Assembly (NCBI RefSeq): GCF_000143415.4
Contig: NW_003314268.1
Coordinates: 2,248,494-2,312,493 of the forward strand
Direction: 5' to 3'
Length of the DNA: 64,000 bases
Source of the DNA: Selaginella moellendorffii
Taxonomy: Eukaryota; Plantae; Lycopodiophyta
This document shows, piece by piece, positions 1-64,000 of this stretch. Under the pieces are notes generated by a model, which was given only the letters and a program-made list of their open reading frames with translations, had not been told where the DNA came from and made no database searches. Position numbers and translations under genes: made by a program. Each line of letters starts with the position of its first letter. Within the stretch, counting starts at the first letter, position 1.

Positions 1-1750
1 CTCGCAAGGGTTTGGTTCCTGTGTGGCTGGCCTTGGATCATCATTTGCAGTCAAGGTATTTGTAGCAGTTACAACTGCAAAGACCACAACATATATTTGT
101 GAGGAGGGAACTTAAAAAAAAAATGACTTACGTTCACGAACATCCTTCTCCTCGAGTGCTCGGGCCTGTTTTTGATAACTTAGCCAATGTTTGTCAGTAA
201 GATGCTCCATAACATTGTATAAATATATAACTGTTGCCCGATTGCCATTGGCCTTGTTTGCTATAGCTCCCCATGATGTTTGAGGAGGTCAATAGCAAGG
301 CCGGATAGAGCTGAGGCCAAATTTTGTAGACTCGGCATGGGCCTCACCACCATTGGACTGCCTTGCACACCGGACAAATGCTCCTGGGTTGGTCATGGAT
401 GAAGGTTGGATTCCTGAGGCTTGGAGTGATAGTAGAATCGCATGTTGTGCTGTGCCAGGCTGGAAAGGAATATTGGAGTATAAGCCACCCCATATGAGAC
501 ACTCTGGGAGGTCCACTGCCAGCTTGTTAAGTTCCGTCACCTTCACAGATGGCTCTCTTTTCCACCCATATAAGTGTACATGCCAAGTTTTTGGGATTGC
601 AATCCACTTGGTGACAAGAACTGTGGTGAACGGCCGGGGGATCATGGGTGTTATAGACGACATCCCACCAATGACTTTAGATCGACTGCCACGACGTCCA
701 CGACAACAACATAAGGACTGCCAATTGTTATTGGCATAGGTGTGCACTGCAGCCACAAGCAGTGAGAGAGTCTAGCACAGTGAAACAAAAATGAGTTAAA
801 CAAATCCAAAGAAGAAAAAAAAGAAGAGTGCATGGGGTCATGTTATACCTGTGGCTCACATGGCAGCCCGCCTTGAGGGTCAGCTTGAACATATCTGGAT
901 GTCGAAGCTCCACTAGATGATGATGTCGATCCTTGGGAGTAGTTGTGGAATGCTGATGGGGAACTATAAGCTCGTTGGTGTGGAGGCATTGTCAACTCAC
1001 CCTACGCAGAAAAACACATGGAAAAAAAAAATGGGTACAAATGAAAAACTTACCGAGCTAGACCGCTTATTGCTTCAGGAGGTAGATGGCCAGGTACTGG
1101 CACTTGTACCGGTAGATGGAGTTGCGAGAGTAGTAGCGGTTGGTGGAGTTGCGGGGCTGGTAGTAGTGGCACTATATGGGATTCCGTGAGCACGTCCTCT
1201 AGTTGGTGTTGGTGTTGGTGGCAGCGTTCCAGATTGGACAACACCGTGGGCATGAGGTGTCCAGACTTGCTCATTTCGAATGCTCGGGCTGCTACTTTCC
1301 AAGGAAGGTGAGGAGAATAAAACATGCTGGAGGTTCTGCATATGTTGCAATGTATGCAATGTTAGGCGGCGCTCTGCTTGCTCAAATGCAGTCGGGAGCT
1401 GTGGATGGGATGCTGTTGGAGTTGATGTCCCTGCTACGGAGCTTGGAAAATCAAGTGGCTGGCATGTGTCTCGCAGGACTATTGGCTGTACCGATTGCGG
1501 AACATCAAGTGCTTGGCTGCGTGCTCGCGAGGTGTTTCCATAGTGTCTACTGCTGTGGACATGCGGCGTTCTTGCTTCGAGCCTAGAAACCACAAAGGAT
1601 TGGTTATGCAAACCTGATCGAGGAGAAGCTACCCACCATCACAGCTGTGGTGCTCTCGCTTGGGCGGTGGTCTTGCGATCGGGGGAGTGTGCACTAGAAG
1701 CCTTGCCTCCGGTTAGATGACACGAATCGATTGGAAGAACGAACGAACCA
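1..1750 (-). pseudogene. Decayed multi-exon gene (companion ORF of the integrase element), runs off the left edge
   Basis: Canonical short GT-AG introns on the minus strand (about 75-131, 772-848, 1002-1053). Ser/Thr/Pro-rich N-terminal part, then KTWHVHLYGW...LIWGGLYSNIPFQ...AFVRC...GNRATVIYLY. In-frame stops present. Telo-box-like motifs at about 1823-1853 upstream. Confidence 0.4.
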
Positions 1751-1905
1751 TCGACAAAATCATGTCATAAAATGAAATCGCCCCGTATCCAAGGCACAAT
1801 TAATATGGGTGGGACTTGGTGAAAACCCTAATCCCAAACGTGGGAACCCTAAAATTGAACAAATCAAAAATTGAATTTAAATTTGAAATGTACACTAAAG
1901 AACAC

Positions 1906-3680
1906 TCAATTTTCTCCGAGTATGGCCAAGTATAATTTTTCCAAAGCTCGTCGCTTCACTGGTGTTGCTGTAGGCAAGGCACTCTCGATGTACAGTGAAA
2001 GATCTACACCCGCAACATCAGCCATTGCACACTCCATTGTTAGATCCAAATGAAGTAAATATTGCTCGTCTAAGTTGAGTCCCTCCCGATGCATAAAAAA
2101 TGCCTGGTTTCGAACAGTGCCAAGAGCCTATAAGGTAGCCAAACACAACAAAATAGATTTAAAGAAATTGTTGTATTCTTGCTCTAAATATTACCTCTGA
2201 CAAAGTTGCACCTTCGACATTAGAGAGAAATGGTCCGGGAAGGTCTTCAATATCTTTTCCACCAACAGCCGGCATAATCCTATAGAAGCACATTTTATTA
2301 GGAATTCTATAACATTACCAAAATTGTTACCCAAGCTCTCGTTCCATCGGTTGAAATAAGTTTGCAGGAACATGAGATGGTCTGAAGTAATCACCACATC
2401 GATACGGACGGACCTCATGGAGGTTCCAGGTTGCAACCCAGTGTGAAATATCCTTCTTGAGGTACGGAGCAAAGACACAACGTAGACTTTGGTTGTGGCA
2501 TGGATTGGATACATCGAGAATTCCTAGGACTCAAAAAGGTGCTTATAAAACCACACCACGCGCTCAAAGAGCTCTCTCCACAAATGCTCTATGCGCTGTA
2601 AAACAAATTTGATTTAGTCCTATGAGTCCTTATTTGGAAAAACTCTAACGCTATGAGTACCTGGTTACGTGTTGATGTCCCACGTATGAAGCTCCTAGCT
2701 ACAGGACCCCAACAGCGGATCATGTCCCTCTCAACCTCATTGTGCTTTGGAGCATTGTCGCTCCGGATGCGCTTGGGCCTTCCAAATCGACGAATAGCCT
2801 GCGCATATGTGTTAAATATTGTATGGGATTCTTTGGAGGTACATAGAAACCATAGCTTACAAGCTTGCAATATGCTACAATAAACATGTTACCACATGTG
2901 CTGAAAAAAAAGTAGAAAGCATAAGCCTCCTCATTCCTATAAATCCGTCGTCGAATCCTTGTCATGTGCCTCTGTTCCAGCCTATTTGGATCGTGAGTGG
3001 CTAAGGCCTCACAAATTTGGCGTCGGCTAAATCAGTATCCTCCAGTTCGACAGCTAGATCGGGAATTGATAATCCCCCAGTTTGTGCCACCTCGATTCAT
3101 GGCATTGTTAGTTCGAATGTGATGAAGTACCTCTTCGGGTGGTACTCTATAATATACACCTCTCCAATTTGGATCGACAAGCCGCATGTATTTGTACAGT
3201 GTTGGCTTGGAAATTCTAAGATAGCATGCGAGGTAAGCAGTAGTCTTAGTCTCGAGGATCTTCAGGTGCATCCAAGTGCCAAATGCAGCTGGACTACCGA
3301 ATCCCCTCGATTGCAAAAAATTATAGAAGGCCTAGAAACGTGCAAATCATGAATCTAGAAGGCTGGAAACTAAGCAAACCTCTGGGAGAGCATCGTTGTC
3401 ACTATCCATACTGGAACCATAGTCCGAATCACTAAAATTGGATGGAAGGCCATCCACCTCATCTTCCTCCACATCTTCCAGTAAACCTGGAAGAAAAAGT
3501 TTCAGTGACACAAATTTGAAGTAAACTAGGGAGGGAACTATACTCATGGTAGGAACTTGAAAGTCCATAGAGAACAATTGAGTAGTAAATCAAAGCCACT
3601 TCCAACACTGCCCACAAAAACATTTCAAACCACTCACTAACAAACCAAGTTACCTTCCACATCTGCTACCAAAAAACATG
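1906..3680 (-). mobile_element. Degenerate HTH + DDE integrase-core (IS3-like / rva_4-type) transposase gene with introns
   Basis: Stitched minus-strand translation: LACYLRISKPTLYKYM (HTH) ... DPNRLEQRHMTRIRRRIY ... AIRRFGRPKRIRSDNAPKH ... SFIRGTSTRNQ | intron 2596-2660 | RIEHLWRELFERVVWFYKHLFES ... (frameshift) GILDVSNP...LRCVFAPYLKKDISHWVATWNLHEVR. This matches the P.R.RSD.G.E ... G.S.HNQRIERLW ... WN.H motif series. Stops and frameshifts present; 5' boundary approximate. Confidence 0.8.
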
Positions 3681-4489
3681 CCAAATAACAGAGCACTAAA
3701 GCAAGGCGTTAAGGCAAGGAAGTGTCTCCTAAACCCTATGACCTGATGAATCCCCATGTCATGGGGTCAAACTTGATGATATGTGGCATCTATGTGTAAC
3801 ACATTGTTCATATTATGGGGACATCATTGACCCATCAGCCAGCATCCATGGGGCATCCATGAGGCATCCAAATGACATTTAATGCTGAACCAATAGAAAA
3901 CTACCACATGGACACTGTATTGTGAGTGAAATCTACCACAGTAACACTCACCCTTTTATGAATTGCACGCCATATGAGCAAATGCGAAGATGAGTTTGGA
4001 TGGCTGGAACAACTTGCGTGTTTCAGTTTCCCATAGTACAGCTCAACGGACTGATCAATTCAAAGGGTGACATGGTTTGGGGGTTGTACCCAGAACGGTC
4101 GTAATCAGTTTTTTAAGTGTTCTAAGGGGATGGATTCAATTTATTTGCAGTAGACTTACTGCCAAATGTTGAGCCTATTCAAATGGTACTGAAGTATTCA
4201 TTATATATTGTTTACATGACTATGAAGCATTAGACTAAAACTTTAGAAATGCTGTTTTTTAATAAGATTGCGGTGCTCCCACCCAAGTCGTCCATGCATT
4301 CAGGTTCCTTGCTGCTAAGGAGAACATTCTAGTGATGAGGAAATTCCAAAGGCAACACATAAAAGAAGAAAATAAGTTAAACTCACCCAATCACTGGAAT
4401 CACAAGTATTCTTTCTAAATGCTGTATGCTTCAACTTGATGAGATGTTAGAATTGGTGCATTTAACACACTCAAACTTGAAATATGTGG

Positions 4490-5750
4490 TCTACAATTTT
4501 TTATAGTTTTTTAATGGTTTTAATTTGAACCATTTATAAATTAAGGTTTTTTTTTGGGTTAATCAAAATTGCACATTTTTATATTTTATACACTTATATT
4601 TAAAGAAAAATATGATTGTCCTTGAGGTGTGCTTCGATTTCTATTTTTAATTTAAATTTAGCCTTTGATCTCTTTTGCGTTTTTTTCTTTTTGCTTCCTT
4701 TTGCTCATCTTTATAATAAAGTAACATAGTCTTTTATAGTGGCCTCCTCTTCTTTCTATTCTAGAGCAATAATTAGTGCAATTACATATGTTATGCCATT
4801 ACAACTAAACAATTAAAATACATTCATGACATGTGGTGTAACTCTTTGCTTTTATTACTAATCTTTAAGTTTTGGTGGAATTATTTTTGTAAGAATTTTA
4901 GAGATGATATGTATTATTAGTTAATCATTTTATAGTGATTGCCATCTATAATTCTTAGGATGATGCTCAATATCTATGTAAGTTTCCAATATGTCTTCAA
5001 GGTACAACATTATAATTGAGCACAACCACTTATGCAAAATAAATACATTTTCAAATGCACTTTTGGATATACTGATAATTATGACAATGCTTTTTAGCAA
5101 TTAAGGTCTATTTGTGTCAATTATGCAATATAGTATTCATTTCTAAAGTTTTTTATTTAGTGTAGAGCTAAATATGTTAAAATAGATCAAATTAAGTATG
5201 TTCATTAAGATTTTGTAAAACTTATGCATGCATTTGCATTAACAACCCTTCATAATGTTGTTCAATAAGTACAATGCTATTGAAATATTATCTTTCCCAC
5301 TTATAATTATACATATTTTAACTCCACTTCTTGTGTAATATCTGATGAAGGTTTCTTTCCTACAATTAATAAATTTCTTGGATTCATAAGGACAAAGAAT
5401 GTTTATGTTTGCTACAATTTCAATCATTATTATCTATATGGATGAACTGATCTCAGTGAGATATCATATTGGCTTGGTCTTGCAAATACATTACAATAGA
5501 TTATCATGAAAGTTTATTCTGCATCAATAGAATACATGTATTTTTCTCAATTTATCTCTTCGTTATGTCAACACTGTGAAGAATTTTTTTCTAAAGTTAG
5601 GGGGAGAAATCCTAAAACTATCAAAATATTGTTGATGCTCTAATGTATCTTGCAATGGCAAAATCTCACTGTTATTACCAATGTAAGTTGCTTTATGCAA
5701 AACCCAGGAAAGAAGCATGGAATTACATTTGATGGACAATTTCCCTAGCT
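4490..5750 (+). mobile_element. Truncated, highly decayed fragment of the same LTR retrotransposon family as 33181-38118 (LTR end plus 5' internal region)
   Basis: Collinear similarity by eye: 4615 attgtccttgagg vs 33404 attgtccctgagg; 4761 ctagagcaataattagtgca vs 33562 ctagagtaataattggtgca; 4934 agtgattgccat...ggatgatgctcaa vs 33750 agtgattgccat...ggatgatgctcaa. 4545-4600 resembles the LTR 3' end. Confidence 0.7.
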
Positions 5751-6640
5751 AGGCAGCACGAAGGGCAGTGGAACAAGCTCTACACTATGACTGTCACCAC
5801 TTGCCGGGAAGCCAAAAAGGTATACTACCGCACAACAGTGGTGCTTTACGGTGGGGACCAAAGCTGGCCTTTTGCCCATAGAGACCACGGCATGGAGCCG
5901 AACTATCCTCTATCTTCACTGTTTGGACACCCAGCGAGGGGGTGCGGGTGCGTGTGCCGGTTTCCCGGCGCTCACAGCAGACCCAGCGTGAATCGAGTCT
6001 GAAAGACGCAGCAGAGTGTGTTGGTGTGCAGAAGAACCGGTTCCTACGAGGAGGAAAGCTTGCGGACTTGCCATTGAGGACTCCAAACAACTGGATCAAC
6101 AACACGGGACAGGAGGGTGGCACGACGTAGTCAGATGGATGACCAGATTTGGACACAATCTCGACCACTTGCTCAAGAGCTTCAAGGAAAGCACTGACCT
6201 TTAGACACAACCTTGATCGAGTGGATCAACAACAGGAAAGCCAAAACCAAGTACCACTTATACACAGGAGATCAACCCGGACGAGATGTATGGCACAACA
6301 AGAGAACAATTGCATGATACGGAACAGGGAGCCACTCGAATTAGGCACAACCAACCAAAGTTCCATGAAGTATGCACCTCTGCACTGACTGGAACACCCA
6401 ACTACTAGCCGCCCTTGGACTTGCAACACCGCTAGCGGTACCTCACCAACATGGATTGCCGACGACAAACGCACGAGCACAAATCATGGAAGTCTTCATC
6501 ATCAACGAACTCCAGGAGCAACGGAGCACAAGACCCTCCAGGAAACGATGCCAAGACCATGACACAGAGGAGCGGAACCTTTATCAATAACTTAGCTAAC
6601 CACAAGGTCGAAGGTTCAAATGATTATAACTTGTATTAAG
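5750..6640 (+). mobile_element. Possible degenerate non-LTR (LINE) ORF2 3' fragment
   Basis: Purine-rich plus strand with broken frames. WSRTILYLHCLDTQRGGAG loosely recalls the W..LC.P...GG.G motif downstream of LINE RT. No RT motif is visible. Confidence 0.2.
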
Positions 6641-7524
6641 ATTTGGTCACCGACGAAAGCCCACTCGCTTCCTTAGATCCCTTCTCGAGATTTTTCCACA
6701 TCGCTGGCATTCGAGATGATCAGTTGTCCTTGAGCTCCTCCTTGGCTTCGTTGATCGCGGCGTGTAGCTGTTTCCTCCCTCATCCCGCGCGGCCTTGTCA
6801 CTCGCAATCTTCCTTGCATCTCCTGGACGGACTTCTTCGCTTCCTCAATCGCGTCGTCGGGAGACTCTTCCGCCCGAGCTGCGATTCAAATCCTCCAATA
6901 TATGGTCAGATGATCCATCCTAAGCTTGGAGCTCAACCTCACCCTGAGAAACAGAAAGGAGAAATACCGCAAATCCTTGTTCTTGTCAGCACGCCGCGTT
7001 AAGAAATTCCCCATATTTTCCTGAGCTTGCCCTCTGTAGCAATCGTATCAAACTCCCGACTCCTGACCACCAGCATTTTCCTTGGCCACATCAATAGCTT
7101 TAACCCTTGGAACGTTTAAAACCAGTTTACGAGAATATACCGCTATGCTAAAGATTCACTAGCTGATTTCGCTTACATTGTTTTAAATTTCAGATCTAGC
7201 AGCGTCTTTGCGATTGTCGATTAAATACCCGCGGCCGTTTTGACATCATATGTGAAATCATCCTGCGCGGAGGTGCAGCATAGTAGTTTCTGTAGGATTG
7301 AACTTAGATCTAGTTGGAGAAAAGGTGGTGCTGTTCTGCTCGATCCGCGGAGTACGCGAGAGCTTAAATTGAAGCAAAAGATCTGCCTAAAAGATCTCGT
7401 CGCAGAAGAAAAACCTCTCCAGCTCACACGTAAACCCATACTGTTCATATGCTCTGCTCAATATTTCCGAAAGCAATGCTCATTGAAATTTCAGAGAATG
7501 GAAACTTTACATTCTAAGCATCCT

Positions 7525-8824
7525 TCAGTAGGGAGGTGGCGAAGAATAAACCGGCGGTGGAGACGAATAAACCGGCGGCGGCGTCGGGGGCTTGTACACT
7601 GGCGACGGTGACGAGTACACCGGAGGCGGTGACGATTTGTAGACTGGCGATGGCGATGAGTATACCGGCGATGGTGGTGGTGAATAAACTGGCGATGGTG
7701 GCGGCGAATAGACCGGAGACGGGGACGAATATACCGGCGATGGTGGCGATCTGTAAACTGGCGCCGGAGACGAGTACACCGGAGAAGGTGGCGACCTGTA
7801 AACTGGAGATGGAGATGAATATACTGGCGAGGGTGGCGACCTGTAAACTGGGGATGGAGATGAATATACAGGCGAGGGTGGCGACCTGTAAACGGGAGAT
7901 GGAGAAGAATATACTGGCGAGGGTGGCGACCTGTAAACCGGGGATGGAGAAGAATATACTGGCGATGGTGGCGACTTGTAAACTGGAGATGGCGAGGAGT
8001 ATACTGGGGATGGTGGAGACTTGTAAACTGGCGATGGTGATTGATACACTGGAGAGGGACTGTGATATACAGGAGATGGAGAAGAGTAAACTGGAGGTGG
8101 GCTGTGATAAACCGGAGATGGAGAAGTGTAAACCGGAGGTGGGCTGTGATACACAGGCGATGGAGACGAGTAAACCGGAGGTGGGCTGTGATACACGGGT
8201 GATGGAGAGGAATAGACTGGAGGTGGACTGTGGTAAACTGGGGAAGGCGACGGCTTATAAACCGGGGATGGCGAGGAGTAGACCGGAGGAGGGCTGTGAT
8301 AAACTGGGGATGGAGATGGCTTGTAAACCGGGGATGGAGATGGCGAGGGCTTGTAAACCGGGGATGGCGATGAATAAACTGGAGATGGTGGGGGGCTGTG
8401 ATAAACTGGAGATGGCGAGGAATAAACTGGAGGGGGACTATGATAAACTGGAGATGGTGAGGAATAAACTGGAGATGGTGGCGGGCTGTAGACTGGAGAA
8501 GGAGAAGAATAAACTGGAGATGGTGGTGGGCTGTAGACTGGAGAAGGCGACGAATAAACTGGGGATGGAGGAGGCTTGTATACCGGACTGGGGCTTTGAT
8601 AAACCGGGGATGGCGAGGGATAAACCGGGGATGGAGTGTCGTAGTACTGCTCCACCTGGCTCTTCATTAGCTTGCGACCACCTGATCGAAGTCACCGATC
8701 AAAGGAAATCTCGCAAAGATGAAACAAAAAAGGACGAAGGTGCTTCCTTACCATCAGCATTGGCGATCGAAGCGATGAGCGCCACCAAGAGGACGAGCAA
8801 TCCCGCTGCTGCATTGGAAGCCAT
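7525..8824 (-). CDS. Extensin-like hydroxyproline-rich cell wall glycoprotein
   Basis: Signal peptide MASNAAAGLLVLLVALIASIANA, one intron (8682-8751), then GGRKLMKSQVEQYY and about 370 aa of SPSPVY/SPPPVY/PPSPVY repeats with VYK/VYH/VYR. Confidence 0.93.
7530..8635. repeat. Coding minisatellite (21-24 nt units) of the extensin gene
   Basis: Tandem units such as ggcgagggtggcgacctgtaaactgg and gggctgtgataaactgg encoding 7-8 aa repeats. Confidence 0.9.
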
Positions 8825-9683
8825 CGCGCCGGGGCCGATCGATCTAGCAACAAGGAAACAAGCGCAAAGCAATAAGCACACCTCTTGATCAAACAAAGCG
8901 AAGTGCGCTTACGCTCGGCGCCAGAAAGAAGCTCCAATCTGAGAACAAGACGAAGGCATGGCCCAAGTATTTATACGGAGTTTTCGCGCGGAGATTCGCG
9001 GCAGATTCCTCTCTCTCTCTGGCTGGACTTCATCTGGCTACCAACTTCTGAGAAGCGCCATTAAAATCGGCTCTGGAACTTCACAGAGAAATTGGAAGAC
9101 TTTGGAAGCGCAAACTTGTTTTTTTCCTTTGGATCGACGGATGGTCACAGGAAAAACAAAAAAAAACTAGTGAGAAGAATACAATATATAAACACGATGC
9201 ATTTAACGCACGCTCGAAAGACTCCTCGTCCGCCTTTAAATTAGCTTAATTGCTCGGCTGTTATACATCAGAGGGGTGAGTGTAAGTCAGCTCAGCTCAG
9301 AGGATCTAGCGCGGGATATGCTTCGAGTCTGTTTGGAGACCTTCATTGTCATGCGTTTAGCTGAGTTTTTTCGCTCTTCTCTTGTTTTTTGTCGCGCGGA
9401 ATCGACTTGGAGCCACAACAGAGTTTTTACCGCTGCTGCGAGCTTCGACAAGTCGACTCCATCTTATCTCCGTTCTTTCTGGTAATCACTAGGCCTTGAT
9501 CCAAACAGCTCTCGAAGCGATTGATTGATCGAAGTAAGAAAAACTTACCGGGAACCGAGTCTCGAACAAAATCCTTGATCGCTCTCCAAAGAGTTCCTCT
9601 GTCCTACAAGTGAAACGAGTGAATTCTACAAGAAAAAAAAGTGAACTTTGGTGAGGAACTTCAAGTACCGAGGAAGATCTTTG

Positions 9684-10371
9684 TCACAAGTCTTCGTCAC
9701 TTTCCGAAGATGACAAGTACAAGGTCCCGCCTCTGGATCGGTTTGTGTTCTGCTCCAGAGCCGGCAAATCATCCTCTTCGTCACTAGAATTTCCGGAAGC
9801 TGGTTCTACTTGCAGGTCCTTGTTGGTCGAAGCTGGCTGAGAACAACCCTTTGGTTCAGTGAGCTGAAAGCCTTTAGGCCTGGAAAAAAAATTGGTTTTT
9901 GAGCGAGACATCCTGGCAACTTTGATCGAATCACTTACCAGCACCCGGTCTTTTGGAGTTCTTTGACGTGATCCCTGTAAAGAACCTGCGAGATTATTCC
10001 TGTCACTTTGGCATTTGCGTCGAGCAGCTTTTGGCGATCTGCTTCCTCCACTAAAACGTAGTTCCCTAAAGAACAAGCAAAGAATCAAAATGCCGGTCTG
10101 CACATGAATCCTCCAAAGCTTACCTCGTTTAATCCAGAGAGATTTGCTGAACTTGGCAGGAAGCAAGCACAGCGTCCTCTCGAGCTTCTCATCTTCCACC
10201 TACTGTAGCATTAGTGAGCACATCGAGGGAGCGCCTTAAATTCCAAAGTACCTCCACGAGATTAGATCCGCGCAGCGCCACAACGCGCATGATTGACAAG
10301 CCGCTCGCGCGAGGATCGACGCAGCTGCACGAATCCAGCGCCTGCCGCATTCCCCTGCGCCGGCCGCTCAT
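9684..10371 (-). CDS. EIF1AD: eIF1A-domain RNA-binding protein (EIF1AD-like), multi-exon
   Basis: IMRVVALRGSNLVEV...LCLLPAKFSKSLWIKRG (OB fold of eIF1A-like) and acidic tail DDLPALEQNTNR...SESDEDL. Confidence 0.88.
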
Positions 10372-10379
10372 CCTCACTC

Positions 10380-10388
10380 AAACCCTAA
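10380..10388 (+). promoter_or_regulatory. Telo-box AAACCCTAA between divergent start codons
   Basis: Exact AAACCCTAA lying between the EIF1AD ATG (10371) and the SUVR ATG (10390/10402). Confidence 0.6.
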
Positions 10389-10401
10389 AATGGGTTTAGC
10401 G

Positions 10402-12624
10402 ATGGAGGACAAAAAAGACGCTGCTTGTAGCAAAATGGCCGAGCTGGGTTTTGAGAGAAGCGTGGTGCTCGATGTGCTTGGGAGGCTGCTGCGAGTGAGA
10501 TCCTTCTTTTTTGGATTCTTTTCGCGGTCATCGGTGGATTTCCAGGTCTACGAGGGGAGCTGGACTCACATTGAGGAGAACAACTTCGAAGTTCTTGTGA
10601 TGGAGCTTGTGGATGATGGTATTCTCGTTTCTTCTTCGATCTTCCTTCGTTTCTTATCTAGTTTTTGATCCAGGAGGCAATGCAGTTGTGGAAACTGGTA
10701 ATTTCATCTCATATCTTTCCTTCGTTTTCAATTTCGTTTTGGATCTATATCGATTCGCAGCTGGTCCGAGCTCGTCTCCGAGCGTCAAGAGGAAAGGCCT
10801 TGACGAGTTTCTCATTCCGTTGGGAAGGAATAACGAAGCGTTGGAGAAGAGTAACAAGCACGTTTCAGGTAAACTTTCCATTAGTCTTTTCTTTGTTCTT
10901 TTTCATTCTCTAGAACTAATGACTATATCCTGTAGCATGCGTTAAAAAATTGCGCCTGCAATGCGAAGCGGACAAGAAAAACTTGCCGAGATCCTCCCCG
11001 AAGGCCGAGGCGAAAAGCTCCGGCAAGCTGGCAAAAGCAGGTTTGTGTCTACGTTTTCATTTCCTCTACATTCCGATCTACTCGTTTTCCAGTCTCCTCC
11101 AGCAAGAATACACCAGGTAAATTTCTTTGGATACATTCCTGTTTCTCGTTTCCTCAGCTCCGTGCTTGTTTCAGCAGCCGCGAGAAACTTGACATTCGGT
11201 AAATTCCAAATGGTCTTTCCTTTTCACCATGAAAACTTTCGTTGTTTTCGCAGGAGCTCCTAGCGCCCCGCAAGCTTTGGAAGTAATCAACACGGGAGAA
11301 AGCTCGGGTGAGTCGGTTTTCTTACACCAAAACTCGAGAACTTGCACTGACAGACGAAGCTTCTTCTCTTGTGCTCCAGTCCGATATAAAAAGAAGCAAA
11401 GGCACGATCCGAACGACATCGCGAAGGGCGCGGAGTCGGTCCCGATACCGTTCGTGCGAGCTCCAGGCGGCGACGAGAGTTTGCCGGAGGACTTCACCTA
11501 CACCGCCGTGGCCGTCGCGTACGAGAAGGCCAAAATCGAAATCCGGCTGTGCAAGATCGAGCAGGACAACTGCTGCACGGCTTGCTTCGGGAACTGCCTC
11601 AAGAAGAAGTGGCCGTGCCACTGCGCGCGAGAGACCGGCGGCGAGTTTGCGTACAACGAGGATGGCTGCGTCAAAAAGGAGCTTTTGAGGCAGGCCGTCC
11701 GGGAGACCCAGGGTGACGAGGCGTGCCGGAGAGTTACGTGCGAGAAAGAGTGTCCCATGGAGGTGGCGCGGGGCTCGACCGAGAAATGCCGAGGACACAT
11801 CGTTCGCCGGTTCATCAAGGAGTGCTGGGTCAAGTGTACGTGCCACAAGAAGCTGTGTGGGAATCGAATCGTTCAGCAAGGAGTGAGATACAAGCTCGAG
11901 GTACTCTTCAGTTTTGGTTCTACGTGAACTTTGTTTCGGTTCTAAGTGAACTTTTGTTGTTCTTCGCAGGTGTTTTGGACTCCAACTGGAAAAGGATGGG
12001 GAGTGAGGACCACGGAAGATCTTCCCATGGGAGCGTTCGTCTGCGAGTATATTGGGGAGATACTCACGAACACGGAGCTCGACGAAAGGAACGAGGAGCG
12101 TTTTCTCAAGCAATCCAGGCATTTCTATCCAATCTATCTCGATTCCGACGTTTGCACCGAGCGGATTCTGGAAGACGACCACCTCTTGTGCCTCGACTGC
12201 ACACACTATGGAAACGTTGCCAGGTTTATCAATCACAGGTACTGTCGTCTCTCGTTTTTTTGCAGCGGTCGATCTTTCGTATCAACGTTGTTTCCTCCAG
12301 GTGTGGAGATTCCAATCTCGTCGACATTCCTGTCGAAATCGAGTGTCCCGATCGACACTTCTACCATGCAAGTTTTTCAATCTCTTTTCGGTTTTCTCTT
12401 CGAGATTCTTTGCTCAGACTTGATCTTTAGATTGCGCTCTTCACCAAGCACGCTGTGAGTGCCATGGAAGAACTTACATGGGTGAGTGAGAAAAAAAAGA
12501 AGAGAGAACTAATTTAACTTCTTTTAAACAGGACTATCAGCTCGACTTTGCGGACGAAAACCACCCCATCAAAGCTTTCAGGTGCAAGTGTGGCAGTCGA
12601 GAATGTAAAGACACTAGGGAGTAG
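10402..12624 (+). CDS. SUVR-type histone lysine methyltransferase (WIYLD, pre-SET, SET, post-SET; SUVR1/2/4 clade)
   Basis: N-terminal WIYLD-like (MAELGF...LLRVYEGSWTHIEENNFEVL); Cys-rich pre-SET (C.CARETGGEFAY, C.GHIVRRFIKECW.KC.C...CGNRIVQ.G); SET (GKGWG, FVCEYIGE, ARFINHRC, EELTWDY); post-SET FRCKCGS.EC. An alternative in-frame ATG lies at 10390. Confidence 0.93.
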
Positions 12625-13042
12625 AATATTCTTGCCCAATAAGAGAGCGCTGACGTGGCGAGCGCCGGCGCCACTAGGCTCTAGTGGCTCGCGCCCGCCA
12701 TTGAATCAGCGTGCTTTTTAGAGCTAGTCAAACGCTTTTTTAAAGGGCCGTTGATCCTTCCACGGAATTTCATCCACGGTCGGAAGCTTCGACCTCTTTG
12801 AATCGCCATGGCCACATTCCGGAATGGAACCTCGTTCCGCGGATCGACGGCGCAGAGGACCGGTGTGCAAGGGGAGAGTTTTAAAATGGGTGCCGTGTGT
12901 TGTTCGCGCTCAAGGAAATTTCTTTAATCGATGGATTTCATATAAATAGGGCCGCGCCATCCCTTTGCTTAAGAGTGGGCGGAAGAAGAGAGAAGGCGCC
13001 GGTCTAGCGCCTAGGGTTTGAGCGAGCGATCGCAGCTGGGAG

Positions 13043-15360
13043 ATGGCGTCTGTGCAGCTGTGCGCTGGAATCAGGTACCTTGATCGAGCGTTCGGTGTCT
13101 CGGGATTGCTGATCCCTTTATCTTGGCAGATCGTCTCACTCTCCCATGGATTTTGGAGCTCCCTGCTTGAGAGGGGCCAGCTTCTCGGCGTATTTCGCTC
13201 CCGGCTTGTCGAGTTTTCGATCGGTGGATGCCTCTTTGGCGCTGTGTCAAGCCTCGAATCGCTTCCTTACAATCAAGGCTGCCGCAAATGGGAGGATTTC
13301 CTCACACCAGAATGGCCGCCATTCAAGAACACGTCTGGATGATGGAAGCTCGACGAAATATTTCGACTTCTTGGTGATTGGGAGCGGTGTTGCTGGCCTT
13401 CGGTATGCGTTGGACGTTGCGAAGTTTGGATCGGTGGCTATCATCACCAAGTCGGAGCCACAGGAGAGCAATACGAGATATGCCCAAGGGGGAGTCAGTG
13501 CTGTTCTAGACCCGTCCGATTCAGTGGAGAATCATATGAGAGATACAATCGTGGCTGGGGCCTTTCTTTGTGACGAAGAAACAGTGGAGGTAAGTTCATC
13601 TTAGTTGCAATCAGCGTTTTGGTAGACACGTCGTTTCTACGAATGACAGGTAGTGTGCAGGGAGGGCCCCGAGCGTGTAAAAGAGCTCATGGCCTTTGGA
13701 GCTTCTTTTGATCATAGCGAAGATGGCCAGCTCCATCTTGCAAGAGAAGGTGGCCACTCGCATCACCGGATAGTTCACACCGCTGATATGACTGGGAGGG
13801 AGATTGAGCGTGCGTTGCTCACCGCTGTCAAAAACAATGCCTCCATCTCAATCTTTGAGCATCATTTTGCTCTGGACCTTCTCACACACGAGGTTTGTTG
13901 GTCAACTATTTCTTTGTACTGTGACTGAGACAACTTTACAGGATGGCAACACAATCACGTGTCACGGCTTGGATACTTTGAATGTCAGAACCAAAGAGGT
14001 GAGGAGTCTAGCGAGTTCTTTCATCCAAAGCTGATCACGCTCTGTTCAGGTGGTTCGATTTATTTCAGCTGTGACTCTGCTGGCCACCGGAGGCGCGGGT
14101 CACATTTATCCTAGTACTACCAATCCACTGGTAATCTAAATGCTGTACTCTTCACAACTTACGCGTTCTATGTCGCAGGTTGCAACCGGTGATGGAGTCG
14201 CTATGGGGCATCGTGCGCAGGCAGTGATTTCTAACATGGAGTATGTTTTTCTTCTTTGTCCTCAAATGTTCTCTAACCAGTCAAATCGCAGATTCGTGCA
14301 GTTCCATCCAACCGCCTTGGCTGACGACGGTCTACCAATCAAGCCAAAGTCACGTGAGAATGCTTTTCTCATTACCGAAGCTGTCCGAGGTGCAGGAGGA
14401 AAGCTCTTTAACATGGCCAGGGAAAGATTCATGCCTCTGTATGACGCCCGAGGGGAGTTGGCCCCGAGGGATGTGGTGGCTCGGAGCATCGACGATCAAC
14501 TCAAGAAGAACAACGAGAAATTTGTCTACCTCGACATCAGCCACAAGCCTGCGGGCGAGGTTCTCGGCCACTTTCCAAACATCGCGCGGGAATGCTTGAA
14601 GTGTGGACTAGACATCACAAAGGAACCAATACCAGTCGTACCAGCCGCGCACTATATGTGCGGTGGAATCCAAACAGGATTGTCCGGTCAGACCTCCATA
14701 GAAGGATTGTACGCAGCAGGCGAGGTTACATGCACGGGCTTGCACGGGGCCAACAGGCTAGCAAGCAACTCTCTGCTGGAAGCGCTTGTGTTCGCTCAAC
14801 GAGCCGTCAACCCGTCAAAAGATCACTTTCAACGGGTACAGGGATCGTACAGGGCAGTGGATGAGGCTCGTGAATGGACCCGTCCGCTGGAGTCGACAGC
14901 TATCCTCGAAGACAGTCAGATGGAAGAAATCAGAAAGTTCACGGCCGTTCAGAGAAAGTCGCTGCAGCAGATAATGTGGAACTTCGTAGGCATAGTGAGG
15001 TCCACGGAACGGCTGGAGATCGCACAGCGACGGCTGGAAGAGCTAGAAACTTCATGGCAGGATCATTTATTCAGGCACGGGTGGAAGCCAAACATGGTGG
15101 ACCTGGAGGTCTGTGAGATGCGGAACTTGATATGTGTCGCTCGCGTCGTTGTTAGAAGTGCACTGTCAAGACGTGAGAGTCGGGGCCTACATTACACCAC
15201 CGATTATCCAGACTTGGTGGAGAGCAGGAGGCTACCTACGGTCTTAATCCCGGCGTACTGGAACTCTGGGCTGGTGAACAGATTGAGTACGGGCTCTGTG
15301 TCTTCGAGAGCAGTAAAGACAACGCAAGAGTTCCAGCCGAAAACACCTGTTCAGGCTTGA
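13043..15360 (+). CDS. nadB: L-aspartate oxidase (plastid, de novo NAD synthesis)
   Basis: Transit-peptide-like N-terminus; FAD motif VIGSGVAGL; SNTRYAQGG; LAREGGHSHHR; QFHPT; LITEAVRG; ELAPRDVVARSI; AAHYMCGG; GLHGANRLASNSLLE; RRESRGLHY. Confidence 0.96.
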
Positions 15361-15637
15361 AACTCTCTGGAAGGTCGTCAGTTACAGCAAGATGTGATAC
15401 TTATTGCCGCGGGATGGGAGTGGTATGTCTGTCTGTAGATATTGACAATCAATTTGTTTTTGACACTGAGTTTCTATTCCAGGAGAAACTTTTGTCAATC
15501 ACGATAAGTCATTGTTGTGTCAATCATCTGAATGAGCAAGAACACAAAGCAAGCAAGGTACTATCAAGTCTCCCTCCAGAGAATTTATGTAGATGGAATA
15601 CACTGGAAGCTACAAATGGTCTGAAAATTGTGGTATT

Positions 15638-16743
15638 TTACTCCGTGCGACTAGCTGCGAGCTCTAGAGTTGCGATCAACTCCTCGGTGCTGGTATTGCT
15701 CGAGCTGAGCTGAATTAACGAAAAGAAAAATAGAGGTACGAAATCATATTCGTGATCAATATTACCTCAACAGTGAAGAAGAGAATGGCATGGCTTCCTA
15801 GAGTTGCAATGTTCGACTGGATCACCTGCGCTTGGCAGCTCTCGAGGGTCGCCAGAATTCGTAAGGCAAGTCCTGGACTTCGCATGCAAACCATCTTGAT
15901 TATCGCTTGTCCTCCTATTGACTGTAGCTCAATGTCTGCAGGCTTCACCTGAACGCAAACTTCTTAAGCACGGCGTTAGTGATCAAGACGGAAGTAAATG
16001 CTTACGCTCAGGTTCTCTCCTTGATCTGCGTTTGACGACGTTGCTATTCTCCTCTCGGGATTTGTTTCTGCTGGCAGTGCTCGTCTCTTGTGACGGTGGG
16101 AAGTCTTGCTGTTGGCCGTCGACTGCAGCTCCTTGAGCTTCTTCTCCAGCTCAAGAACGTAGTTGATTGTCTCGCCAACGATGGACGCCTTGTCTTTCTG
16201 AGACGCGGGTAAAGCAACTGAGTAGATGTTCGTTAGAGAATAATTAGCTCACGGCTTTACCTTGGTTGACTTTGGCAGCAACGCTTTGAGCGCCGTGAAC
16301 TTCTCGTTCATCTCCTCGCGCCTCTGCCTCTCGGCCAGGATGTGGTTCTCCCTCTGGAATTGCGTCCGGTGGGGCGTCTTCTCCGACCTCATGAGCTCGG
16401 CTTGGCACAGGGCCTGGTAAGCCAGCATCTCCTGCTTCGCCTGGGCCTCGTTGATCGAACCAAAGGGAGCGTCCTGCTCGCCTCCAAACTGGAGCTGTGG
16501 TTGCAAGAGCTGGTGTTGGTGGTGGGAACCGGGAGTGAAGATGCCGCTGCCGCTGCCCCCGTTTGGAACCGGCAGGAGCTCCTGGAACTCGTTCTTGAAC
16601 GGCATTTGGTTGCAGCTCCGAAGATCCTCGTCGACAACAGAGACGGTGGCCGGGGATTCCCAGTACCTGTCCGACTTGGTGGGATCGAAGCCTCCTCCCT
16701 CGTCCTGCTGATAGACGGGAGGAAACGACGAGCTGGGTAACAT
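15638..16743 (-). CDS. bHLH transcription factor with C-terminal ACT-like domain
   Basis: HILAERQRREEMNEKFTALKALLPKSTK|KDKASIVGETINYVLELEKKLKEL, then DIELQSIGGQAIIKMVC...ILATLE...VIQSNI. Confidence 0.92.
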
Positions 16744-17267
16744 CGTGAATTTCTTTCTTCTCTCTCTCTCTCCTTTCTCTCTAATCTTTTCCTCTTTCTC
16801 TCTTCTCTTTTTTGCTATAGAGCCGGCTCTGGATCCACAGGATCGCCCTCCGCGTCCATAGCCAAGGCCCACGAAGAACAGAAAGAGACGGGCTCGACAC
16901 GAGCGGGTTATTTTGAATGGGGAATGATTCGGGCGCATATTCGCGGGGATTTTATGCGCGAAGACACGGGGACGACGACTGCACACGTCGTGCTGACGTC
17001 CCCATCTCCATGCAACTTTACCTCGTGACGACATTTTACTCCACTCTTCCGGTATGTGGCTTGTTTCCATTTGCTCGCTCAAATCCAGCAGGAATGTCCG
17101 CTTCTCCGATTTAGCTGTGCTCTTGGCTTGTGCAGATTTCAATAAGCTCGAAGAAGCAGTTTTTGTTATCCAAAACGAACAAAAAGTGAAAAGAGATGAT
17201 AAGCGAGCGGCATGACGAAAGTGGAGATAGGTACGAAACTTTTTACGTACGTAAATCCAGTACCTCG

Positions 17268-18182
17268 TCACGCCTTTGTTCCCTGTTCCAGCCCCGCGGC
17301 GCTTTCAACGACCATCTTTCGCCCGCCACACGGGCCTTGACAGAAGACGTCGATGATTTGGGGCGGCGGAGCTGGAACTGGAGCTGTAGCTGGAGCCGGG
17401 GCTGAGACGAGCGACGGAGAAGTCGGGCTCGTAGCTGGAGACGAAGAACCCGGGCCTGTAGACAGCAGCGACGACGAATCGCTCGAAGTGGACGACAGGC
17501 TTTTGATAGCGGCATCGGAGATATCAGAACTTCCAAAGCTTCCGCTGCTGGATTCGCCACCACCACCACCACCCCCGATCAACCCGTGCTCCGCCTCGCC
17601 ATCCTCGTCCTCGTCATACTTGAGCTGCAAGATGAGCCTGCCTTTCGTCCGGATGGGCCGGAACATGAGCTGCTTGGGGACCTTGAGCTCCTGGAGCACG
17701 AACCGGCCGTGACTCCTGATCGGGTGAAGCGCCACCAGCGGCATCTGGCACGGGAACTGCGACGGCCCCTTCCTCGCCAGCGATGGCAGCGGTGGAGGAA
17801 AGATCCTCACGACGCGTCGGCACTCCACTTCCTCGTCGTCCTCCACCTCCAGAGATGATGTTCCAGCAGCACCGCCGCTACTACTTTCCACTGCTCTTCT
17901 CCGCAAGAAGCTCGAGTCCTCTCGGTGGTGGTGGTGGTGGTGGTAGACGCTCGGCGAGGAAGAAGTTCCCGTGAGTTTATCCTTGGCCTTTGTGTTATAT
18001 GATCCCAGTGACTCCACGACTAGTCCTGTTCTATCCTCGTCCCCCCCTCGCTTTTTTACGAGCACGTCCTTTTCACTCGACCTACTTGCGGGCTTTAAAC
18101 CACCAAAGCTTTCCACAACGCTGGCTGCATTGACCGGCGGCGTGAAAATTTTCATGCTCTCTGGAAGAGGCTCCAAAGGCAT
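17268..18182 (-). CDS. FANTASTIC FOUR (FAF/DUF3049) domain protein, single exon
   Basis: FPPPLPSL...LHPIRSHGRFVLQELKVP...FRPIRTKGRLILQL is the FAF signature; C-terminal C..P motif. Start codon uncertain. Confidence 0.85.
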   Translation of the reverse strand: MPLEPLPESMKIFTPPVNAASVVESFGGLKPASRSSEKDVLVKKRGGDEDRTGLVVESLGSYNTKAKDKLTGTSSSPSVYHHHHHHREDSSFLRRRAVESSSGGAAGTSSLEVEDDEEVECRRVVRIFPPPLPSLARKGPSQFPCQMPLVALHPIRSHGRFVLQELKVPKQLMFRPIRTKGRLILQLKYDEDEDGEAEHGLIGGGGGGGESSSGSFGSSDISDAAIKSLSSTSSDSSSLLSTGPGSSSPATSPTSPSLVSAPAPATAPVPAPPPQIIDVFCQGPCGGRKMVVESAAGLEQGTKA

Positions 18183-18922
18183 AGCGTTAGCGATACCCAC
18201 TCTCTTCCCTCCAACTAGGACTACGCTAACTCTTCCTCTCCGAAATAAATAGAAAGAGCCATCTCTTGGTCTCCTCCCAGCGCGATCTATCCCCCCTCGA
18301 GAGAAAATCACTGCGATCTATCTCTCTCCCTCCTTTCTTGCTTCCCTCACTCAACAAAGAGCTGCGACACTCACCGGCTCGATCGGCGACGGAAAGATCG
18401 CTCCTTCTCCATTGAAATCCCAGGCGCCCGACCCACATTCCTCGCGGCGCTCGCAATCTGGCACAAGAAGTCGATATTTCAGGATTGCGGGATTGCGATC
18501 CATGCACGGCGGCCACACGAAGAAAGATTCAAGCAAGAAGAAGGAAAAAAGGCAAGCAAGGAAGAACACAACTGGCTGTGACCGCTGGAATTGGCGAATC
18601 ACGACACACCACCAGTCAATGCAAGATTCTTTTGGCCTCGAGCGAGCGCATACCGTCATTGCTCGCTGGCCGCCGCGCTAAAACCTAACGCCAGCAATTG
18701 ATCCGCTCGAGTGCGATCCCGCCATGGATCGATCGAGCAATCCGGCGCCTCGGGAAAAATCTCCACGATTCACGCAAAGAAGGGCACTTGGTTGTCTGGA
18801 AAGGAAACTGTGAGCCCTTGGATACGTTGGCCGCGTTTAGATGCAGCAAACGGCTGCGGCGCTGCCACGTACCACGTCACAAAGCCTATATGATGAAAAG
18901 AATTCGGGGCTTACTATAGGAT

Positions 18923-18995
18923 TCCGTTGTAGTCTAGTCGGTCAGGATACTCGGCTCTCACCCGAGAGACCCGGGTTCAATTCCCGGCAACGGAA
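18923..18995 (+). tRNA. tRNA-Glu (anticodon CTC)
   Basis: TCCGTTG/CAACGGA acceptor stem, CTCGG-ctCTCac-CCGAG anticodon arm, GGTTCAATTCC T-loop, downstream T-runs. Confidence 0.96.
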
Positions 18996-19539
18996 GTTTT
19001 GTAAGTTTAATTATTTTTTCTTAAACTCCCGCCACTACACAATCCAATAAGCTCCGAATTTCAACGAGCAAAAATTGCTTTTAGATTATTATTATTTATT
19101 ATTTGATTGATAATAACATAAGTATGCTTTGTTTCTAGTTAATAGTAACAAGCACAAGAACAATTTCCAACACAATTACAAACAACATATGGATCAGGAC
19201 AATAATATGGAGAGCATTCACGACCCACTCTTAAAGGATGTAAAACTCCACCCTAGGGGAGCTTGCTTGCTGGAATAATACTTGGGATTGCATCTCTAGA
19301 CCCTGCAACAAGAGAAAAATCATCAAGAAATCACTATATTATATTGAAGTTCTGAAGAAACAAAGATTTTCACATTGCTAAATACTGGCATTGTTTTTTG
19401 TGTAACTTTAATTTGTTTTATTTTGTGCTTTATGCCTTTAACTATAATCTAAGGCTCTCCACACATAAATTTCCACAAGCCTCTACTCGAAACTCTTCCT
19501 CGACAACCGTGCTGTGAATGCCTTAGAGAAATGCCCGGA

Positions 19540-19783
19540 CATGCCCGATGTGCCACAACATCGTGTCGTGGAATTCCTTGACGATGGGGTACGTGCGGGA
19601 GGGGTGCTAGGTAAACGCTAGAACCTATTTCGCGGCTCTCATGAGAATTCCAAGAACAAGGAACATCAAGAGCTATATCCTAGAGAAGGGAATGGAATAA
19701 GATCACGGGCTCAAAGGTCACTGAATAGCTCCTACCTTTGTGGGGAATGCTTTGGTGAATTTGTATGCCAAGTGTGGAAGCAG
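19540..19783 (+). pseudogene. PLS-PPR gene fragment
   Basis: HNIVSWNSLTMGYVREG and TFVGNALVNLYAKCGS motifs in broken frames. Confidence 0.6.
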
Positions 19784-19805
19784 CAAATCTCTCTTCGTTC
19801 AAGAG

Positions 19806-20923
19806 CTACTTCTTCTTTTTGTCTTTCTTGGTCTCCTTTCTTCTCACTTTCTCGTCAGCGTATCGGATGCCTTTGCCTTTGTATGGCTCGGGCTTTCGCT
19901 TGGATCGAACGAGCGCCGCAAAGTTTCCGAGGAGCACATTGTCGCGCCCCGAGACTGTGATCTTGGTGTTCTCCTCCACCACCGCCGTGATCCCGTCGGG
20001 GATGGCCACCACCTCGGGCATTTTGAAGCCGATGTTGAGCAGCAGCTTGTTTCCCTGCACCACCGCTCGGTAGCCAACTCCGACCATGATCAGCTTCTTC
20101 TCGAATCCCTGTGAAACTCCCACCACCATGTTGCTCAGCAGCTGCCTGGAGAAATCAAAGAGAGAAAAATCAAAGATCGATGAAAAACAAGGAAACTAAA
20201 CTCTGAGAAACCACAACTCAAAACTACGAGGGAGAGAAAGTAATGCACACTGGAACAAACCAAACTAGAAGAAGAAAGGAAAAGAATGAGAATGTCGAGC
20301 TTACCGTGACAAACCGTGCATGGCTCGAGATTTCTTCGTCTCCATCACTCTCTTGAGGATGAGAGTATCGTTCTCCAGCGTGATGCGAACCTCGTCGCGG
20401 AACGTCCACGACAAGCTCCCCAGCGGGCCCGTGACTTCCACAAGCTGTCCATCGATTTTCACAGTGACTCCCTTTGGAACAGGCACTGGCTTCCTTCCGA
20501 TCTTGGACTCCTTCTCCAGGATCAGCGGATACTCTCGCTTGCCACCGAGGATAGCTTGCCGAAGCCCACTGCGATCCTAGAAAACATCTCCATCAGATTT
20601 TTCCTGGAGCGATCAAAGTGTTTCGTCTTTCACCTCTTTCGCAGGTAGCGCAAGCCCAGCTTGTTCATCAGCTTCTTCCCTTCCAGCAGGCTGCAAAAAT
20701 CCTCCACAAGGGCGCGGAGGGTCCAGTTCGTGGAGGAGTGGAACATTGCGCTGGCGAAGACGAGCTCCGGCGATCTACCATCCTCTGCTGGGGCTGCCGA
20801 AGATTCTTCCGATTTACCTGGCATTTCAATTGCGTCTGTGGGCGCAGTGCACATTGGGCGCACTGGGAACGCGTGCCGCGCCCATAATCTCCTGCGCAAG
20901 CACGCGCGCAACGCCATAGCCAT
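19806..20923 (-). CDS. RPL6: Organellar ribosomal protein uL6, plastid/bacterial-type two-domain core with long N-terminal extension
   Basis: ESKIGRKPVPVPKGV...GPLG...[34 protein letters not shown]...RKPEPYKGKGIRYADE. Introns about 20569-20633 (inferred to keep frame) and 20146-20324. Confidence 0.9.
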
Positions 20924-21669
20924 AAACCCTAAAACCCGAGGGTTTTATCATTTGTATTTGTATTTTGTTTAGTTTTCGTTAATTATAATTTAAACATGAC
21001 CTAAGCTAAGTAGGGCAAAACCTAGGGCAATGCACTTATCCCACTTGCCCAAGCGTTACCGCAGTTTATCTGTTTAAATAGTGTGGTGAATAAACAGTGG
21101 TTAACCTGTTGGGTTGTAGAGTATGCATCTGATGACCCGTCTGTGTGTCTCGAAGTCTAAGTCATATTCCGATCCAATAGGTTTTTGTAAGAAACGTATA
21201 CTTTTGTTTCGAGAGCTGCTTATTTCCGCCTCCTTATCTGCTCTTGGCACGCATTGCAACTCAAGGTTTTGATGATCCAAAGGAGTACATTTTGTACATG
21301 GGCGCCGTGCATGTATCGCTTCTGTAAGGTACGAGAAAACTCTCCAGTTGAGAGTTGCCACGTGGTTTTGTACATGTCTTCTAGAGATATTTCTTTGGTC
21401 CCGATCTTGTCAAAACCAGAAGTCTAGCAGAATTCGTATTAAACTTTTTGTAGTTTCATTGCGCTGCCAATTTTTGGAGCAGGTGCCATTGCCGTCACAA
21501 ATTACCCGATCGATGACAATTTCAAGTACATGATTTTGTCATTGCAATTCCAATGTGCAGCGCGGTTTACTTCCACAGCGAAGAAGAAAAAAAAAAAAAA
21601 AACAGAGAAACTTTTAGCTGGTCACCCGACATTCATTTTGTCACCGCTAGAATCGCGAGAGCTAAGCCT

Positions 21670-22079
21670 TCAAAACTTAAGTTTCTTCTGCCTGTGCTTC
21701 TCCTTTTTCAGCCTTCCTCTGCTCTTGCTCCTCTTCTTGATCGATTTCTTGGGCTTGAGAGACGACGACGCCATCATGTCCGTCTCCATTGCGCCACTGC
21801 CGCTCTTCTCCTGTTCCTCCACTTTCTCTTCTTCTATCTCTGCGGGAGAGAAACAAAACCCCAGAAATCCCCAGCTGTGAGCACAAGAGCTACAAAATGC
21901 GGTATAGACTCACCCATGGCGCTGCTCTCGCGGCGGCGCACCTCCACCTTGGGCGCCGCCATGGCCGCCTCGAGCGCCGCCTGCTTCTCTAGCTCCTTCT
22001 TCTCGAAGTGCGGCTCTGCAATCTCCCGCTTGATCGTCCTCAGTCGCATCTTGCGCTTGGATCGCAGCGACTTGGCCAT
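21670..22079 (-). CDS. LLP homolog (LLPH/LAPS18-like) small basic nucleolar protein
   Basis: MAKSLRSKRKMRLRTIKRE N-terminus, one intron, Lys-rich tail ending QKKLKF. Confidence 0.8.
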
Positions 22080-22185
22080 CGCTCCAAAATTTAGGGCTTT
22101 TCGGGAAATTCTAGGGCATTTGGATCTCTTAGTTGTATAACAATTTGTTTTACTTTGCAGTATAAGTAATCACTTACCCCTAGCT

Positions 22186-22899
22186 ATGCTTGGAATAGTT
22201 CTTCACGCGAATGCTCTGCCGGGCGGACGAATCATCGCCAATTCTCGTCGATTTCCAGTCGCCACGGCCTCGCTGGGCCAGCGACTGGAGAGATTTCCCG
22301 ACGATTCAAGCAGCTCCAGGTCTGCCAAGAGAGAGGATCCAGCGCCATGGCGTAGAACAAACAAAGAGGGCCACGAGAGCGAGTGTGGCTCCATTCTCAT
22401 TTGCGTCTGGAACATCCCTCTCACTGTGAAGCGCCGCGAGTTTAACTTCCTCATGGCGCGCCTCCCGGGCGTGGAGCGCTGGGACTTCGTCTCGAGGGGG
22501 CCATCCCAGCAATCGGTGGGCTACGCTTACTGCGAGTGTCCCACCATGGAGGACGCCGAAGAGACGATGTGGCTCGTCCGGAGCTTCCGCGTCGCCAACA
22601 CCAAGCTCCGAGCCAACCTCTTCGATCCCAGCCGGGTCGACTGGTCCTTCTCGCCTGGAAAAATCCGAGCTTCTCGCCAGCGGCGCGAGAACCAAGAGAA
22701 CTCGGAGGTGCTCGAGCAGCCTGATCCTGGGAAGCTACAGAGAACATCACCTGGGAAGAAAAATGTCGTGAGGAGGAAGAAGCCGCCACCTCCTACGAGA
22801 GCTTTTACTCGTGAGAGGCCACCGAGTAGGAGACTGCTGCTAGGATACGCAAATTCTCGGCCTGTTGTTGTGAATGGTCACGAGGAGACTGGTCAGTGA
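22186..22899 (+). CDS. Divergent single-RRM protein, possibly organelle-targeted
   Basis: RNP2-like ICVWNIP, RNP1-like VGYAYCEC, then DAEE...VANTKLRA; 237-aa single-exon ORF. Confidence 0.6.
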   Translation: MLGIVLHANALPGGRIIANSRRFPVATASLGQRLERFPDDSSSSRSAKREDPAPWRRTNKEGHESECGSILICVWNIPLTVKRREFNFLMARLPGVERWDFVSRGPSQQSVGYAYCECPTMEDAEETMWLVRSFRVANTKLRANLFDPSRVDWSFSPGKIRASRQRRENQENSEVLEQPDPGKLQRTSPGKKNVVRRKKPPPPTRAFTRERPPSRRLLLGYANSRPVVVNGHEETGQ

Positions 22900-22938
22900 A
22901 CAAAATTGGTTCCTAGCAAGCAGCGAAATATAAGTTTG

Positions 22939-24996
22939 CTACTTCCCCAGCCTCACAACGATGCTCTCGCCATCGTTTGCCGTCATGAGAATCTCTAAGT
23001 CGCTGAGGTGAAGCGCGTTAGTGTACTTGCAGGGTATTTGTTTTTCGCTGGCTTCTACCGGCTGCCATTTGGTAAAACCGGGCGAAACATCCACCAAATG
23101 CCTGAAAGCAGAGCTTTTTGAGTGGAAAAGATTTCCAGCTTTGAAGAAAGCTTACACTTTGATATGGTCAATTTCTGGTTTGAGTCCAGTTACGAGTTTG
23201 CGGGAGGCTGCAAGAAGGAAGAATAGATTGTCAGACGAGAGACAAAGAAAAGGAAACTTCTACCTGGGATTTCGGCACCATCGTCAACGAGACCAAGGAT
23301 ACCCTGCGATGAAAATTTGCCAGTTTGTTTTATGCAAGAAGGATGATCGGTTACCTTCAGCTGCTTGTAGGTGGACTCAAGGTCGTCGTTCACTAAGACA
23401 TGATCAAAGAGAAAAGGGTCTTTACCGAGCTCAAGCTCTCGCTTTGCGTTTTGAAGCCGCTTCATTACTTGTTCCTCTGTCTCCGTTCCCCTGGGAAACA
23501 CTCTCAAAGTATGAGCTCACACGAAAACTTAAAAACCATTTTACCTCCCGCGAAGACGCTTTTCCAGCTCTTCAAAAGATGGGGGCAATATGAAGATAAA
23601 TAATGCTTCCATCGAGCTCTGTCGCACAGACTTAGCTCCCTGTACATCAATGTCCAGGATGCATCGCTGCCAGAGAAACTCAGAGTTAAAACAAATCACC
23701 AAAACTAGAGCTTTAAGTAGGAGAAGTCCAACCTTTCCTCCATCAGAGACTGCTTCAACCGCTGAAATGCTAGTGCCATACATGTTCCCGTGCACGTTGG
23801 CGTGCTCCAGAAACATCCCCTCGTTGACAGCAAGCTCCATGCTATCACGGCTTGTGAAATGGTAGTGTACACCATCAAGTTCTTTCTCTCGCGGCTTTCT
23901 TGTTGTGTGACTGACTGAGAATCCAAACTTGTCCGGGAACTCTTGCATTAGCTTCGCTATCAGAGTTCCTTTGCCAACGCCGGACGGACCACAGATGACG
24001 ACAGGCAGTGTGTCGCGTCTGGCTTTACCCCAAGAAATTACTTCCTCCCCAGCTCGTCCGTGTGGTGTACCGATCTGCAAGCAAGCGATAGATCATGAAC
24101 AGGACACTTCTGGTCATTACGTACCTTTAGAAGCCAGTTATCCTTGTCATCGTAAACAAGTAGCCTGTCCTTTTCCAGTGTCAGACACGAGAACCCATCC
24201 CGTGGACAGGGCGGGGTTCCTAAAATCTTTGGAGCAGTCCATCGATTGTTGATGGTGTCCAATAAATAAACGTCAGTCGAAAGCTCGTTGTCACCGAGCA
24301 AAACCTGACACAAACTCACGATAAAGATCAGAGCTACAACTCCAAACTCTTACAATCTTTTCACCGGCAGTTGCAGCTGCTACAACTTCTGATGCCTCCG
24401 CAGAGCGTCCAGATACATTTTTCGTGCACCACTTGCGCTCCACCGTGTCGAACTTGAGTAGCGTGGCACCCTGAAACATTTCCAGCCTGAAGCACATGAA
24501 ATGCAAGCTTCGGAAGCTCTATCAAAATGCAGTAGCATTCTTGCTCACCTTGCCAGAGCTCGAAGTTCTCTCGATCATGTAGATGGAAGATCCAGCTCCT
24601 AGAGAAGACAAAAAAGAAGTCAGCAAATTTACGATGAGACACTTCTCGAAAGAAGAACCTGCAAGTAAAAACTCTTGTTGTCTACTTGTCAACGCTTTCC
24701 TAGCGAGCTCGTTCTCAAAAAGAAAAGGAACTTTGTTCCAGCTTTCTAGATTGCTGTCCAGTTCAAACACTTCCAGATCCTTGTTCTCTTCATTTCTACC
24801 AATGGCATACACCTAAAAAAGGCAAAAAGAGAAAGAATGACAAAATCAGAGAAGAAAATATCAAGCGCATCGAAATTTGGAGCCTAAACTTCACCATAGA
24901 GATCCTCGCGGAGTTGTCTGTGATGCCAACCAGGCCGTGGCGGAATCGCAATGGAAGAGGCCCACTCTCGGCGACTCTGTGCCAATTGTACCTCAT
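22939..24996 (-). CDS. Guanylate kinase with N-terminal kelch-like repeats
   Basis: [13 protein letters not shown]-loop, [46 protein letters not shown]. Upstream exons show kelch-like W...GP.P.R.RH and [26 protein letters not shown]. Ends approximate. Confidence 0.9.
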
Positions 24997-25469
24997 CGCG
25001 GAAAAGCTCCAAGGGTCACAGACCTCGAAACCCGAAACCCTGGCAGGGATCACGAGGCGAGATCGCCAATCGCCCGGATCGATCGCGCGGCCCGGCAAGA
25101 TCGAAGGAGGACAATGCGCGGGAGCTGGATCCAACGCAGGCGATCGAGCGCCGCGTCGGTGGCCCGCAAATCGAATCACACCCTATTCTACCACTCACGC
25201 CGCGTACTGCGCCTCCTTTCCCACACAGTTTCCTCCATTCAACGAAACACGAGGAATATACTTGTTAGGCGAAAGTAACATTCCAAGCATATTCGGTGGG
25301 CAAATGCCCCAACTGGGCATTTGAAAATCCATCGCTGGATGATCTTGCGCGGCGGCATGGGCGACGCGATGGATCAATCGATGGATCGATCGCCTCCTCC
25401 TCTTGGCGAGATCCACTTCTCTTTCTTGCAGGTACTGCTGGAATTAGGGTTCTCCAATTCACTCGGAGG

Positions 25470-26677
25470 ATGGGCATATTGGTCCTTCCGGCGTGTCACA
25501 GCTTCTACGCCAGGGTTCCCGATGCGCTGCTGGACGAATGCAATCCTTCGCCCAGCTGCTCGGGCAGGGCGCCAATCTCCCGTGGCGCTGGATTGAGGAA
25601 CGCATTCAGCCGGAGAGGGAGGAGGACGAGAAGACTAGGTTTTGTGCTGCATTGCAGCGGCTTTTCACCAGATTCGCCGAGCAATGGCGATGGCGATGGC
25701 GATGGCGAGGAGGAGGAACAAGAATCCAAGGCGGATGAGAACGCTCCCGGGTTCTGGGAGAGCGAGGAGAACAAGAAGAAGCTGGATGAAATCCAGCAAA
25801 TGCAAGAGCTCGTGGCGGAGGCCGAGAGGCTGGAAAAGGAATTGGAGGGCGACACGAAAGAGAGAGCTGCAAAGTTCCAAGAGGAGCTCGCTCGTGTAAG
25901 TCATTCTCAGATTTTATTTGTAAGGATGTTTGATTTTTCTATGGTTCTTCTCCAGAGAGCTAAAGAACAGGCCCAGCAGCGAAAGCAAGCTGCGGTGATG
26001 TTTGATCTTGGACAACGAGCTTATGGCAAAGGAAGCTATGGCAAAGCAGTGGAATTTCTGGAAGCTGCATTGACAAACGTTCCCAAGGCATCCAACCTTG
26101 GAGGCGAGGTAAATCTCCTTTGGCTTTGTTTCTTCAAGCTAAACTTTCTTCCGCGAACTTTGGAAGCTTGTTCTTGCGTGAACTTTCGTGAACTTTGGAA
26201 CTAACTTTCGGGAACTCTTTTAAGACAGATCCAAATCTGGCTGGCAATGGCATACGAGGCTCACAATCGTCATGACGACTGCATTAGCCTCTACAAGCGG
26301 CTCGAGAGCTCTCATCCCAACAAGGCGATCCGGAGACAAGCTGCTGATCTCCGCTACATTCTCGAAGCACCCAAGCTCAAAATCTCCAGCAATGAGCGAG
26401 TGACAATCCCCCTGATTGATGCGTACTCTCAAAGGTTTGGCCACTCTTTCTTCCTCGTTACTGATGAATGATCCTTGGCAGCTCGCAAAAAACTTGGAGC
26501 CAGATGGCCCGAGAGCGTAAGCAGCGCCTGGCGAGCAGCAGCGGCAAAAAGTCCCAAAAAAAATCGGAGGATTGGATCGAGTGGAATCCTCCGAAATGGG
26601 AGAAGAGCCCATACTTCTGGGTGGCTGTCACAGTGTGGTTGACACTGGCGGGGATTTCACTCATGTTCCAAGATTAA
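25470..26677 (+). CDS. Plastid-targeted TPR-like protein with C-terminal transmembrane helix
   Basis: Transit-like N-terminus, acidic coiled coil, MFDLGQRAYGKG.YGKAVEFLE...GGE|IQIWLAMAYEA...IRRQAADLRYILEAPKL, terminal hydrophobic helix. Confidence 0.82.
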
Positions 26678-26825
26678 GTTTTCTCGTTGTAGCTTAAGTC
26701 CTGTCAAAAAAATTATCTTTCAAGCTTAAGAAGAGGAATGATCGAAGAAAAACAGCTATTAGCAAAAAGTTACCACACAAAATTCAAAATACAAAGCCTC
26801 TTTTGTTGTTTGGATCGTTTTCTTC

Positions 26826-27496
26826 TCACTCTGCTTCCGCCTGCTCGGGCGCACCTCCGTTTTCATCCGCAGCCGCGGCCGCCATGATCTCGTCGAACTG
26901 TGCAGACTTTGTGAGAACGATTTCCATCTGTGACAAAATCGCAGAGAGAAGAGAGAAAAGAAGAAGTTTTAGCCTGAGAAACAAGCACAAAATTCCATAC
27001 CTTCGCTTTCTGGACTGATCGTCCCCGAGTTTCATCGCCTATGTCGATGGTGGAGGTCGATATTCCTGAAAGAGCGTCGTTTGAATAACACACCGAGGAG
27101 GAAGTAAGGAAAAGGTTAAAGAGGAATTTACTCTTCTCCACGGCGAGACCATTGTTCTTGAGAATTTCCACCACGGTGACCACTGTAGCGATTGCTGCAA
27201 ACACAAGGAAACAAAACGATTTAGAATCAAGAAAAAAAAGAGGGTACGAGAGAACATACCCATTCCCAGGGCCGAGAGCTCAACCTCATTGTATTGCTGC
27301 ATAAATCTCTGCCAGGAACAAGAATTTCCCATCGCATTGGAGCGCTAAATCGCGAGGAAGCGAGACAAAGAGCGAGAAATCTGTGTACCTTTGCGAGATT
27401 GACATAGAAGAAGAGCGGCTTCTTGGTATTGGACACCTGAATCCGGTTCTTCTTCGCGGATTCCACGCCATTGGCGTCAATCGCGACTTGCGCCAT
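26826..27496 (-). CDS. Alba-domain nucleic-acid-binding protein (short, Rpp20-like group)
   Basis: KKNRIQVSNTKKPLFFYVNLAKR...VELSALGMAIATVVTVVEILKNNGLA...VQKAKMEIVL. Confidence 0.93.
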
Positions 27497-27632
27497 GCCT
27501 GGAGGATCACTTGCTACCTGCGAGGCCGAGCATTGATCCCAGAGGGAAACGAAACGAGCGCCATTGCGGTCGCGAAGAGATGGACTCACCGGCAAATCTC
27601 CCAAATTTTAGGGCAACAATCCCAAAACTTTT

Positions 27633-29406
27633 TTATTTTACAGGAAGAACAGCTAAAGCGTGTTTTCTTGCTTCTCTCTCGGCCACCATACTTGCGTGTG
27701 TTTCTCGTTCTTTGGCTCCCTTCGTGCCACTCTCGTAGTTCACCCACATCTTTGCCACTTTCTTCCTGGAAAAAAAATGAGAACAAAATGTGAGTACCAA
27801 GAATTTTATTTTCTAGTGATCTTACTTGACAGGAACCCGAGGTTCCACGAGTCCTCGCCGCTGCAAGCTCTTGTATCTCTCTCGAAGCAAAGAGTAGCAT
27901 CCCTGGCGTCGATAGAAAATTTAGTCCCACTACAGTTTGCAACAATTACCTTTAGTTTTCGCAATGATCCAGTGACTTCCTCGGAAAGCAGGACTTTCAC
28001 GGAGTCTGGCTTGAACCTGTCAAAGAGATTTTAGCGAGTGCTACTGCTGGAGAAGAAAGCTTTCATTCAAGGGACTTACTTGTGCTTTCCCAGTCGCGGT
28101 GGACAATTGGCTTGCCGTTCCTTCTTTGAAACCATGCGTCGAGTCCATATCTTTTTTTTCTCTTCATCCTCGACTTGGATGGCTTCCTTGATTTCTGGAA
28201 GTCTGAGAACAAGAACAAACTTAAAAAGACAGATCTAAACTTGCATTTTAAAAACCTGTTTATCTCCTCCATTAACTTGGCCTGCTCCTTTCTCATGGCT
28301 TCCTGCTTCAGCATCTCTTTCTTCCTTGCTTTCTTGTTAAGATCAGTCCTCGTGAGTTTCTTGACTTTGATCGCCCTGAAAAATATCAATGTTTGAGCAA
28401 GAAAAATCTGTATTTTCTCAACCTGGAAACAGCATCTTCATCCTCTTGAATAGTGTCTCCATCGTTATCGTCCTGATCAGCTTCAATGAAATACATGTCC
28501 TCTTCATCGATTACGCTGCCAGGGACTTGCAAAGGTATTGGTTCGGGTTCCAATTCTTTCTTATAGACTTGTTGCATTTCTTGAGCAACAGCTGCACCTA
28601 ATGCTTCCTAATACACAAAACCGAACTTAAAAAATAAAAATAAAAAATTAAGGAAGAGTGATATCAACCTGATGATCCTCATAGGTAGGATTGAAAGAAC
28701 ATCCGGGCGCATCGATCTCCACTGCTGGAGTATTTGGTAAAGCTGTGTTTCCGAAACGAGCCAAATGCTGCGATGTATACACACAAGACTAAGTAAAAGC
28801 TTCACATTGTTATGAAAGAGCTACACACCTTCGCCCATTTGGATTTGATAGCTTCATCCTCTGCCATATCAATCAAGACGTCAAAACAAGCTAACAAAGA
28901 GAAACCAAGTTACCTTCCCAGAGATCAAAGGGACCATTTTGTTTTGCTGCATCTTTTCCTGCCTAAGAGTAAACTTCATTCTATCAAGTGTTTACTGTAG
29001 GAAAAAGAACTGACTTCGCTACGAGGAACCTTGTTGCGTTTTTGAGGACGCTTTGCTAAATCCCTATCTTTGAGCTTGCGCTTGTTCGATGCTGGAAGCG
29101 CTGGCACCAGCGAGCTTCTCTGGAGCACGCTGTCACAGTGCAAAACTTTGCCCCTGTGCCGATCGATCTTCCTTCGCACGCTCTCATCTACACAAGGCTT
29201 CGAGAAGCAAAATGCGGCATAATCCCCGAGCTATTACCTCCCGATTTGTCGACAAAGAAGAGAGAATCGTTGGAAACAGAGCCGAGAAGAGCGCCGCCGC
29301 TACGCTCCTCGCGCCCAGACCGCTCAACAAGCTCTTCTAGATCGTTCGTGGGGATGTTACGCCGCCACGCCTTCTTCCCCTTCCTCGACGTCTTTGCCTT
29401 GCCCAT
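27633..29406 (-). CDS. NOP53: Ribosome biogenesis protein NOP53/GLTSCR2
   Basis: MGKAKTSRKGKKAWRRNI, LFFVDK motif, PPRLGKHKF, VLLSEEVTGSLRKLK, RYKSLQRRGLVEPR. Confidence 0.9.
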
Positions 29407-29729
29407 TCTTCCGCACAACCCTAAACCCTAGAGAAACGAATATCCTTACAGTCATCTCAATTACTTTTAAGTCCTTGGCATTGACACAGTTAATAATGGT
29501 TTTAGTGTTTGTTCTATGTGGCTATCACATGTCCCTCATGACCCCTTGATCCCGGCTCGATTCCCAGCAAGCAAAACCAGAATTTGAGGAATTCCTAGAC
29601 CTTTTTTAAATTCGTAGCTTTGTGGGCCGCAGGATTTAACCAATGACAGCCGTCGGATGGTAAATGGTAAAAGGTTTTTTGTTTTAAATGGGTATAAAAG
29701 GAGCGATAAAGCTTGGGTTAGGGTTTCTG

Positions 29730-32700
29730 ATGAGCGATCGCCCCAGCAAGAAACAGAGGAGGGCGCCGTCGTCGTCACAAGAAATCGCGGCGCCGATCGC
29801 AGCGGCGCCAGTCGATGATGATGTCGAGTACATCGAGGCGGAGGAGGGTAATTCCGGTGTTTTCATCGGTGTTGCGTCTCTAATTCCTGCTCTTGTTCGC
29901 AGAAGAGCCAGAAGAGAACACGAAACAAAAGGATTTCAGCGCGCTCGAGCTGAAATCGGACCATGACAGGCGGCCGATCCTTGTCGGCTGCGATGGTCGA
30001 ATTTTTCTCGAGACTTTCTCCCCGCTCTACAAGCAAGCTTACGATTTTCTCATTGCGGTTGCGGAGCCAGTGTGCAGGTGAATTGTTTTTCTTTTCATCC
30101 TTTGTCAGCCTGCGCGAGTGAGCGAACGAACTTTTTCTTTGTGATTTCTTTAGGCCAGAGCATATGCACGAGTACAGCCTCACTCCACATTCTCTCTACG
30201 CTGCCGTATCGTTTGGTTTGGAAACGTCCGCCGTGATCACCGTGCTCGAGCGCCTGTCCAAGGCCAAGTTGCCATCGACAGTGTTGGATTTCATCCGGAA
30301 AGCAACTCTCAATTGTGGCAAAGCCAAGCTCGTTCTTCAAAAAAATCGCTACTTTATTGAGTCGCCGAATGACGAGGTACATGCTTAACGTTCAGCCTTC
30401 AGGCACTCTCATCTTTTTCGTAAACGGCTGCTGCTACAGATATTTAAGAAATTCTTGAACGACCCTGTTATCGCCCGAGCGAGGATATTCAACACGACTC
30501 AGGTGAGCTAGATTCTTGGCCTGTATCAGAATGGCTCAGGAAATTCAAAGTCGCAGATATCTGTTTCTGCCGAGAGCCTACCGACAGACTTGGAGTCTCT
30601 GACGGGTGAAGTAGCGGAGGAGCGAAAAGTTCACTCTTTTGAAATCGATCCAGATCAGGTGAGGTTGTTTCTGCTCATGACAAAATCTCACGATGTGCCG
30701 TCCATTTGCAGGTGGAGCTTGTAAAACAGCGCTGCCTGTCACCTGATTTAAGTTATCCATTGCTTGAAGAATACGACTTTAGAAATGATACGGTACTCAA
30801 AACTTCATTCTCCTTTTGCATTTGATGCTAACTTTTGCGCTTCCAGGTAAATCCTGAGTTGAGTATCGAGCTCAAACCTCAGGCTCAACCTCGGCCGTAT
30901 CAAGAAAAGAGCCTGAGCAAGATGTTTGGAAATGGTGCACAGAAGTTTTGAAATTCTTTTTTGCCCGGTATTGATCTGTCTTTTGTAGGTCGTGCGAGGT
31001 CGGGAATAATTGTTCTTCCTTGTGGAGCTGGTAAATCACTCGTTGGAGTATCTGCAGCATGCCGCATTCGGAGAAGCTGTCTCTGCTTGGCCACTAACGC
31101 CGTGTCCGTGGATCAATGGGCGTTTCAGTTCAAGCTCTGGTCGACCATTCGTGACGATCAGATTTGCAGATTCACATCAGACAGCAAAGACAAATTCAAA
31201 GGAAACGCATGCGTTATTGTTACCACTTACAATATGGTCGCTTTCAAGGGAAAGAGATCGGAAGAGTCTGAGAAAGTGATTGAGCTCATAAGAAGCCGTG
31301 AATGGGGCTTGCTTCTTATGGACGAGGTAGAGTTGAAATCCATCTTTTGCAAGGATTGCTAATATTTCGTATAGGTGCATGTCGTGCCAGCTCATATGTT
31401 TCGAAAAGTGATTAGCATCACCAAGTCGCACTGCAAGCTTGGACTAACTGGTTTGCGCATAGCTTATCTTACTGTGAATCTCACCTGAGTGTTTTTCTTT
31501 CAGCCACTCTTGTGAGAGAGGACGAGCGTATTACTGATTTGAACTTTCTGATTGGTCCAAAACTTTACGAAGCAAACTGGCTAGACCTCGTGAAAAATGG
31601 CTACATTGCCAACGTTCAGTGCGCGGAGGTCTGGTGTCCCATGACGAAAGAGTTTTATGCAGAGTATCTGAAGAAGGAAAACAAGAAACAGCAGGTAAGA
31701 CGCTTCAGTTTTTTGTATGTTTTTAAAATTGTAGCTGTGTAACTGGCAGGCCTTATACGTCATGAACCCAAACAAGTTTCGAGCTTGCGAGTTTCTTGTT
31801 CGCTTTCATGAGCAGCAGCGCGGTGACAAGATTATAGTTTTCTCTGATAATCTTTTTGCACTGCGAGAGTATGCTACTAAACTGAAGAAGCCTTTCATAT
31901 ACGGTCCTACGAGGTACTATATCAAACATTTTCCAAGCCTGAGTTTGTGGTGTTCCTTTCCAGTCATCAAGAGCGGACAAAGATTCTATACGCCTTTAAG
32001 CACAGTCTTGATGTGAACACCGTATTTCTGTCAAAGGTTTTTATTTAAATGATCGATTTGCATGGCCGGTTTATTACATTTTTTTGACAGGTTGGAGACA
32101 ATTCAATCGACATACCAGAGGCAAATGTGATCATCCAAATATCATCACATGCTGGTTCTAGACGGCAGGAAGCACAGCGGCTGGGGCGAATTTTAAGAGC
32201 AAAGGTTTTCCTTCTATTTCTTTTTTGCTTTACTTTTCAACGTCATGTTATGGTCAGGGAAAACCATGTGACCGAGTAAGAGGTGGCTCGGAAGAGTACA
32301 ATGCTTTCTTTTACTCCTTGGTCTCGACAGATACACAGGTGAGACTTAGCTTTTCCTGACAGCATGCAACTGAGCTCTTGGCATTGCAGGAGATGTATTA
32401 TTCATCTAAGAGGCAGCAGTTTCTCATCGACCAGGGATATAGTTTCAAGGTTAGAAGATCCACCTTACATTGTACTCTTGGTTCATCATGGTTAGGATAT
32501 GCAGGTGCTTACAAATTTGCCACCATCTGATAGTGGCACAGATTTGAGCTACAGTAACCTACAAGATCAAATGGATCTATTGTTAAAGGTATGGTTTCAG
32601 GTGGACAAACGTAGAAACTGATTGAATGCAACAGGTTTTAAATGCGGGAGAAGATGCCGCTGGTGTCGAGAAACTGGAACACGATGCAGATGATATTGCC

Positions 32701-32900
32701 AACTTGAAAATTCGTCGCACAGCTGGGTCCATGAGCGCGATGTCTGGTGCCAAAGGTAGATTGTATACAGAATTCAGGTAAGCCGAATCAAATAGCCTGT
32801 GTTTTATTTCATTGGTGGTGGTGGTGGTGCTAATAGTGGACGAGGCAAACCGCGCGACCCTAACAAGCGACATAATCTGTTCAAAACCAGATACAAATAG
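29730..32900 (+). CDS. XPB: TFIIH 3'-5' helicase XPB
   Basis: [93 protein letters not shown]; many short introns. Confidence 0.97.
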
Positions 32901-33180
32901 GAGGGAAACGATTCAGCTCATCGCACACCTCGTCCATGCACACGCCAGAGCAAGTTCGTGTCGCCTTTTTTCGTGTCTGGGAGGTGACGAATCTGGAAAC
33001 AAAACCGTGCTTGTCAGATCCAGCCTGCAGTCTGCTTTGTATTGTTAGGAGCAAGTCATTTGGATCTCAAGCAGTAAGTCTATTGTGCTGTCCAGAGTTT
33101 CCTGGTTGGCTCGAAAGAGATTCTAGCATCTAAAATAGGATCTTTATATACTGAATTGCGAGTTTAGTTAATGCATTTTA

Positions 33181-33378
33181 TGTTAAATAAGAGGTCAAGT
33201 GAATGTAGTACATGTTAAAGTTTTTTCAGAAACATGCTTTTAAATAATGTAATGGGATTTTGGTAGCCATTGGATTAGTTTTAATTTAAACTTTTTGCTC
33301 CTATATATAAGTTAGTGTTTTTGGGCTAATTGATATACATATTTCATATATTTTCTTTCTATATTCCATGCACTCATA
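33181..33378 (+). repeat. 5' LTR
   Basis: Shares ggattttggta.ccattggatt and ggctaattgatat...atattccatgcactca with 37943-38118; start approximate. Confidence 0.75.
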
Positions 33379-33379
33379 T

Positions 33380-33397
33380 TGGTGGAGATGAAGGGTA
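33380..33397 (+). other. Primer-binding site complementary to the tRNA-Ala 3' end
   Basis: TGGTGGAGATG immediately after the 5' LTR; plant tRNA-Ala ends ...CATCTCCACCA. Confidence 0.7.
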
Positions 33398-36300
33398 GTT
33401 TTAATTGTCCCTGAGGAGTGTTAAGATTTGGGATTTTGATTTTGATTTAGCTTTTGAATTATCTAGATCTTTTTTTTCTTATTATTTTTCTTAATTTCTT
33501 TTGTGCTCTTTTTTTTTCATTCATCTTTATGGTAAAGCAGTAGCCTTCTCCTCTTTTGACTCTAGAGTAATAATTGGTGCACTTAATCAATGTTATGTGG
33601 TTGTAATTGAATAATCAGATTTAATTGATACCAACATTTATAGTGCATGGTACAACTTCTTTTTCTTTTGCTACCAATCCTCGCATTCAATTGGAGTTCT
33701 TTTGTAGGCATTTTGGGGATGACATGTACTATTGGTTCGATCACTTCACAGTGATTGCCATATATCATTCTAGGGATGATGCTCAACATTTGCATGAATT
33801 TCGACATGTTTCCAAGGGACGGCACTATAGTGGTATAATAGTTTGAGTGTAGCCATTTGTGAGAATTGAAATATTCTCCTAGACGTTTTCAAATGCGCAT
33901 TTGGACATGCCAATGATTGTGATAATGCCTTCTAACAATTGCATCATCTTCATCAAGGGCTATCTAAGTCAATGATGCAATTTGATATTCACTTTCGAAG
34001 CTTTGTGCAGAGTCAAATATGTCAAAGCAAATCAAGTTAGTTAACACTTCATTAAGATTTGGCAGGCTTGTGCATGCACTTGCTCCAACCACCATTGATA
34101 ATGCCTTTCGTTTGGCACAATGTTATGAGACATTGCATTTTCCACTTCTTGTTAGCTCCACTTCTTGTGGCAGAGCATATTAGACATAGTGCGACTTGTC
34201 CCCACCAAGAAAAGATCCCTTACTGTCATAAATAATATTAATGGGATAATTTCATTTCAATAGAGGTTGATGCTATTGTTGCCCAAGTTCAAGGATTAGG
34301 ATGAAGACGTCGCCATGGCCGTGATGTCCATTGCTAAGCATATGATGAAGTTAGTCACACTTATTGGTATTGTTGGTGTTTTCCGAATTAGTGACTTCCA
34401 TTTCCTAAATAGAGACTTTGGCATCAACAATGTCTCGTTAGTGTTGTTGCAGTGGAAGAAGAATCAAGCAAGTAATAAAGGGATTTTGCGTGAATAAATT
34501 AGTGACCCTTCCATCTTTCTTTTAGGAGTATTATCAAGAAGTTCACTCGACATTAATTCATTTAATATTTACTTTCCAAACTTATTTTTATACTGAGAGG
34601 TCTCTTATTATTCACTTTATGTTGATTGATACAGGCTTAAATTTATCTTTTATTGCTCAGCCTGTTACCATACGTTGCCGTCTATATTTGCATTGTGCGG
34701 CAGAGCCATTTCATTCTTTATGGTAATGGTTGTATACATGCATGTGCACAAGATAAGGCAGACATTATTGTGTGTGTAGGCAATATTAAGCTTAAGTTGC
34801 AGTTATTGCAAGTGGTGCCAAATTAAATTTTTGACCTCATCCTTAATATGGATTGGTTACGGCACAATGATGCCAAGTGTGACTTTAAAGTTTCTCCCCT
34901 TTATCTTATACTTTTTAATATTTTTTTCATTCCTTTCACTTTTATACTTTTTCATCCATTTACTTTTACTTTTGCTTCCATCACTTTTGTCTCTTTACTT
35001 CCTCCTAAATTTCTATCTTATTCCTATTTTTCTTTTTTCAATCCCTCCGATAGTCTTTGTGTTGTAGTAGTTGACCAGACTCATAAAGGAGTATGCTGAT
35101 CTTTTTGATTTTGACCTATTATCTGGGGCTAAAATTGCAATATATCATTTTATTCCAACTAGGGATGCTCATTTAATCAAGATTCTTATTTAGCGGAAGT
35201 CATCCAAAGAAATCAAGATTTTATATGCAAACATTAATGAAATGTTGCAAAAGGGAGTTATTTAGATGTTGTGGAGTCCTTGGGCATGTGAACCTTATTT
35301 TGTGGCGAAGCTTAATGAGAGTATTCGTTTTTGCATTAACTATTGTCTGTTAAATAAAGTAACGATCCCGAATGTGTACCCTTTTCCTCACACTATTGAT
35401 CTCTTGAATTGTCTGGGGAGAAGTCGTTAATTTACCAAGTTAAATCTTTCTTCTAGGTATTGGTAAATATTGATAGGCAAAAAAGATATTCTTAAAATTG
35501 TTTTTTATATACCATTTGGTTTGTACGAGTTTTTGGTGATGTTATTTAGTTTGAACAATGCTCCAACAGCGATGATGGATGAAGTTCTTTACGATATGCT
35601 ATAGGTGATTGCTAACTTTATTAATGATGTCTTAATCCACTTGGATGGGATATTGGAATAACACATTTGTGATATTTGTAAAATGTTAGATTGGCTACAG
35701 GAAGTTAGTTTAAAACTGAAGTGGTCGAAGTGTGTGTTTGAGTACTAAGAACATGACTTATCTTGGGTACCATATTTCTCGTGAGGGTTTGCAAGTTGAT
35801 CCTGACAAACTTTTAGCTGTTCTAATGTTCTTTACTTTGAAGTGTGTGAATGATTTATTACACTTCCTAGGTAAAATGCAGTATCTCAGTCATTTTGTTG
35901 ATCATCTTTTTTATTGCACTACACCGTTGCAAACATTGCTGAAGTTATCAATATCATCTTTCATCTGGTCTATAGACTGTGAGTGGGAGTTTACAGATCT
36001 CAAAGAGCTATTGACGACTCCTTCAATTTTAGCCTATACTCAACTTTTCATTTTGTTTGTGGATGCTTATGATATCAATCTTGGAGATTTTTTGATGCAA
36101 GAGAGCTTGAGTGTGTTTGGTTAGCGCTATCCCATTGTATATATCAACCATACATTACAATCAATAGAGGTGAATTACTCCACAACAAAGAAAAAGTGTT
36201 TAGCAGCATTTTGGGGTTTTAAGAAATTTCATGTATATCTACATTATTCTTGGACATTATTATAAGTTGATCATGCTATAATTACTTCATTATTGAAATA

Positions 36301-37927
36301 GAAGAACTTGGTTAGACGTACTATTTGGTGGGCTTTGAAACTTCAAATATATGATTTTGATGTTGTTCATCGCTTGGGAGTTCTATGGCTGATGTTGATG
36401 CCTTTTTTTGAACTTCTCTTCCTTTTTCACTCTCTCCTCATGTATTTTACAAACCTGTTGTTCCAACATTTATGGATTTTTTTGATAAAGATTCCATATC
36501 ATCAGTAGTTGCTATACTTGACGTTCAATGTCCACAAGGTGCAAAACAGGATTTACCTTCTCTTGACGAAGTTTGTGAGGCTTAAAAGATTTAGTTGTGG
36601 ATTCGAAGGCTTCATGATGGGTTTAAGAATTTTGCATCACTTACTGATGATTTGCCATTTTTGGCATTTACATTCTCAATATCACCTTAAGGATGGTCTT
36701 CTTTATTTTGTGGAGACAAATCCTAATAATCATTTACAGCTGATAGTGCTTTAAATCTTTATTCTATGCTTTCTCCATGTCTACTATGATTCTCCTATTC
36801 TAAGTGGGTATATGGGACAATATCGTGTGACCGAAAAGTTGTACAAGTCTTTTTATTAGCTAGAAATGCAATGTGATGTTATTCAATATGTGTGTAACTG
36901 CGTTTGGTGCTAAACTCATAATACTCCCTCTTGTGTTGCGAAAGAAAGGTTGAAGTTAATTGTAATTTTCTGTCCATTTGAGTTAGTGGTGTTTAATTTG
37001 ATGGGACCTTTTCCACGACCGACTATTGACAACGAGTATGTCATCATTGCTTTTAACTACTTGATTTGTTAGGTGGAAGTTAGTGTTTTTGCTTACGAGT
37101 TTGCAACTATTGTTGGATACTTCTTCCTCAATTGAGTGGTGTTTAAACATTCCTGTTTAGAGCAGATTCTTTCGGATAATAATCTTATATTTATGGTTAA
37201 GGCATTTCACGTTTGACATTTCAATTATACGCCACACTTTCACGAGTGCTTATCATACACAATTAAACGATTTGGTGGAATGACTTTTTTGGACCTTTAA
37301 AGGGATGATCGCAAAGTACATGAACTTTCAGTATTCGAATTGGGATAGTTATTTGCCGTCTCTTCAGTATGTATATGTCATAAGGCAAAGTTCTATTCAT
37401 GTTTCACCATATAAACTCTTATATGGTTATGATCCAGTACTACCAATGGAGTTTGATTTACCTTTATAATTGTTGCAAGCTGCCGACGCTAGGTCATGGG
37501 ATTAGTATTTGATGAGCATTCTTCCACTTGTCTGAGCAAAATTTGCCAAACACCTGGGCCATGTACAAGTGGGATAACAACAGTGCTACAACTCTTATTA
37601 TCATCCATCTATAAAGTATAAAGTGGATGACTTGATATTAGTTTATTTTCCCCATCTTACAGTATATTGTTTATTTAAAGGGCTCCTTACTTAGTGGAAA
37701 GGTCCATATCAAGTGTAGTGGCAAGTTGGACTATAAATTTATAAGGTTCAGCATGACATTTAACAAATTGATCCTCCAAAAATTGTGCATGTGCAATGCT
37801 TAAAACACTTTTTACAAAGGGATTAAGAACAATTAACATCATCTATAAATCCATCGATACCTCCTTTTAATGTTCTTCTAGATCCCGACCCATTCACAAG
37901 AGAACCCTGATAGTCTTTTATCATTCT

Positions 37928-37939
37928 GAGAGGAGAGGG
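37928..37939 (+). other. Polypurine tract
   Basis: gagaggagaggg just before the 3' LTR. Confidence 0.7.
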
Positions 37940-37942
37940 CAA

Positions 37943-38118
37943 TATAAGGTTCAAGTGTATAGTTACAATGCTGTATACTAATATTAGCATAATAGGATTT
38001 TGGTATCCATTGGATTGATTTCAATCTAAACCATATGTTCATGTATATAAGCTAGAATTTTTTGGCTAATTGATATGCACATTTCTTCTATTCTTTTTCC
38101 ATATTCCATGCACTCACA
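37943..38118 (+). repeat. 3' LTR
   Basis: Follows the PPT, ends ...cactcaCA, similar to the 5' LTR. Confidence 0.78.
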
Positions 38119-39760
38119 TTTATTTATTTATTTGCAATTATTTAAAAATATTAAAACTAAATTAGCATTTTTTCTAGTTTTTATGAGAAAAGAAAATTAA
38201 TGCTTAATTCTATATAAATAACACCTTTTTGAGGGATACAAAAATACAAATGGTTATTCAAAAAATTAAAATATAATAAATAACATATGCTGATACAACT
38301 ATAGTGTTTAGTGTTATTAATTCCTAAAAATACTTGAATAGATTATATTTTACTATTTCCCCTTGTCTACCCTTGAGATAATTTTTCAAAGTTGAAAAAT
38401 GCAAAGCAAAATAATTAAGAAAAGAAAATATGTAATGTACTTCTTAAAACAATTACAATATTTATTTTATATTCACAATTAATAATTTTATAGAATAATT
38501 TAAAGAAAAAATCTAGAAGGTTTTTAAAAATTAAAAATTAAAAAATTTATAATCATTTTTTGAAGGGAAGAAATATAACAAGTGCAATGAAAGTTTTTAA
38601 AAAGAATCATGATATGGAATAAGTAATTAATAAGGATAGTAGAGTCTTGATGTTGCCCCGTAAACATGGAAATTATTTTATTTCACTACAGTTTTTAAAG
38701 TTTTCATTTGAATAGTTTAAAAGTTTTTATATAGTTAAATATATTTATATTCATACTAAGTAAGAATAATAAATAAGTTATTTTATATTAAATAAAAACA
38801 TAAAAACATTAAATATTATTAATTTTTACTCTATATGATTACATTTTCAATAATTTTAATAAACTTATTAAATAAATTACAAATATAATTTTACTTGTTA
38901 GTTAAAAAGTGAGGGAAATAAATCTTCTAGATTTTAAAAAATCCTATTTTTTCTAGAGTTTTCTTGTATGAAATGTTTTTTGGAAAGTGTAAACTTTTAT
39001 AACTAAAGTCAAGGAAAATTATAAAGAGGCTAAATTATTTAGAAAATTTACATGATTTTACTTAATATTTTTGTACTAAAACATAAAAACTTTCATCTTT
39101 CATTTACTTTCTACTTGGGTTAACAAAACCTAATACTAAAAAGAAGTTGTCTAAAATTTAAAATTTAAAATATTTATATAATATGTCCCATGCAAATATT
39201 ATAATGCACTTTATTTGTTATAATAACAACAAAAATTGTGATTGTGTGAATATTCAAGTTTTTATGCAATTTAAAAAACATTAATTAACACATCTTTGAA
39301 TAAAAATTACTCCAATTGCTATATATAGGAGTGTTTTATAAACATGCAAAAGATTAAAGGAAAGGGTGGATTCACCCCAATTAAGTGTGATTACTTTGTA
39401 TGGGTGAAATTTATTCATACCATACCAAACAGATTGCCATGAACTCAAATCACAAATCCCTATCTTGTTGCATTTCGTTTTCATCCTTTTACGATCCCAA
39501 CATTGTTCCACTGTGTATCCAACTGCATGGAGTCATGGTGAGATCATCAATGACCTTTCTTGCTGGCTCCAAGGAATTCTCGAAATAAGATCAACACCAC
39601 CAGGATGAGGGCCACTCCAAGGATATCGTCATGCACCTTGCTTCTTCTGTGTATCCAGATTTACAATGCCTGCTGCGAGCAAACCCAAAGATGTGAGTGA
39701 CAGATTAATGCTTTAAAGATTTCTTATATACTATTATGTTTCCAAAACTTAACAACCCTT

Positions 39761-40528
39761 CTAGAAGCTCGAATGCTGCGCTTGCTCCAGAGCTTGCAGA
39801 ACTATTGCGGTCTGCTCGCTAATCTCCCTCGCTAGAATCTCTTGTACGATGCTCGAGACGCTGGTGCCACTGTCGCTGCTGCCGCCGCAGCCCATACCGC
39901 TCCTCTGCTTGAGCTTTGCAACCAGCAAACTCTGGACGGCGCTCGCACTCACCAGATCCCTCGAGCTTTGGGATGCGCTGTTGCCCCTCCACGGCTTCTT
40001 CGCCGAGAGGAGCTCCTCCTCGATGTACTCGACGCCGCCGAGCAAGCTTCTCGTCGGTGTATACGTCTGCCACGGACTTCCACAGCAGCCCCGGCCACAG
40101 TGGCTCGACAAATCCCCTCGGTACCATGCTGGAGACGTAGCACTGGACGCCGAAACTAGCCGCTCTTCTTCGGCGTCGTCCGCCTGAGTTCCATTGCTGG
40201 ACGCCACGAGAAAGTGATCCCCTGGAGCTGATCTGAAGGAGCCGAAGCCGCTGCCATAGCTGAGCATCTTGTCGCTAAACATGGCCACCTCTTCCAGCCC
40301 CTCGGTGTCTTCTAGTGACTGAGCACACCGCATTGCTTCCTCTTGGAGCTTGAGGGTGTCTTTGCGTGCTTGCTCCTTGGCGCCATCTTCGTCCTCGGAC
40401 AAATACTGGCCTTCGTCATAAGAGAAGAGTGTTGTGGTTCTGTCCATTTCTTGATCAGCTAGCTCGGTTTCCTGGGCCGGAAGTGTCGAGTTCCAGATGT
40501 TGGGCCTTGCACTAACTGGTATTACCAT
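39761..40528 (-). CDS. Uncharacterised protein (about 255 aa, single coding exon, probable 5' UTR intron)
   Basis: Long GC-rich ORF with protein-like composition; acceptor at about 40535 and donor at about 40843 upstream. No family recognised. Confidence 0.65.
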   Translation of the reverse strand: MVIPVSARPNIWNSTLPAQETELADQEMDRTTTLFSYDEGQYLSEDEDGAKEQARKDTLKLQEEAMRCAQSLEDTEGLEEVAMFSDKMLSYGSGFGSFRSAPGDHFLVASSNGTQADDAEEERLVSASSATSPAWYRGDLSSHCGRGCCGSPWQTYTPTRSLLGGVEYIEEELLSAKKPWRGNSASQSSRDLVSASAVQSLLVAKLKQRSGMGCGGSSDSGTSVSSIVQEILAREISEQTAIVLQALEQAQHSSF

Positions 40529-41118
40529 TCTCCCCTGTGAAAGAAACAAGAAACCTTAAGTGTTTGATGACAAGTACATAAAAACACAGAGAATTGTGGA
40601 CCCTCACGCCAAAAACGAGAAAGTTACATCCAGAATCATACGAACAGAAGAGAAATACTGGTTGAAACTGTCAAAGGAAGAGAAAAGCACAGAGACACGG
40701 AAAAAAAAACTCTATGAAAGTGGATAAGCAAAAGCAGAACAAAATGAAAGTAAAGCCACATTCTAAGAACGCTAAAGGAACAGGGTTTCAAAAATCCAGA
40801 GCAAGCAACAGCGCCGCTAGAAAACCTCAGAACTAGCGCTTACCTCACTGTTCTCGCCGATCAGTACCTCGAAATCCAACACATTCTTCCAGAATCACAA
40901 CACTTTGACCGAAAACGCTCGAATCCAGCAAATCGCTCGCTGCCGTCCCGCCTCCTGGGAGCCTGGATTCGCCGGCCCGCGCGCGAAATATTTGACCTAG
41001 CGCTCGCCTCAATTCCCAGCAATGCGATGTCCCCTGTATTGCTGGGATTTGAACGGCCACGATGCGCCACAGCATAAACTTCTATTTCTCCAGCGTTTTA
41101 GGGTTCTTTCCACAATGT

Positions 41119-43765
41119 GATGAGACGCTGCCGCTGGCGAGGGAAGGAGGGCAATGTGGTAACCGGTAAGCGCCATTTCGCGTCGGATGCGTCGATTCCT
41201 AGCTCTGGATGTGGATATTTTGATGGAGACGATCGCAAGAGGAGTTTAGAATCTCAGGTAGCTCGACTGGAGCAAGAGCCCGGGGCGGACAAGTCTCTCT
41301 ACGCCTCGCTGCTGCAATCCTGTAGGCTGCTGTCGATCGGGAGGCGGATCCATCGCCTGATCGCTCAGCGATGGCTGGGCGGCGATATTTTTCTCGCGAA
41401 TCATCTGGTAAACATGTACAGCAGGTGCCAGAGCGTCCAGGAAGCGGTCCAGGTCTTCGAGAAGATCTCTTGCAAGAACGTTTTCTCGTGGAATATCATG
41501 ATCACGGCTTACGTCTTCAATTCCCAGCCGGTGAAAGCTCTTCAGATTTTCAAGAGGATGGATCTGGAAGGAGTGAAGCCAAATGTTGTGACGTTTGTTG
41601 GAGCGGTGGGCGCTTGCTCGGGCATTGGAGAGCTGAGTGAAGGGAGAACGATTCACTCGCGAGTTCTTGCCGAAGTACGTCAACTTACTGTTGTTTTGAG
41701 CACCTCGCTAATCACCATGTATGGTAAATGCAGTGGCCTGGAGGATGCCCGGCGCGTCTTTGACGGGATGGAGAAGAGGAACGACGTCTCGTGGAACGCG
41801 ATGATCAGTGCTTACGCCCAGCAGGGGTGTGGAAGTGAGGCGCTGGAGCTGTTTTGGAGGATGGAGTTTGAGCCAACCGAAGTTACGCTCGTGAGTGCTC
41901 TCGACGCTTGTGCATGCGTGGGTGACTTAGCTCAAGGTAAGAGAATCCATTCTCGTATTACTAGCTCAAGTCTCTCACACATTGTCGACACTGCTCTTGT
42001 GAACATGTACGCGAAGTGTGGCAGCCTTGGCGATGCCCGGAGCGTTTTCGGCAGAATGGAGAAAGAGGATGTTGTCTCGTGGACAGCCATGATCGCGGCA
42101 TGTGTCCAGCACGGTGAGAGTCTGGATGCTCTGGAACTGTACTGGAGGATGGAACAGGAGGGGATCAAGCCGGACAAGATCGTGTTTGTCAGCCTTATCG
42201 ACGCTTGCTCTTGCCTGGGTGATCTCAGACAAGGCATGGGGGTGCATGAGAGGCTTCACGCCGGTGGATTCGACATAGACAACTCGATAGCAAGTGGGCT
42301 CGTCAACATGTACAGGAAGTGTGGAAGTCTGACTGGGGCAAGAAGCGTCTTTAACAAGATGGACCGGAACGACTTACTGTCCTGGAACGCTCTGATAGCC
42401 GGATATGCAGAACAGGGGGACAGTCACGAGGCTCTACAGGTTTTCAGGTGGATGGCTTGCGAAGGTGTGAAGCCCGATGGAGTCACTTTCAACAGCATCT
42501 TTGGTGCATTTTCATCGGCCAGGTTTCTTTGCGAGGGGAAAGCGGTCCATGCCCGGAGTGCTGCTTGCGGCATTGATGTCCAGACGGTGGGAATCTCGTT
42601 AGTTAAGATGTACGGCCAGTGCGGGAGCCTGGATGATGCAAAGGCTGTGTTTTACAAGCTAGCGAGCAAGGATGTAGTCGCCTGGAGTGCTCTCATAGGT
42701 GCACATACCCAGCATGGGCATGGCTTACAGGCGCTTCAACTTTACCAGGGGATGAAGGAAGAGGGTGTGAAGCCGAATGATATCACATTTATCACCCTGC
42801 TGGATGCCTGTGCGAGTACGGGGCAGCTATCCGCGGGCTTGGAGATTCATGCTGAGATTGTTGCTGCTGGACTCGAGTCCGTGGGTTTTGTGGCCACCGC
42901 TCTGGTCAACATGTATGGCAAATGTGGACAGCTCTCCACTGCCAGGGATATCTTTGACAGGATACAGCCACGAGACGTTGTTTCCTGCACGGCCATGATC
43001 TCCGCATATGTTCTTCATGCCTGTCACCGGGAAGCGCTAGAATTGTATTTCAGACTGGAGCCAGAAGGGATGAAGTCTGACAGGGTCACGTACTTGAGCG
43101 TTCTCGAGGCTTGTTCAAGCCTGACGGCTCTGGAACAGGGAAGGGCCGTTCATGCGAGCATCGTCTCTAGGGGCTTGGACTCTGATACGGGACTCAAAAA
43201 TTCGCTCATCAATTTATATGGCAAATGCGGGAGCCTGAAAGACGCAGAAAGCCTCTTTGACTGCATGCGCTGCAGAGACCTGGTCACCTGGAACAGCATG
43301 ATCACGACTTACTCACACCACGGCCGCGACGAGATCTCGCTCGAGGTGTTTATGCAGATGAAGCTGGATGGCATCCAGCCAAACGATGTCACGTTCGTCA
43401 GCATGCTCTTCGTTTGCAGCCACGCCGGGTTGTTTGAGGATGGCTGCAAGTGCTTTGGCTCCATCACCGCGGACTACTCCATGGAACTTACGGTGGACCA
43501 CTACAACTGCGTCATCGATCTGCTTGGCCGGGCAGGCAACCTGGACGAAGCTGAAAATCTCGTCGCCAACTTGCCCGAGCCTTGCTCAGTGGACTGGATG
43601 ACACTGCTGGGGGCGTGCAGGATCCACGGTGACGCTGATCGGGCACTGCGTACGGCCCAACGTGTCGCGGAGCTGGATCCTGACAGTTTGGCTGGAAAGG
43701 TGTTGCTATCAAACATCTATGCAACAGCACGAGATTGGGATGATAAAGGAGAAATCTTTACGTAA
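41119..43765 (+). CDS. PLS-class PPR protein with E domain (no DYW), intronless
   Basis: Repeated LVNMY.KCG.L.DA..VF / V.SWNAMI.AYAQ.G / G.KPN.VTF triplets. E domain WMTLLGACRIHGD...LLSNIYA then stop. Arg-rich presequence ending RHFAS. Confidence 0.95.
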
Positions 43766-44647
43766 ATCTAGCCAGGAGGGTGGGGGGAGGGGAGCCACGC
43801 ACGAGAGCTCAGGTACTGACGACGCAGTTTTTCGCTTTTCTAACCGAAAATGCGTCTCTTGTTGTAGGTGGAGAGGAACCACCGCTCCCGATTTTTAATT
43901 TCGCTCCCGGCTCAGCAGCCACGACAAGATGTTTGAGATGCTCTTTGTTTTGTATTTTTCTCGCGACTCACAAGGAGCAGTTGATCAGATCGGATCGGAC
44001 AGGAGACATACATTTGTGTCTTCAAATACAAAAGAAGGAAAGAGGTCCAAGGGGGGAGAGAGCAAAGCAGGAGCCAGCAGCGGCACAGCGGCCAGCTACT
44101 TTACTTGTTCGTTCATCCAATCTGGAAAGAGCAGCACCGCCATGGCCACCGGTCTCGAGTAATACTCAAGTAAACTTTGCTTCACTCTTTCTCGTCCTTG
44201 ACCCCGTTGCGTGTCTTTGTTAGGAGGCGATTCAACGCCTTGTAAAAATTCGGAATGGAAGACCTCGGAAGCGGTCTCTTTAAACACCAGTACATGCAGC
44301 ATCAGCAGCAGCGGCAGCGGCAGCAGTAGTGGTGGCAGGGGCAGAGTCATGTACGTACCCGGACCGACCGACTTATAACTGGACAGTTTTACGCAACCAT
44401 CGCTGTGAAGTAAGGAATTCAACGCTTCCGATTCAAGGAAAGGCTGATCCCGCTGTAAGAGGAAAAGAAAAACAAAACAACGATGGCAAGGAATCGACTC
44501 TTTTTAAGGTACACTGGCTCAAAGGTGGATGAAGGTAGGAGTATGACAACTCTTTTTCTTGCTTGCCTTGCTTCTCATCTTTTTTCTATACATCATGACG
44601 GCATTAGTATGTTACATGATTGCATCAATACATGGTCTCATCTAGGA

Positions 44648-44676
44648 GCTCTCTCTCTCTCTCTCTCTCTCTCTCT
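44648..44676. repeat. (CT)n microsatellite followed by a poly-T tract at about 44692-44707
   Basis: Direct reading of the sequence. Confidence 0.9.
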
Positions 44677-44770
44677 AGTCTAACAAGACGGTTTTTTTTT
44701 TTTTTTTGCTCTTTTGGTTTCTTCTTTTTTTTCCAGTTTTCCTCTTGCAGCAGTGGCTGGTGTGAGTAGT

Positions 44771-46165
44771 TTAGGAGCAACGAGGGTGGAACTGTACCCA
44801 TTCGAAACGACCAGACAGGGGAACGTCGTTGAAAACATCAAAATTGTACCTGCGTTGCGGAGAGCAAGCACGCACGTCAAGCACAACCGAACACGTAAAC
44901 AGAAAAGAACCAAGTAAGAGCGGCAGCCAGGCAACAGAAAATGGGGGGGGGGGCGAGCTTACTTGTCTACAAAACGCTTGCTGCTGTCATCCTTCTCCTC
45001 CACTCCCGCAAAGAACTCCTCGATCTCGTCGCGGGTCGGGGCGCTGGCTGCCACACGGTGACGCCATGCTGGGCCGCAATCAGCACCCGAGCGTGGCCTC
45101 CTCGCCGTAAGCCTGGAACCGGACGAACAAGGCTGCGGCTTTAATTCCACGACACTGGCCGGTACCGAAGCGCCATCTTGGCAAGAGACGCTCGACGTTT
45201 GGCTACAGAGAAAAGACGAGAAAACACCGCGAAAACTTTGAGAACCGAAAGAACCAACCGCGAGTAAAGCGAAAACAAAACAAAAAAACTTACGAGCTGG
45301 TGGCATACCTCGCAAATAAGACAATGGTGTTGTCACCGCAGCAACTGGAGGGCTCTACCTGCGAAATTAAAGCTCCCGTGAGACACACATACACAGCCTC
45401 GATCAGGAGAGAAAAAAACAAACGATCGAATTGACAGGCAAGCCTTCGCTCATCAATTGGCTCGTTTCTCCCGGCCTTGTCAAACAAACCAAGGAAAGAA
45501 AGCAACGCAAGCAAAGCAAAGCAAATCACCGGAGAAGAGGAACCACGAAACAAAACTCCAAGAACGAGAGAGAGAGAGAGAGAGAGAGAGCTCACCTCTT
45601 TGGTGGTGATGGTGGTGCTCGCTTCCGGGGTGCTGTTGTCCACCAACGAGCTGCTGCGAAGATCGATTGCCTCGGCCGCTTCTTCCACTCGAGGATGATC
45701 CATCAAAGTCGCTGTTTTGTCGTACGAGAAAGACGCCGAATTGCTCCGGGAATGAGCCACGCCAATTGGAACGATCCTGCTCCTCAGGCATGAATCGCTG
45801 TGGGACTCCCGCAAGTGTGGCGAGGAATTGGAGCTAGATCTCTTCGCCCGCCCGAGCTCTTCGTCTTCTTCTTCTTCTTCGTCTTCTTCTTCCTCGACGA
45901 CCACCATAGCTTTGCGACTTTCCTGGACAGAGGAACTGTCCACCGTCATCGTTGGCTCCTCGCAAGGATCGTGGAGTTCTTCTTTCTGCGAATTCTCTTG
46001 ATCCGGCCGTGGATTCCATGCCTCCTGGCCACCGGAGTCGTCCTCTTTCTTCATGGAGCTCACGGATTTGCAAGCGGCACTCTTCGTAGCGCGAGTTCTC
46101 ACTCCCAGGCACCCCTCGAGCACTGCAACGTCGGCCCTTCTCCGCTTGCGCAAGAATTTTCCCAT
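44771..46165 (-). CDS. KRP: Cyclin-dependent kinase inhibitor (ICK/KRP family)
   Basis: MGKFLRK and LGVRTRA N-terminal motifs; C-terminal PTRDEIEEFFAGVE...RFVDK|YNFDVFNDVPLSGRFEWV. Confidence 0.93.
45566..45590. repeat. (GA)n microsatellite at the start of KRP intron 1
   Basis: Direct reading of the sequence. Confidence 0.9.
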
Positions 46166-49100
46166 GCTCGACCGCCACTCGCCGGATCTAGAGCCAGGCT
46201 GAGGGAATTGGTGGTCTTCGAGAAGGCTAGCAATAGAGAGCACGCTCGAAAACTATGGCGCCGAGCAAAAGAACGAAATCGAGGAGAGCTTTTCTCTGTT
46301 CGTAGCCTTTTCTCCTACACAGCTAGCGGAAGAAACAGTGAGAAAAGGTGGATTTGGAGAGCTTGGGAAAAGATCGAATTGTCGCCTGGGAAGAGAGAAA
46401 TGTGAGATCAAAGTAGCACGAACGAGCGAACAGAGCAACGAGGAGAGTCGAGACGAGCGAGAAATTTTTTCGTGCCGTGGCAGCTTTGCTCTCTCCCTCG
46501 TCGTCGTCAATTCTCCTCACTCTTGGCTCTGCGACAAAGCCGCCTTGGCTGTTTCTCAAAATTTGCCTGCCCACGCCTCGCAGAATTCAGCCGATCCCCA
46601 GAAACTCACGAGACACGCCTCGAATTCCACACCCCCACCTCGCCAAAAATTCTCCTTTCCCTCCCTGGATCAAGAACGAGCTCGATCCAAAACCCTGGAG
46701 TGATTTAGCGCCTCCACCTGCCAAAGATTTCCTACGGGAAACACCACACCCCGAGAGATCGCAACGCCGTTCGCTGATCTTCCGTAACAGCCACGGAAGA
46801 ACGAAAGCGCTCCCCCGTCGCGAAATCCCTCCGTTTTCCACAGCGCCCGATATCCCGGATCGCGATCGAAATTCGGCGGCGCCGCGAGAGATCTGGAGCG
46901 CCTGGACCGTCGAGAATGGCGAAGAAGCTCCGCGAGGCTACGCCACCACTGCCGCGATCCCCATCGCTATCGCCATAGCCGGGAGGGACGAACTCCGTTA
47001 ATTCGAAAAAGAGCCAAGACAAAAACGGAAACACTACACAATAAAGCTGCTTTGCGTAAGCTCGAATTAAACTGCCGCAAAGTGCGGGCATCGGACGGTC
47101 CGCATGCCATCCACCCCGTTTTACCTTTCACCCGTGAGATCTAACCGATGTCCATCTCCACAAATGGAGGAATGGAAGAAACCGGAGGGAGTTCCAATGC
47201 GTAACTTCTACGTAGACATTCTTTGCTTAGCTTAATCCCCCGGGTCGTTCTCAAGCTATATTGACATTCTTTTTGACTGCTGGATAAATTTAGCGGCCGT
47301 CCACGTGTTATCGGTCAGTATATCTTCCATCGTGGATGGCGACCGGACCATGTGAACAAAGAGATTGTGGCGCTATATTAGCGTATGGCGTCGACTACAC
47401 TCCTTTTTTGCCAGCGGTGGCGGGGAATCTACCATGCCGACGGCGGTGAATATTCCACTGCGTGGGGACCCCACCCCCACAGGGAAAGGCTGCCATTTGT
47501 TTGTGGAGGACAGGGCGATTTCCGTGTGGTTTCTTACAAGCGATCGCCTGCGCCTGGGAAGAGGGTGCATTTCAATTTCACCCTGATGTTTTTTAAAGTT
47601 TTCCATCACTGGCATGTCACAGCGATCTGATCACAAGAATACAAACACCATGCATCCGTCAATCATGTGCACCTGCATATAATTTACAATAACAATTGAT
47701 AACGGAGCTAATAAATATGGATAAGTATCCAAATGTATCCTATGATTGTCAAGAAGCACTTCGATCTGTTCCTATTGTCACAATACTTAGCTATAAGATT
47801 GCGTTTACAATCCATTGTATTGTACGCGACTGAAGAGTTATTCTACGTTAGCTAGCCAGATTTTTTAGGTCAAACTGCTGCATCCACCAACTTTAAAGGT
47901 GGATAGCTGGCCACCCAACCAAAAAGCAAATCTGACCGTTCAAACGTTCAAATCGAACCGTTGCTCAGTGCATGTGAGTGACATCAACCAGCAAAAGCCC
48001 ACTAGAGTTTGAAGTGAGAGTTTAAAGTGGGAGTAGCTAGAAGAAAAAGAATCCGGGGCATTTTTGGAATCGCCCGAATATTTCTTCGTATGAACTTTCA
48101 GGCAATGATCTCTGGCATTCATGAATCATGAATCGTAATCCCGGCCATTGGTATTCAATTAATTTGCTGATTCTGTTGTTGATGTCGCGGAGGAGATCCA
48201 CGGATCCGGTTTTTTATAAGTTTAAATGCAAACATTGCAATGCAACGCTGCTGGCTGCAAAAGTTTAACTCGTACTCTTTGTCCGCATGTGAGGGGTCTT
48301 TAGGGTGGCGGAACGTTAAAATCTTTGTGGCGCAAATAAATATCGTATAAAACACGTGCCCGTAATACGTATCCGAATAATCTCCATGTTGTTGGAGCAA
48401 CATGCGATGAACAGTCGATTAGATATGCTACAAACCTTTTATATATAAATCTAGGGTTTGCACATGGGGGGGGCATTTGTTTTCTGGCTTGCCACTTGCA
48501 AAAGAAAGTGACGCTGGGGAATCGAAGAATCCTTCATGGATGGAAGATGCCCGTGGAATCGCGAGGAATCCGGACGAACAACATGACGCAAGACAAAGAG
48601 AGCGTACCAAGGAGGAACCAAGTTTGCTAATGATTTGGAATCAATTTAGGTAGTACTTGCCTTTGCCATCCCTCTTGTTATATTCGCCAGGAAAGCTCTC
48701 CCTTGTGGACACTCGAACCCCCAACCTCCTGGGTGGAATTTTACTGGGCTAAAGCTCGCAGTTTTACCAGTGAGTTGAGTTCTTGCGCACGAGGCGATGG
48801 CAGAGGTCAAAACCTGGGGGTAAACTCGTGCATGAGCTTGTTAACCCGCCAGTGCTACATAGATCATCTAAATCTAGTGACAACGCTAAATCTTCCCCAC
48901 GCTGTTTTGTCCGCGGCGCCTGCACTGCTCTGGTCAGTGGTACCACGCTCAGCCAAATTCTTTTTAAAGCCTCTACATTTGTCAGCGGCCAGCAACCCGA
49001 TCGGACACACGAGCAAAAGTGCCGCCTCGCAGCACAGGCCATTTAAAATATGCAAGAAACAAAAAATATAAAAAATATAAAAATTGTTGGAATCTCTCGC

Positions 49101-49229
49101 TTATTAAGCAAGGTCACTCTAAAATCATGCTCCACCTCTTTCGCTTCAATGAAACACGCGCGCGCGCCAAACGTATGGCGCGCCAATGCGTCCGTTGCTT
49201 GCGACGGGATTGATTACTTTAAAAAGTTT

Positions 49230-49282
49230 CCCAGCTTCCAGGGGAAACTTATGGATCCCAGCTTCCAGGGAAAACTTATGGA
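49230..49282. repeat. 27-bp tandem duplication upstream of the nsLTP gene
   Basis: cccagcttccaggg(g/a)aaacttatgga present twice. Confidence 0.85.
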
Positions 49283-49302
49283 ACTTTAGTTCTTCTTCGG
49301 GG

Positions 49303-49647
49303 ATGGAGCTCAGATCTTCGGGTTGGATCTTCGTCCTGCCGCTGCTTCTAATCCTCGTGTTTACGTGCTTGGAAGGAACTTCACAGCGCACCGTGGCGGC
49401 CGCGAGCGATCGGGCACCGTGTTCCAACGAGAGGATGATTCCCGTGGCTGTGTTTTGCTTGCCTCTGATGGTTCCAAACGCGAGCAACTACAGGGAAGCC
49501 TTGCCTTTCTGCTGTCGATCCATGGCAAGCCTCAGCCCTGACTGCCTGTGCCTTGTCCTCACCACCAGAGTTCCTTGGCTTAACCCCGACTTACTGCTGA
49601 GCTTGCCAAATCTCTGTCAATTGTCTCTCAGCGACTGCAACCTCTAG
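49303..49647 (+). CDS. Non-specific lipid transfer protein / eight-cysteine-motif protein
   Basis: Signal peptide plus C-X11-C...CC...CLC...LPNLC...C pattern. Confidence 0.88.
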   Translation: MELRSSGWIFVLPLLLILVFTCLEGTSQRTVAAASDRAPCSNERMIPVAVFCLPLMVPNASNYREALPFCCRSMASLSPDCLCLVLTTRVPWLNPDLLLSLPNLCQLSLSDCNL

Positions 49648-49846
49648 TACAAAAGAAAAAAAAATCAATCCCAAAGCATTGTTTGGAGAAAGTTTTGCAC
49701 TTACTTGGTAGCTGGAAACTGGGATCCATGATCATGATCGCTGACTGTGATCGCAACACCTTCCATCAAAGAAAATAAAAAACCTGCCAAATATCAAGAT
49801 CCAAGCTTGCTTGCCTTGAGCGTTTTTTTACTAGCATCGTCGAAGG

Positions 49847-50730
49847 TTATTGCTCTGGAGATTTGCCTTGGATGTGTCTGTCAAGAAAGGCCTGCGCAGC
49901 GTTTCGGAAACGTACATTGACACATTCCAGCGCTGCGTAAGCTTTCATAGTCTCGATAACTGGAGGAGTTAAGATCTCTGGTAGAAACGAAAGAAGCTTG
50001 CGTTAAGCCGATGGAAGTTTCAGATTTGAGGCTCACCTTTTTCTGTCGAAGGCGTGCAGAGGTAGTATAGAGAAACGATCGCAGACAAGACCTGTTTTGG
50101 TTCTGGATTGGATTAAAAAACGCAGAAATAGAACGGTTTCGTCACTTCACCGTGTTCTCTACGTGGCTTGAGAGGCATGCAACGATCAAAGGAATGCCTT
50201 CGCAAGAAATGATCATCGAAGCGATTTGAGAGTCTGCGCAAACACGCTCTTTCTTGTTCGGTTTCCTTCAAAGCAGAAAGAGAAACGAAGCTCAGCTCAC
50301 CAGGGGAGCAGTTGCAAATTCCACCGATCGCAAACTCAACCAATCTTTCGTTCGGTTCCGTCAAGCAATCCAAGAAAAGCTCCACAATATTGAGCTGCAA
50401 ACAAAGTCCAAGAAACAGAATAAGAGAGATCCAGGGAACACACACTTTACCTCTCGAAAGTAGTCATAGTTGAATGGATCATACGCAAAATTCGCTAGAT
50501 GGGCCACGATTTGCTCCTTGGAGCCTGAAACGCAATGTGTATCCACAGTCTCATTATCTCAAATCTGACTCTTACCCTTCCCTCCTTGGAATCGCGTCAC
50601 AAGATCCTGGAAAACACGAGATCAAGAACCAATCGCTCCACATTGTCGATGTTCTAACCTGCAAGTACTGCCGCCGCGGAGTGCCATACCTTCCTTGGCG
50701 CTGCTTCTGCCGTTGAGCATCGGTAAACAT
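49847..50730 (-). CDS. ARMC7: Armadillo repeat-containing protein 7 homolog
   Basis: [24 protein letters not shown]|[51 protein letters not shown]. Confidence 0.9.
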
Positions 50731-51028
50731 AATTTAGGGTTTATCATAAAGCCCTCCTTGTTTGAAACGCTCCTGTCCTCTTTGTTTGCTAGGGCTGTGG
50801 ATCCGGGAGCTCGGGCGCCGGCGACGAATGTAGGTGAGTTTCTTGATCCGCCCGGTATCGTGCCGATTCTTACCTCGGAAGCTGCCAATCGCGTCGCGGC
50901 CGGACGCGATCGGCTCCTTCTGATGTAAAAATCGGCGAGCTGGAGCTGGAGGGCTCGTTGGTTCACAGATTTCGTGAGTTTTCCCCTTAAAATCTTCACC
51001 AAAGTTGTCTTAGTTCTACTGCAGGACC

Positions 51029-54000
51029 ATGGAGCCTCTCGATCGTAGAAGGCAGCCGGCTAAGAGGGTGTGCTACGAGAATAAAACACGGAGAAGGCAT
51101 GGCGGCTGCAAGCGTGAACGAGAGCGAGATCCAGAGGAAGAAGGGGGACGAGAAAAACGAGCTTACCTTGAGAAGGACGCCGATGGAAGGAACGTTCTCA
51201 AGTTTGGGATACGTGTGCCGGCTGCTAGAGGAGGTGCTGATCCTGTCACGGAGCCGTCCACGCAGAATGGATCTGCTGGGAAAGCTGGCAAGGAAAAAGT
51301 TTGCGTGGAACAAGCTAGAGCTTATCAGCTGGAAGTTCTAAGTCAGGCCGAGGAGGGAAACACGATTGCTTTTCTTGAGACTGGCGCTGGGAAGACGCTC
51401 ATCGCCGTGCTTCTGATGAAGAGAAAGGCCGAGCTGCTGCAGCGCAAGATACTTACAGTGTTTCTCGTCCCAAAAGTGCCTCTTGTGTATCAGGTAAGTT
51501 TCTGTGGAACCTGAGGATGCTTCTAAGTGCTTTGCTTTCTTTTACTTCTCCAGCAAGCAGAAGTTATTCGCGAGAGAACAAACTTCAATGTGGGACACTA
51601 TTGCGGTGAAATGGTTCAGGATTTCTGGGATTCTAAAAGATGGCAACGAGAGTTCCAGTCCAAAGAGGTTTATAGTGTCTTGTTTTGTCGTGCTTATGCT
51701 CAAGACCTTCCACAGGTTCTCGTAATGACAGCCCAGATCTTGCTCAACATACTAAGGCACTCCATTGTGAGAATGGAGGATATAGATTTGTTGATACTGG
51801 ACGAGTGCCATCACGCTGTTAAGAAACACCCGTACTCTCTCGTTATGTCGGAGTTTTATCATCTGGCTCCAAAAGAGAAGAGGCCTAAAATCTTTGGCAT
51901 GACCGCCTCTCCAGTGAACTTGAAAGGTGAGGCTTAATTCTTTGTCTATCTTGAGTCGTAAGTTATCCTTATCCTACTGCCCAGGGGTTTCAAATCAAGA
52001 GGACTGCGCAGTTAAAATCAGGAATCTAGAGACTAAACTGGACTCCGTGGTTTGCACCATTCGTGATCGGAAGGAACTAGAAAAACACGTTCCTATGCCA
52101 TCCGAAACCGTTGTAGAATATGACAAAGCCGCGGTGTTGTGGTCGCTTCGTGAGAAGATCAAGCAGATGAAGGAACAGGTGGAGGAAGCTTGCAGTGCGA
52201 GCTCCAAACGTACCAAATGGCAGTTTATGGGAGCCCGAGACGCAGGAGCAAGCGACGAGCTCCATTTTGTTTACGGGGTCGCTGAGCGCAAGGAAAGTGA
52301 CGGCGCTGCCAACTTACTGCAGAAACTAAGATCTATCATTTTTTGTTTGGATGAACTTGGACAATGGTGCGCGTACAAGGTATGGTCTTTCGTCCTGCAA
52401 CGGTAGCTGACTCTTGCTTACAGGTTGCATCTTCGTCCTTGGGGAATCTTCGACACGATGAAAGAACGGCCGATGTGAAGTACCAGGAGTTGTATTTGAC
52501 GAAAATTGTAGACATGTTAAAATGTGATCTCCAACAAGGTGCCGCGAGCAGCAGCAAGCTTGAAGCGGTCCATGGAGATGTCGAGGAAGGGGAAGTAATT
52601 GATACGAACTGTGAGTTGATTTGCTACTGGACATCGAAATTATTCTATTTCTCGTCTTTTCAGCTCTTTCAGGCGGAGAACATTTTGACGAGGTTCTCGG
52701 GGCCGCTGTTGCAGATAAAAAGGTAACGCCTAAGGTTCAAAGTTTGATCCAGATACTTCGAAAATACGAACATGTCGACGACTTCCGTGCTATAATCTTT
52801 GTAGATCGAGTGGTTGCTGCTCTGACGCTACCTTGCGTAAGTTTTCACTTTATAGCGCGATATTGGTTTTCCTCGAAATAACAACCATGCCTTGTGTAGG
52901 TTTTGTCGGAGTTGCCATCACTGAAGTATGTGCGCAGTGGAAGTCTGGTCGGTCATAATAATTCTCAAGATGTGTCCACCAGACATATGCATGACAGTTT
53001 GTCTAAGTTTCGTGACGGAAGTGTAAGTTTCGCTTTAGTTTTTTTTTTCTGTTTACAGTGTACGCTTACAGCTTAACGTCTTGGTTGCCACGAGCGTTGC
53101 GGAAGAAGGACTGGATATTCGCCAGTGCAATGTAGTTGTTCGATTTGATCTTGCCAAAACGGTGCTGGCTTATATACAATCTCGTGGCCGTGCTCGAAAG
53201 CCCGGATCAGACTACATTTTGATGCTTGAAAAGTATGTTACTTTTGTTTGTTCCATTGTTGCTTACTTCTCTTTTTTCTTTCAGAGGAAATAAGGTTCAT
53301 CAAAGTTTCCTTCGTAATGCTCGGAACAGTGAGGAAACATTACGAAAGGAGGCCACGGAAAGAACGAAACTCGATCCTTGGACAGAAGCGGCAATAGTCG
53401 CGTCTCTAGAAGATGGGAAAGGAGAAACGTATCAAGTTCCTTCAACTGGGGCAATGGTCACACTCAATTCAGCAGTTGGACTGATCCACTTCTATTGCTC
53501 TCAGCTTCCAAGTGACAGGTATTCTAAAACACGTCTTGTTCAAGTTTTTAAAACGTCGTTCTTTTGTAGATACTCGATTTTAAAACCGGAATTCGTTCTG
53601 ACAAAGCATTCGACAGGAGATGTCGTTTACTTTTCTTGTAAGCTTCGGCTTCCTTCTAATGCTCCCGTGGAGTCTTTCGATGGACCCGTATGCTCAACTA
53701 TGAAGGGAGCACAACAGGTAAGCATCCGTTTGAAAGTTGCTGGCTGTAAAAATGACGTGAGCGATTTTCCTGTTTAAGGCTGTGTGCTTGGAGGCATGCA
53801 AAAAGCTACACGAGATGGCAGCGTTTACAGATATGCTTTTGCCAGACACGGGTACATCAGACAAGTCCGACAAAGGCGAAGATAACGAAACTACAGATCC
53901 CATTCCAGGAACAGCTCGATATCGAGAGTATTTTCCTGAGGGGATTGCAGATTTTTTGAAGGTTCTTTTCTTGCTTTCAAATATTTTGTGTTTTTAGCTA

Positions 54001-57000
54001 GTAACTTCAGGGCGATTGGATCCTAAACACAAATTATTTGCTTTCTACGTCGCTATATATGTACATCATTCACTATTCGAACATTGGATTTTCAACTGAT
54101 CCTCTTGTAACACAAACTTCTGATTTTGCGGTCCTCTTCGGCAGGGAAATGGATCCAGAAGTAAGACGAAACAACGTTTTAAGTCGTTTTATTCATAAAA
54201 CTCGTTTGTACAGGTTTTGACGGCATCGGTAGATCTTTTCGTAGCACGAACACTAACTACACAAGCATCGTTAGTCTTTTCTGGAGTTCACCATATCACA
54301 TCGTCAGAGGTAACGAGCCAAAAGCTCTTCCCAGTCTCATCAATTTTCTTCCTTCGATGCAGCTCACATTGTTGAAGGCATTTCACGTTCGACTTATGAG
54401 TATCGTTCTGGACGTGGATGTGGAACCTGCATCGACACCTTGGGATTCAAATAAAGCATACCTCTTCGTCCCATTAACATCAAGCTGCACAAAACAGATC
54501 GATTGGGCTCTAATGAACGAAGTTCTTGGTTCCCATGCATGGTCAAGTCCACTTCAGAGAGCAAGACCGGATGTTTTCCTGGGAACCAACGAGAGAGCCT
54601 TGGGTGGCGATAGAAGAGAATACGGCTTCAGCAAACTTCGATCCAACGGGGTTCAGAAGCATCCCACTTATGGGATTCGGGGAGCTGTGGCTGAGTTTGA
54701 TGTTATCAAGGCTTCTGGGATAGCTCCTTTACGGGAAAAACTGGAGCCTGAAGGAAGACAGTTGCTGTTGGCCGATGGCTATGCTAATATGGACGAAATG
54801 GATGGTAAACTTGTCACTGCGGCTCATTCCGGGAAACGGTTCTACGTAGAATCCGTGATGAGGGAGATGACTGCCGAGTCTCCATTTCCACGCAAAGAAG
54901 GCTACCTGGGGTCGGTGGAGTACAGCTCGTATGCAGATTATTACGAGCAGAAGTAAGCAGTGAAATGTTGTAAGCTTAGAAACTAACTGCGTGTGCAGGT
55001 ATGGAGTTCGTCTACATTGCCGGCACCAGCCTATGCTTCGCTGTCGTGGGGTTTCGCATTGCAAAAATCTTCTCTCGCCTCGGTTTAAACTACTAGAGAG
55101 TACGTTTTCTTCGTTTACAGTGTCGCTTTTAGCTGACTCTTGGTCTGCTGTAGGCTCGGAGGAACTCTCAGATAAAACGTACTACGTCATGTTACCTCCT
55201 GAGATTTGCCTTGTGCATCCTCTTCCAGGTTGCCTGGTTCGAGGAGCGCAGCGATTGCCTTCAGTGATGAAACGCGTGGAGAGCATTTTACTCGCAGTAC
55301 AGCTGAAGCACGAGATTGGTTTTCCCATTCCAGCTGCGAAGGTGACCAACTTTTGTTTCAAACTTGACAATTCTTGACAATGTTTTTCAGGTTTTGGAAG
55401 CTTTGACGGCCGCATCTTGCCAAGAAACATTCTCCTACGAACGAGCCGAGCTTCTTGGAGATGCATATTTGAAGTGGGTCGTCAGTAGGAGACTCTTCAT
55501 TAAGCATCCTAGAAAACACGAGGGTCAACTTACAAGGATGCGACAACAAACTGTCAGTAACATGGTACTCTACGAGTTCGCTATTTCGAAGAGCTTGCAG
55601 AGCTACATTCAGTCGGACAGATTTGCTCCTTCTCGTTGGGCTGCACCGGGAGTTCCTCCTGTCTTTGATGAAGATCTCAAGGACTCCAACTTAGACAATG
55701 AAGCAGCAGAGGTTCCCAAAGCTAGCGAGCATGAAGAGAGGTCTACCAAAAGCAGTGGAGAGGAAGAAGTTTTAGATGATTCAACGAGCTTGGAAGATGG
55801 CGAGGCTGAATGGGATTCAAGCTCCTACAGGGTTTTATCAAGCAAAACGTTGGCTGATGTGGTGGAAGCCTTGATAGGTGTTTATTACGTCGAAGGTGGT
55901 ACTAAGGCAGCAGCTCATTTTATGAATTGGATCAGCATTCCAATCGACTATGACGAGGCTGAGGCTAATGCGGCAAGAGCTGGCTGCTCTGTCCCCGACT
56001 CGGTGATGAACAGCATCGACTTCGAGAAATTGGAGCTTGCCATTGGATACAAATTCCAGATGAAAAGCGTACTTGTGGAAGCTATATCTCACGCGTCTCG
56101 GCCATCAGCTGGAGTGCCGTGCTACCAGAGACTGGAGTTTGTGGGTGACGCCGTCCTAGATCATCTTATAACTCGGTATCTCTTCTTCCGCTACCAGGAT
56201 TTGCCACCGGGACGTTTAACTGATCTACGCGCAGCAGCTGTAAACAACGAAAACTTCGCAAGGATATCCGTGAAGCACTCTTTTCACCTCCACTTGCGCC
56301 ATGGATCGTCAGCGTTAGAGGCACAGGTGAGCTGACAAAAGCTTGGAAACTAAGTGTTGACGATGTGCTCTTTGTTGTTTTGGCAGATCAAAGATTTTGT
56401 GAAAGACATACAGTCCGAGCTCGACAAGCCTGGCATCAACTCTTTCGGGATTGGTGATTTCAAAGCTCCCAAAGTCCTAGGGGACATTCTAGAATCTATA
56501 GCCGGTGCAATATTTCTCGACACTGGTCTGGCCGCTGATGAAGTCTGGAAGGTAAGCTCGTTTACAATTCTCTGGTGCTCGCTTGAAAACTAGCATTGTC
56601 TTCCAGGTCTTCGAGCGCTTGCTCGAGCCAATGGTCACTCCAGACACCTTGCCGGTCCATCCCGTGAGAGAACTCCAAGAGAGATGCCAGCAGCAAGCCG
56701 AGGGACTGGAATACCGGGCCTCGAGAGAAGGAAGCATTGCGACAGTGGAGGTGTTCGTGGATGGCGTCCAGATTGGCTGCGCACAGAACACACAGAAGAA
56801 GATGGCGCAAAAGCTGGCTGCGAGGAACGCGTTGGCGGCGCTCAAGGAGAGGGACTCGCTTGAGGAAGAGAGCAACAAGGTGGCCAAGATGGAGAACGAA
56901 AAGGCCAACGCTTTCACAAGGCAGACGCTCAACGATATTTGCTTGCAGCGGCAGTGGCCAATGCCGCAGTACAGGTACTGTGAAGCTCTTCACTCTTCCC

Positions 57001-57284
57001 TCCTTTTCGATTTCCTTCCTCTTTGGATTAGATCGATTTCTCTGACGAGATTTTGGAACTTTGGTTCGTGCTTTGACAGGCTGCTGAGCGAGAGTGGACC
57101 GGCGCATGCCAAGAGATTTACTTACACTGTGCGTGTAAATACGAGGGAGCGCGGATGGACTGACGAATGCGAAGGCCAGGCGATGCCCAGCATGAAGAAA
57201 GCAAAGGACTCGGCGGCCTTGGTTTTGCTAGAGGTACTCAAACAGTGGGACGATATTGGGACAAAGGCACCCCTCAAGCCCTAA
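51029..57284 (+). CDS. DCL1: Dicer-like 1 (helicase, DUF283, PAZ, two RNase III, two dsRBD)
   Basis: [118 protein letters not shown]. Confidence 0.97.
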
Positions 57285-57363
57285 TTTTAAAAATTTTAAA
57301 TTCAAATAAGAATATGCTTCCCTAAAACCCTAAGTTTTATTTCAAATAGGGATATGCTTGCTA

Positions 57364-58923
57364 ATGTCGCGGGACTCCATTGTCTCGTCCCTGCGGCAAT
57401 GCGGGGACGCGATCGCTGGCAGGGCGATCCACGCGCGGATCCTCGCCGGTGGTTTCATCGGCGACACCTTCCTTGCGAATCTCCTCATCCAGATGTACGC
57501 GCGCTGCGGCAGCGTCGGCGAGGCGCGCGCAGTCTTCGATCGCCTGGCGCGGAAGAATCTCTTCTCCTGGACGCTGATGATCGCGGCGTATCACGACTGT
57601 GGATCCAGCGGCGACGCGATCGTCCTCTTCCGGGCCATGGCGCTCGACGGGGGATCGCGCCCCGACGCCGTACTGCTCGTCACCGTCCTGGGCGCCGTGG
57701 CGGCCGCGGGAACCCTAGCGCTGGGCGAGGCGATCCACGAGCAGATTGATGCCGCTGGTGGAAATCTCGACGTGTTCGTGGGATCGGCACTGGTGAGCAT
57801 GTATGGGAGGCGCGGCAGCGTCGATCGCGCGGCCGCGGCGTTCGATCGCATCGAGGAGCGTAATATCGTTGCCTGGAACGCGATGCTCACGGCGTATGCC
57901 CAGGCCGGGGATCCAGCACCAGCGCTCCAGCTCGCGGCAGTTATGGATCTCGAAGGGCTGGATTTCACGGACGTGAGCTACATTTGCATCCTCGAAGCCT
58001 GCGCGCTCCTCGGATCGCTCCCGCGAGCGCGATCGATCTACCAGCGGGCGCTGGCGTCGGGATTGATCGCAGCGTTTCCAGCGGTGGGGAATTCCGCGGT
58101 GGACGCGCTGGCGCGGTGTGGCGGCGTGGAGGACGCGCGGTCGGCCTTCGAATCCATCGACTCCAAGACGGTGGTGTCGTGGACGGCGATGGTGGCGGCT
58201 TACGTCCAGCACGGCCGTGGCGGCGACGCCATCGCGATCTTCCGGCGGATGGACTTGGAGGGGTCCAAGCCCAACGAGGTGACGATGATCAACATCCTCG
58301 GCGCTTGCTCCGGCCCGGAGGATCTCGCGCGGGGGAGAGCTCTCAGCCGCCGTGTTCTTGGCAGCGGCCATGGCGGGGGAGTGATCGTGTCCAATTGCCT
58401 CATCGGCATGTATGGGCGATGCGGGAGCTCGGCCGAGGCGCTGGCGATCTTCGCCGCGATGCGCGACAGATCCACCGCGTCGTGGAACGCGGCCATAGCG
58501 GCAGTGGCGAGAGAGGGCGATTGGAGCAGGGTGTTCGAGCTCCATCGCGAGATGATAGGCGAGGGGGTAGCACCGGACGGGATCACTTCCACGGTGGTGC
58601 TCTACGCTTGCAGCCACTCCGGATCGCTGGAGCAAGGCTGCTGCTACTTCACACTGCTGGGACAGGACTTTGGGATCGATCGAGACGAGGGGCACTACAG
58701 CTGCTTGATCGACATGCTTGGGCGAGCGGGGAGAGTGAGGGAGGCGGAGGAGGTCATCGAGGAGATGCCATGCCCCGCCAGCTTCGTGGCCCGCAAGGCT
58801 TTGCTTGCGGCTTGCAGGACCCAGAGCAACGTGGACGTGGCGAGGAACGCCTTCCAGCTCCAGAGCGAGTCGGCGTCCTACGTGATGCTCTCGGACTTAT
58901 TCCGGCAGCTCCAGAGAAGATGA
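57364..58923 (+). CDS. PLS-class PPR protein with truncated E domain, intronless, GC-rich
   Basis: LIQMYARCGS.GEA..VFD, N.FSWT.MI.AY, MDLEG repeats; ACSHSG, HYSCLIDMLGRAG, LLAACR, YVMLSD. Confidence 0.92.
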   Translation: MSRDSIVSSLRQCGDAIAGRAIHARILAGGFIGDTFLANLLIQMYARCGSVGEARAVFDRLARKNLFSWTLMIAAYHDCGSSGDAIVLFRAMALDGGSRPDAVLLVTVLGAVAAAGTLALGEAIHEQIDAAGGNLDVFVGSALVSMYGRRGSVDRAAAAFDRIEERNIVAWNAMLTAYAQAGDPAPALQLAAVMDLEGLDFTDVSYICILEACALLGSLPRARSIYQRALASGLIAAFPAVGNSAVDALARCGGVEDARSAFESIDSKTVVSWTAMVAAYVQHGRGGDAIAIFRRMDLEGSKPNEVTMINILGACSGPEDLARGRALSRRVLGSGHGGGVIVSNCLIGMYGRCGSSAEALAIFAAMRDRSTASWNAAIAAVAREGDWSRVFELHREMIGEGVAPDGITSTVVLYACSHSGSLEQGCCYFTLLGQDFGIDRDEGHYSCLIDMLGRAGRVREAEEVIEEMPCPASFVARKALLAACRTQSNVDVARNAFQLQSESASYVMLSDLFRQLQRR

Positions 58924-59130
58924 TCCCCTTGTAAGTTTTGCTCGTGATCACTTTTTGGTTCACAGAAAAAATGTCTAAGATCAGTCATGGATCGAAGGTA
59001 CGAATGCTGTGTAAAAATCTCTTTTTTTCTCTGTTCATACAAAAGCATTTCCCATTCCAGACTAGCTACGCTGTGCTCGAAGGAGCAGTGAATTCACATC
59101 ATGGCAGCGCGAAAGATCTTTCAGCTAAGG

Positions 59131-60360
59131 TCAGTGATGAGATCTCGAGCTTCTCTCGCGAGAATGCGAGCGTTCATCCCTGTGCCTTCCCTCACGGTGT
59201 CTCCCGTGCCTCTTGTGTTCCTCTCTTCTCCTTTTATCGTCTTTTCTATGGCGGTCTTCTTCCGTTTGTTCTTCGTGACGCGGTCTCTTGTCTTGCCGGT
59301 CCCGGGTTTCTGATTTTCTACGTGGAAGAGGAGGCACCTGACAAAGAAACCACCATCACTCGCGCTTTGAGAATAGATGGCTCTAGCGTACCTGATACCG
59401 CGACATATAGTTCGATGGCTCTGGAATTCCCAGTTTCTTCAGCTCCTCGCGAGGGATATTTTCGCGTCTGCAAGATAGAAAACGAAGTGGTTATTGACGA
59501 AAGAAGCAAATCCCGGTGCCTTACAGCGGAGCACGAAATGGACGATCGCGCCCGCCAAATCGTAGTTGCCCGGATTCCTTTTTGCCTCCTAAGCCTCCTC
59601 CTGCAAGGATGGACAATATCAGAACAAAAGAAAATGTAATTGTTGATATTTTTCCTCAAACTCACCAAGTCTGCGCGGTATCCATCCACGCATAAGCTGC
59701 TGCCGATTGTAGTCGACGATGATCTGGTTCCCATCAATGGTGATATTGTGGGCTGCCTGGAGAAAGGAGAAAAAGAAGCAAGATGGAATCAATCACTGAA
59801 ACAAAAAACCAAACAAAAACGAGAAGTTCTACCTCGTAGGCATGTAGAAAATCCTTTTCGTTCTCAAACTCTACAAAGGCATAGCCCCGAGAAGCTCCGG
59901 TAACTGCATTCTTGTAAAACACCTCGTCTCTTTCATGGGATCGAACTCACCAATATGGCGGACAAGTCTCATGCTTTTCACAGCCCCATATTTGCTCATC
60001 ACCTGCAAAGGAAGATCAAATAACTCGTGAAACACAAATGCTCAAGGTGTAGAAAAGACTCGCCTCTCGGAGAGTTTCTTCGGTGGTGTCACGAGACAAT
60101 CGCCCAACAAACAGAGTACGATAGGGATCTCCCAGAGCTTTGGCGTCGCCAGTAGGATCATCTGCGTGAAAAACACTTGCGCGCATCAAGAGAGGCGGGA
60201 GAGAAAATAAGTCAAAGTACTCACAGAGGCCAGTGGTCCTGGCGATCATAGCCCGGTAGATGCCATTGTCGTGAGGGACAATGTCCGTGCCATCGATGCT
60301 GCCAGCCTGAATGGGATGATACACTGTCGCGTAGAACACCTCGCTCGTCCGTGGCGCCAT
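59131..60360 (-). CDS. SNRNP35: U11/U12 snRNP 35 kDa protein
   Basis: [83 protein letters not shown], Arg/Ser-rich tail. Confidence 0.94.
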
Positions 60361-62680
60361 TGCGCCCAACCCTAAATTCCACTCTGGAATTTGTGGAAAA
60401 CCCTCTTCAAATGTACCACGGACAAAGGCTCTGTGATGCAAGAGCAAGCCATGCTAGCAAGCGAGAGATCATGGCGACAGAGGTGGCTGTAGTAATGAAG
60501 TAGCACCTGGAGAGAAAGATATCCTTATGGCCGTGCTTCATTATCAAATCAAGAGGAGCTGGTGAGCTTGCTCTCCATCCTCGGAGCAAGGAAATCACAA
60601 GTATTAGTATCTTTCTTGCATGTCACAGCGGCTATCTTTTGGTCGACCCGGAAGCAATCAAATTTGAAAAGTGGAAGCATTTTTCACAGTTGGCCTTCAA
60701 GCTTTCTTCCCGGAGGACTATAGAGCTATACTAGCATGTTTCCATGCAACTACCTAGAGACTGCATAACTCAAGAGAAGTGCATAACACAAGACAAGAGA
60801 AAAACCAGGCAAAACTCAGCGTCACTGCTTGCTGTTTCTTGGCAGAGAGAAATTGTGCTCTTCCCAGATGATGCCTCAGTCAATACAACCAAGCATGGCA
60901 AGTGTGATATTTCCTTCTTCTTTCCCATGAGCAAATTATTGCTCAGTGTACGATCCCTTGATCAAAATGCCCCGGTCTTTCAAGAACTCCAAGAAGAAGA
61001 AGAAGAGGATGTTCCACACGGTTCTGTCTGGTGCAAACGTCAAGAAAATATTTCTCAAAACCATGTATTCTAAAGCTCACCCAGGCTTGAACTTCAACAG
61101 TTCTAGAAGGTCGGGCACTAGGTGTATACAAAATGCTTTTATAAAATGATATTATAAAAACATTAAACTAGTATACAAATTTGTAGAAATCAAACAAAAT
61201 AATATAAAATTTTAAATAAATTATTATTCTATTAAAACGGTGCTCGAAAATTCTGGGTGTATATGAAAGTAAAAATGCTTTTAAAGTTATTGTATACAAT
61301 ATGTAGAAAAATTATAAAGTAATATAGAAAAATTTACAATCTTATAGGTATTAGATAGAAGTTCATGTAAGAATTCTTAATCGAGCAAAAGGAAGCCTTC
61401 GGCACCTGGTGCCAAGCAACATCCTTAGATCCAAAGTGAAAGAGATCTCAGCAAAACTTCTATGGAGTATGGCAGAAAAGTTTAGTGCTACCTGGCTGTG
61501 TCTCCAATGTTCATGCCCACTCGAATCACCAGAGTTGAGGGACTCATCAAATCTCAATCCTTGCGTTTTAGTGAGAAGGTGTTGGATCTCTCTGAAAACC
61601 TGAAAGAGAAAAACTCATTTTGAATGGAAACTTCATAAAATCTTGCTCATCTTTCTGGAACACTCAATTGAGATATTCACAAGAAAACTTTGGAACTCCG
61701 AGATAGAATCAAGAGCTAGTAAATCCTAGTCTGATACAACTCCAGTGGGAAAGATGGGTTTTCAGATCATTTTCGAAAGACACAGAGTCAATCTAGATGA
61801 GCTTAATAAGGTTGAATTTGAATTGATTTGTGGAGAAACGATCAAAACATGAGGGAATGCTTGGCAGGCCTGAAGTGCCTGCTGCTAAGAAGCTGGCCGA
61901 GATCATCCACACTTCCCTCAAAATTCACCAGAAAAACCAGAGTCACTTCAAAACGTTTACAGTAGTCTTTGCACATAAGGAAATATCCATCTGTAGGAAA
62001 CCACCAAAACATTTTATGCTAGCAAGGTAATCTGGTCGTTTCTAGGTTTGCTTATCACATGCTGTCCCAGTCCAAAGAAGTATTGCTGCAAATAAATTCT
62101 AGGAACAGTCACAATAATCAAATTGAAGAATTACAAAACCTGAGAAAGAATTGGAAAGATTCATGCAATGTCCTCTTTACAGCATGGATGAATCAGAAAG
62201 TTAATTCGGATTCTATGAGAGGAGCTAGTTTGCTCGTGTCGAAAAACACGACAACAAGCCAAACAACTAACCTGACATTCAACAAGCCAGCATAAGCGCT
62301 CTGCTGGCTCCTAATTTGCAAATTGTACAAGCATCATCCGGGGATTTAGCTTGCCGCCTTAAAACTGGAGAAAAAAACTAAATTACACATGATAAACACC
62401 AGCGCATACGGAATAATGCGCGTCGTACGGACCGGAGAAGAAAGGTGAGGTGTCTGATGATCGCCCTTTGCTAGGCTTGGATGGCATTGGCATTGTTCTT
62501 TCTCTTGCTGCGTTCTGTCTATTGTGAGCTCCTAGCAACAAGATCTAGAGAGAGCTCTTCCAGAAATATTGATGCTCCAGAACTGACAAATATATCTTTA
62601 ATACGTTTGTATACATGCAAATTTACCCTTAAAAATATCTTAGTAATGTAAATGGTATCTTGAAAAGAAAACCAACATTT

Positions 62681-63638
62681 TCAAGATACCAGTTTGTATC
62701 GTCCTGTCTGCCGGTGCCACTCAAGGTTTCCGGATATAATATGAGACAAGCCTTCCAGGTAAGCCTCCATTGCACCATTGTAGCAGCTTGATCTTCTGAT
62801 ATTCTCGCACAGCTTCTTGAATCGATGCTCGATACTCTGCACCAGTTTTTGAACTTTGTCGGCTGCATACTCGAAAGAAAAGCCCTTTGAATCCGAATTG
62901 CCGCATGGACGATATTGAACTGAGTATCGCCAGTTGCACTGTCCACCAGGAAGCAAAACAAGTCGTTGACACAACTTACGTGGTCTGCAACCAGACTTTC
63001 AGCCTCTTGGAGGTCCTGATTTGAAATGGCGTCGTCCTGGAGTTCGAATCCCATGCCATACTCCATTAGAGTTTCCATAACAAATACACCAACTAACATG
63101 CGACGGTGAGCCAGCAGCTCCTCCAAGCCCATCACCGTTTTCAGATTCCTTAGCCTCACCTGATTCACACTTGCCTTCAACAGCTCGGACACTCTGTTGG
63201 CAAATCGCTGGTACTGCTTGAGTGGCATATCTGCACGTAGATCATTCCACATATCACAGAACCGTGGAAATTCCATATCTGCCACGGGTTCCGGGGCATG
63301 GATTATGCCAAGGTAGCTATCAACAAGCCTCTTGGCACCTCCCAAGTCAGCTCCCAGGCCCTGCAAGTCGTCAAGGATATCATCAACATGGAAGCACCAA
63401 CAGGCAAGCTTGCACATATTCTCAATTCTGGCATCATCAGCAACAGGGATCAAAATGCAAGTGGCTAGAACTCTTTTCTCAGCAGCAAGGCATTTCCTAC
63501 TTTCGGGTTCCCTTCACCATGCCCAGGCTCCAAAGTTGCAGCCCAATCTTCCAAGCCTGGACGAATGAAAGAATACAGAGGGTGGCACTTCACAGGGAAC
63601 GAACACTGCACATTTGGAACGAAATCGTAGGGAGCCAT
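62681..63638 (-). pseudogene. Microbial terpene synthase-like (MTPSL) gene with two apparent frameshifts
   Basis: Single-domain class I TPS: F.VDDILD, HRR, NDLFCFLVD (degenerate NSE/DTE), FNIV, GNLEWHRQTGRY. Frame changes near 63505 and 62905. Confidence 0.85.
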
Positions 63639-63828
63639 TGGAAACCACACAACAAGCAAGCTCAAAATGCACTCGCAAATGGACACTGGGTTTTCCTGAA
63701 CTTTCCATCTTCACAGACCTCCTCTTTATAATAGCGTAGGTAGCCGGACTGTTGTTTGGATGGTGAGGGCCTTCCAAAGTCTTAGTGCTGGAGGACATTT
63801 ACTCCGTCCAGCACGAGCAAACTATAAG

Positions 63829-63946
63829 GCTGGACCACTTTGTGTTAAAAGTAGAGGTTCTAACTTCACTGCAATTGGCCAGAAATTTGTTCAGTACTAA
63901 TTTCTGTGAAGTTCGAACCTCTAGTTTTAGCACAAAGTGGTCCAGC
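63829..63946. repeat. 118-bp inverted repeat / hairpin (MITE-like or small-RNA precursor)
   Basis: 41-bp arms gctggaccactttgtgttaaaagtagaggttctaacttcac and gtgaagttcgaacctctagttttagcacaaagtggtccagc, with 3 mismatches. Confidence 0.9.
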
Positions 63947-64000
63947 ACTTTATTGGGTAGGTAGGAAACATGAAAAACATAAACATCGTTGAAAGGGATG

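Follow-up and report, generated by a model that had tools for sequence, protein, structure and literature searches.

A plastid-lineage uL6 gene with a replaced first exon in Selaginella moellendorffii, a candidate supplier of the mitochondrial ribosome

Results

Gene structure and transcripts of LOC9653068

The window analysed here is a 64,000-nucleotide stretch of S. moellendorffii nuclear DNA located on scaffold GL377572.1. A gene encoding ribosomal protein uL6 is found on its minus strand (19806-20923) and comprises three exons; the other allele is located on scaffold GL377601.1 (allele loci L002 and L003). Joining the exons (20634-20923, 20305-20568 and 19806-20145) gives an open reading frame of 894 nt for a protein of 297 amino acids, and both introns are of the GT..AG type. 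RefSeq contains the identical model, begun at the second ATG, as the "uncharacterized protein" LOC9653068 (P0121, 295 aa). An older GenBank entry, SELMODRAFT_6327 (P0001), covers a core of 171 amino acids alone. Eight codons upstream of the first ATG an in-frame TAA is present. No published report on LOC9653068 was found in the literature.

Spliced transcript contigs were obtained from four runs belonging to four studies, and their gaps correspond exactly to 65 nt (20569-20633) and 159 nt (20146-20304). The coordinates, the intron at 20569-20633 and the in-frame splicing of exon 1, all proposed from the genomic letters in the original prediction, are thereby confirmed. The contigs cover positions 19740 to 20933 and include letters specific to each of the two haplotypes. 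Read in the direction of transcription, exon 1 begins with 26 codons for a putative mitochondrial presequence (20846-20923, minus strand, as are all following parts of the gene), while the remainder of the exon (20634-20845) encodes an extension consisting of an acidic low-complexity part and a basic, partly helical stretch. Intron 1 (20569-20633) is inserted in phase 2 into a Ser codon (AG/T). Exon 2 (20305-20568) encodes a relic of a chloroplast uL6 (uL6c) transit peptide (SGLR...), the mature start KES-KIG and the N-terminal uL6 domain, as judged from profiles and gene structure. Intron 2 (20146-20304; 189 nt in the other allele) follows, also in phase 2, within the Arg codon of the motif MHGLSR. 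The C-terminal uL6 domain with the motifs GFKMP and PEPYKGKG, a Lys-rich tail and a TAG stop are encoded by exon 3 (19806-20145).

The 3' UTR extends at least over 19740-19805, with contigs ending at 19740-19753. Additional contigs were found over 19600-19782, where the assembly of the 3' end of the uL6 gene is interrupted at a 30-nt repeat of the PPR family. A short fragment of a PPR protein (...GNALVNLYAKCGS) is located on the plus strand at 19690-19782, antisense to the uL6 gene and in or beside its 3' UTR. RNA contigs match this fragment only over 19753-19782 and then run into typical PPR sequence of another locus; the transcript assemblies break at the uL6 3' end because the contigs cross there to the foreign PPR sequence. 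On the other side of the uL6 gene, a small gene is located on the minus strand (21670-22079; L003 1839-2248), the product of which has no Pfam match on record, is rich in Lys, Arg and Glu and is annotated with 111 amino acids (123 in the other allele).

The uL6 core

The product of LOC9653068 is a complete two-domain uL6 core of the bacterial type behind an N-terminal extension of approximately 115 residues. PF00347 is matched twice, with one domain per exon (45 bits for exon 2 and 68.6 bits for exon 3), and the bacterial profile TIGR03654 (L6_bact) is covered from position 1 to 66 by exon 2 and from position 70 to 175 by exon 3. The latter profile was scored piecewise (56.2 and 142.7 bits), while its cut-off of 168.55 refers to the whole protein. 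All the motifs on which the assignment as a full-length, chloroplast-like uL6 had been based are present.

A set of 257 bacterial and plastid uL6 sequences was used to define 46 near-invariant columns (at least 90% conserved), 42 of which are kept in LOC9653068. The four departures are R119K, S226K, H227M and K254N, with S226K and H227M together converting the near-invariant GFSHP into GFKMP, a change noticed from the start and verified here. The median number of departures at these 46 columns in plastid uL6c sequences is zero. In the AlphaFold model, residues from about 120 to 285 are predicted with pLDDT values above 90, while the extension has values of 37 to 54 and one short helix. Among the best 60 PDB matches listed, the uL6c proteins of the spinach and Chlamydomonas chlororibosomes ranked at the top (51-56% identity, TM-scores of 0.94-0.95), with a TM-score of 0.94 for spinach uL6c (5mmi_G). 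The first mitoribosomal protein among these 60 matches was that of Neurospora at rank 46 (30% identity).

Descent from the plastid lineage

A second, conserved plastid RPL6, the presence of which had been suggested as a check on the original prediction, is encoded in the same assembly. Annotated as "50S ribosomal protein L6, chloroplastic" (P0123, 225 aa, locus L001), this canonical uL6c has a classic Ser-rich transit peptide, and LOC9653068 is thus not the sole plastid-type RPL6 of this plant. The core of LOC9653068 and P0123 share 58% identity.

In a maximum-likelihood tree of 51 rows (LG+C20+F+G4), LOC9653068 was placed within a clade of 16 rows that otherwise consists of nuclear uL6c of green algae and land plants (support 98/92). 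Within this clade it appeared as sister of all land-plant uL6c with weak support (72/11) and on a long branch (0.63, compared to 0.25 for P0123). The alphaproteobacteria were found apart from it, beside the beta- and gammaproteobacteria. In a quick tree of 176 rows, LOC9653068 was nested among 46 plastid rows (SH-aLRT 88). The trees include cyanobacteria, alphaproteobacteria and other bacteria, with the alphaproteobacteria serving as a proxy in place of plant uL6m or jakobid rpl6. In neither tree did the nuclear uL6c of green plants group with cyanobacteria or Vampirovibrionales, the deep backbone being weak with about 180 columns. When sisterhood with Selaginella uL6c was forced, the likelihood dropped by 7.5 lnL (AU test, p = 0.066), and a forced clade with two alphaproteobacteria cost 29 lnL (p = 0.057), both tests being underpowered with 183 columns.

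The gene structure, a line of evidence that does not depend on the tree, is in accordance with descent from the plastid lineage. In the motif MHGL(S/F)R, intron 2 falls between the second and third base of the Arg codon, both in LOC9653068 (CG/G) and in the uL6c genes of S. moellendorffii (AG/A) and Populus (L084, AG/A). Likewise, intron 1 splits a Ser codon (AG/T) after the second base, followed by S/GLRQAILGG... in LOC9653068 and S/GLRSNFSGE... in S. moellendorffii uL6c; the Populus gene has S/NLRSVFLGE at this site in the same phase. In uL6c this intron lies inside the transit peptide, and downstream of it both Selaginella proteins reach the plant-specific mature start KES-S[RK]IG. Since LOC9653068 falls into the uL6c clade and both introns match in position and phase, these features, together with the KES-S[RK]IG motif, establish at the sequence level that it is a uL6c duplicate with a replaced exon 1. 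The duplication of a plastid RPL6 had been part of the original prediction. The SGLR match hints that the duplication took place in the Selaginella lineage, and the deeper position in the tree may be a long-branch effect.

Angiosperm matches of 106 amino acids were considered as short mitochondrial rpl6 and rejected. They are truncated last-exon predictions of uL6c, with GFSHP and the same C-terminus.

The leader and the orphan extension

The leader (residues 1-26) contains six Arg and neither Ser nor acidic residues, and its net charge is +6. In 40 complete uL6c precursors, the number of Arg ranged from 0 to 3 (mean 1.4) and that of Ser from 2 to 9 (mean 5.4), so that the leader of LOC9653068 is outside both ranges. 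It does not have the Ser/Thr-rich, Arg-poor composition of a chloroplast transit peptide, while by hydrophobic moment it is inseparable from transit peptides. An Arg-rich, Ser-free N-terminus followed by about 90 extra residues had been claimed for this protein, and the counts agree with this description.

The extension is divided by charge into an acidic part (residues 27-58, net -5) and a basic part (residues 59-115, net +5). A word search for its relatives returned the LOC9653068 protein alone, and a HMMER search against 1.84 billion representatives gave just two weak matches, both to repeat proteins. Residues 45-88 of P0121 are 27% identical over 44 residues to P0229 (453 aa) and P0228 (2687 aa), and this similarity recurs at every repeat unit. 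The two repeat proteins were rejected as homologues of the extension, the similarity being probably due to chance and inflated by repetition.

Among 5.8 billion clustered proteins, no orthologue of LOC9653068 was found in other species, with matches reaching at most 58% identity for the core and 67% for exon 3. The lack of orthologues in other species may reflect either a real absence or a gap in sampling.

Comparison of the two alleles

Across 215.7 synonymous and 675.3 nonsynonymous sites, ten coding differences were found between the two alleles, every one of them synonymous (P approx. 7e-7 for neutral evolution). Exon 1 accounts for four of the ten, again without a nonsynonymous change (P = 0.003), and all four fall within the part encoding the extension (20634-20845). 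The allele comparison indicates that the entire protein, extension included, is under purifying selection. The introns differ by five substitutions and a T-rich indel of 30 nt, the latter located in intron 2. Between the two haplotypes, the synonymous divergence (0.046) is higher than that of the introns (0.022).

Telo-boxes upstream of the start codon

Not more than 30 nt ahead of the ATG of LOC9653068, two inverted telo-boxes (AAACCCT; 20924-20930 on the plus and 20939-20945 on the minus strand) are located in a stretch (20924-20945) that belongs to the 5' UTR or the core promoter; both are kept in both alleles. At the uL6c gene, no telo-box was found within 1.5 kb of the ATG. Genes for mitochondrial and cytosolic ribosomal proteins, but not those for plastid ones, are enriched in telo-boxes near the start codon, and this holds for S. 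moellendorffii as well (PMC3212954). Against an argument from the telo-boxes, it has to be considered that such boxes are frequent in the window and also present at some non-ribosomal genes. The nine-mer telo-box AAACCCTAA occurs six times in the window (at 1823, 10380, 20924, 29718, 50734 and 57325), compared to 0.45 occurrences expected from shuffled sequences.

Discussion

A candidate subunit of the mitochondrial ribosome

The mtDNA of S. moellendorffii contains no rpl or rps gene (Hecht et al. 2011; PMC5654404), which upholds what the original prediction had stated and is consistent with PMC3325193. The mtDNAs of Huperzia, Marchantia and Physcomitrella still carry rpl6 (PMC3325193, PMC5654404). 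In seed plants, mitochondrial RPL6 is encoded by a nuclear gene and has 103 amino acids without a presequence (PMC2631504); the Arabidopsis uL6m is AT2G18400 (PMC6953067). Substitution of mitochondrial ribosomal protein genes by chloroplast-derived ones is described for rps13 and rpl10 in angiosperms (PMC2631504, PMC2818186). Two features of a substitution are found here as well: the plastid copy is retained in the same assembly, and according to the literature the mtDNA no longer contains the native gene. Since the canonical uL6c is retained, the demand of the plastid is already met. Taken together, the composition of the leader, the telo-boxes, the absence of the gene from the mtDNA, the retained uL6c and the precedents suggest that LOC9653068 probably supplies a role in the mitochondrial ribosome.

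In the most economical reconstruction, the nuclear gene for uL6c (RPL6) was duplicated, and its 10-codon exon 1, which encodes the first part of a Ser-rich transit peptide, was swapped for a new exon of 96 codons by way of the intron already present in the transit-peptide region. The new exon provided the Arg-rich leader together with the orphan extension, the leftover residues of the transit peptide were shortened and diverged, and the duplicate bears telo-boxes at its start. With its complete and well-folded core, the product most likely enters the mitochondria, where it would be processed and occupy the uL6 site of the large mitoribosomal subunit. In this position, it would fill a function no longer encoded by the mtDNA of S. 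moellendorffii, native rpl6 presumably having been lost. Extensions specific to the ribosome are common among mitoribosomal proteins, and the orphan extension is possibly one of these.

Alternatively, LOC9653068 might encode a second, divergent isoform of plastid uL6, the leader of which works as a transit peptide and which is needed for some plastid ribosomes only, or in certain tissues or under certain conditions. Its descent from uL6c would fit such an isoform, as would the proximity of its core to chlororibosomal uL6c among the best 60 PDB matches listed, and Arg-rich transit peptides exist. A leader with no Ser and six Arg is beyond the range of the 40 uL6c precursors, however, S226K, H227M and K254N do not occur as a set in any sampled plastid uL6c, and the telo-box promoter is unlike that of the uL6c gene, all of which makes a plastid isoform improbable. 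An arrangement that is also unlikely, if slightly less so, is the coexistence of LOC9653068, as a mitochondrial or dual-targeted uL6-like protein, with a surviving short nuclear rpl6, in which case it would be an addition, an assembly factor or an extra-ribosomal factor. A new function could be carried by an orphan extension of 115 residues under selection, and the 103-aa nuclear rpl6 has been retained in seed plants (PMC2631504). On the other hand, one uL6 site cannot hold two proteins, and the conservation of 42 of the 46 near-invariant positions together with the predicted full fold argues for an ordinary rRNA-binding role.

Two further possibilities are highly improbable in the light of the results described above. 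That LOC9653068 is a native mitochondrial uL6 of alphaproteobacterial lineage, moved from the mtDNA and merely plastid-like, is close to refuted, even though the AU test with the two alphaproteobacteria (p = 0.057) fell short of formal rejection. This tree is 29 lnL worse, the uL6c clade is supported with 98/92, and the gene has the KES motif, the relic SGLR and two introns whose positions and phases match those of uL6c genes. Moreover, native land-plant rpl6 encodes about 103 amino acids, and the Neurospora protein, the one mitoribosomal uL6 compared, is 30% identical. A decaying or functionless transcribed duplicate, as the long branch (0.63 versus 0.25) and the missing orthologues elsewhere might suggest, is effectively refuted by the allele comparison (ten synonymous and no nonsynonymous differences); in addition, the reading frame is uninterrupted, the transcripts from four studies are correctly spliced and the fold is predicted with confidence.

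Comparison with known substitutions and with native RPL6

If LOC9653068 does supply the mitochondrial ribosome, it would represent a further instance of the event known from rps13 and rpl10. The mitochondrial RPS13 of Arabidopsis (Adams et al. 2002, as described in PMC2631504) also goes back to the duplication of a nuclear gene whose product is a plastid ribosomal protein; it has received a different N-terminus, the plastid copy has been kept, and it is regarded as the substitute for a mitochondrial gene that was lost. As far as this description goes, the case of RPS13 differs in that it concerns the small subunit and angiosperms and that import was demonstrated by experiment, while LOC9653068 is known from sequence and transcripts. 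Unlike in RPS13, the replacement of an exon at a conserved intron of the transit-peptide region can be seen directly in LOC9653068. The substitution of rpl10 in Brassicaceae and monocots likewise leads from plastid to mitochondrion, concerns the large subunit and is accompanied by loss of the mtDNA gene; there, the chloroplast RPL10 is duplicated or dual-targeted, as supported by localisation assays (PMC2818186). In contrast to this, LOC9653068 is a dedicated paralogue, 42% diverged from uL6c and equipped with an orphan extension of 115 residues.

The S. moellendorffii uL6c gene has three exons, the intron positions and phases and the KES-S[RK]IG motif in common with LOC9653068. The two genes differ in exon 1 (10 codons and a Ser-rich transit peptide in uL6c compared to 96 codons and an Arg-rich leader), in the GFSHP motif, which is GFKMP in LOC9653068, and in the two telo-boxes, which uL6c does not have. 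Native mitochondrial RPL6, such as OsRpl6-1 and OsRpl6-2 of rice (103 aa, PMC2631504), AT2G18400 and the mitochondrially encoded proteins of Marchantia, Physcomitrella and Huperzia, has the same presumed destination and role. Compared by their descriptions, native RPL6 is a protein of about 103 amino acids of mitochondrial lineage without a presequence, whereas LOC9653068 encodes 297 amino acids with two domains of plastid lineage.

The mtDNA of S. moellendorffii is the most gene-poor plant mtDNA with respect to translation, lacking genes for ribosomal proteins, tRNAs and 5S rRNA. The rpl6 gene is missing from the mtDNA of Isoetes as well. The supply of the S. moellendorffii mitoribosome is largely unexplored, and for one of its subunits LOC9653068 is a candidate that is expressed and under constraint. 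If the proposed import holds true, substitutions of the rps13/rpl10 type would extend to lycophytes and to uL6, and the case would be a natural test of the interchangeability of plastid and mitochondrial ribosomal proteins. A more far-reaching and tentative proposal, to which we would assign a little less than an even chance, is that the Selaginella mitoribosome has been partly rebuilt from parts of the plastid lineage, and that, once the mtDNA had lost all its genes for ribosomal proteins, the truncated uL6m of land plants was discarded in favour of a full-length, two-domain, plastid-type uL6 with a new mitochondrion-specific extension of 90 residues. In that case, LOC9653068 would document this kind of substitution for the first time outside seed plants and for the first time in uL6, and it could be one among several cross-organelle swaps in the S. 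moellendorffii genome. The route is plainly visible at the locus itself, namely duplication of a gene for a plastid protein, replacement of its 5' exon at an intron that the transit-peptide region already had and a promoter of the type found at genes for mitochondrial and cytosolic ribosomal proteins.
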